A program made the position numbers and the translations under genes. A stretch of DNA of 37,939 bases from contig JABIXH010000146.1 in assembly GCA_018664975.1 (NCBI GenBank), positions 1 through 37,939 on the forward strand, read 5' to 3'. Below are positions 1 to 37,939 of the stretch, one piece after another. Source of the DNA: Nitrospina sp. (GTDB lineage: Bacteria > Nitrospinota > Nitrospinia > Nitrospinales > VA-1). Below the pieces are notes generated by a model, which saw only the letters and a list, made by a program, of their open reading frames with translations, made no database searches and had not been told where the DNA came from. Within the stretch, counting starts at the first letter, position 1; every line of letters starts with the position of its first letter.

Positions 1-245
1 AGAACCTGAACACTTATACAATTCTGACAACCGAAGCCAACGAAAAATTGACACCAATCCATGCACGAATGCCAGTCATTTTACGATCAGAACAATACGG
101 CATCTGGCTCGCCTCCGATTCCACTTTGGATACCGTACGAGGCCTTTTAACTCCCTTCCCTTCAAAAGAATTCGACTTTCACCCGGTCTCTAAAGAAGTC
201 AATTCACCCAAAAATAATCGTCCCGAATTTTTACAGAGCCTTTAA
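1..245 (+). CDS. SOS response-associated peptidase (SRAP/YedK family), 3' part only
   Basis: Frame open from base 3: NLNTYTILTTEANEKLTPIHARMPVIL...PVSKEVNSPKNN, matching the SRAP C-terminal motifs TILTT-AN, H(D)RMPVIL and VS--VN; truncated by the window edge. Confidence 0.88.
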   Translation, partial: NLNTYTILTTEANEKLTPIHARMPVILRSEQYGIWLASDSTLDTVRGLLTPFPSKEFDFHPVSKEVNSPKNNRPEFLQSL

Positions 246-850
246 TCTTTTTTCTTCAAAATACCCAACCATTCCTTATCTTTTCTTTGCTCTGCTGACA
301 GGGGTTCTTTTTCAAGCTTAAGGATTTCAAATTTTTCGGAAAAATGCGTTTCGATATCTTCACGAGTGGTATTGTAGGGAGGTCCCCCTTCCTTATCCGT
401 GTGATAAAACAGACCCACCAACATTCCTCCCGGCTTTAATATTCGCGAAACATTCAGAACATAATTCTGTCTTTGTCGAGGAGAGATGGCACAAAAAAAG
501 GTTTGTTCAATTGCCAGGTCATAAACACTAGTGTGAGTGCTATCCAAGCTGAAAAAATCCTGATACAAAATTTGGCCCTTCAGGTTTCGCTCTGTCAGAG
601 ATTTTTTTAAATGTGTGACAGCTCCCTTAGAAAAATCAACTCCCGTAACCTCAAATCCATTTTCGGCAAGAAATAGCACCTCATGTCCTCTTCCACACCC
701 TGGAACCAGAACTTTACCAAGGGGCAGGTTCCCTTCTACCCACAATCTTACAAAGGGTGGAGCCACCTGGCCCAGGTCCCAGCCCATATCATCTTCATCA
801 TAATGACGTTGCCAGTCTTCCTGTTTATACTCTTTGGTTTCTTCGTTCAT
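242..850 (-). CDS. TPMT-like class I SAM-dependent methyltransferase (thiopurine/thiol/halide methyltransferase family)
   Basis: Motifs WDLGQVAPP, VLVPGCGRGHE, GVDFS, DFF, EQTFFCAI, GGPPY. Confidence 0.85.
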   Translation of the reverse strand: MNEETKEYKQEDWQRHYDEDDMGWDLGQVAPPFVRLWVEGNLPLGKVLVPGCGRGHEVLFLAENGFEVTGVDFSKGAVTHLKKSLTERNLKGQILYQDFFSLDSTHTSVYDLAIEQTFFCAISPRQRQNYVLNVSRILKPGGMLVGLFYHTDKEGGPPYNTTREDIETHFSEKFEILKLEKEPLSAEQRKDKEWLGILKKKD

Positions 851-861
851 ATATACGCTGT

Positions 862-1797
862 CTATAATGAAAAATAGTCAACCAGGTTTTGAATAGCCGC
901 TCTGCCCATTGCCTCAACAGCTTCCCGCGCATTCCCTCCTATATGTGGAGTAACCCATAAATTGGGAAGCTTGAGAAATTCTATATCTGTTGGAGGTTCT
1001 TCCCAAAATACATCCAAAGCCGCGGCCGCTATTTGTTTTGAGATCAAGGCCTGGTGCAGGTCTCTCTGGTGAACTACCCGACCTCTACTGGTATTAATAA
1101 GAAACGCTGAAAGTTTCATTTTGGCAAGCACTGTTTTATTGACAAAGTTTTCCGTTTTATCGGTCAATGGCACATGAAGGGTAACGATATCTGCTTCCGT
1201 AACAATTTCATCAAAGATCGCCTCAACCACACCCCATTCGCGGCAAAACTCGCTTCGGTCTGCAATATCACGCACCATGATTCTGCATTGAAATGGCTGT
1301 AACAACCGGATCAGCTCCTGCCCTACATTGCCGCAACCTATGATCCCAACAGTTTTTCCGGTGAGTTCATGGCCTCCATCTCGCCGCCAATTTCCACTTT
1401 TTAATTCCTCTGATCCAGAAAATATATTATGGCAGAGGCCAATCATAAACCCCAGGGTCAGTTCAGCCACAGACCTTTTGTTGGTGCCAGGTGTGACCCT
1501 GAGTTCAATGCTGGCTTGTCTCAACGCAACTTGATCCAGATTGTCCAGCCCCACTCCATATTTTGAAATCATTTTCAATTTTGGCAGGGAACGAATCAGT
1601 TCCGCATTGATAAAATCTCTACCGATTAAAGCGGCATCTGCATCTGCCAGGAAATCGACCAACTCAGATCCGGAGAGGTATCTGTCTTTTTCATTAAATA
1701 CAGTATTAGGGAAGTGGCTGGAAAGTTCAGCTGTCAGAGATTGCGAATGGCAAAAGGCGGGGGGAGTAACCGCAATCCTGGGAGTCCTTTCATTCAT
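862..1797 (-). CDS. D-isomer-specific 2-hydroxyacid dehydrogenase (phosphoglycerate dehydrogenase-like, no ACT domain)
   Basis: GVGLDNLD, SVAEL, Rossmann GIIGCGNVG, LHVPL, INTSRG, ALDVFWEEP, TPHIGG. Confidence 0.88.
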   Translation of the reverse strand: MNERTPRIAVTPPAFCHSQSLTAELSSHFPNTVFNEKDRYLSGSELVDFLADADAALIGRDFINAELIRSLPKLKMISKYGVGLDNLDQVALRQASIELRVTPGTNKRSVAELTLGFMIGLCHNIFSGSEELKSGNWRRDGGHELTGKTVGIIGCGNVGQELIRLLQPFQCRIMVRDIADRSEFCREWGVVEAIFDEIVTEADIVTLHVPLTDKTENFVNKTVLAKMKLSAFLINTSRGRVVHQRDLHQALISKQIAAAALDVFWEEPPTDIEFLKLPNLWVTPHIGGNAREAVEAMGRAAIQNLVDYFSL

Positions 1798-1800
1798 TAT

Positions 1801-2991
1801 TTATCCAAAAAGCTGGCTTACAATAGAAGCGCCCGCAGTATAAGTTCCGATCATGGAACCAAAGCTGGAAAAAAAGAATATCAGCAATAGCCGGGCGACA
1901 CGGTTTTTCCACCACATCGAATAGATGGCGATATCTTCACGCAGGGTTTCAAAATCACTCACTTTGGGTTTACGCATATACGATTCCACCAGGCCCACAA
2001 CCATTCCGGCCCCAATAGTAGGATTCAACGATGTCAAGGGAGCGGCAAAAAATCCAGCCACGATTGAGACAGGGTGACCCAGGGCAATCAGTGTCCCCAG
2101 CGCGCAAAATCCTCCATTGAATAAAACCCAGGTAATGACCAACTGTTCTCCCAGTTCGGGAGACTGACGAAAACCGACCACAAACATCGCCAGAATGAAT
2201 GCGCAGATTCCCCAACCAATGAAATAGCCCAATCGGCTTGGAGGCGGTTTTTGATCCAGTTTTTCCATATGCTCTATAGATGGAGGGAATTCCATGGCTG
2301 GGAGCATGCCTATTAAATGTCCGGCACCCACTAATGCCAGTATTTTTTTAGGGGGCTCCGATGCCTGAGCAATTTGTGCCAATCGTCCCACCATATACTG
2401 ATCCCGTTCATCAATCAGGACTCTCTTGATCTCTGGCAACTCCTCACCAAACTCACCCACTACCGAATGCAATAAATCACCCCGCTTGAGGTCTTCAATC
2501 TGCTCTTCGCTGATCTCTTCTCCAACAAATACTCCAGCAATCAGGCCGCCGACAATTTTAAGTTTTTGCCAGAACGACACCTCAGTAACCAAACGATGCA
2601 GGGTGATCGAGATATCCCGATCAATAACTTCCAACTGGATATTATTTTCACGCGCCAGTTCAACACCTCGAATCATTTCTCGACCTGCCTCTACCCCAAT
2701 TCTTTCGGCCAAACGTTTTTGATAGGCAGACAAAGCAAGGTTGATTAGAAGGAGTCCGGCTTTCTTTTTGCGGAACACCTGATAAATATCCAGATTCTTC
2801 CACCAAGTCTGATTGGTGATGTTTTCCAGACGTGGTGAACATAATTCCACAGCGACACAATCGTAGTCACCGGTTTTAATATATTCTTCCACCATTTCCA
2901 CGCTCAACTGAGAGACATGGGCCGTTCCCATCAGCGTCACTTCCGTTTCGCCAAGGTGAACTGTTTTAACAATATCTTCTTGTTTTTCCAA
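1801..2991 (-). CDS. TraB/PrgY/GumN (TIKI/TraB) family protein with C-terminal membrane segment
   Basis: GTAHVS, VAVELC--R, G-EM, IDRDISITL, LIDERD-YM, VGAGH; hydrophobic C-terminus with APLTSLNP; TTG start. Confidence 0.88.
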   Translation of the reverse strand: MEKQEDIVKTVHLGETEVTLMGTAHVSQLSVEMVEEYIKTGDYDCVAVELCSPRLENITNQTWWKNLDIYQVFRKKKAGLLLINLALSAYQKRLAERIGVEAGREMIRGVELARENNIQLEVIDRDISITLHRLVTEVSFWQKLKIVGGLIAGVFVGEEISEEQIEDLKRGDLLHSVVGEFGEELPEIKRVLIDERDQYMVGRLAQIAQASEPPKKILALVGAGHLIGMLPAMEFPPSIEHMEKLDQKPPPSRLGYFIGWGICAFILAMFVVGFRQSPELGEQLVITWVLFNGGFCALGTLIALGHPVSIVAGFFAAPLTSLNPTIGAGMVVGLVESYMRKPKVSDFETLREDIAIYSMWWKNRVARLLLIFFFSSFGSMIGTYTAGASIVSQLFG

Positions 2992-3157
2992 AATTCCCTT
3001 TCCTGAACCGTATCACCAGGTCAGAATATTCATAGCATAATCGCCCAATCCTAAACGAGCGGCGTAAAATAAATTGAGTTAAAATAAGGAAGACTGCATC
3101 AGTCGACAGGATCACCCCATGAGTCTCATAATTTAACATAAACCCTTTTGCATTGAA

Positions 3158-5155
3158 ATGGTCATGCAACCTTTTAAACTTCATGCCAAATATAAGCCTG
3201 CGGGGGACCAACCCAAGGCCATAGAAAAACTTGTGAATGGCATGACTACCAGCCCAAACTCTCAGACCTTGCTCGGAGTTACAGGGTCCGGGAAAACCTT
3301 TACCGTTGCCAATGTTATAGAACAGGTGCAAAAACCAACCCTGGTACTCGCCCATAATAAAACCCTTGCGGCTCAACTATACAGTGAGTTTAAAACATAT
3401 TTCCCGGATAACGCAGTGGGGTATTTTGTCAGCTATTACGATTATTACCAGCCCGAAGCCTATCTGGCCCAAACCGATACTTTTATTGAAAAAGACGCCT
3501 CCATCAATGATGAGATCGATAAAATGCGCCATTCGGCCACCCATGCCCTGTTTGAACGTCGCGATGTCATTATTGTCGCCAGCGTTTCCTGCATTTATGG
3601 TTTGGGCTCTCCAGAAGCTTACCACGGCATGCTTCTGTTTCTGGAAAGAGGCAAGACTCTGGAAAGAGATCAAGCTTTACAGAAACTCATCGAAATTCAA
3701 TACAAAAGAAACGATGTGGATTTCCAACGCGGCACCTTTCGTGTAAGAGGTGATGTATTGGAAATCCTTCCTGTTTATGAAAGAAATGAAGCCATTCGAG
3801 TTGAATTCTTCGGCGATCAAATAGATAGGATCACCTCCTTCGATCCCCTCACCCGCCAACCCATCCGGGAACTGGATCGCATCGCTATTTATCCTGCCAG
3901 CCATTATGTAACTCCGAAAGAGCTTCTGGAAAAGGCCATGGGAAATATAAGGAAAGAGCTGATTGAACGGGTTGCCTATTTTGAAAGCCAGAACCTCCTC
4001 ATAGAAGCACAAAGAATTGACCAGAGAACCCTGTTTGATCTGGAAATGATCAAGGAAGTCGGTTACTGCCAGGGTATTGAAAACTATTCACGTTATCTCA
4101 TGGATCGACCTCCAGGTGAGCCACCTCCAACTCTGTTGGATTATTTCCCTAACGATTCGCTATTCGTCATTGATGAGAGTCACGTTAGCCTGCCGCAATT
4201 ACAAGGCATGTACAAGGGAGACCGGTCTCGCAAAGAAAACCTGGTCCGATACGGGTTTCGCCTCCCTTCAGCCTTTGACAATCGTCCACTTAGGTTTGAA
4301 GAATTTGACCAACATGTAAACAATGTAATTTACGTTTCTGCCACACCCGGTTCTTATGAACTGGAACAATCGGAAAACGGGGTGGTGGAACAGATTGCGA
4401 GGCCAACGGGTTTGGTAGATCCTGAGGTTGAGATTAAACCTGTGGCAAGCCAGGTAGACGATTTATATAATCAAATCCGTTCTCGAGCAGAAAATAATCA
4501 GCGTAGTTTGGTTACAACACTGACTAAAAGATTTTCTGAAGATCTGACGGAGCATTATTCTGAACTGGGACTGAAGGTCAAATATTTGCATTCAGACATC
4601 GTGACCCTGGAGCGAACCCAGATCATACGCGAACTACGTCTGGGAGAGTTTGATGCTTTAATAGGGATCAATTTGTTGCGTGAGGGACTTGATATCCCCG
4701 AAGTTTCTTTCGTCGCTATCCTCGATGCAGACAAAGAAGGTTTTCTGAGATCCACCACCTCCCTGATTCAAACCTCTGGAAGGGCCGCGAGAAATATTTC
4801 CGGTAAAGTTATATTTTATGCAGATACCGTAACCAAATCAATGAAGGCCGCCATTGATGAAATGTCCCGCAGAAGGGAAATCCAGCTTGCTTATAACAGG
4901 GAAAATCAAATAACCGTCAGTTCAATTGAAAAAGCCATAGGTGATTCCATGGAATATTCGAAAAATCAAGAACCAACTTTTGAAGTCATGGAAGAAGAGG
5001 CGGAATATGAATCTGGCAAGTCGATTCTGCAATTGATCGCAGAATTGGAAAAGCAGATGCTCTCAGTTGCAAAAGATCTGGAATTTGAAAAAGCCGCCGA
5101 ACTCCGAGACCGAATCAAACGCCTGCGGGAAAAAGACCTGGAAATAATTCCATGA
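3158..5155 (+). CDS. uvrB: Excinuclease ABC subunit B
   Basis: PAGDQP, Walker [34 protein letters not shown]-terminal UVR domain [11 protein letters not shown]. Confidence 0.98.
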
Positions 5156-5159
5156 AATA

Positions 5160-5810
5160 TTATCGCGAATTATCTCTGCGCTCTTTTGACCTTTGGGTAA
5201 TGAAACCGGAGATAGCCTGTTCAGACTCAGGAAAAATGCCCTTCCATTTAACTCCCGTCACAAAAGGAGTGGATTCACTTTTAGGGTTTTTCCTCAAATT
5301 TTGCACTGCCGCCGGTTGCAGTTTAATGGAACCCCCGCTAGGGAGTTCGGCAGATACATGTAAAATTTTTTGCTTCGAGACCTGCTTGGCGTGACTGATC
5401 AAGGCTCCACCAGAGCTGATATCACGAAGAATTCCGGCATCTTCAAATTTTGATTCACCTTCTTCACTATAAAAGGTCACCGGAACGTTGGTTCTAAACC
5501 GCTCAAATTTGCGCAAATTATGCAGATCAAACGTACGAGGATATTCTATAACCAAAAGCGAAATTGCCTGGGCCAGGGCAGAACTTACCGAAGATTTAAA
5601 GTTGGCAAACAAACCATCTTTGATGAAATGGACCTGGATTCCGGTTTGAGGAGCAACCCGGTAGGCTTCACCTCCCACCTTTGGCAAATCAGTGATCACA
5701 TATTGCCCATTCTTCCACCCTCTGACATTAACGGTAAAAACCTCCCCTCGAATGGTAGCGGTCACTTTTTGCCCCATAACAAATGGGATTTCACTTGCTT
5801 GAATAGCCAT
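5160..5810 (-). CDS. PilZ-domain c-di-GMP-binding protein (YcgR/flagellar-brake-like two-domain architecture)
   Basis: RxxxR (RKFER) and DxSxxG (DISSGG) PilZ motifs after a ~95-aa N-terminal beta domain. Confidence 0.85.
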   Translation of the reverse strand: MAIQASEIPFVMGQKVTATIRGEVFTVNVRGWKNGQYVITDLPKVGGEAYRVAPQTGIQVHFIKDGLFANFKSSVSSALAQAISLLVIEYPRTFDLHNLRKFERFRTNVPVTFYSEEGESKFEDAGILRDISSGGALISHAKQVSKQKILHVSAELPSGGSIKLQPAAVQNLRKNPKSESTPFVTGVKWKGIFPESEQAISGFITQRSKERRDNSR

Positions 5811-5957
5811 TGAATCCTATCGCATCACAAAATTCGGAAATCTGATAACTCATACTTTATTTTATTGGCAAAGAATTAAACTACTTAACCTTAAGAGAAT
5901 ATTCAAGGAAAAAGCACGTTCCAAAATTATCGAATGTCTGTTACGGCCTCTCAATGA

Positions 5958-7820
5958 CTATAGAGTTTGCGCAGAAGGCGCGGGTGGGGGATAAAGCTTA
6001 AAATATTTCTTGAAAATTTTCCCAGCTATGGGGCCAGCCATCGCCCCACCATGACCTCCATGTTCTACGATAATGGCCACGGCGATTTCAGGTTTTTCGT
6101 AGGGGGCAAAAGCCACGAACCATGCGTGATCCCGGTACTTGACAGGTATAACCTCATCTTTCTCCAATTCCTCATTGGATTTCATTCGGACAACCTGGGC
6201 GGTTCCGGTTTTTCCCGAAACAATTATATTTTTTAAGCGGGATTTTTTACCTGTTCCCTTTGCACCGTTCACCACATCGCGCAAGGCCTCTCGAACCTGT
6301 TCCAAATGATCAGGATTTACCCCAATTTGACCCGTAATTTCCGGGTGAAATTCCTTCTGAGTCTGCCTTTCAGGGTCCTCAATACGCTTGACCAGATAAG
6401 GTTTAAGCAAAATGCCACCATTAGCCACAGCGGCCATCATAATTGCCTGCTGTATAGGGGTCACCAAGTTATAACCTTGACCAATTGATGCAGAAATGGT
6501 TTCACCTAACTGCCAGGGTTCTTTTTTGTTTAGCAACTTCCACTGGGTGGTAGGAACTAATCCATTTTTCTCGCGGCTCAAACCCAGGCGGGTTGGACTC
6601 CCCAGCCCAAAACGTTTTGCATATTTCGCGATGGTATTAATACCCAACCGATGTCCAATCGTATAAAAATAAACATCGCAGGACTGCACGAGCGCATCGT
6701 GCAAATTCACCGCACCATGCCCTGATTTTTTCCAGCACCTGTACCGCCCTCTTCCCAACTTAAAATATCCGGGGCAATAGATAGATGTATCCGGTTTAAT
6801 CACTCCTTCTTCAAGGCCTGCAAGTGCTGTAATAATTTTATAGGTAGAACCAGGAGGGTATTGACCATGAATAGACCTGTTCTGCAAAGGGTGCCACTCA
6901 TCCGTCACCAAATCATTCCAACTTTTGGGAGAGATTCCTGCGGCAAACTTATTGGGGTCAAATGAGGGTTTGCTGACTATTGCAATAATTTCTCCTGTCT
7001 GCACTTTCATGACCACTGCCGAACCATTCATATTCTGTTCCGCAGTTGCGGTCATTATTTTTTCCAACTCCTCTTGTATCCTTACGTCCAGAGTAAGGAT
7101 GAGATTGTTTCCGCTTTCTGGAGGTAGTTTTCGTAATGTTTTAAGTTCCCGGCCGGAAACATCCACCTCAACCTCTTTATATCCTTTCTCGCCACGCAAA
7201 AGAGATTCATATATATTTTCCAGACCATTTTTACCAACAAAGTCCCCTTGCTTATAAGTTGGGTCTTTAACGTTTTCCAACCTTGCTTTAGATATCTCCC
7301 CCAAGTAACCCAGTGTGTGCGAAGCTAAATCATTGAACACATAATTTCTTAATGGCTCAGCCTTGATATGAATTCCGGCAAGGCTCATATTATTCTCTTC
7401 TACAAAAGCCACCTCTTCTCGAGTGATATCCCCTTTTATTAAAACTTCATTGAAAGATTTGGTCCGAGCCATTTCCTTCTTCAACTTTTTTCGATTAATG
7501 GGAATTCTTTGAGAAAGTTTATCCAAGGAAGATTCCAGATCCTGAGTATCTTCTGGAGTTAAATACAAATTGAAAGCAGGCCGAATGCTGACTAGAGTCT
7601 CACCATTACGGTCTTTGATCATCCCCCGGTTCGCAGGCAGGGTCACCATTCGAACCCGGTTATTTTCTGATAGTCCTGTCAGGTATTGCCATTTTAAAAT
7701 CTGCAAATACCAGATCCGCATCCATAGGCAAAGGAAAGAAACCACAGTGAGGATGGCGAAGATACGTATCTTCTTTTTTATTGCATCATTGGTTTCCGTT
7801 CCATGGCGAAACAAGATCAA
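5958..7820 (-). CDS. mrdA: Penicillin-binding protein 2
   Basis: N-terminal TM, RG-IKDRNG, SxxK (STYK), SxD (SCD), KTGTAQ; follows mreD. Confidence 0.96.
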   Translation of the reverse strand: MILFRHGTETNDAIKKKIRIFAILTVVSFLCLWMRIWYLQILKWQYLTGLSENNRVRMVTLPANRGMIKDRNGETLVSIRPAFNLYLTPEDTQDLESSLDKLSQRIPINRKKLKKEMARTKSFNEVLIKGDITREEVAFVEENNMSLAGIHIKAEPLRNYVFNDLASHTLGYLGEISKARLENVKDPTYKQGDFVGKNGLENIYESLLRGEKGYKEVEVDVSGRELKTLRKLPPESGNNLILTLDVRIQEELEKIMTATAEQNMNGSAVVMKVQTGEIIAIVSKPSFDPNKFAAGISPKSWNDLVTDEWHPLQNRSIHGQYPPGSTYKIITALAGLEEGVIKPDTSIYCPGYFKLGRGRYRCWKKSGHGAVNLHDALVQSCDVYFYTIGHRLGINTIAKYAKRFGLGSPTRLGLSREKNGLVPTTQWKLLNKKEPWQLGETISASIGQGYNLVTPIQQAIMMAAVANGGILLKPYLVKRIEDPERQTQKEFHPEITGQIGVNPDHLEQVREALRDVVNGAKGTGKKSRLKNIIVSGKTGTAQVVRMKSNEELEKDEVIPVKYRDHAWFVAFAPYEKPEIAVAIIVEHGGHGGAMAGPIAGKIFKKYFKLYPPPAPSAQTL

Positions 7821-8335
7821 TTTGTTGTCCTCATATGCAAGCCAGTTTTTTTCGATTGCAACCAGCTATCAATTTTATCCAACACCATAAACACTAATGG
7901 GCCTATCAAACCATTATAAATACTGTAAACGGGTAATGACTGGTACAAAAAGCTCGAGGCAATCTCCCCTTTCAGGATAGTTCCCATAGAGAAATAAAAC
8001 ACAAGTCCATCAAAAACCGAGGAAAGGATAAGGAATATCCCTACCGGAATCATGCCTTCAACAAAAAATTTATCTTTGAGTGTAGAAAAAAAATAACCAA
8101 TCAGTCCTTTTGAGAGCGTGTTCACCCCCAACAATCCTCCAGAAAGACTATCCTGGATAAGCCCCATAGTAATTCCGGCTCCGATTCCTGCTGTTCGAGA
8201 ATGTCGAACCGCACAATATACCACCCAAATCAAGACTAAGTCCGGGATAACACCGCCAAAGGAAAACAGTTCCAGCCAAGTAGTTTGGGCTGAAAACAAA
8301 AAAACTATGATGAGTGCCTGAGCATAAAAATACAT
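7817..8335 (-). CDS. mreD: Rod shape-determining protein MreD
   Basis: Hydrophobic 172 aa with IPDL and GLIQD motifs, between mreC and mrdA. Confidence 0.9.
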   Translation of the reverse strand: MYFYAQALIIVFLFSAQTTWLELFSFGGVIPDLVLIWVVYCAVRHSRTAGIGAGITMGLIQDSLSGGLLGVNTLSKGLIGYFFSTLKDKFFVEGMIPVGIFLILSSVFDGLVFYFSMGTILKGEIASSFLYQSLPVYSIYNGLIGPLVFMVLDKIDSWLQSKKTGLHMRTTN

Positions 8336-8343
8336 AAATAAAC

Positions 8344-9159
8344 CTACGAAAGAAGAACAAGAACCTCTTCCAGGCGCGATAAGTCTGAACTAGGGACCAA
8401 TGTAATATCCTGAAACAGGCCCTGTTTTTTCTTGATAACCTGTGAGACCTTTCCGATGATCAAACCTTTTGGGAAAATGCCCCCCAACCCCGAAGAAAGC
8501 ACTTTATCCCCTACCTTGACATCAGCAGTGTTAGGAACAAATTTCAAATGACACTCATCATCACCCCCACCGACAACCACTCCGGAAATACGGCTTTCCT
8601 GAAATAGGGCATCCACTGCACTACGCCCATCAATAATCAAAAGCACTTTAGAAGTATTGAGGCCTGCGTGAATTATCTGACCAATCACTCCAGCATCGGT
8701 AACCACGGCAAGGTGATCGCGTATTCCGTGCTGCGTCCCCTTGTTAATTATTATAACCTTTGACCATTGCGTAGCACCCTTACCGATAACGGAAGCCACC
8801 ACAGCCTTCTTCTCCCAATCGTCCTCATAAGCCATGAGTTTTGCGAGGCGTTTTTGGCTGGCGATACGTTCAATGAGCTTATTCTTTTCATTGATCAACC
8901 GTTGTACTTCCAGGTTTAGTTGATCATTTTCTCTTGCCACATCAACAAGAAAAAAATAATGATTTATGCCGTCTGAAATAGATTGGAGGGTTTGGGTGAA
9001 AAAATTCTGGAAAGGGGAAAGAATGACTCCTGCCACGGAGTCCAGAAAATGGGTGCCTTTTTCCTGTTTGGCGCTGAGCGTCATCAATGCCAAAGAAAAC
9101 AGCAGAATGGCGAATACTAAAATTAATTTATGTTTATTTTTAATTCCCTTATTGGGCAC
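8344..9159 (-). CDS. mreC: Rod shape-determining protein MreC
   Basis: TM + coiled coil, INKG--G, GVIG, GD-VLSSGLGGIFPKG; GTG start. Confidence 0.95.
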   Translation of the reverse strand: MPNKGIKNKHKLILVFAILLFSLALMTLSAKQEKGTHFLDSVAGVILSPFQNFFTQTLQSISDGINHYFFLVDVARENDQLNLEVQRLINEKNKLIERIASQKRLAKLMAYEDDWEKKAVVASVIGKGATQWSKVIIINKGTQHGIRDHLAVVTDAGVIGQIIHAGLNTSKVLLIIDGRSAVDALFQESRISGVVVGGGDDECHLKFVPNTADVKVGDKVLSSGLGGIFPKGLIIGKVSQVIKKKQGLFQDITLVPSSDLSRLEEVLVLLS

Positions 9160-9161
9160 CG

Positions 9162-10193
<1,032 letters not shown>

Positions 10194-10242
10194 CTATATA
10201 TTTTCAAAAATTTACGTAACTACTTGTTTTTTCTCAACTTTC

Positions 10243-10271
10243 TTTATAGCAAGGGGGAGTTAAAAATGCAA
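10243..10271 (-). promoter_or_regulatory. Putative sigma70 promoter of mreBCD-mrdA
   Basis: Minus strand TTGCAT-17 nt-TATAAA with extended -10 TG (TGcTATAAA). Confidence 0.55.
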
Positions 10272-10375
10272 GATAAATCCCGACAAGCCACCCCCACTCC
10301 TACTCTGGCATGCCCTATGCCATCAAGAAAACAAAGTGTACTTGGTGGTCTCCCTAACCACTCATTATTAAGGAC

Positions 10376-10404
10376 TTGCGATTACCTTTCGCGTTTTATA
10401 GTAT
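10376..10404 (+). promoter_or_regulatory. Putative sigma70 promoter of the PpiD/SurA gene
   Basis: TTGCGA-17 nt-TAGTAT; favours the ATG at 10443 over the GTG at 10407. Confidence 0.4.
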
Positions 10405-10442
10405 AGGTGCCTTCATTTAACCGGAAACCGAGAGAAACATTT

Positions 10443-12374
10443 ATGCTGAGCACGATTCGAGAACACGCTGATTCCTGGATGATTAAAGCCATCCTTTGGC
10501 TAATTATCCTGGCTTTTATAGGAACCATTTTTTATTCATGGGGAATGGGGGGTTCTTCGGGAACGGGTGGCGGAGCCATAGCAACTGTTGAGGGAGAAAA
10601 AATTTATCAGCAGGAGTACGAACGCACCTTTAATAATCTAGTGGATTTTTATCGGCAACAATTCAGAAATCAGTTTTCTGACGATATGATCAAGAAGCTC
10701 GATTTGAAAACCCAGGCTCTTGAAGCTTTAATCCAGAAAAAATTATTGCTGATGGCCGCCCAGGAACAAAACCTGAAAGTCAGCGATGCAGAACTGATCT
10801 CTCATATCAAAGAGTTACCCGTATTCCAAAAAGACAACAAGTTCAATGATAAAACGTATCGCGACTATCTCCAATTCCAGCGGATTACTCCCGGAGAATT
10901 TGAAGATAATCAGCGCCAAGCCTTGCTTCTGGATAAATTAGAAAAATTGTTTCGAACAAATACCAAAGTTTTACCCAGCGAAATTCGTGAAGCTTTCAAC
11001 AATACAGAGGACAAAGCCAAAATTGATTATGTGCGGTTTAATAATGATCACTTTCAAGTCGAAAAAAGTTTTACTGATCAGGAACTCAATGATTTCTTTA
11101 AAGCCAACGACAAACTGTTCGAGATACCACCACAAATCCAGGTTGAATATGTAAAAGTTGAACCTAAGATATATCTCGAACAAATCGAACCCCGAGAGGA
11201 AGATATACAAGATTATTACCAATCCAAGATTGCTGATTTTCGCGTTAAGAAGACATACCGAGCAAGCCATATCCTCATCCATACAAAGCAATCGGAGATT
11301 GAAGGAGATTCATCTCCCGAAGAAAAACAAAAGCAAGCTGAAGCAAAAGCAAAAGTTCTTGCCACTGAGCTTCGTGGAAAAATCATGGCCGGTGCCGATT
11401 TTGGGGAAACAGCTAAAAAACATTCCGATGACCCCGGGTCCGGGCAACAGGGAGGAAGCCTTGGGGAATTCCCTAAGGGGACCATGGTCTCTGCCTTCGA
11501 AAAGGCTCTCGACAAATTGGAAGTCAATGAAATCAGCAAACCCGTATTAACTCCCTTTGGTTACCACATCATCAAATTAGAGGGTCGAGAAGAGGAAAAG
11601 ATCAAGCCTCTGGAGGCCGTACGAGAAGAAGTGATCCAATCCCTGAAAGAAATCAAGGCTCGTCAAAGGGTTAGAAGAACCGCAAAACATATCCATCAGG
11701 AAGCAGAAAAGAGCAGTGACCTGAAATCGGCCGCAGATAAGAATCAAATTCAAACAAGCACCACCCGTTTTTTCTCAAGGGAAAACCACACTCTGCCAGA
11801 AATTGGAAGTCAGCCCCAATTCTTTACTACTGCGTTTAGTCTGGAAGAGAACAAAATAAGTCAAACTGTAAACACACCTGAAGCCTCTTTCATTTTAAAA
11901 GTCACGGGTAAAAAGGAGGCTTATATTCCAGAATTAAAAGAAGTCAAAGACAAGGTTTTAGCGGCGCTGACTGAGCGGGTAAACCAGGAACACACTTTAT
12001 CAAAATTCAAAGAACTGGAACAAAAACTTTCGCAAGAAAAGAATCTGGAAAAAATGATTCAAGGACTGGACTTGAGTATCCGGCATACACCTTCCTTTAG
12101 CAGGGAGGACTCCATTCCAGGAATTGGAAATATTAAAGAAATAAAGGAACAAGCTTTCACGATGAACCTGGAAGACACTTCCTCTGCGAAAGTGAGAAAC
12201 CGTTTCTACCTTTTCAAGTTAGTGGAAAAAGAGGCGGCAGGGGAACCTGACAAAGAACAAGTCAAAATAATAATCCAACAGATCAAACAGAAAAAAAGCA
12301 GTCAAACATTTCAAGAGTGGGTGGAAAACATGAAAGCCCGCGCAGAAGTCATGATTGACAAAACTCTACTGTAA
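10443..12374 (+). CDS. PpiD-like membrane-anchored chaperone / parvulin peptidyl-prolyl isomerase with SurA N-terminal domain
   Basis: MLSTIRE start + TM anchor, SurA_N region, rotamase motifs RASHILI, AKKHSDD, GGSLG, FGYHII. Confidence 0.9.
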   Translation: MLSTIREHADSWMIKAILWLIILAFIGTIFYSWGMGGSSGTGGGAIATVEGEKIYQQEYERTFNNLVDFYRQQFRNQFSDDMIKKLDLKTQALEALIQKKLLLMAAQEQNLKVSDAELISHIKELPVFQKDNKFNDKTYRDYLQFQRITPGEFEDNQRQALLLDKLEKLFRTNTKVLPSEIREAFNNTEDKAKIDYVRFNNDHFQVEKSFTDQELNDFFKANDKLFEIPPQIQVEYVKVEPKIYLEQIEPREEDIQDYYQSKIADFRVKKTYRASHILIHTKQSEIEGDSSPEEKQKQAEAKAKVLATELRGKIMAGADFGETAKKHSDDPGSGQQGGSLGEFPKGTMVSAFEKALDKLEVNEISKPVLTPFGYHIIKLEGREEEKIKPLEAVREEVIQSLKEIKARQRVRRTAKHIHQEAEKSSDLKSAADKNQIQTSTTRFFSRENHTLPEIGSQPQFFTTAFSLEENKISQTVNTPEASFILKVTGKKEAYIPELKEVKDKVLAALTERVNQEHTLSKFKELEQKLSQEKNLEKMIQGLDLSIRHTPSFSREDSIPGIGNIKEIKEQAFTMNLEDTSSAKVRNRFYLFKLVEKEAAGEPDKEQVKIIIQQIKQKKSSQTFQEWVENMKARAEVMIDKTLL

Positions 12375-12376
12375 CA

Positions 12377-13741
12377 TCAGGTTTGCAAGGTTTTCTTATA
12401 CAACCGGTGAATTGCCAGAATTTTTTTTGTCAATGACTCCATATCATCAGCAATAACACGAATCATCTCTTCCTTTCGTATTCCTCCCAGATCATAAATA
12501 ATATCTGGAACCGAACCATATTCCATAAGTGCATTTTGAGTTCCCCACTCCAAGGATGACCCTTCCCGCACCCTTATTTTTTTAGGCTCATCAGCTCTAT
12601 CAAAAGAAGAAATTTTATACCGCAGGCGATGACAAATCTTTAATAACGCATCGGTATATTTGATATTCATGACTGCACGTTTTTCGGAATCCCAGCGCAT
12701 AGTCGTTAACACAATGTTTGCGACATGCCTGGAGCCACCGAACTCAGGTTCGGCACCGGTGAAAATATCATCTCCATTTTTTATGATTCGGCCGGGAATA
12801 GCAAGAACATCTCCATGATTTTTCGCATTACGTAGAGCCAACCCGATATTAGTTTGAACTTCCGGAATTAATTGTCCGATTCTTTCTTCCCTGAATATCT
12901 GAATGGCCCGATTCATTTCCTCCCTTGCATGGGCTTTCTCCCCTTCTCGATAAAGCATCGCTAAGGGTTCGACACTCGCCTTGCCCTTACCAGAGACTAC
13001 TTCTCCAAGAATGGCCTTACCAATAAAATCCTTCGCCGCTTTTACTGCCGGCAAAGTCTGCCAACCTAAAGCAAGTCCGGCAGTAATGGCTGATGAAAAA
13101 ACACAACCTGTTCCATGCGGATCCGAGTTCGATAAACGCTCCGAACTTAAAACTTCCATACCGGTACTATCCATAAAAAGATCCTCCGGTTTTCCCTTCA
13201 AATGTCCTCCGGTTAACACTACCGCCCGCACTCCTGTCTTAAGTATTTCTCGCGCCGCACGTTTCCTATCAGCAGGTTGGCGTATTTTTATTCCCGATAA
13301 TATTTCTGCCTCTTTAATATTTGGAGTTACCAGATGAGCCAAAGGGAGTAAGCGCTTTTTCATCATCTCAACCCCAGATTGGGTAAGTAGCTTTTTACCG
13401 GAAGTAGAAAAAATGACAGGATCAACGACCAGTTTTTTAATCTTGTAACGCTTGAGCAAGGCGGCTACCCGGTTGACAATATGCTCATTGCCTAACATGC
13501 CTGTTTTAACTGCCTGGCATTTATCGTCCTCCAGTATGGATTTAAGCTGGCTTTCCACTACGCTTACCGGCAAATCATCGACAGCTTGGACTCCCAGGGT
13601 ATTCTGCGAGGTGACGGAGGTTATCACCGTTTTACCAAATACCCCCAAAACAGAAAAAGTTTTAAGATCGGCTTGTATTCCCGCCCCTCCTCCGGAATCC
13701 GACCCGGCGATCGTTAAAGCTACTGAAATTCTATCAGACAT
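12377..13741 (-). CDS. thiDN: Fused HMP/HMP-P kinase (ThiD) - thiamine-phosphate synthase (ThiN)
   Basis: N-terminal [26 protein letters not shown]; C-terminal ThiN motifs [33 protein letters not shown]. Confidence 0.9.
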
Positions 13742-13833
13742 AAAATAATCTCATTAAAGTAAAAAAAAGGAGGGTTTAATGTAACAGACCGCCTTGAAAC
13801 CTGGCAATAAAATATTAACCGCTGAAAATTTCT

Positions 13834-15654
13834 TCAGGCAACGGTAACAGATTTGGCAAGAGATCGAGGTTTATCGATATTACGCTTCAGGGAGGTAGCA
13901 GTAAAATATGCAAACAACTGGCCAATGACCAGTTGAACAAGAGGAGCCGTCAGAGGGGGCACATTAGGCAAGATAAGCTCTTCACTATAAAGATCCTGGT
14001 TTTTTCCTTGTTGAGTGAAATGAATTCCCAAAACAAAACCTGACCGGGCGCGAATTTCTTCTATGCTGTGCAGAGTAGATTCGTAAAGCGCTTTATCTTC
14101 AGGAGGAGGAACAAATACTATCGAAAAAACATCATCATCAATCATAGCCAGTGTCCCGTGCTTTAAAAATCCACCCGGCATGCCTTCGGCATGAATGTAA
14201 GCAACCTCTTTCATTTTTAAAGCCGACTCCAAAGCAATGGGGTAGTAAACCCCACGCCCCAAATAGAGCCAATTGCGGCTCTTCGAATATTTACTGGCAA
14301 GGCGGTGAATAAAGCCGGATCGCTCATTCAAAATTCCCTGAATAATTTCAGGAAGCTCTTGCAAAGCTTTCAGATGCAGGTTGTAGGTTTTGCGGGTGAT
14401 TACTTTCTTTTTTAATGCAAGCTTCATAGCCACTAGGGTTAGTATCACCATTTGCGACATTGCGGCCTTGGTGCTGATCACGCAGATTTCAGGTCCCGAC
14501 CCTTGCAAAACAACTTTGTCTACCAGCCGGGCAATAGAAGAACCCATGACATTGACAACTGCCGCCGTTCGGGCGCCCTTGGCTTTGGCATGCTTCAATG
14601 CAGACAAGGTGTCAAATGTCTCACCCGACTGCGAAGCAGAAAACACCAGAGACTGTTTATTTACGTTGGCCAATGCCATAAATTCATCAGAACTGATCGA
14701 GGGAAAAAATTCTTGTGCCAATTGCGAAAATACATACTTGGCATATTTTGCTACATAAAAGGTCGTGCCCACGCCAAGCAAATAGGAGTTCCGCGATTTT
14801 GCAAATAAATCAACAACTGCATCTAATCCTGAAGGCTCCAAATCCAGTGCATTGGAGATGGTTTGGGGCTGTTCATAGATTTCTTTAAGCATATAATGTG
14901 GATAGCCACCCTTTTTGGAAGTCTCGCTGTCCCATTCAATTTTAATAATGGGCTTGGAAATTTCCTCTTTACTCAGTAGATTTTTTACAACATAGGTATC
15001 CCGAGATAGAATGGCGTACTCTCCATCATCCAGGATAACAGCATTTTTTGTATGGTCGATAAATGCATTAAAATCCGACCCCACAAACTTAATTTCATCA
15101 CCAATTCCCAACATCAGAGGGGATTCCCTTTTTGCGCAAAATATTTGCTCTGGAAGGTAAGAGGTAATAAAAGCTAATGCAAAGGTTCCTTCAATAAGGT
15201 TGAGCACCTTAATCAAGGCTTTTTCCACATTGCGACTACGGCTATAGAACTTTTCAAGAAGATGGGAAAGAATTTCGGTATCCGTGTCAGAAGAAAACTT
15301 GAAACCTTCCTTTTGTAATTGATCCCTCAAGGGTCGATAATTGGAAATAATTCCATTATGAACCACTGCAAAATTACCATCGGAAGAAGTAAACGGATGA
15401 GTATTTTCCCGCGTCACTTTTCCATGAGTTGCCCAGCGCGTATGGGCAATTCCTATCTTGCTTTTCAATTGCAGGACATTGTGTTTGCGATAAAACTCTT
15501 CCACTCCGCCAATATCTTTTTTGATGAGAAGACGAGTTTTATTCATCAAGGCCACGCCACAAGAGTCGTAACCTCGGTATTCTAAATTCCTGATTCCCTC
15601 AAAAAGAAGTTCGGATATATTCTTCAATCCGACAGCACCACTAATTCCACACAT
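13834..15654 (-). CDS. glmS: Glutamine--fructose-6-phosphate aminotransferase (isomerizing)
   Basis: MCGI Ntn nucleophile, EYRGYDS, AHTRWATHG, HNGII, SQSGET, LKMKE, KHG, LAKSVTV. Confidence 0.96.
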   Translation of the reverse strand: MCGISGAVGLKNISELLFEGIRNLEYRGYDSCGVALMNKTRLLIKKDIGGVEEFYRKHNVLQLKSKIGIAHTRWATHGKVTRENTHPFTSSDGNFAVVHNGIISNYRPLRDQLQKEGFKFSSDTDTEILSHLLEKFYSRSRNVEKALIKVLNLIEGTFALAFITSYLPEQIFCAKRESPLMLGIGDEIKFVGSDFNAFIDHTKNAVILDDGEYAILSRDTYVVKNLLSKEEISKPIIKIEWDSETSKKGGYPHYMLKEIYEQPQTISNALDLEPSGLDAVVDLFAKSRNSYLLGVGTTFYVAKYAKYVFSQLAQEFFPSISSDEFMALANVNKQSLVFSASQSGETFDTLSALKHAKAKGARTAAVVNVMGSSIARLVDKVVLQGSGPEICVISTKAAMSQMVILTLVAMKLALKKKVITRKTYNLHLKALQELPEIIQGILNERSGFIHRLASKYSKSRNWLYLGRGVYYPIALESALKMKEVAYIHAEGMPGGFLKHGTLAMIDDDVFSIVFVPPPEDKALYESTLHSIEEIRARSGFVLGIHFTQQGKNQDLYSEELILPNVPPLTAPLVQLVIGQLFAYFTATSLKRNIDKPRSLAKSVTVA

Positions 15655-15664
15655 ATATTTCCTG

Positions 15665-16870
15665 TTATTTTTGATTCACGGTATAGCAAGCAGGAAGGAT
15701 TTTCCCAGGCGCAACAACCGTGCCGGGTTGAAGGGTATTCCCCGCACCCACAACAACACCATCCCCCAAAAAAGCACCGAGTTTTGTCAATCCTGTCTCT
15801 ATTTTGCGTTTTCCATTTTTTACAGAAATAGGTTTCCAGTCAACAGTTCGGTTAACTGTCATACACCCTGCCCCCATATCCACATTTTCGCCCAGCACAC
15901 TGTCTCCCACAAAAGAGAGTCGGCCAATTTGGGAATTGTCCATTACTACACAATTTTTTAATTCCACACCACTTCCCACTGAACATTTTTTTCCAACAGA
16001 AGTATAGCTCCGGATAAGGGAATTGTTGCCAATATAGCTTCCCTCCCCTATGCAACAAGGGCCTTCCAGAACAGCACCCGATTTAATAATCGCCCCGGCC
16101 TCAATGCGCACAATTCCTTGCAGAGTAACGTTAGCTTCCAGCACTGCATTCTTGGCGATGGAAGATTCCTGCCAGGAGTCCATGATCATCTTATTCGCTG
16201 TTAAAATTTCCCAGGGATAAACCACATCCAACCATTCATCCTCCCACATGGAAGCACGCAGTCCTTCACCTGCCACCACTTTCTTCAATGCTTTCTCCAT
16301 GGATTTACCTGAAGATTCGAGCAACTTGAAAAAAGACGCCGGCAATACAAATACCCCAGACAAGACATAATTCCCAAGATTGTTTCCCTTGGGCTTTTCG
16401 ATAATTTTTGTGATTTCCATCCGTGCATTCAGGAACACATTGCCAAACATCTGATTAGAGGGAGGGAGGCAAATAGAAGCAACGGGACATTTGAAAGAAT
16501 GAAAAGATTGCTGAACTTTGCTGAAAATATTTTCTGCCGTCAAGGTATCCCCGTATAAAAGCAGGAAATATTCACCGGGGGAGATTTTATTTTTAACCTG
16601 CATCACCGCATCACCAATACCAAGCTTGCGTTTTTGCTCTACATAATGCAGGTTTAATCCATTATGAGACTGTTCCTGAAGCCGTTCGATTAACTTTTCC
16701 TGTTTATGACCCACCACCACAAAGATATCGTTAATGCCGGCATTTTTGAGCAAACTAAAAGTGTTGTCCAGCAGAGTTCGTCCCGCAATCCCAATCATGG
16801 AGATAGGTCGGGTTTCTGAAAAAGGACTAATATGGGTGCCTTCACCTGCGGCAAGGATTATAGCTTTCAT
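15665..16870 (-). CDS. Archaeal-type GlmU-like protein (nucleotidyltransferase fold + left-handed beta-helix) with degenerate catalytic motifs
   Basis: ILAAGEGT, YGD, EKP, WLDVVYPWEILTAN linker, hexapeptide repeats, GDSVLGENV, KLGAFLGD. Confidence 0.85.
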   Translation of the reverse strand: MKAIILAAGEGTHISPFSETRPISMIGIAGRTLLDNTFSLLKNAGINDIFVVVGHKQEKLIERLQEQSHNGLNLHYVEQKRKLGIGDAVMQVKNKISPGEYFLLLYGDTLTAENIFSKVQQSFHSFKCPVASICLPPSNQMFGNVFLNARMEITKIIEKPKGNNLGNYVLSGVFVLPASFFKLLESSGKSMEKALKKVVAGEGLRASMWEDEWLDVVYPWEILTANKMIMDSWQESSIAKNAVLEANVTLQGIVRIEAGAIIKSGAVLEGPCCIGEGSYIGNNSLIRSYTSVGKKCSVGSGVELKNCVVMDNSQIGRLSFVGDSVLGENVDMGAGCMTVNRTVDWKPISVKNGKRKIETGLTKLGAFLGDGVVVGAGNTLQPGTVVAPGKILPACYTVNQK

Positions 16871-16904
16871 TTGAGCAAATCCTGATTAGGAAGGAAATAG
16901 TTAG

Positions 16905-17651
16905 CTATGCGTGATGGTCCTTGAGAAGTCGTTCAGCCCGGCTCAAATCATCCGGGGAATTGATACCCAGTATCTCATCTGCGTCTGTGGTCTGAATTGC
17001 CTGAACAGAATATTCGTTTCGCACCAGACATTTTATTGTATCGGTTAAATAATATTCTTTCTGAGCATTATCAGCGCCAATATGCTCTAAGGCCTTAAAA
17101 AACAACCTATTGTCAAAACAATATACTCCGGAGTTGAATTCGTCAACTTTTTTCTCAGCTTCCGAAGCGTCTTTCAGTTCTACAATTTTTAATATGGTCC
17201 CATCTTCGTCACGAATGATCCTGCCAAAATCATGTCTCTCACTACTTTTCAAGGTTAAAAGCGTGCATTTTGCTCCATTATATTTATGCTCATCAAGCAA
17301 ACGTCCCAGAGTATCCAGCCGAATCAATGGCATATCTCCACATAAAACCACTAACCGTCCTTCAAAGTTTTCCAGCTTCGATTTGACCTGTTGGGCGGCG
17401 TGGCCAGTACCCAACTGCTCACTCTGAATCACGAACTCCAAACCTCGATCCGCAAAGGCTTCTTTGACCTGATCGGCCTGATGGCCTACTACTACTATAG
17501 TCCGAGTGGGATTTAATTTAGAAGAAAGATCAAGCACATAGTCCAGAAGGGGACGGCCAGCTAAGGGAATGAGAACTTTTGCAAGGGGGGATTTCATGCG
17601 GGTGCCTTTACCCGCCGCTAATACGAGGACCGCTAAGTCTTGATTTTGCAT
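16905..17651 (-). CDS. Stand-alone GlmU N-terminal domain (GlcNAc-1-phosphate uridyltransferase), lacking the acetyltransferase domain
   Basis: LAAGKGTRMKS---KVL, EQLGTGHA, GDMPL, GRIIR, IVE-KDA, E-NSG-Y, NAQKEYYLTD, GIN; stops at 248 aa. Confidence 0.9.
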   Translation of the reverse strand: MQNQDLAVLVLAAGKGTRMKSPLAKVLIPLAGRPLLDYVLDLSSKLNPTRTIVVVGHQADQVKEAFADRGLEFVIQSEQLGTGHAAQQVKSKLENFEGRLVVLCGDMPLIRLDTLGRLLDEHKYNGAKCTLLTLKSSERHDFGRIIRDEDGTILKIVELKDASEAEKKVDEFNSGVYCFDNRLFFKALEHIGADNAQKEYYLTDTIKCLVRNEYSVQAIQTTDADEILGINSPDDLSRAERLLKDHHA

Positions 17652-17914
17652 TCAATTTTATATTCGGCAATTTTTTTTCTTAATGTGTTGCGATTGATTC
17701 CTAAAATATTTGCGGCCTTGGTCTGGTTGCCGTTGGTTTCCTTTAAAACAATTTCAACCAGCGGTTTTTCAATTCCTCCCATGATCAACTCATGCAGATG
17801 CCCGTTGTTTCTCTCATCCATCGCGCCGACATATTGCCGGATGGATTTGTCTAACCATTTTTCCAGAAAAGTTGTAACTTGTTTTTGGGTTTTTTGCATA
17901 GCAGGAGGATTCAT
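17633..17914 (-). CDS. fis: Fis-family nucleoid-associated DNA-binding protein
   Basis: 93 aa; EKPL--VL--TNGNQTKAANILGINRNTLRKK helix-turn-helix typical of Fis. Confidence 0.8.
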   Translation of the reverse strand: MNPPAMQKTQKQVTTFLEKWLDKSIRQYVGAMDERNNGHLHELIMGGIEKPLVEIVLKETNGNQTKAANILGINRNTLRKKIAEYKIECKIKT

Positions 17915-17977
17915 TACAGCCCTGAGTTCAATTACGGTGACGTCCTCCCCAGGGTCTTATATGGCTTGAATGCGAGG

Positions 17978-18006
17978 ATATTATCAGACTCACCCCGAGT
18001 GGTCAA
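17978..18006 (-). promoter_or_regulatory. Putative sigma70 promoter of the fis-glmU-glmS unit
   Basis: Minus strand TTGACC-17 nt-TAATAT. Confidence 0.5.
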
Positions 18007-18120
18007 GCCTGGACTTGCAGGCTTTTGTAAACCATGCAATTACAAGTTGATTCCACTCCAACGCTTGGTCTAAGATGAAATAATATTATCCATAACCTTT
18101 TAACCATTGCTTTCTACTCC

Positions 18121-19440
18121 ATGAGAATTGCCTGCATTACCTTGGGATGCCGAACTAACCAGCACGACACAGCAGAAATGCAGACCCTGCTTGAGCAGGA
18201 AGGCTTTTCTATCGTCAACGGCAAAGAAAAAGCCGATGCCTATGTCATCAATACCTGTACGGTGACACAACGCAGTGATACCAGTTCCCGTCTTGCGGTT
18301 AAAAAATCCCTGGCCATCAACCCCGATGCTCTGGTTGTATTCACAGGATGCTACGCACAGTTGAACCCGGAAGAGGCCTCGCAAATCCACGGGCTCGACG
18401 TTGTACTTGGCAATGCCGACAAACTGGAAATTGCTAACCTTATAAAAAAGAAACTGTTAAACCCTGGCCAGCCGTGGGAAAAAGAAGAATCCACCGAAAT
18501 CATCATGTCCGACATCCATAGAAAACGGATATTCAGGACCATCCCGGTGCAGAATTTTCAAGGCATGACCAAAGCCTTCATCAAAGTCCAAACAGGCTGT
18601 GACGAGAGGTGTTCTTTCTGCACAGTTGTCAAAGCGCGTGGCAAGTCAGTCAGCGATACGCGGGAAAACATTCTTCAAAATGTAGAACAGGCTATTGCTT
18701 CCGGGTTTAAGGAAATCACCCTCACCGGCATCAATCTGGGTACCTGGGGAATGGAGCGAAACGAAACTTTTTCCTCTCTGGTTTATGATATCGTTGAACT
18801 TTCAGGAGATTTTCGAGTTCGGTTGAGTTCAATCAACCCCATGGAAATTGATAACGATCTCATACAGATGATGGCAGAAACTGAGAAGTTATGTTCACAC
18901 CTTCACATTCCATTACAAAGCGGTGACGATAACATCTTAAAAGCCATGCGCAGAAATTATAACCGCCGCCAATACCTCGATGTAGTTCAAAGAGCTATCA
19001 CCGCCATTCCCGGGTTGGGACTTGGGGCAGATGTTATCGTTGGCTTTCCCGGCGAAACCGAAGAAGCGTTCGAAAATACCCGCAGTCTGATAGAGCAATT
19101 TCCATTTTCCTATCTGCATGTATTTTCCTACTCACCACGCCGAGGTACTGAGGCCCACCAGATCAAAGACAGTGTCCCGGGAAATATCAAGAAACAAAGA
19201 AATCAGATATTGACACAACTGGTCCATCAAAAAGCATTGAAATATCGTGAACAATTTATAGATCAATCCGAAACCGTCCTCATTGAAAATCAACGAGACA
19301 CGAAATCCGGATGGCTTAAAGGCCATACCAGTAATTATATTCCGGTCATTCTGGAAGGTTCTGACTCATTAAAAAATAGCCTGGTTCCCGTCACCCTACA
19401 GAATATTTCCGAAAAACAGGTCACAGGATGCGTCCAGTAA
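18121..19440 (+). CDS. mtaB: tRNA t6A37 methylthiotransferase
   Basis: TLGC--N UPF0004 domain, INTCTVT, FIKVQTGCDERCSFC radical-SAM motif, LHVFSYSPR-GT, TRAM-like C-terminus. Confidence 0.88.
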   Translation: MRIACITLGCRTNQHDTAEMQTLLEQEGFSIVNGKEKADAYVINTCTVTQRSDTSSRLAVKKSLAINPDALVVFTGCYAQLNPEEASQIHGLDVVLGNADKLEIANLIKKKLLNPGQPWEKEESTEIIMSDIHRKRIFRTIPVQNFQGMTKAFIKVQTGCDERCSFCTVVKARGKSVSDTRENILQNVEQAIASGFKEITLTGINLGTWGMERNETFSSLVYDIVELSGDFRVRLSSINPMEIDNDLIQMMAETEKLCSHLHIPLQSGDDNILKAMRRNYNRRQYLDVVQRAITAIPGLGLGADVIVGFPGETEEAFENTRSLIEQFPFSYLHVFSYSPRRGTEAHQIKDSVPGNIKKQRNQILTQLVHQKALKYREQFIDQSETVLIENQRDTKSGWLKGHTSNYIPVILEGSDSLKNSLVPVTLQNISEKQVTGCVQ

Positions 19441-20258
19441 TCACCCTCACGACAGATTTTGGTTTAGATGATCCCTTTGTAGGCATCATGAAAGGGGTCA
19501 TTCTCAATATTGTGCCCGATGCCCAAATCGTTGACATCACCCACAATGTCGAACCGCAGAATATAGCTCAAGCCGCATTAATTCTTAATGCTACCTATCC
19601 CTGGTTCCCGAGAAAAACCGTCCATGTGGTAGTGGTGGACCCAGGTGTAGGGGGCACAACAAAAGCTTCTTCAATGAAAAAAGGAGGTCCCGGCCCTGTG
19701 ATACGAAGAGCAATGGTGGTCCAGTCAAAGTTCCAGACTTTTGTTGGACCCGATAACGGTGTACTCACTCCTGCCCTCTACTCCGATAGCAAGGCTTATG
19801 AGATCACCAACAAAAAATATACCCTGGCAAACGTTTCCAATACGTTTCATGGGCGAGATGTGTTTGCTCCCTGCGCAGGCTGGATCGCAAGCGGAATTGC
19901 GCATTCCAAAATGGGACCCCGAGTCTTGAAACCTGTCCTTATGGATTTCCCGCAACCTCAGTTGAAAGGGACAACCCTCAAAGGAGAAATTGTATATTCT
20001 GACCGCTTCGGCAACCTTATCACCAATATTTCTGCCGAATTAATCAACGAAACTTTCCTTTCTTCCGATACAATAAAAATTCAGGTCGGAAAACATCGCA
20101 TTGATGGATTCGTCACCGGTTATTACCAAATGAAATCCGGCCAGCCTGGAGCCATCATCAATAGCTGGGACCAGTTGGAAATCTTCTATCGTGAAGACAG
20201 TGCCCAAAAAAAATTGAAAGCCCGAGTCGGACAAGCCGTAAGCCTGAAAGCCAACTAA
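19428..20258 (+). CDS. SAM hydroxide adenosyltransferase (DUF62; fluorinase/chlorinase superfamily)
   Basis: ITLTTDFG, VVDPGVG, GPDNG, TFHGRDVFAP, DRFGNLITN. Confidence 0.92.
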   Translation: MRPVITLTTDFGLDDPFVGIMKGVILNIVPDAQIVDITHNVEPQNIAQAALILNATYPWFPRKTVHVVVVDPGVGGTTKASSMKKGGPGPVIRRAMVVQSKFQTFVGPDNGVLTPALYSDSKAYEITNKKYTLANVSNTFHGRDVFAPCAGWIASGIAHSKMGPRVLKPVLMDFPQPQLKGTTLKGEIVYSDRFGNLITNISAELINETFLSSDTIKIQVGKHRIDGFVTGYYQMKSGQPGAIINSWDQLEIFYREDSAQKKLKARVGQAVSLKAN

Positions 20259-20295
20259 AGTATTTTCAAAACACCCATTTACCCGGTTATCGATC

Positions 20296-20754
20296 GTGAG
20301 TGAAATTAAAATTGTCTGCCAGAATAAAAAGGCAAGACATAACTATTCCATTGAAGATACCCTGGAGGCCGGGCTGGTTTTGAAGGGCACAGAGGTTAAG
20401 TCTCTTAGAAATGGGAAGGCCAATTTGGTCGATAGTTACGCCATCATTGATGGCGAAGAAGCATGGTTGCTCCATTTCCATATCGATGCCTACAGTCCGG
20501 CGACACAGTTCAACCATCACCCTATGCGAAAGCGCAAACTACTTTTACATAAGAAAGAAATCAACAAACTCATCGGAAAGACGCAGGAAAAAGGATGCAC
20601 TTTGGTTCCACTGAAAGTTTTTTTCAAGAACGGGAAGGCAAAAATAGATATTGGCATTGCCAAAGCAAAAAAACTCTACGACAAACGTGCCGCGCTCAAA
20701 AAACACGAGGCCGACCGTGAAATCGACCGGGCCATGAAGTCCCGAAACCGTTAA
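20296..20754 (+). CDS. smpB: SsrA-binding protein
   Basis: NKKARHNY, EAGLVL-GTEVKSLR, RKLLLHK-EI, KK-YDKR; GTG start. Confidence 0.98.
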   Translation: MSEIKIVCQNKKARHNYSIEDTLEAGLVLKGTEVKSLRNGKANLVDSYAIIDGEEAWLLHFHIDAYSPATQFNHHPMRKRKLLLHKKEINKLIGKTQEKGCTLVPLKVFFKNGKAKIDIGIAKAKKLYDKRAALKKHEADREIDRAMKSRNR

Positions 20755-20781
20755 GCACAAATTATTGAATAGGTATTTACA

Positions 20782-21777
20782 ATGGAAAAGGTGATCGGAA
20801 AAATATTACAGGGCTATCAACCGGCCTGTGTGGTCATGGCCGCTAATGAGTTGAAACTGTTTGACCAACTCAAGCAACCGGCAACAGCAAAGCAAGTTGC
20901 GGACACCCTGAGTTTGGACCCGGAAGCGACCGAACGTTTGCTCAATGCTCTCACTTCATTAGAAATTATTTCCAAAGAAAATCAAGCCTACCAGTTACCC
21001 CATGAAGCCCACGAATTTCTAATATCCGGCGGAAGCCACTCTCTCCAGCAATGGATTCAGCTCTCGGCCGATCTCTACCCCGTTTGGGGTCAGCTTTCCT
21101 CATTTATAAAATCCGGCATTCTCATCGAAAGCATCATGGAAATGCTTGGCGGAGACCCCCATAAAATGCGAGCATTCACGGACGCCATGCATGATAAAGC
21201 GCTTAAAGCGACATGGATGATTGCGCGTGAAATTCCTATAGGGGATGCAAAAACTATGCTGGATATTGGAGGGGGACCAGGAACCTATTCACTGGAATGG
21301 TGCAAATTACACAGTCATCTCAAAGCAACTGTATTCGACATTGCTCCGGTTCTCGAAGTAGCAAAAAACTATATCGAATCTTATGGGTTGCAGGATCGGG
21401 TGGACACCCAACCGGGAGATTTCCATAAAGATGATTTAGGCAACAGTCAATACGACCTGGTTCTCATGGCCAATATTTTACACATGTATGATGCCGACAT
21501 GAGTAAGGCCCTGGTCACCAAAGCTGTAAAAGCAGTGAAACCGGGGGGCCGTATCATCATCCACGGATTCTGCACGGATGAAGACCAGACTGGCCCTATA
21601 GACGACACGTTATTTAGCCTCAATATTGGCATGTTGACCGAAGGAGGACGGGCACATCCCGTTCAGGAAAAAATTGACTGGCTTAAGGGAGCCGGAGTTT
21701 CCGATATCCACCATTTCAGGGTCGATGCCATCCCTACCGGAGTCGTTACCGGGCGGAGAGCCTCCGCTGGCAAATAG
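20782..21777 (+). CDS. O-methyltransferase family 2 protein (dimerisation domain + SAM-binding domain)
   Basis: N-terminal LKLFD-L...ERLL-AL, LDIGGGPG, GDF, NILH, PGGR. Confidence 0.88.
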   Translation: MEKVIGKILQGYQPACVVMAANELKLFDQLKQPATAKQVADTLSLDPEATERLLNALTSLEIISKENQAYQLPHEAHEFLISGGSHSLQQWIQLSADLYPVWGQLSSFIKSGILIESIMEMLGGDPHKMRAFTDAMHDKALKATWMIAREIPIGDAKTMLDIGGGPGTYSLEWCKLHSHLKATVFDIAPVLEVAKNYIESYGLQDRVDTQPGDFHKDDLGNSQYDLVLMANILHMYDADMSKALVTKAVKAVKPGGRIIIHGFCTDEDQTGPIDDTLFSLNIGMLTEGGRAHPVQEKIDWLKGAGVSDIHHFRVDAIPTGVVTGRRASAGK

Positions 21778-21824
21778 CAAAGCTTTTTCCAACAGAGTTA
21801 TCTCGGCTTAAGATAGCCTGGCCC
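21748..21824 (+). repeat. Dispersed element, degenerate copy C
   Basis: ACCGGGCG-GAGAGCC...GCTGGCAA...GAGTTATCTCGGCTT...GCCC aligns by eye with copy B (ACTGGGCGTGAGACC.GCTGGCAA...GAGTATTCTCGGCTT...GCCC). Confidence 0.45.
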
Positions 21825-22729
21825 TATTTCTGCGTGGCCCGGTAGACCACCAACACCACCCCGGTAACAGCAATCGCGCCTCCAAAATATCCGAATGACC
21901 CAACTGGGTCTGCTTGCAGTCCGGCGAAACCCATCTCAGGAAGAATTTTCATTCCCAAAAGGGTAATCAACGGATTAAGGCTAATGATGACACTGATTAG
22001 AGCTAGCGGTATATATTTGACTGCTTCGGCGAGAGCCCCATAAGCAAGTAGCGTATTGACAGCACAGAATATCAGAGACAACCAGGGGATGGTCCCAGCG
22101 CTGGTAAAATCTTCCCACTCGACTCCACCTATTAAGGTGAACGAAGCAACACCATAAACCAGCAGGTTTAAAGATTGTGCTCCATAATGCCGACTGAGAA
22201 ATTTTTGCGACACCATATACCCCACCCAAATCATGGCGGCAAGGATGATTAAAAAATTTGCGTAATAATATTCGCCTGCATTCTGAATCCGGCTTTGCTG
22301 ATCATGAAAAAACAGGAACAGTCCACTGCCCGCAACAACCATCCCAAAAACCTGCCGCAGGGTCAGGCGCTCCTTGAAAACAAAAACTCCCACCAACACC
22401 AGAAATACGGAGGCGGTCTGTATAAGGACTGCCATATTGGAAGGGCCGCTCAAGTCCACACCCATCGTCACCCAATAATAGTTGGCTGAAAGACAGGCCC
22501 CTCCCACGATCCCCATCCATGGAGGTTTGCGAAGAATATTCAGCGGTTCATGGTTTTTCCATTGCAGGATGACTGCCAGCATCAAGAAAGCAAAGAGGAA
22601 CCGGAACCAGGAAATGGTTCCCGCATGAAAACCCTGCAAAGTTATTTTAAGAAAAATAGGAAGTACACCCCAAAGCAAAGCGGTGACTATGGATAGCAGA
22701 ATGCCACGAAGGTAATACCCTTTAGCCAC
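21824..22729 (-). CDS. EamA/DMT family transporter
   Basis: About 10 hydrophobic helices, LLWG--PI, RFLFA, FKERL duplicated-domain pattern; GTG start. Confidence 0.9.
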   Translation of the reverse strand: MAKGYYLRGILLSIVTALLWGVLPIFLKITLQGFHAGTISWFRFLFAFLMLAVILQWKNHEPLNILRKPPWMGIVGGACLSANYYWVTMGVDLSGPSNMAVLIQTASVFLVLVGVFVFKERLTLRQVFGMVVAGSGLFLFFHDQQSRIQNAGEYYYANFLIILAAMIWVGYMVSQKFLSRHYGAQSLNLLVYGVASFTLIGGVEWEDFTSAGTIPWLSLIFCAVNTLLAYGALAEAVKYIPLALISVIISLNPLITLLGMKILPEMGFAGLQADPVGSFGYFGGAIAVTGVVLVVYRATQK

Positions 22730-22838
22730 TGGGCGTGGGGCCAGAGCGCACGTGATAATCTTCCTCAGCTTTCATGCCCCGAAGGGGTAATAGCTTTATC
22801 TGGCAATAAGAACTATCGGGGGCTTGATGAGTCATTGC
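22727..22838 (+). repeat. Dispersed element, copy A
   Basis: CACTGGGCGTGGGGCCAG...CTGGCAAT...GGCTTGATGAGTC blocks shared in the same order with 37471-37544 (minus strand). Confidence 0.65.
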
Positions 22839-22864
22839 TATCTGCCACCGGCGGCTCGCCGGGC

Positions 22865-23494
22865 CTAGTGAAGTTGGGAAAAATTTTTCAGCACCGTGAG
22901 GCCCAGACGCTGGCTTTTTTCTGGGTGAAACTGGAAAGCATGAACGTTTTCAAAATGGATTCCTGAGGCGAAATCGATTCCGTAATTCGTGGTGGTCGCA
23001 ATGACCGTTGGGTCCTGCGGAACAACATAATACGAATGTACAAAGTAAAAATAGGACTCATCAGCAACCGATTCAAATAATGGATTACCCGGGGCAACTC
23101 GCACTCTGTTCCATCCCATATGCGGTATTTTTAACGGTTCACCCGATTCCGACTTGAGTTGGGCATCTTTGAATCCCACAACTTTTCCAGAGAGTATGCC
23201 GAGTCCTTCTACTTCGCCGAATTCTTCAGCCTGACTAAACAGGAGTTGCAGTCCAAGGCATATTCCCAGAAAAGGCTTGCCACTTTTGACCGATTTGTGC
23301 ACCGTATCAATAAGATCCAGGTTCTCCAGGTTCACCATACATTCTTTGAAAGCTCCAACCCCCGGAAGCACTACGGAATTTGCTGAAAGAATTTTATTGG
23401 AATCGCTGGTGACAATTGCCTCGGCACCCACAGCCTCAAAAGCTTTTTGCACGGAACGGAGGTTACCCATTCCGTAATCAATGATAGCGATCAA
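22865..23494 (-). CDS. hisH: Imidazole glycerol phosphate synthase glutaminase subunit
   Basis: IDYGMGNL-SV, LPGVGAF, GICLG, PHMGWN, YFVHSY, QFHPEKS. Confidence 0.98.
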   Translation of the reverse strand: MIAIIDYGMGNLRSVQKAFEAVGAEAIVTSDSNKILSANSVVLPGVGAFKECMVNLENLDLIDTVHKSVKSGKPFLGICLGLQLLFSQAEEFGEVEGLGILSGKVVGFKDAQLKSESGEPLKIPHMGWNRVRVAPGNPLFESVADESYFYFVHSYYVVPQDPTVIATTTNYGIDFASGIHFENVHAFQFHPEKSQRLGLTVLKNFSQLH

Positions 23495-24082
23495 CTAAAG
23501 AGTCCCTTTGGTGGAGGGAACATCTGCGGAACGGGAATCCAACGAGCAAGCGGAGTCTAAAGCGCGGGCAAAAGATTTAAATAATGCTTCCGTTATATGG
23601 TGAAGGTTATTCCAGTATGGAGAGTTGAAGTGCAGGGTCATACCGCTGTTAGCAGAAAAAGCCTGAAAAAATTCTTGAACCAATTCGACATCAAACTCGC
23701 CAAGCTTGGCTTTAGGAAGATCCAGATTAAACACAAAGAAAGCTCGACCGCTTATATCAATGATGCATTGGGCCAAAGCCTCATTCAAAGGCACATTAGC
23801 TTCAGCGAAACGTCGAATACCTTTTTTATCCCCCAACGCTTCCTTGAAAGCCTGCCCCACAGCTATGCCAACATCTTCAACCGTGTGGTGAAAGTCTATG
23901 TGAGTGTCGCCCTTGGCCTTGACTGTAAGATCAAAATAACCGTGCCGGGCCAATTGCGAAAGCATATGATCCAAAAATGGGACAGGGGTCTGGATATCCT
24001 GAATCCCGGTTCCATCCAGATTCACCCTTACTTCAATTTGAGTTTCGCTGGTAGAGCGATTGACGTGGGAGGTTCTAGCCAT
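23495..24082 (-). CDS. hisB: Imidazoleglycerol-phosphate dehydratase
   Basis: FLDHML, HHTVED, N-HH--EA-FK, PSTKG-L. Confidence 0.97.
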   Translation of the reverse strand: MARTSHVNRSTSETQIEVRVNLDGTGIQDIQTPVPFLDHMLSQLARHGYFDLTVKAKGDTHIDFHHTVEDVGIAVGQAFKEALGDKKGIRRFAEANVPLNEALAQCIIDISGRAFFVFNLDLPKAKLGEFDVELVQEFFQAFSANSGMTLHFNSPYWNNLHHITEALFKSFARALDSACSLDSRSADVPSTKGTL

Positions 24083-26093
24083 TCAGAGGTTCTTTTACCT
24101 TTATCTTTTCTTTATTTCCATTTCCGGAATAGGAAGGCTTTTTACCATTCGAGGAATGGGACTTCTTGCCATTACCAACCACCCATTTTTTTCCATTACC
24201 AGAAGCCGCCATTTCAGCAACGGATCCATAAAAGGTCATGATGGTTTCAAACATTCCTTCTGGGTCCAGCTTGAGATTTTTACGCTGAAGACTGGGCGAG
24301 CCATGCTCAAGAACAATATCACCGAGCCCAATACATTTTACTGGTATATTCACTACTTGTTCCTCTTGCAGTGCTTCCAGAATAGCAGACCCAAAACCAC
24401 CTTTAAGGGAATGCTCTTCAGTAGTGATCAAGCACCTTGCTTTAAGGGCGTATTTAACAATCAATTCTTTATCCACAGGCTTGGCAAACCTGGCGTTGAT
24501 AACAGCAACACTGACGCCTTCTTTCTCAAACTTATCTGCTACCTCCTGCGCCCATTCAACCGTATGTCCATAAGCAAAAATGGCGATATCCGTTCCATCT
24601 TGGATCACTTCACCCTTACCGATCTCAAGTTCTTTCATTTCAGGATCGAGGGGTATCCCTAAACCAGAACCTCTGGGATAGCGAAGAGCCGCAGGGCCCT
24701 GATGGTAAACTGCCGTTTTCAACATATGCCGCATTTCATTTTCATCTTTGGGAGCCATGACCACCATATTTGGCAAAGTACGAAGAAACGCAATGTCGTA
24801 CAAACCCTGATGCGTCGCGCCATCTTCACCCACAATCCCCGCACGATCCATAGCAAACGTTACAGATAGGTTCATCAGGCAAATATCGTGAACAACCTGA
24901 TCATATGCTCTCTGCAGAAAAGTAGAGTATATTGCCACAATCGGACGAAAGCCCTCGATCGAGAGCGCTCCGGCAAATGCAACTCCGTGTTGTTCTGCCA
25001 TGCCCACATCGAAGGTGCGGTCAGGAAACTCTTTGCCAAATTTACTGATTCCCGTCCCATCCGGCATTGCCGCCGTAATGCCGATAAGTTTATCGTCTTC
25101 TTTAGCCAAATCAATCATGGCATCGGCAAACACATTGGTATAAGCCGGGTTGGATTTTTTCTTATGGAATTCGCCCGTAGAAATATCGAAAGGTTTAGCA
25201 CCATGCCAAACATCCGCTTTCTCCTCTGCCTGTTCGTAACCTTTTCCCTTACGAGTTATAACGTGCATCAGGGTAGGACCCTTGAGATCCTTAACGGTGG
25301 AAAACGTTTCAATCAACGCGTCAACATCATGGCCATCAATTGGCCCGACATACCGAAAACCCAGGTCTTCGAACAAACGCCCAGGAATGAATACACCTTT
25401 TATAGCTTCGTCTATCTTATGCGCATACCGGGTAATTTCTTTTCCAATACCGGGAACAGCCATTAAAAGCTGACCAATCTCCTGTTTAATTTTCAGCATT
25501 ACCTGCCCGGTCATGATCTTGCTGAGGTGTGCAGACATACCCCCTACATTTGCAGATATTGACATTTCATTGTCGTTAAGCACAACAATCATGTCATTCT
25601 GTATATGCCCGGTATGATTGAGTCCTTCAAAAGCCATCCCGGCAGTCAGGGACCCATCCCCAATGACCGCAAGCACATCATTAGTTTCTTTTTTCAGATC
25701 CCTCGCCTGGGCAAAAGCCAGGGCCGCAGAAATAGAAGTGCCACCGTGCCCACAATTCCAGTGGTCGTGTTCACTTTCTTCCCGCTTAGTGAACCCACAC
25801 AACCCATCAGACTGTCGGAGAGTGCTAAACCTGTCTCGTCTACCAGTCAATAACTTATGAACGTATGATTGGTGACCCACATCCCAAACAAACTTGTCCT
25901 TTGGACTATCAAAAACATAATGCATCGCCATAGTCAATTCCACCACACCCAGATTGGATGACAGATGCCCACCCGTTTCAGAAATAGTTTCCAGAAGCGT
26001 GTCCCGGATTTCCAGCGCAAGAAGTGGTAACTCTTCCACTGAAAGTTTTTTTAAATCCTGAGGGCCATCTATTTGACTTAAGAACTTGCTCAT
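24075..26093 (-). CDS. dxs: 1-deoxy-D-xylulose-5-phosphate synthase
   Basis: GGHL-SNLG-VEL, WDVGHQ-Y-HK, GDG...NDNEMSI, YSTFLQRAYDQ, DRAG-VGEDG-THQG, RYPRG. Confidence 0.98.
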   Translation of the reverse strand: MSKFLSQIDGPQDLKKLSVEELPLLALEIRDTLLETISETGGHLSSNLGVVELTMAMHYVFDSPKDKFVWDVGHQSYVHKLLTGRRDRFSTLRQSDGLCGFTKREESEHDHWNCGHGGTSISAALAFAQARDLKKETNDVLAVIGDGSLTAGMAFEGLNHTGHIQNDMIVVLNDNEMSISANVGGMSAHLSKIMTGQVMLKIKQEIGQLLMAVPGIGKEITRYAHKIDEAIKGVFIPGRLFEDLGFRYVGPIDGHDVDALIETFSTVKDLKGPTLMHVITRKGKGYEQAEEKADVWHGAKPFDISTGEFHKKKSNPAYTNVFADAMIDLAKEDDKLIGITAAMPDGTGISKFGKEFPDRTFDVGMAEQHGVAFAGALSIEGFRPIVAIYSTFLQRAYDQVVHDICLMNLSVTFAMDRAGIVGEDGATHQGLYDIAFLRTLPNMVVMAPKDENEMRHMLKTAVYHQGPAALRYPRGSGLGIPLDPEMKELEIGKGEVIQDGTDIAIFAYGHTVEWAQEVADKFEKEGVSVAVINARFAKPVDKELIVKYALKARCLITTEEHSLKGGFGSAILEALQEEQVVNIPVKCIGLGDIVLEHGSPSLQRKNLKLDPEGMFETIMTFYGSVAEMAASGNGKKWVVGNGKKSHSSNGKKPSYSGNGNKEKIKVKEPLNG

Positions 26094-26110
26094 TGGGGGG
26101 TCCCAATCAA

Positions 26111-27022
26111 TTAAAATGTTCGTTGCACAAAGAACCGGGCAATCTCTCTAAGAGGGTCCGCCCGATCATCAAATTCTTTTAAACAAGCTATGCTCTCTTC
26201 AACCAACTCTTCAGCTTTGCGGCGAGACTCCTCCAAGCCATACAAGGCTGGGTAGGTCGCTTTATCTTTAGTCAGGTCACTGCCAATATCCTTACCCAAT
26301 TCTTTTTCATCACCCGTGATATCGAGAATGTCATCGATAATCTGAAAGGCAAGCCCAATATGAGCCCCAAACCGGGATAATGAATTTAACTGGCGAGGAG
26401 AGGCCCCACTAAGGATACCTCCACACCGGATACAAGCCCTAAATAGAAACCCTGTTTTATAAATATGAATATATTCCAGAGTTTCTGCGTCAATCGGTTT
26501 GCCTTCTGACTCAAGGTCAACCACTTGACCCCCTATCATACCTGTAGAGCCAAGCGCATTCGCCATCTCATGAGTAGCATTGAGAAGACGTTCGGGTGGA
26601 ATGGACTCCATCCCTACAGACCGGGTCATCAGGATAAACGCGTGAGTCAGTAAAGCGTCACCCGCTAAAATGGCAACCGCTTCTCCAAATACTTTATGGT
26701 TTGTGGGTTTGCCCCGCCGTAGGTCATCGTTGTCTAAAGCAGGGAGATCATCGTGAATCAAGGTATACGTGTGAATCAACTCGGCGGCCACCGCAAATGG
26801 CAGCACCGCTTTTCGGTCTCCCCCTACCGCTTCTGAAGCCGCAATAACCAAAACGGGACGCAACCTCTTGCCCCCGGCAAGGAGACTATAATGCATCGCT
26901 CTATGGATGACATCAGGATAGGCCTCCGCCTCCGGCAAAAGACTCAGTATCCCTTCATCGATTATTTTTTTACCTTCAGAAAGGTACTGAGATGCAGACA
27001 AACCGTTCAATAAAATCAACAA
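26111..27022 (-). CDS. ispA: Polyprenyl (farnesyl/geranylgeranyl) diphosphate synthase
   Basis: GGKRLRP, LIHDDLPALDNDDLRRG, AGDAL, GGQ--D, KTG, FQIIDDILD; exact start uncertain. Confidence 0.92.
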   Translation of the reverse strand: MLILLNGLSASQYLSEGKKIIDEGILSLLPEAEAYPDVIHRAMHYSLLAGGKRLRPVLVIAASEAVGGDRKAVLPFAVAAELIHTYTLIHDDLPALDNDDLRRGKPTNHKVFGEAVAILAGDALLTHAFILMTRSVGMESIPPERLLNATHEMANALGSTGMIGGQVVDLESEGKPIDAETLEYIHIYKTGFLFRACIRCGGILSGASPRQLNSLSRFGAHIGLAFQIIDDILDITGDEKELGKDIGSDLTKDKATYPALYGLEESRRKAEELVEESIACLKEFDDRADPLREIARFFVQRTF

Positions 27023-27070
27023 ATAATAATTGTTATCGAAGGTACAGCTTAACCACTTTACTTGATAAAA

Positions 27071-27098
27071 ATCTTAACACAAATTCCCATACAGTCAA
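27071..27098 (-). promoter_or_regulatory. Putative sigma70 promoter of ispA-dxs-hisB-hisH
   Basis: Minus strand TTGACT-16 nt-TAAGAT with extended -10 TG. Confidence 0.45.
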
Positions 27099-27331
27099 CT
27101 TTATTGTTCGCCGCCCCTCCTCCATGGAAATCCTTAATTTATAAGTTGTTGACGGTGATTTTTTAATGGTGGAAACAACTGGATTCCTGATTAACCCGTC
27201 AGCCCCAGATTTATTAATTCAGGGGCAAACTTGATATAAAGTGAACCCATTTCCCATAAGTTTGGGAAAAAAATTTAACCTGCTAAATAAATTTAAGCCC
27301 TAGTTGACAATTACTTGTGTTTCTTAGTTTG

Positions 27332-27353
27332 TTGATTTATCATGATAAATCAA
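27332..27353. promoter_or_regulatory. Perfect 22-bp palindrome, candidate operator upstream of nhaD
   Basis: TTGATTTATCATGATAAATCAA is its own reverse complement; overlaps TTGATT-16-TATCAT. Confidence 0.55.
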
Positions 27354-27455
27354 TATCATTAAATAAATCAGCTTATTAAGCTCACTTTGAGGCAGGGAAG
27401 ATACTTAGGTACTCCCCTCCGCCCGATTTCTCACCTTTCTCAATAGGATTGAAGA

Positions 27456-28775
27456 ATGCATAGTCTCACTGTTACTTGGGTCGGTTATGTATCCCTTATC
27501 TGTTTTTGTTTGGCCTACACTTTGGTCATATTCGAAGAACAGATCCACATGCGTAAATCTAAACCGGTCATTTTAATCGGTTGTTTTATGTGGGCTCTCA
27601 TCGGTATCTATGAAGCCCAACATGGGGGTGGACATGCTCACGACCATGTTAAAGAACTGATCGCGGAGATCGGCGAACTGTTCTTCTTTTTACTCGTAGC
27701 AATGACTTATATCAATACCCTTGACGAAAGAAATGTTTTCAAAGCTTTAAGATCCTGGTTGTTAAAAAAAGGTCTGGGATTTAAAAAATTATTCTGGGCT
27801 ACCGGGGGCATTACCTTCATACTGTCACCCTTGGCAGACAACCTGACCAGTGCATTATTGATGTCAACAGTAGCCCTTGCGGTCAGCAATGGCAATGGCC
27901 GTTTCATTGTCCCCGCATTTGTCAATATTGTGGTCGCGGCCAATGCTGGGGGAGCATGGAGTCCCTTTGGCGACATCACTACCCTGATGGTCTGGACTTC
28001 AGGAAAAGTTCAAACGATGGAATTCTCTTATCTGATACTTCCTTCCATCGTCAACTGGATTATTCCAGCAAGCATCATGTATTTTGCCGTTCCCGATGAG
28101 CATCCTGAGGCAGATAAAGAAGAGGTAGAACTCAAACCGGGAGCAAAAGTAATTATTGGGCTTGGCATTTTTACTGTGGCTACCGCAGTATCTTTTCATC
28201 AATTCCTCCACCTTCCCCCTTTCCTGGGAATGATGTTCGGACTCGGACTATTGATGATGAAAGGGTTTTATTTAAAACGCTGGGGGGAGAAAAAACATCT
28301 TGAGAAAATGGGAATCTCCGAGGAACGAAGAAACCGTCCACGCTTTGACATTTTCACTAAAGTGGAGGGGGTGGAGTTTGACACCCTGCTTTTCTTTTTT
28401 GGAGTTCTTACCGCCGTAGGAGCATTGCAATACATTGGCTATCTGGCACTGATCAGTGAGTCCATGTACGGAAACCTGGGTCCCACATATTCAAATATAA
28501 TTGTTGGTGTGCTTTCTGCCATTGTGGACAACATCCCTGTCATGTATGCGGTCTTAAAAATGAGCCCTGAAATGGGACTCGACCAATGGCTATTGATAAC
28601 CCTGACCGCAGGGGTCGGGGGCAGTCTGCTCTCCGTGGGTTCAGCGGCTGGTGTTGCAGTTATGGGTGTCGAACGGAAAAACTATAACTTTATGTCGCAC
28701 TTAAAATGGGCTCCTGTCATTGCGCTGGGTTATGTGGCCAGTATAATTTGCTGGTATTATGTAGTACCGCACTAA
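27456..28775 (+). CDS. nhaD: Na+/H+ antiporter, NhaD family
   Basis: EE-IH-RKSKP, FLLVAMTYIN, SP-ADNLTSAL, ANAGGAWSPFGDITTLMVW, SAIVDNIP, GGSLLS-GSAAGVA. Confidence 0.93.
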   Translation: MHSLTVTWVGYVSLICFCLAYTLVIFEEQIHMRKSKPVILIGCFMWALIGIYEAQHGGGHAHDHVKELIAEIGELFFFLLVAMTYINTLDERNVFKALRSWLLKKGLGFKKLFWATGGITFILSPLADNLTSALLMSTVALAVSNGNGRFIVPAFVNIVVAANAGGAWSPFGDITTLMVWTSGKVQTMEFSYLILPSIVNWIIPASIMYFAVPDEHPEADKEEVELKPGAKVIIGLGIFTVATAVSFHQFLHLPPFLGMMFGLGLLMMKGFYLKRWGEKKHLEKMGISEERRNRPRFDIFTKVEGVEFDTLLFFFGVLTAVGALQYIGYLALISESMYGNLGPTYSNIIVGVLSAIVDNIPVMYAVLKMSPEMGLDQWLLITLTAGVGGSLLSVGSAAGVAVMGVERKNYNFMSHLKWAPVIALGYVASIICWYYVVPH

Positions 28776-28785
28776 CTTATTTTCC

Positions 28786-28819
28786 AGGCGGGGCAAAGCT
28801 TTCTGCCCCGCCTTTTTTT
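28786..28819 (+). terminator. Rho-independent terminator of nhaD
   Basis: AGGCGGGGCA / TGCCCCGCCT 10-bp stem, 8-nt loop, T-run, 10 nt after the stop codon. Confidence 0.88.
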
Positions 28820-28826
28820 ATTTTCT

Positions 28827-29621
28827 TCAATATCCTAAACCTTTCCCCACAACCACTCGCCCAAGAGTGAACACATAAACCTTCCTGGCACCGTTTTGCT
28901 TTAAAATCTTTGCGGCCTCATCTACAGTTGCTCCGGTCGTGAACACATCATCCACCAATAAAATATCTTTATCCGAAACATGCTCTGGGCGATTAACCTC
29001 AAACGCGCCTTTAATGTTAAGAGTTCTTTCTGCGCGAGTCATCGTTGCCTGCGGACTTGTAGCTTTTACCCTCCGTAACAATCCGCCTTCGAGTGGGAGC
29101 TTCAAAATAACAGCAACTTGACGAGCAATGAGAAAAGCTTGGTCAAATCCTCTCTCCTTCATCTTGTTAAAATGTAACGGTATGGGAGAAACCGTAAAAC
29201 CCTGGTAAAACCCAGGGTTCTCCTGGAAATATTTTTCCAATAAGAGATTCATTTCCGACAGAACCCCTGTTTGTTTACGGTATTTAAAATGATGGATCGT
29301 TGTCCGCAAAACGGTGTCATAAAAACCAAGAGATCTCGCCTGATTAAATTTAAAGGGATTCTTCCTGCAATCTCCGCATACAAACTCTTCATGCGGATAA
29401 TCGTAGGACATATCGGCGGGCACCCCGCACAGAAAGCAAAACGGTTGCTGAATGAATCCGATATCATCTCTGCAAGGAACACATAGGAAATAATCTCCCT
29501 CTTGAATTTCGCCGTCACAGGAAATGCATTTCTGCGGAAACACAAAATCCAAAACGTTCCTAAATCCATGAAAAATCCTACCAGCAATATTCCTCTTCAA
29601 CGATATACGTTTTGAAAACAT
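28827..29621 (-). CDS. comF: ComF family protein (double zinc ribbon + phosphoribosyltransferase-like domain)
   Basis: FP--C--C, four CxxC pairs, PIPLH, ERGFDQA, LLVDDVFTTGAT. Confidence 0.9.
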   Translation of the reverse strand: MFSKRISLKRNIAGRIFHGFRNVLDFVFPQKCISCDGEIQEGDYFLCVPCRDDIGFIQQPFCFLCGVPADMSYDYPHEEFVCGDCRKNPFKFNQARSLGFYDTVLRTTIHHFKYRKQTGVLSEMNLLLEKYFQENPGFYQGFTVSPIPLHFNKMKERGFDQAFLIARQVAVILKLPLEGGLLRRVKATSPQATMTRAERTLNIKGAFEVNRPEHVSDKDILLVDDVFTTGATVDEAAKILKQNGARKVYVFTLGRVVVGKGLGY

Positions 29622-29834
29622 AGCTCCTCAATATTAAGTCCTCTGACTCAAAAAAATAAATATTAGCGGCCTTCAGAGTCACTCAATATATTTTTTTAAC
29701 AATCACAAACTTTTCCACTGCCTATGCCGCATCAACCTGAAAAACAAAGGCTTGAATAATTCATTGTTTTTATATTTTTCAATAAATATTTATGCTAAAG
29801 TTTCTTCCTGAATTATTCTCACATACTAAATCAA

Positions 29835-31025
29835 ATGAACAAGAACATCATCAAGCTTACTGAAAAACATGTTGCCGGAACGTATGGTCGTTACCCCATT
29901 GCCCTGGTAAAGGGAAAAGGCTCCAAAGTCTGGGATAAATCAGGAAAACAGTACATTGACTTTGTCAGCGGCCTGGCGGTTGACAACCTGGGACATTGCC
30001 ATCCTGCTGTGGTCTCGGCCATAAAAAAACAGGCTGAAAAACTGATCCATGTATCCAACTTATACCATATCGAACCGCAATCCCTATTAGCGGAAAAACT
30101 GACTTCGCTGAGTTTTGCGGACAAAGTTTTTTTCTGCAACAGCGGAACAGAGGCCAATGAGGCGGCCATCAAACTCGCCCGCAAGTTTTTTTTCGACCAA
30201 GGCAAAGCCCATCAAAATGAGATCATTACCATGCACAACTCGTTTCATGGGCGCACCCTGGGTTCACTCTCGGCAACAGCACAAAAAAAGTTTCACACGG
30301 GATTCAAGCCACTTCTTCCAGGCTTTAAATATATTCCCTTTAATAATTTACCTGCCGCACGCAAAGCAATAACAAAAAAAACCTGCGCAATTCTGGTGGA
30401 ACCTATACAAGGAGAGGGAGGAGTAAATATCCCCGACCCTTCTTACCTCAAAGGGTTAAAGAAAATCTGCCGGGAACATGGCATTCTCTTGATTTTTGAT
30501 GAAGTGCAAACAGGCTTCGGTCGCACAGGAAAACTTTTTGCTTATGAGATTTATAAAACCAAACCGGATATCATGACCCTGGCAAAAGCCATGGCTGGCG
30601 GCGTTGCCATAGGAGCCATGGCAGCCACCAATCGGGTTATGAAGTCTTTTGTTCCAGGAACCCATGCCGCAACATTTGGTGGCAATCCCCTGGCTTGTTC
30701 TGCCGCCTTAGCTTCTCTGCAAGTGCTTACCGGAAAAAACTTTTTAAGCAAAGCCAACGAAACAGCCAACTATTTTTTAAAACGTTTGAAAGAAATTGAT
30801 AATCCCGTTATTAAAGAAGCCCGCGGAACCGGGATGTTTCTCGCCCTGGAATTGAAAAAACCAGGCAACGAAATAGTTATCGACTGTATGAAACAAGGAT
30901 TCTTGATCAATTGTATCCAACAGAATGTATTGCGTTTCATACCTCCTCTTATTATTACCCGAAAGGATATCGACAGCTTGGTTTCCGTGCTGTCCAATAG
31001 CCTCGTCAAACTGAACAATAAATAG
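29835..31025 (+). CDS. argD: Acetylornithine aminotransferase
   Basis: FCNSGTEANE, SFHGRT, EPIQGEGG, DEVQTG-GRTG, TLAK PLP lysine, TFGGNPLA; adjacent to argF. Confidence 0.93.
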   Translation: MNKNIIKLTEKHVAGTYGRYPIALVKGKGSKVWDKSGKQYIDFVSGLAVDNLGHCHPAVVSAIKKQAEKLIHVSNLYHIEPQSLLAEKLTSLSFADKVFFCNSGTEANEAAIKLARKFFFDQGKAHQNEIITMHNSFHGRTLGSLSATAQKKFHTGFKPLLPGFKYIPFNNLPAARKAITKKTCAILVEPIQGEGGVNIPDPSYLKGLKKICREHGILLIFDEVQTGFGRTGKLFAYEIYKTKPDIMTLAKAMAGGVAIGAMAATNRVMKSFVPGTHAATFGGNPLACSAALASLQVLTGKNFLSKANETANYFLKRLKEIDNPVIKEARGTGMFLALELKKPGNEIVIDCMKQGFLINCIQQNVLRFIPPLIITRKDIDSLVSVLSNSLVKLNNK

Positions 31026-31049
31026 CGAACGTTTTAACTAATTCTGAAA

Positions 31050-31961
31050 ATGAAAAAAGACCTCCTAGCCATCAGCGACTGTAACCACGAAGAAATTCTG
31101 GCCTTGTTTGAAAAGTCTGCAGACCTGAAAGAAAAACGCCAAAAAGGAATCCAACATCTGCCTTTAAAAGGTAAAACCCTGGGTATGATTTTCAACAAAC
31201 ACTCCACGAGAACTCGCATATCATTTGAAGTAGGCATGTTTGAGCTTGGCGGACATGCATTGTTTTTGACAGGCGACCAACTACAATTAAACCGCGGAGA
31301 AACCATAAAGGATTCCGCCCAGGTTCTATCCCGTTACTTGAATGGGATATTAATAAGGACCTACGACCATCAGGAAGTCGTTGCGCTTGCTGAGCATGCT
31401 TCGATACCTGTGATCAACGGACTTACAGACTTCAATCATCCTTTACAAATTCTTTCAGATATTTTCACCATCAAGGAAAAATTGGGTCACATCGAAGGGG
31501 TGAAAATAGCATATGTAGGAGACGGAAATAATGTTGCCTATTCATGGATGGCAGGCGCTTCCTTAATGGGGATGAATCTGGTAATAGCCAGCCCCAAAAG
31601 CTTACAACCCAGCCCGCCTCCATCACTAGAAGGAAATGGCAAAGTAGAAGTTGTTGAGGACCCCTTTGAAGCGGTCAAAAATGCAGATGTTATTTATACC
31701 GATGTTTGGATAAGCATGGGAGATGAAGAAGATGCAGAAAACAAAAAAAAGCTCCTTCTTCCCTATCAGATAAACCAGAAACTGGTCGATTCCGCCAAAG
31801 AAGATGTCATGGTGATGCACTGCCTTCCCGCACACCGGGATATGGAAATCACATCAGAAGTTCTGGATGGTGAACATTCCATTGTTTTCGATCAAGCTGA
31901 GAACCGGCTTCATGTTCAAAAAGCGATCCTTGAAACATTGTTATTAAAACCAACTAAGTGA
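31050..31961 (+). CDS. argF: Ornithine carbamoyltransferase
   Basis: STRTR, HPLQ, GDGNNVA, TDVWISMG, MHCLP, QAENRLH. Confidence 0.97.
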   Translation: MKKDLLAISDCNHEEILALFEKSADLKEKRQKGIQHLPLKGKTLGMIFNKHSTRTRISFEVGMFELGGHALFLTGDQLQLNRGETIKDSAQVLSRYLNGILIRTYDHQEVVALAEHASIPVINGLTDFNHPLQILSDIFTIKEKLGHIEGVKIAYVGDGNNVAYSWMAGASLMGMNLVIASPKSLQPSPPPSLEGNGKVEVVEDPFEAVKNADVIYTDVWISMGDEEDAENKKKLLLPYQINQKLVDSAKEDVMVMHCLPAHRDMEITSEVLDGEHSIVFDQAENRLHVQKAILETLLLKPTK

Positions 31962-32023
31962 TGTAGACGGCATTCTAATATGGGTTCCAGGAATACAAAA
32001 TTCAAATCAACGAAAAGACTGTA

Positions 32024-34862
<2,839 letters not shown>

Positions 34863-34893
34863 GACGCGACAGACAGTTGCTGGCAGAATGCTA

Positions 34894-35241
34894 TCAACCT
34901 TCCAGGATTCCGAGAATCTTGAATTCATGGATATCATATCCTGAGCGCCGGGGCAGGGAGGATTGCACAACCGCTTTGAGCAATTCCAACTTTTCAGAAT
35001 CCAACCAGTCGAGCAGATGTTCAAAAATCTGTTCCGGAAAATAAAGCGTTAAGTTGAGCTTCGCTCTCTGATACACAAAACCCGACCTCATAGGATTTGC
35101 CCGCATTGGTTTGTACTCCACATGCCCTTCCAGCATATAATCTGCTACCTCCTTCCACTCCTTCCCGACTTTATTCAGGTTCTCACGAACAAGAGACAAA
35201 AGTCGCCCCTGCTCAGGAAGTTCATAGCTATAACTAGGCAT
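34894..35241 (-). CDS. Hypothetical protein
   Basis: 115-aa ATG ORF starting 8 nt after the stop of the upstream same-strand methyltransferase; natural composition; no recognised motif. Confidence 0.7.
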   Translation of the reverse strand: MPSYSYELPEQGRLLSLVRENLNKVGKEWKEVADYMLEGHVEYKPMRANPMRSGFVYQRAKLNLTLYFPEQIFEHLLDWLDSEKLELLKAVVQSSLPRRSGYDIHEFKILGILEG

Positions 35242-35249
35242 AGTTTTTT

Positions 35250-36113
35250 CTATTTAGAGGGTTCGGCCATCAACCTGGCCCTTAAAGCCAGAAATAATGG
35301 GATTTCTTTTCGGGCTCTATTTTCTGCCTTAGACCTTTTTCCCGGAAGACTGTTCTTATTTGAGATCCACTCTTCCATTGCATCAACGCAAAATCCCGCT
35401 TGAACCAAAGTGGAAATATAACTTTGTAACGGACGGTGATAGGTAAGCGTATATGAGTCGGGGTCAGCAAATGGCGGGGTCAGAATAGGAACGGCGGTTT
35501 CTGTTAAATAATGATCGACTCGCCGGTATTCGAGTTTCTTTTCCTCATCCCATCCCCAGTGAGATTGTCGGGGAATACGAAAGCAAGGGTGCGTCATCAC
35601 CAACACAAAACATTTTCCCGTCTTTAACCATCGTCCTGCACTTTTAAAAAGTAAATCCATTTTTTCTATATTTTGTATCGCCATCAGACAGGCAATTCCA
35701 TCGAAAATATTTTCCTTAAAATTATCCGGGTTTCCAGCATCTCCGACATGATACCGAATGGAAGGACCCGAACGCCCTCGGGCATATTTCAACAGCTCAG
35801 AAGAGGAATCCAATCCCTCAACATGAATCCCTTTTTTAGCTAAAAAGCGGGAAAACACTCCCTGGCCGCAGGCCAGATCCAGAACCCGATCTTTCTTCCC
35901 AACTTCCAGCAAGCGGAATACTCCCGGCATTATGATGTCCTTCTGAAAATCTGTACCCTGGCTACCCACCAGTGAGTCGTACCAGCGGGAAGCCTGATCC
36001 CAAAGCGTCAACTCTTTCTTCTCCGAAGGTTTTGATACACCTCTGGCTTTTCTATTTCTGTTTTGTGTACCGACTTTATTTTTCACAGGTTTAAATTTAC
36101 TAGATTTTGGCAT
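35250..36113 (-). CDS. Class I SAM-dependent methyltransferase
   Basis: VLDLACGQG, GLDSS, FD, HPCF, YHRPL; start taken at ATG 36113 (36116/36131 are alternatives). Confidence 0.88.
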   Translation of the reverse strand: MPKSSKFKPVKNKVGTQNRNRKARGVSKPSEKKELTLWDQASRWYDSLVGSQGTDFQKDIIMPGVFRLLEVGKKDRVLDLACGQGVFSRFLAKKGIHVEGLDSSSELLKYARGRSGPSIRYHVGDAGNPDNFKENIFDGIACLMAIQNIEKMDLLFKSAGRWLKTGKCFVLVMTHPCFRIPRQSHWGWDEEKKLEYRRVDHYLTETAVPILTPPFADPDSYTLTYHRPLQSYISTLVQAGFCVDAMEEWISNKNSLPGKRSKAENRARKEIPLFLALRARLMAEPSK

Positions 36114-36225
36114 CATTCTCCAACATTCCACCTTATAATGTGGAAGGACATATTGTTTTTATCTATAATCGATGAATTGATAGAATAATTATTCACCCAC
36201 CAATTTTTACAACCCCTTCAACTTC

Positions 36226-36699
36226 ATGCTAAAACCCAGTCTCCAGACCCTACTTACCCGAAGAGTATTTTTTTTCTTTCTTCTGCTGACTTTTGTATCC
36301 TGCCACACTCTTGACCCTCACTATAAAACCCAGGAGAATCTGGACCTGAGTATTGAGGCCTTTAACTTTGAGTTTGAAAGCAAGGCATTAGAGTCCAGTG
36401 CCCGGTTCGTTCACCCGTCCTTTCGCTCTAAGTATATGGCAAAATCTCTGGAGATAATTCAACGCGTCACCTTTTTTGAAGCGACCATTTTAGATATCAA
36501 ATTTTTCAAAAATGAGATTCCTGCAGTCACCACACCCAAAGGGCCCGAAGAAGGTTTCACCCGAACTATTGTTACCATCCGCTATCAAGTTGCGGTACTA
36601 CCCAGCACCAAATTAAAAACCCTGACTATTGAGCAAGAATGGGTTCTCCATAGAGGACAGTGGGTGATCATTCCAGACCTGAACTCCCTCCTCGAATAA
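36226..36699 (+). CDS. Putative lipoprotein of unknown function
   Basis: Basic n-region RR, hydrophobic stretch, lipobox-like FVS-C; C-terminal QEW----G-W strand pair. Confidence 0.7.
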   Translation: MLKPSLQTLLTRRVFFFFLLLTFVSCHTLDPHYKTQENLDLSIEAFNFEFESKALESSARFVHPSFRSKYMAKSLEIIQRVTFFEATILDIKFFKNEIPAVTTPKGPEEGFTRTIVTIRYQVAVLPSTKLKTLTIEQEWVLHRGQWVIIPDLNSLLE

Positions 36700-36715
36700 T
36701 TGAGGTATTAATGAT

Positions 36716-37405
36716 CTACAATACCACCTCAACCGTTTCATTCAGGGAAATCGTTGTTGGAGTGACCTTGCAGTTCATACCATAAAGTTCCACACCTTCA
36801 CTACTTGCTTTTCGCAACCACTCTCCAAAAACGGGGTCGATGTCATCATTACAGGTGATAGATCGAGTGTCGGATCTTTGAGAAACAAACACCACTGCCG
36901 CCCGGTAGCCTTTTGCGCAGAACTCCGTTAACTCTTTAACATGTTTGACTCCCCGCTCTGTCGGGGCATCAGGAAACTTTCCCTTTCCCTGCTCGACCAA
37001 ACTCACTGATTTCACTTCTATGTACGCAGGGTTTACGGGAAACCCTAATCTAAAATCGAATCGACTGTTCCTCACCTTCACTTCGCTAGCAAATTCCGAG
37101 TAGCCTTGCAGAAATGGGAGTGTCCGCTTTAGTAACGCTTCCTGAATCAGGGCATTGGCAAAGACTGGAAATACTGAAACCCATATTGAACCGTGCCGCA
37201 CCAAAACCAGCGTGTAGTCTGTTTTACGTTTAGGGCTGGGCTGGTAAACCAGTCGCACCTTCCTCCCATCTAACATCAACCCTGGCAAACGACCGGGATC
37301 AGGCACATGGGCCAAAACTTCCTCACCCTTCACCTCAACATGTGCCAGGTAACGATTCGGTCGTTTCAGAAAGATACCATCAACAATATTATCGCCAAAT
37401 CTCAT
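36716..37405 (-). CDS. sfsA: DNA/RNA nuclease SfsA
   Basis: R-NRY, HVPDPGRL, KRKT-Y, SR-DF, YIEVKSV, FPDAPT-RG-KH, IDP-F. Confidence 0.95.
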   Translation of the reverse strand: MRFGDNIVDGIFLKRPNRYLAHVEVKGEEVLAHVPDPGRLPGLMLDGRKVRLVYQPSPKRKTDYTLVLVRHGSIWVSVFPVFANALIQEALLKRTLPFLQGYSEFASEVKVRNSRFDFRLGFPVNPAYIEVKSVSLVEQGKGKFPDAPTERGVKHVKELTEFCAKGYRAAVVFVSQRSDTRSITCNDDIDPVFGEWLRKASSEGVELYGMNCKVTPTTISLNETVEVVL

Positions 37406-37470
37406 CTATCGGAAACCGTTCTCCCTGCAACAAAGAGGGTTGGGGGAAAATGCAAGTTTGGTCTGCATGA

Positions 37471-37544
37471 TAACTGGGCAAAGACTCATCAAGCCGAGAA
37501 TACTCATTGCCAGCAATTGCCAGCTGGTCTCACGCCCAGTGTTA
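37471..37544 (-). repeat. Dispersed hairpin-forming element, copy B (best preserved)
   Basis: TAACACTGGGCGTGAGACCAG-CTGGCAAT-TG-CTGGCAAT-GAGTATTCTC-GGCTTGATGAGTC-TTTGCCCAGTTA; ends pair (ACTGGGC/GCCCAGT, AGAC/GTCT). Confidence 0.65.
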
Positions 37545-37939
37545 GTGGTGACCGTTTTCTCCCCCGGTAGGGAGATTGATTGATTTTTCCAGGTGGAGTA
37601 AAGAATCTACCGATGGAGTAACACGATCAATAAAAGGTTTGGGATAAAGGCCTATCAATAAAATAAGCAGGCAGGCGGGTAAAATAAGTTTGAACTCACA
37701 TTTATCAATATCAGTCAACCCTTCAGGCAAGTCCTCGGAGTTTTCCTGCATTGATCCCTGGAACATGTACAACATATATATGGAAGCGAAAACAATCGAC
37801 AACCCACCCATCAAAACAAGGATGCCCGATAACCCTGAAAACATAGTGGATGTCCAAACTCCCATCAAAATCAAGAATTCTCCGACAAAACCATTCAATC
37901 CAGGAAGCCCGAGAGCGGCCAGCATAATCAGCATAAAAG
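37542..37939 (-). CDS. nuoM: NADH-quinone oxidoreductase subunit M (antiporter-like), 3' part only
   Basis: GLPGLNGFVGEFLIL-G, A--YMLYM, D----E, IGLYP-PF; truncated by the window edge. Confidence 0.85.
   Translation of the reverse strand, partial: FMLIMLAALGLPGLNGFVGEFLILMGVWTSTMFSGLSGILVLMGGLSIVFASIYMLYMFQGSMQENSEDLPEGLTDIDKCEFKLILPACLLILLIGLYPKPFIDRVTPSVDSLLHLEKSINLPTGGENGHH

Follow-up and report, generated by a model that had tools for sequence, protein, structure and literature searches.

What does a GlmU-like protein do that lies directly in front of glmS and whose two domains have each lost their catalytic residues? The question is raised by a four-gene cluster (positions 13834-17914) of Nitrospina sp. 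(GCA_018664975.1, contig JABIXH010000146.1), of which positions 1-37,939 were analysed, referred to as the window (37,939 nt). Its genes and the features discussed below are listed in Table 1.

Table 1. Positions of the genes, motifs and predicted contact regions
Feature	Position	Strand	Description
Fis-like ORF	17633-17914	-	First gene of the cluster; 93 aa; small DNA-binding protein, Fis-family HTH_8
p248	16905-17651	-	248 aa; stand-alone GlmU N-terminal domain, presumed GlcNAc-1-P uridylyltransferase; without LbH
p401	15665-16870	-	401 aa; archaeal-type NT+LbH, proposed non-catalytic GlmS partner
glmS	13834-15654	-	606 aa; TIGR01135 match
Degenerate NT signature of p401	16802-16846	-	G9-E-G-T-H13...T-R-P-I23; canonical GxG(T/E)R...PK
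Variant LbH 'active-site' motif of p401	15878-15922	-	R317-L-S-F320-VGDSVLGENV-D331
p401 residues 114-210	16241-16531	-	Most predicted GlmS-contacting segments: 114-126, 135-139, 145-151, 160-168, 205-210
GlmS residues 239-264	14863-14940	-	Glutaminase/isomerase domain junction; predicted p401 contact
GlmS residues 439-451	14302-14340	-	Predicted p401 contact; lowest-error pairs: N443 with p401 145-147 and 167-168

Gene layout and catalytic sites

The Fis-like ORF and p248 share 19 nt, and gaps of 34 nt and 10 nt follow between p248 and p401 and between p401 and glmS, respectively. The Fis-like protein matches PF02954 (54.5 bits) and reaches 75 bits with the Fis equivalog NF001659, which is under the cut-off of 99; in relatives, 26 of 30 loci have its gene upstream of p248. 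GlmS exceeds the cut-off of TIGR01135 (623 vs. 418 bits).

All Pfam matches of p401 are to NT and hexapeptide-repeat (LbH) families. The protein scores above the cut-off of the Arch_glmU model TIGR03992 (309.4 vs. 292.1 bits), and its best PDB match is ST0452 of Sulfolobus tokodaii (2ggo, E 6e-53, residues 1-395; also PDB 5z09), a TIGR03992 protein of the same length and two-domain NT+LbH architecture. In the alignment of both proteins, the catalytic Arg13 and Lys23 of the ST0452 NT site are replaced by His13 and Ile23, and His308, Tyr311 and Asn322 of the LbH site by Arg317, Phe320 and Asp331; Asn322 corresponds to Asn377 of E. coli GlmU. Furthermore, p401 reads VLSG in place of INAG, such that the Asn of the NxG motif is lost, and a 6-residue gap lies opposite the ERGELELTD loop (ExELTD). 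The motif residues were confirmed by direct translation of their codons. Asn340 (ST0452 Asn331) is retained, and so are the Arg, Glu and Lys ahead of the LbH motif (R287, E303, K305). According to a review (PMC4909775, citing Zhang et al. 2015), both acetyltransferase activities of ST0452 require His308. Judged by these residues, p401 is probably catalytically inactive.

p248 covers only positions 2-241 of the 452 positions of the bacterial GlmU model TIGR01173 and reaches 266 bits (cut-off 366.85). Aligned to solved GlmU N-domains, it keeps LAAGKGTRMKS...K, QLGTGHA, GDMPL, EYYLTD and GIN, and hence all motifs of its counterpart, the N-terminal pyrophosphorylase domain of the bifunctional GlmU of E. 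coli and S. pneumoniae. These observations are in good agreement with a sequence-only reading of this DNA made earlier, which had described four genes on one strand with an overlap and two short gaps, a 248-aa protein with every uridyltransferase motif but no acetyltransferase domain, and an intact 401-aa protein that is degenerate in both halves; the ORF coordinates agree, and the ST0452 alignment shows all substitutions listed there, while the retained R287, E303, K305 and Asn340 go beyond that account.

The pathway context with glmS is common to bacterial GlmU and the Nitrospina locus. The bacterial enzyme is fused, however, whereas a search of 120 Nitrospinota genomes gave no full-length canonical glmU: 109 of them have N-domain-only matches, none of which scores above the GlmU cut-off. 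The half missing here appears to be a separate archaeal-type LbH protein rather than p401. This stand-alone protein of 265 aa is encoded on another contig, carries the canonical H-F-N-Y...N...N residues, and aligns to the acetyltransferase domain of ST0452. Its gene sits after that of a 694-aa GlmM-like mutase, which has phosphoacetylglucosamine mutase (2dka, E 3e-5) among its weak PDB matches, and it is present in 106 of the 120 Nitrospinota genomes and in 56 of the 57 high-quality ones. We infer that it is the GlcN-1-P acetyltransferase, as expected by the sequence-only reading, which had assigned N-acetylation to another gene in case p401 is non-catalytic.

Conservation of p401 and its linkage to glmS

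Among 75 Nitrospinota sequences, the canonical Arg at position 13 is mostly replaced by Asn (37), His (24) or Lys (11), with Asp, Arg and Gln found once each, and the canonical Lys at position 23 by Ile (36), Gln (13), Asn (11), Leu (5) and three others, Lys itself occurring in seven. R317 and F320 are present in all 75 sequences and D331 in 74; Q79, G86, D108, E158, K159, N167, R287, E303, K305 and N340 are invariant. Over 13 pairs with dS <2, dN/dS of p401 ranges from 0.015 to 0.060 (NT half 0.023-0.064, LbH half 0.006-0.077), similar to glmS (0.030-0.056), while p248 ranges from 0.093 to 0.196. Mean column identity over 64 species is 79% for p401 and 80% for GlmS, and a near-full-length p401 orthologue is found in 39 of 41 relatives, one of the 39 (G020) carrying an in-frame TAA. 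p401 is thus under strong purifying selection and not decaying. The contrary case of private substitutions, neutral decay and a canonical glmU elsewhere, also raised in the sequence-only reading, was encountered neither in the 75-sequence survey, nor in the dN/dS values far below 1, nor in the 120 genomes.

In 73 of 80 Nitrospinota loci, the gene that directly follows p401 is glmS, and five of the other seven end at contig edges; in two deep loci (L120, L124), p248-p401 is present with no glmS downstream. p248 lies directly upstream of p401 in 73 of the 80 loci as well. Five loci without p248 upstream, namely G010 and four deep-branching ones, keep p401-glmS. In G010 (97% complete), p248 was cleanly lost from a retained fis-p401-glmS arrangement and is found nowhere else in the genome.

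In a family tree of 139 representatives, p401 falls into a clade of 37 rows (SH-like support 96), separate from the ST0452 type, in which the catalytic His position is occupied by Arg (30), Ser (5) or Gly (2), but never by His, and the NT Arg is found in just six. Outside this clade, His is present in 99 and Arg in 96 of 102 rows. The position equivalent to Asn377 varies across the wider clade (Glu 6, Thr 5, Asp 4, Val 4 and others). The non-His clade also includes Asgard proteins. Metagenome contigs were retrieved with Thorarchaeota-type members, and clusters were formed at 60% identity. A glmS gene at most 200 nt away, on the same strand and on either side, was observed in 13 of 20 non-His clusters and in none of three His-type clusters. 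The seven non-His clusters without adjacent glmS include a 7-member Thorarchaeota-type cluster, three members of which are flanked by 1 kb or more on each side. A canonical archaeal GlmU is located one gene from glmS in the same metagenome contigs; adjacency to glmS would also be expected for a plain pathway enzyme, and the clusters may owe the association to common descent instead of having gained it independently. Pairwise distances of p401 and GlmS correlate with 0.947 (partial correlation given p248 0.689; p401 and p248 given GlmS 0.358), which weakly favours a link between p401 and GlmS.

Predicted complex with GlmS and proposed role of p401

A complex of GlmS and p401 residues 1-392 was modelled in three runs, together with three controls. 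The score, which is the model's own confidence, is 0.70 (runs 0.70, 0.68, 0.71), while the best of the three controls reaches 0.00. A score this high was attained by 58 of 80 solved complexes, compared to 2 of 110 mismatched pairs, counts that are only rough here because our own alignments were used. At least 90% of the contacts agree between the runs, and the partner pLDDT is 87. Conservation of at least 90% is found for 28 of the 36 predicted p401 interface residues, compared to 84 of the other 199 NT-domain residues (odds ratio 4.8 and p 1e-4 in a Fisher test, with the caveat that residues are not independent). His-type relatives share 12% identity with p401 at the predicted interface, against 28% over the remaining NT domain, and the interface is thus clade-specific. 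Binding of p401 to GlmS is supported by this model; to our knowledge, no complex of GlmS with an NT-LbH protein has been solved.

We see about an even chance that p401 serves GlmS as a non-catalytic partner or regulator. In this Nitrospina, the synthesis of UDP-GlcNAc would then be split over separate genes: GlmS would provide GlcN-6-P, a phosphohexomutase (candidate: the GlmM-like protein of 694 aa, encoded on another contig) would convert it to GlcN-1-P, the 265-aa canonical LbH protein beside the mutase would acetylate this product, and p248 would add UMP. p401, a GlmU paralogue without the NT catalytic Arg/Lys and the acetyltransferase His that keeps base- and phosphate-binding residues, would dock with its N-terminal domain on the interdomain junction and the isomerase domain of GlmS and regulate or scaffold the committed step. 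Effect, direction and ligand are putative; p401 would probably report a pathway metabolite, for example UDP-GlcNAc, an amino-sugar phosphate or acetyl-CoA. Strong conservation and predicted GlmS binding despite the lost catalytic residues suggest that p401 may control amino-sugar synthesis as a hitherto undescribed factor.

The closest analogue for such a mode of action may be GMPPA, likewise an NT+LbH protein without catalysis, which is described as binding the pathway end product and its catalytic partner in the feedback control of GDP-mannose pyrophosphorylase B, GMPPB (PMC11228364). The target of GMPPA is its own active paralogue, whereas p401 is predicted to bind the unrelated first enzyme of the pathway, with a presumed ligand; GMPPA is not among the PDB matches of p401 at E up to 1e-5. 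Control of GlmS itself has precedents without homology to p401. GlmR (YvcK) of Bacillus subtilis binds UDP-GlcNAc and is proposed to stimulate GlmS, an effect that UDP-GlcNAc antagonises (PMC7525490), and the inhibition of human GFAT-1 by UDP-GlcNAc is reported to depend critically on the interdomain linker (PMC7000685); the equivalent GlmS junction carries the modelled p401 contact. Other known bacterial GlmS controls were not seen here: an Rfam scan of positions 13000-18600 gave no match to the glmS ribozyme or to any other family.

Alternative explanations

The modelled interface is confined to the NT domain and leaves the conservation of the LbH half unexplained. Invariant R317 and F320, D331 and the kept R287, E303, K305 and N340 look like a working pocket, which would fit an enzyme of altered chemistry or a sensor equally. 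As such an enzyme, p401 would be an active acyltransferase in which Arg317 and Asp331 replace His and Asn and act on an amino-sugar phosphate, for example in a GNA1-like acetylation of the GlcN-6-P leaving GlmS, with the dead NT domain merely docking on GlmS for channelling. The low dN/dS of the LbH half, the phosphate-binding R287 and K305, the predicted docking and the weak phosphoacetylglucosamine mutase match of the mutase elsewhere in the genome are compatible with this view. Still, we regard it as unlikely: the general-base His, essential in ST0452 according to the above review, is missing in all 37 clade members, the variable Asn377-equivalent position argues against one shared catalytic solution, and the activity would be redundant with the canonical acetyltransferase of nearly all high-quality genomes.

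Instead of GlmS, p401 might scaffold or regulate p248, the 265-aa LbH protein or both, either as GMPPA does with GMPPB or by restoring a GlmU-like assembly as a trimeric LbH platform. The conserved position of p248 upstream of p401 points in this direction, as does the known case of an NT+LbH paralogue that lacks catalysis and binds both GDP-mannose and its active partner (PMC11228364), and the conserved LbH domain could form mixed trimers. This appears quite unlikely, as p401-glmS is kept without adjacent p248 in five loci, one of them in a genome devoid of p248, p248 has an evolutionary rate three to four times that of p401, and the distances of p401 follow GlmS more tightly than p248. Where the sequence-only reading had left GlmS and the uridyltransferase as possible partners, synteny, the retention of p401-glmS after deletion of p248 and the complex model thus favour GlmS.

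A plain split GlmU, in which p401 remains the GlcN-1-P N-acetyltransferase and works with p248, its NT domain being vestigial, and the 265-aa protein serves another pathway, is suggested by the conserved p248-p401-glmS order, the TIGR03992 score and the annotation of p401 as bifunctional GlmU in some sources. We consider it very unlikely. Rejected already in the sequence-only reading, it is disfavoured because the catalytic His described as essential in ST0452 is absent from p401 and from its whole clade, with Tyr and Asn replaced by Phe and Asp in p401 in addition; moreover, a near-universal protein with canonical residues adjoins the GlmM-like mutase, p401 persists where p248 is lost, and purifying selection on the NT half is as strong as on the LbH half, which is unexpected for a vestige. 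Finally, the view that p401 is a functionless, decaying remnant of a former GlmU, as the two degenerate sites and the in-frame stop in one of 39 orthologues might suggest, has a negligible chance and is contradicted by dN/dS values of 0.015-0.060, a column identity of 79% next to 80% for GlmS, and near-full-length orthologues in 39 of 41 relatives.

The glmS gene cluster and the residues of p401

In the window, glmS is preceded on the same strand by p401, an archaeal-type GlmU-like gene for a protein of 401 aa with a nucleotidyltransferase (NT) and an LbH domain, by p248, which encodes a stand-alone GlmU N-terminal domain of 248 aa, and by a Fis-like gene. The Fis-like gene and p248 overlap by 19 nt, and gaps of 34 nt and 10 nt follow between p248 and p401 and between p401 and glmS. 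GlmS scores 623.3 bits on TIGR01135 (cut-off 418.05), begins with MCGI, i.e. with the Cys after Met, and carries Pfam GATase_6 and two SIS stretches. The Fis-like protein reaches 75.1 bits on NF001659, under the equivalog cut-off of 99 bits, and only its HTH_8 domain passes; the assignment thus goes no further than the Fis family. No Rfam family matches positions 13000-18600 of the window (E up to 1) and hence no glmS ribozyme. The scan for promoters and terminators gave about as much as shuffled sequence (12 promoter-like sites vs. 8.5 +/- 3.3). Since the window further encodes mreB-mreC-mreD and a PBP2-type transpeptidase, the organism presumably builds peptidoglycan and requires UDP-GlcNAc. 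Two other genes of the window were recorded in passing, a ThiD-ThiN fusion, an arrangement typical of archaea, and a long ORF near tgt.

Positions, strands and main attributes of the features in the window and on two further contigs (C75, C163) of the same genome (G000)
Feature	Location	Strand	Remark
Fis-family gene	17633-17914	-	93 aa, first of four head-to-tail ORFs
p248	16905-17651	-	GlmU N-terminal half
p401	15665-16870	-	NT+LbH protein
glmS	13834-15654	-	606 aa
ThiD-ThiN fusion	12377-13741	-	phosphomethylpyrimidine kinase + ThiN-type thiamine-phosphate synthase
580-aa ORF	32024-33766	+	between ornithine carbamoyltransferase gene and tgt; no Pfam match (E up to 1e-5)
694-aa phosphohexomutase	contig C75, L130:4205-6289	+	N-terminal domains match GlmM
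467-aa UDPGP-family protein	contig C163, L132:2327-3730	+	PF01704, 485 bits

On TIGR01173 (cut-off 366.85), p248 reaches 266.3 bits, with the match limited to positions 2-239, and p401 112.8 bits, so that neither passes as a bifunctional GlmU. The GlmU models match p248 over positions 2-241 of approximately 450 only, under their whole-protein cut-offs. In alignments to solved GlmU structures, p248 holds all uridyltransferase motifs (GxGTR...K, GD, NxG, EYYxTD), which p401 fails. The latter scores 309.4 bits on TIGR03992 (archaeal-type GlmU, cut-off 292.1), and its top PDB match is ST0452 (E 6e-53), the bifunctional archaeal-type GlmU of Sulfolobus tokodaii. Compared with ST0452, the NT half carries His13 for Arg13, Ile23 for Lys23 and Leu for the Asn of INAG, and it lacks the ExELTD loop. 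The LbH half has Arg317 in place of His308, Phe320 in place of Tyr311 and Asp331 in place of Asn322; the codons of these three, of His13 and of Ile23 were confirmed by translation. We take Asn322 of ST0452 to be the position of Asn377 in E. coli GlmU. Asn331 of ST0452 is kept (Asn340), as are R287, E303 and K305 just ahead of the LbH motif. According to a review (PMC4909775), ST0452 requires His308 for both of its acetyltransferase activities. The sequence-only reading had described p401 as degenerate in both halves, and the ST0452 alignment agrees (R13H, K23I, H308R, Y311F, N322D). Because the catalytic features of the family are absent, p401 belongs to TIGR03992 by score only, and some sources annotate it as 'bifunctional GlmU'.

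An AlphaFold2 monomer of p401 (64-row Nitrospinota alignment; mean pLDDT 65, pTM 0.50) did not reach a quality at which folds could be searched or the geometry of the sites judged, and was left unused. The ESM Atlas look-up with p401 gave generic NT/hexapeptide clusters only (Nitrospinota, Planctomycetota, Thorarchaeota, Thermoproteota) and no functional lead.

Conservation of p401 and its linkage to glmS

The p401 protein is neither decaying nor private to the window's genome. Near-full-length orthologues with 68-99% identity occur in 39 out of 41 related genomes, which represent 11 genera and 4 families of one order; the two genomes without one are 57% and 71% complete. Among 30 fetched loci, p401 is preceded by p248 in 29 and accompanied by a Fis-like gene in 26; glmS follows in 28, and the remaining two end at contig edges. 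Order-wide identity amounts to 69-72% for p401, 66-72% for glmS and 51-58% for p248. Over 13 genus-level pairs with dS < 2, dN/dS was 0.015-0.060 for p401 (NT half 0.023-0.064, LbH half 0.006-0.077), 0.030-0.056 for glmS and 0.093-0.196 for p248. Private substitutions with neutral decay, which would have spoken against the sequence-only reading, are not what these data show. In the G020 orthologue (L019, G020:C220), one in-frame TAA lies within the first 127 codons; the completeness of this MAG is 84% and its contamination 4%, and the stop may be a sequencing error or mark a real pseudogene.

Site patterns were read from the window and 74 Nitrospinota species (n = 75). The position of the canonical Arg is occupied by N (37), H (24), K (11), D, R and Q (1 each), that of the canonical Lys by I (36), Q (13), N (11), K (7), L (5) and three others. 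Invariant in 75 of 75 are Q79, G86, D108, E158, K159, N167, R287, E303, K305, R317, F320 and N340, and D331 is kept in 74. Thus, drift is tolerated at the catalytic residues of the NT domain, while both domains are otherwise constrained, the altered LbH pocket included. As in GMPPA, catalytic residues are gone and the fold is under purifying selection. The retention of Q79, G86, D108 and E158 is the only hint that p401 may bind a ligand, which in a GMPPA-like protein would be the nucleotide-sugar end product at the dead site.

A scan of genome contigs with a clade alignment returned 323 stretches encoding relatives, of which 80 loci, nearly all with Nitrospinota-type titles, were kept; the scan thus covers the depth of this phylum and does not reach beyond it. 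In 73 of the 80 Nitrospinota loci glmS directly follows p401; five of the other seven end at contig edges, and the deep-branching loci L120 and L124 truly have no glmS after p401. The p401-glmS pair also persists in five loci where p248 is missing upstream (L057, L119, L121, L122, L123). One such case is G010, a Nitrospina genome of 1.7 Mb and 97% completeness (L131:2995-6381, also L057), with the order fis, a 54-nt gap, p401 and glmS, and with no p248 homologue anywhere in the genome; G074 (90% complete) likewise has no p248 match. In a weak and uncontrolled measure, the pairwise distances of p401 run closer to those of GlmS (r 0.947; partial correlation given p248 0.689) than to those of p248 (0.358).

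A predicted p401-GlmS complex and the proposed enzymes of UDP-GlcNAc synthesis

A complex model supports, but does not prove, binding of p401 to GlmS. GlmS (606 aa) and residues 1-392 of p401 were co-folded, with a 64-row alignment each. The model scored 0.70 (runs 0.70, 0.68, 0.71), and the highest score among three controls was 0.00. In calibration, 58 of 80 solved complexes reach this level, as do 2 of 110 mismatched pairs, counts that hold only roughly for the custom alignments used. Agreement of contacts between the runs is 90% or more; the partner has a pLDDT of 87. All predicted contacts of p401 lie within the NT domain (43-47, 114-126, 135-139, 145-151, 160-168, 205-210), and the main segments of GlmS are 239-264, at the junction of its two domains, and 439-451. 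Conservation of at least 90% was found for 28 of 36 interface residues of p401 vs. 84 of the 199 other NT-domain residues, and for 27 of 36 of GlmS vs. 280 of 570 elsewhere. At the interface positions, relatives with the catalytic His share only 12% identity with p401, compared with 28% elsewhere in the NT domain.

The pathway itself seems to be served by other genes. A full-length glmU elsewhere in the genome, for which the sequence-only reading had proposed to look, was sought without success: none of 17 TIGR01173 matches in the window's own genome and none in 120 sampled Nitrospinota genomes exceeds the family cut-off. An N-domain-only gene of the p248 type is present in 109 of these 120 genomes (55 of 57 high-quality ones). 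Another contig of the window's genome encodes a 265-aa protein whose LbH domain aligns to the acetyltransferase domain of ST0452 with H-F-N-Y...N...N intact. The motif also occurs in 265-aa-type ORFs of five relatives from three genera, these ORFs having been chosen by the motif itself, and the gene is found in 106 of 120 genomes (56 of 57 high-quality). It is directly preceded by a 694-aa phosphohexomutase, whose domain I has GlmM as its closest match (NCBIfam glmM, 114.5 bits; GlmM structures as top PDB hits). This mutase is approximately 300 residues longer than usual, and the part beyond the N-terminal domains gives only a marginal domain-III hit. The pair recurs in G006, G010, G014 and G025, with the mutase always upstream in the genomes checked. 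From these matches we infer GlmS, the mutase, the 265-aa putative acetyltransferase and p248 as the enzyme set, which would be complete without p401.

For genomes without p248, a UDPGP-family protein was considered as a possible substitute uridyltransferase. All 4 Nitrospinota genomes examined, i.e. that of the window and those of three relatives, contain such a protein, vs. 0 of 14 control genomes; the best PDB matches of the 467-aa protein are plant UDP-glucose pyrophosphorylases (5weg, E 1.6e-112), not UAP.

Possible roles of p401 and the wider His-less family

In the most likely picture, to which we give an even chance, p401 would be a GlmU paralogue devoid of catalysis that docks on GlmS, where it modulates or organises the initial pathway step. 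GMPPA (PMC11228364), GlmR (PMC7525490) and the linker-mediated UDP-GlcNAc feedback of GFAT-1 (PMC7000685) are possible analogues of its mode of action. Differences exist: the GMPPA partner GMPPB is a paralogue, the predicted partner GlmS is not, and p401 stands outside the GlmR family. The modelled interface leaves the R317/F320/D331 pocket unexplained. This pocket may bind acetyl-CoA or an amino-sugar phosphate, or may catalyse something new; the last option, an LbH pocket with new chemistry, is improbable in our view, with the conservation of the pocket in its favour. A link of p401 to eIF2B gamma/epsilon was rejected, as it rests solely on generic LbH Pfam hits that the canonical 265-aa protein scores equally.

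GlmS performs the committed step toward peptidoglycan, LPS and glycan precursors. Its recognised controls, i.e., a ribozyme, sRNAs with RapZ, GlmR, and direct inhibition by UDP-GlcNAc in eukaryotes, vary widely between lineages, and for most phyla we know of none. A conserved dead-GlmU partner of GlmS, if true, would add a further control principle, valid for Nitrospina, a nitrite oxidiser of the sea, and perhaps for many archaea. Because some sources name p401 'bifunctional GlmU', reconstructions of Nitrospinota metabolism would assign both GlmU reactions to a protein without the residues for either, and would miss the real split genes, i.e., p248, the 265-aa LbH protein and the mutase. Among openly accessible main articles, nothing was found on a GlmU pseudoenzyme, a GlmU-like partner of GlmS, or a GlmU of Nitrospina peptidoglycan synthesis.

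The best 150 representatives from a library of 1.84 billion proteins include 138 full-length ones (>= 370 aa), which together with the query gave a FastTree phylogeny of 139 rows. This tree contains a 37-row clade (SH-like support 96) in which the catalytic His is found in 0 of 37 (R 30, S 5, G 2) and the NT Arg in only 6. Of the 102 rows elsewhere in the tree, 99 have the His, 96 the NT Arg and 82 the Asn377 equivalent. The query falls into a 14-row subclade (support 100), whose members looked up are Nitrospinota where named; other subclades bear Heimdall-, Hod- and Thorarchaeota names. With midpoint rooting only, no direction of change can be read from the tree. Proteins P0016, P0031, P0035 and P0061, named Heimdall-, Hod- and Thorarchaeota, share the NT+LbH architecture and have Arg at the position of the catalytic His. 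A wider reading, which we put forward tentatively and consider rather doubtful, sees the His-less NT+LbH proteins as an old family across Nitrospinota and archaea including Asgard, whose dedicated role would be to bind GlmS and sense feedback in the hexosamine pathway; they would then be the equivalent of GMPPA and GlmR in prokaryotes, at present mis-annotated as GlmU.

A metagenome scan with five Thorarchaeota-type members yielded 80 loci, whose 96 NT+LbH ORFs group into 23 clusters at 60% identity. In 13 out of 20 non-His clusters, at least one member has a same-strand glmS no more than 200 nt away, located upstream in some cases and downstream in others; as the clusters are mutually related, these associations are not independent events. 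The other seven non-His clusters have no adjoining glmS; three of them are short-flanked, and one is the 7-member cluster nearest to the query alignment. None of the three His-type clusters adjoins glmS, which lies 1.2-3.2 kb off. The locus L185:521-6194 and approximately 14 similar metagenome loci carry an archaeal-type operon with, in this order, an NT+LbH paralogue (405 aa), glmS, an archaeal GlmM (Arch_GlmM) and a canonical Arch_GlmU. We do not count this paralogue as clearly dead, since it has Ser at the His308 position with a His one residue later, and canonical NT motifs. In loci of this type, the second GlmU-like gene abuts glmS even alongside a canonical GlmU.
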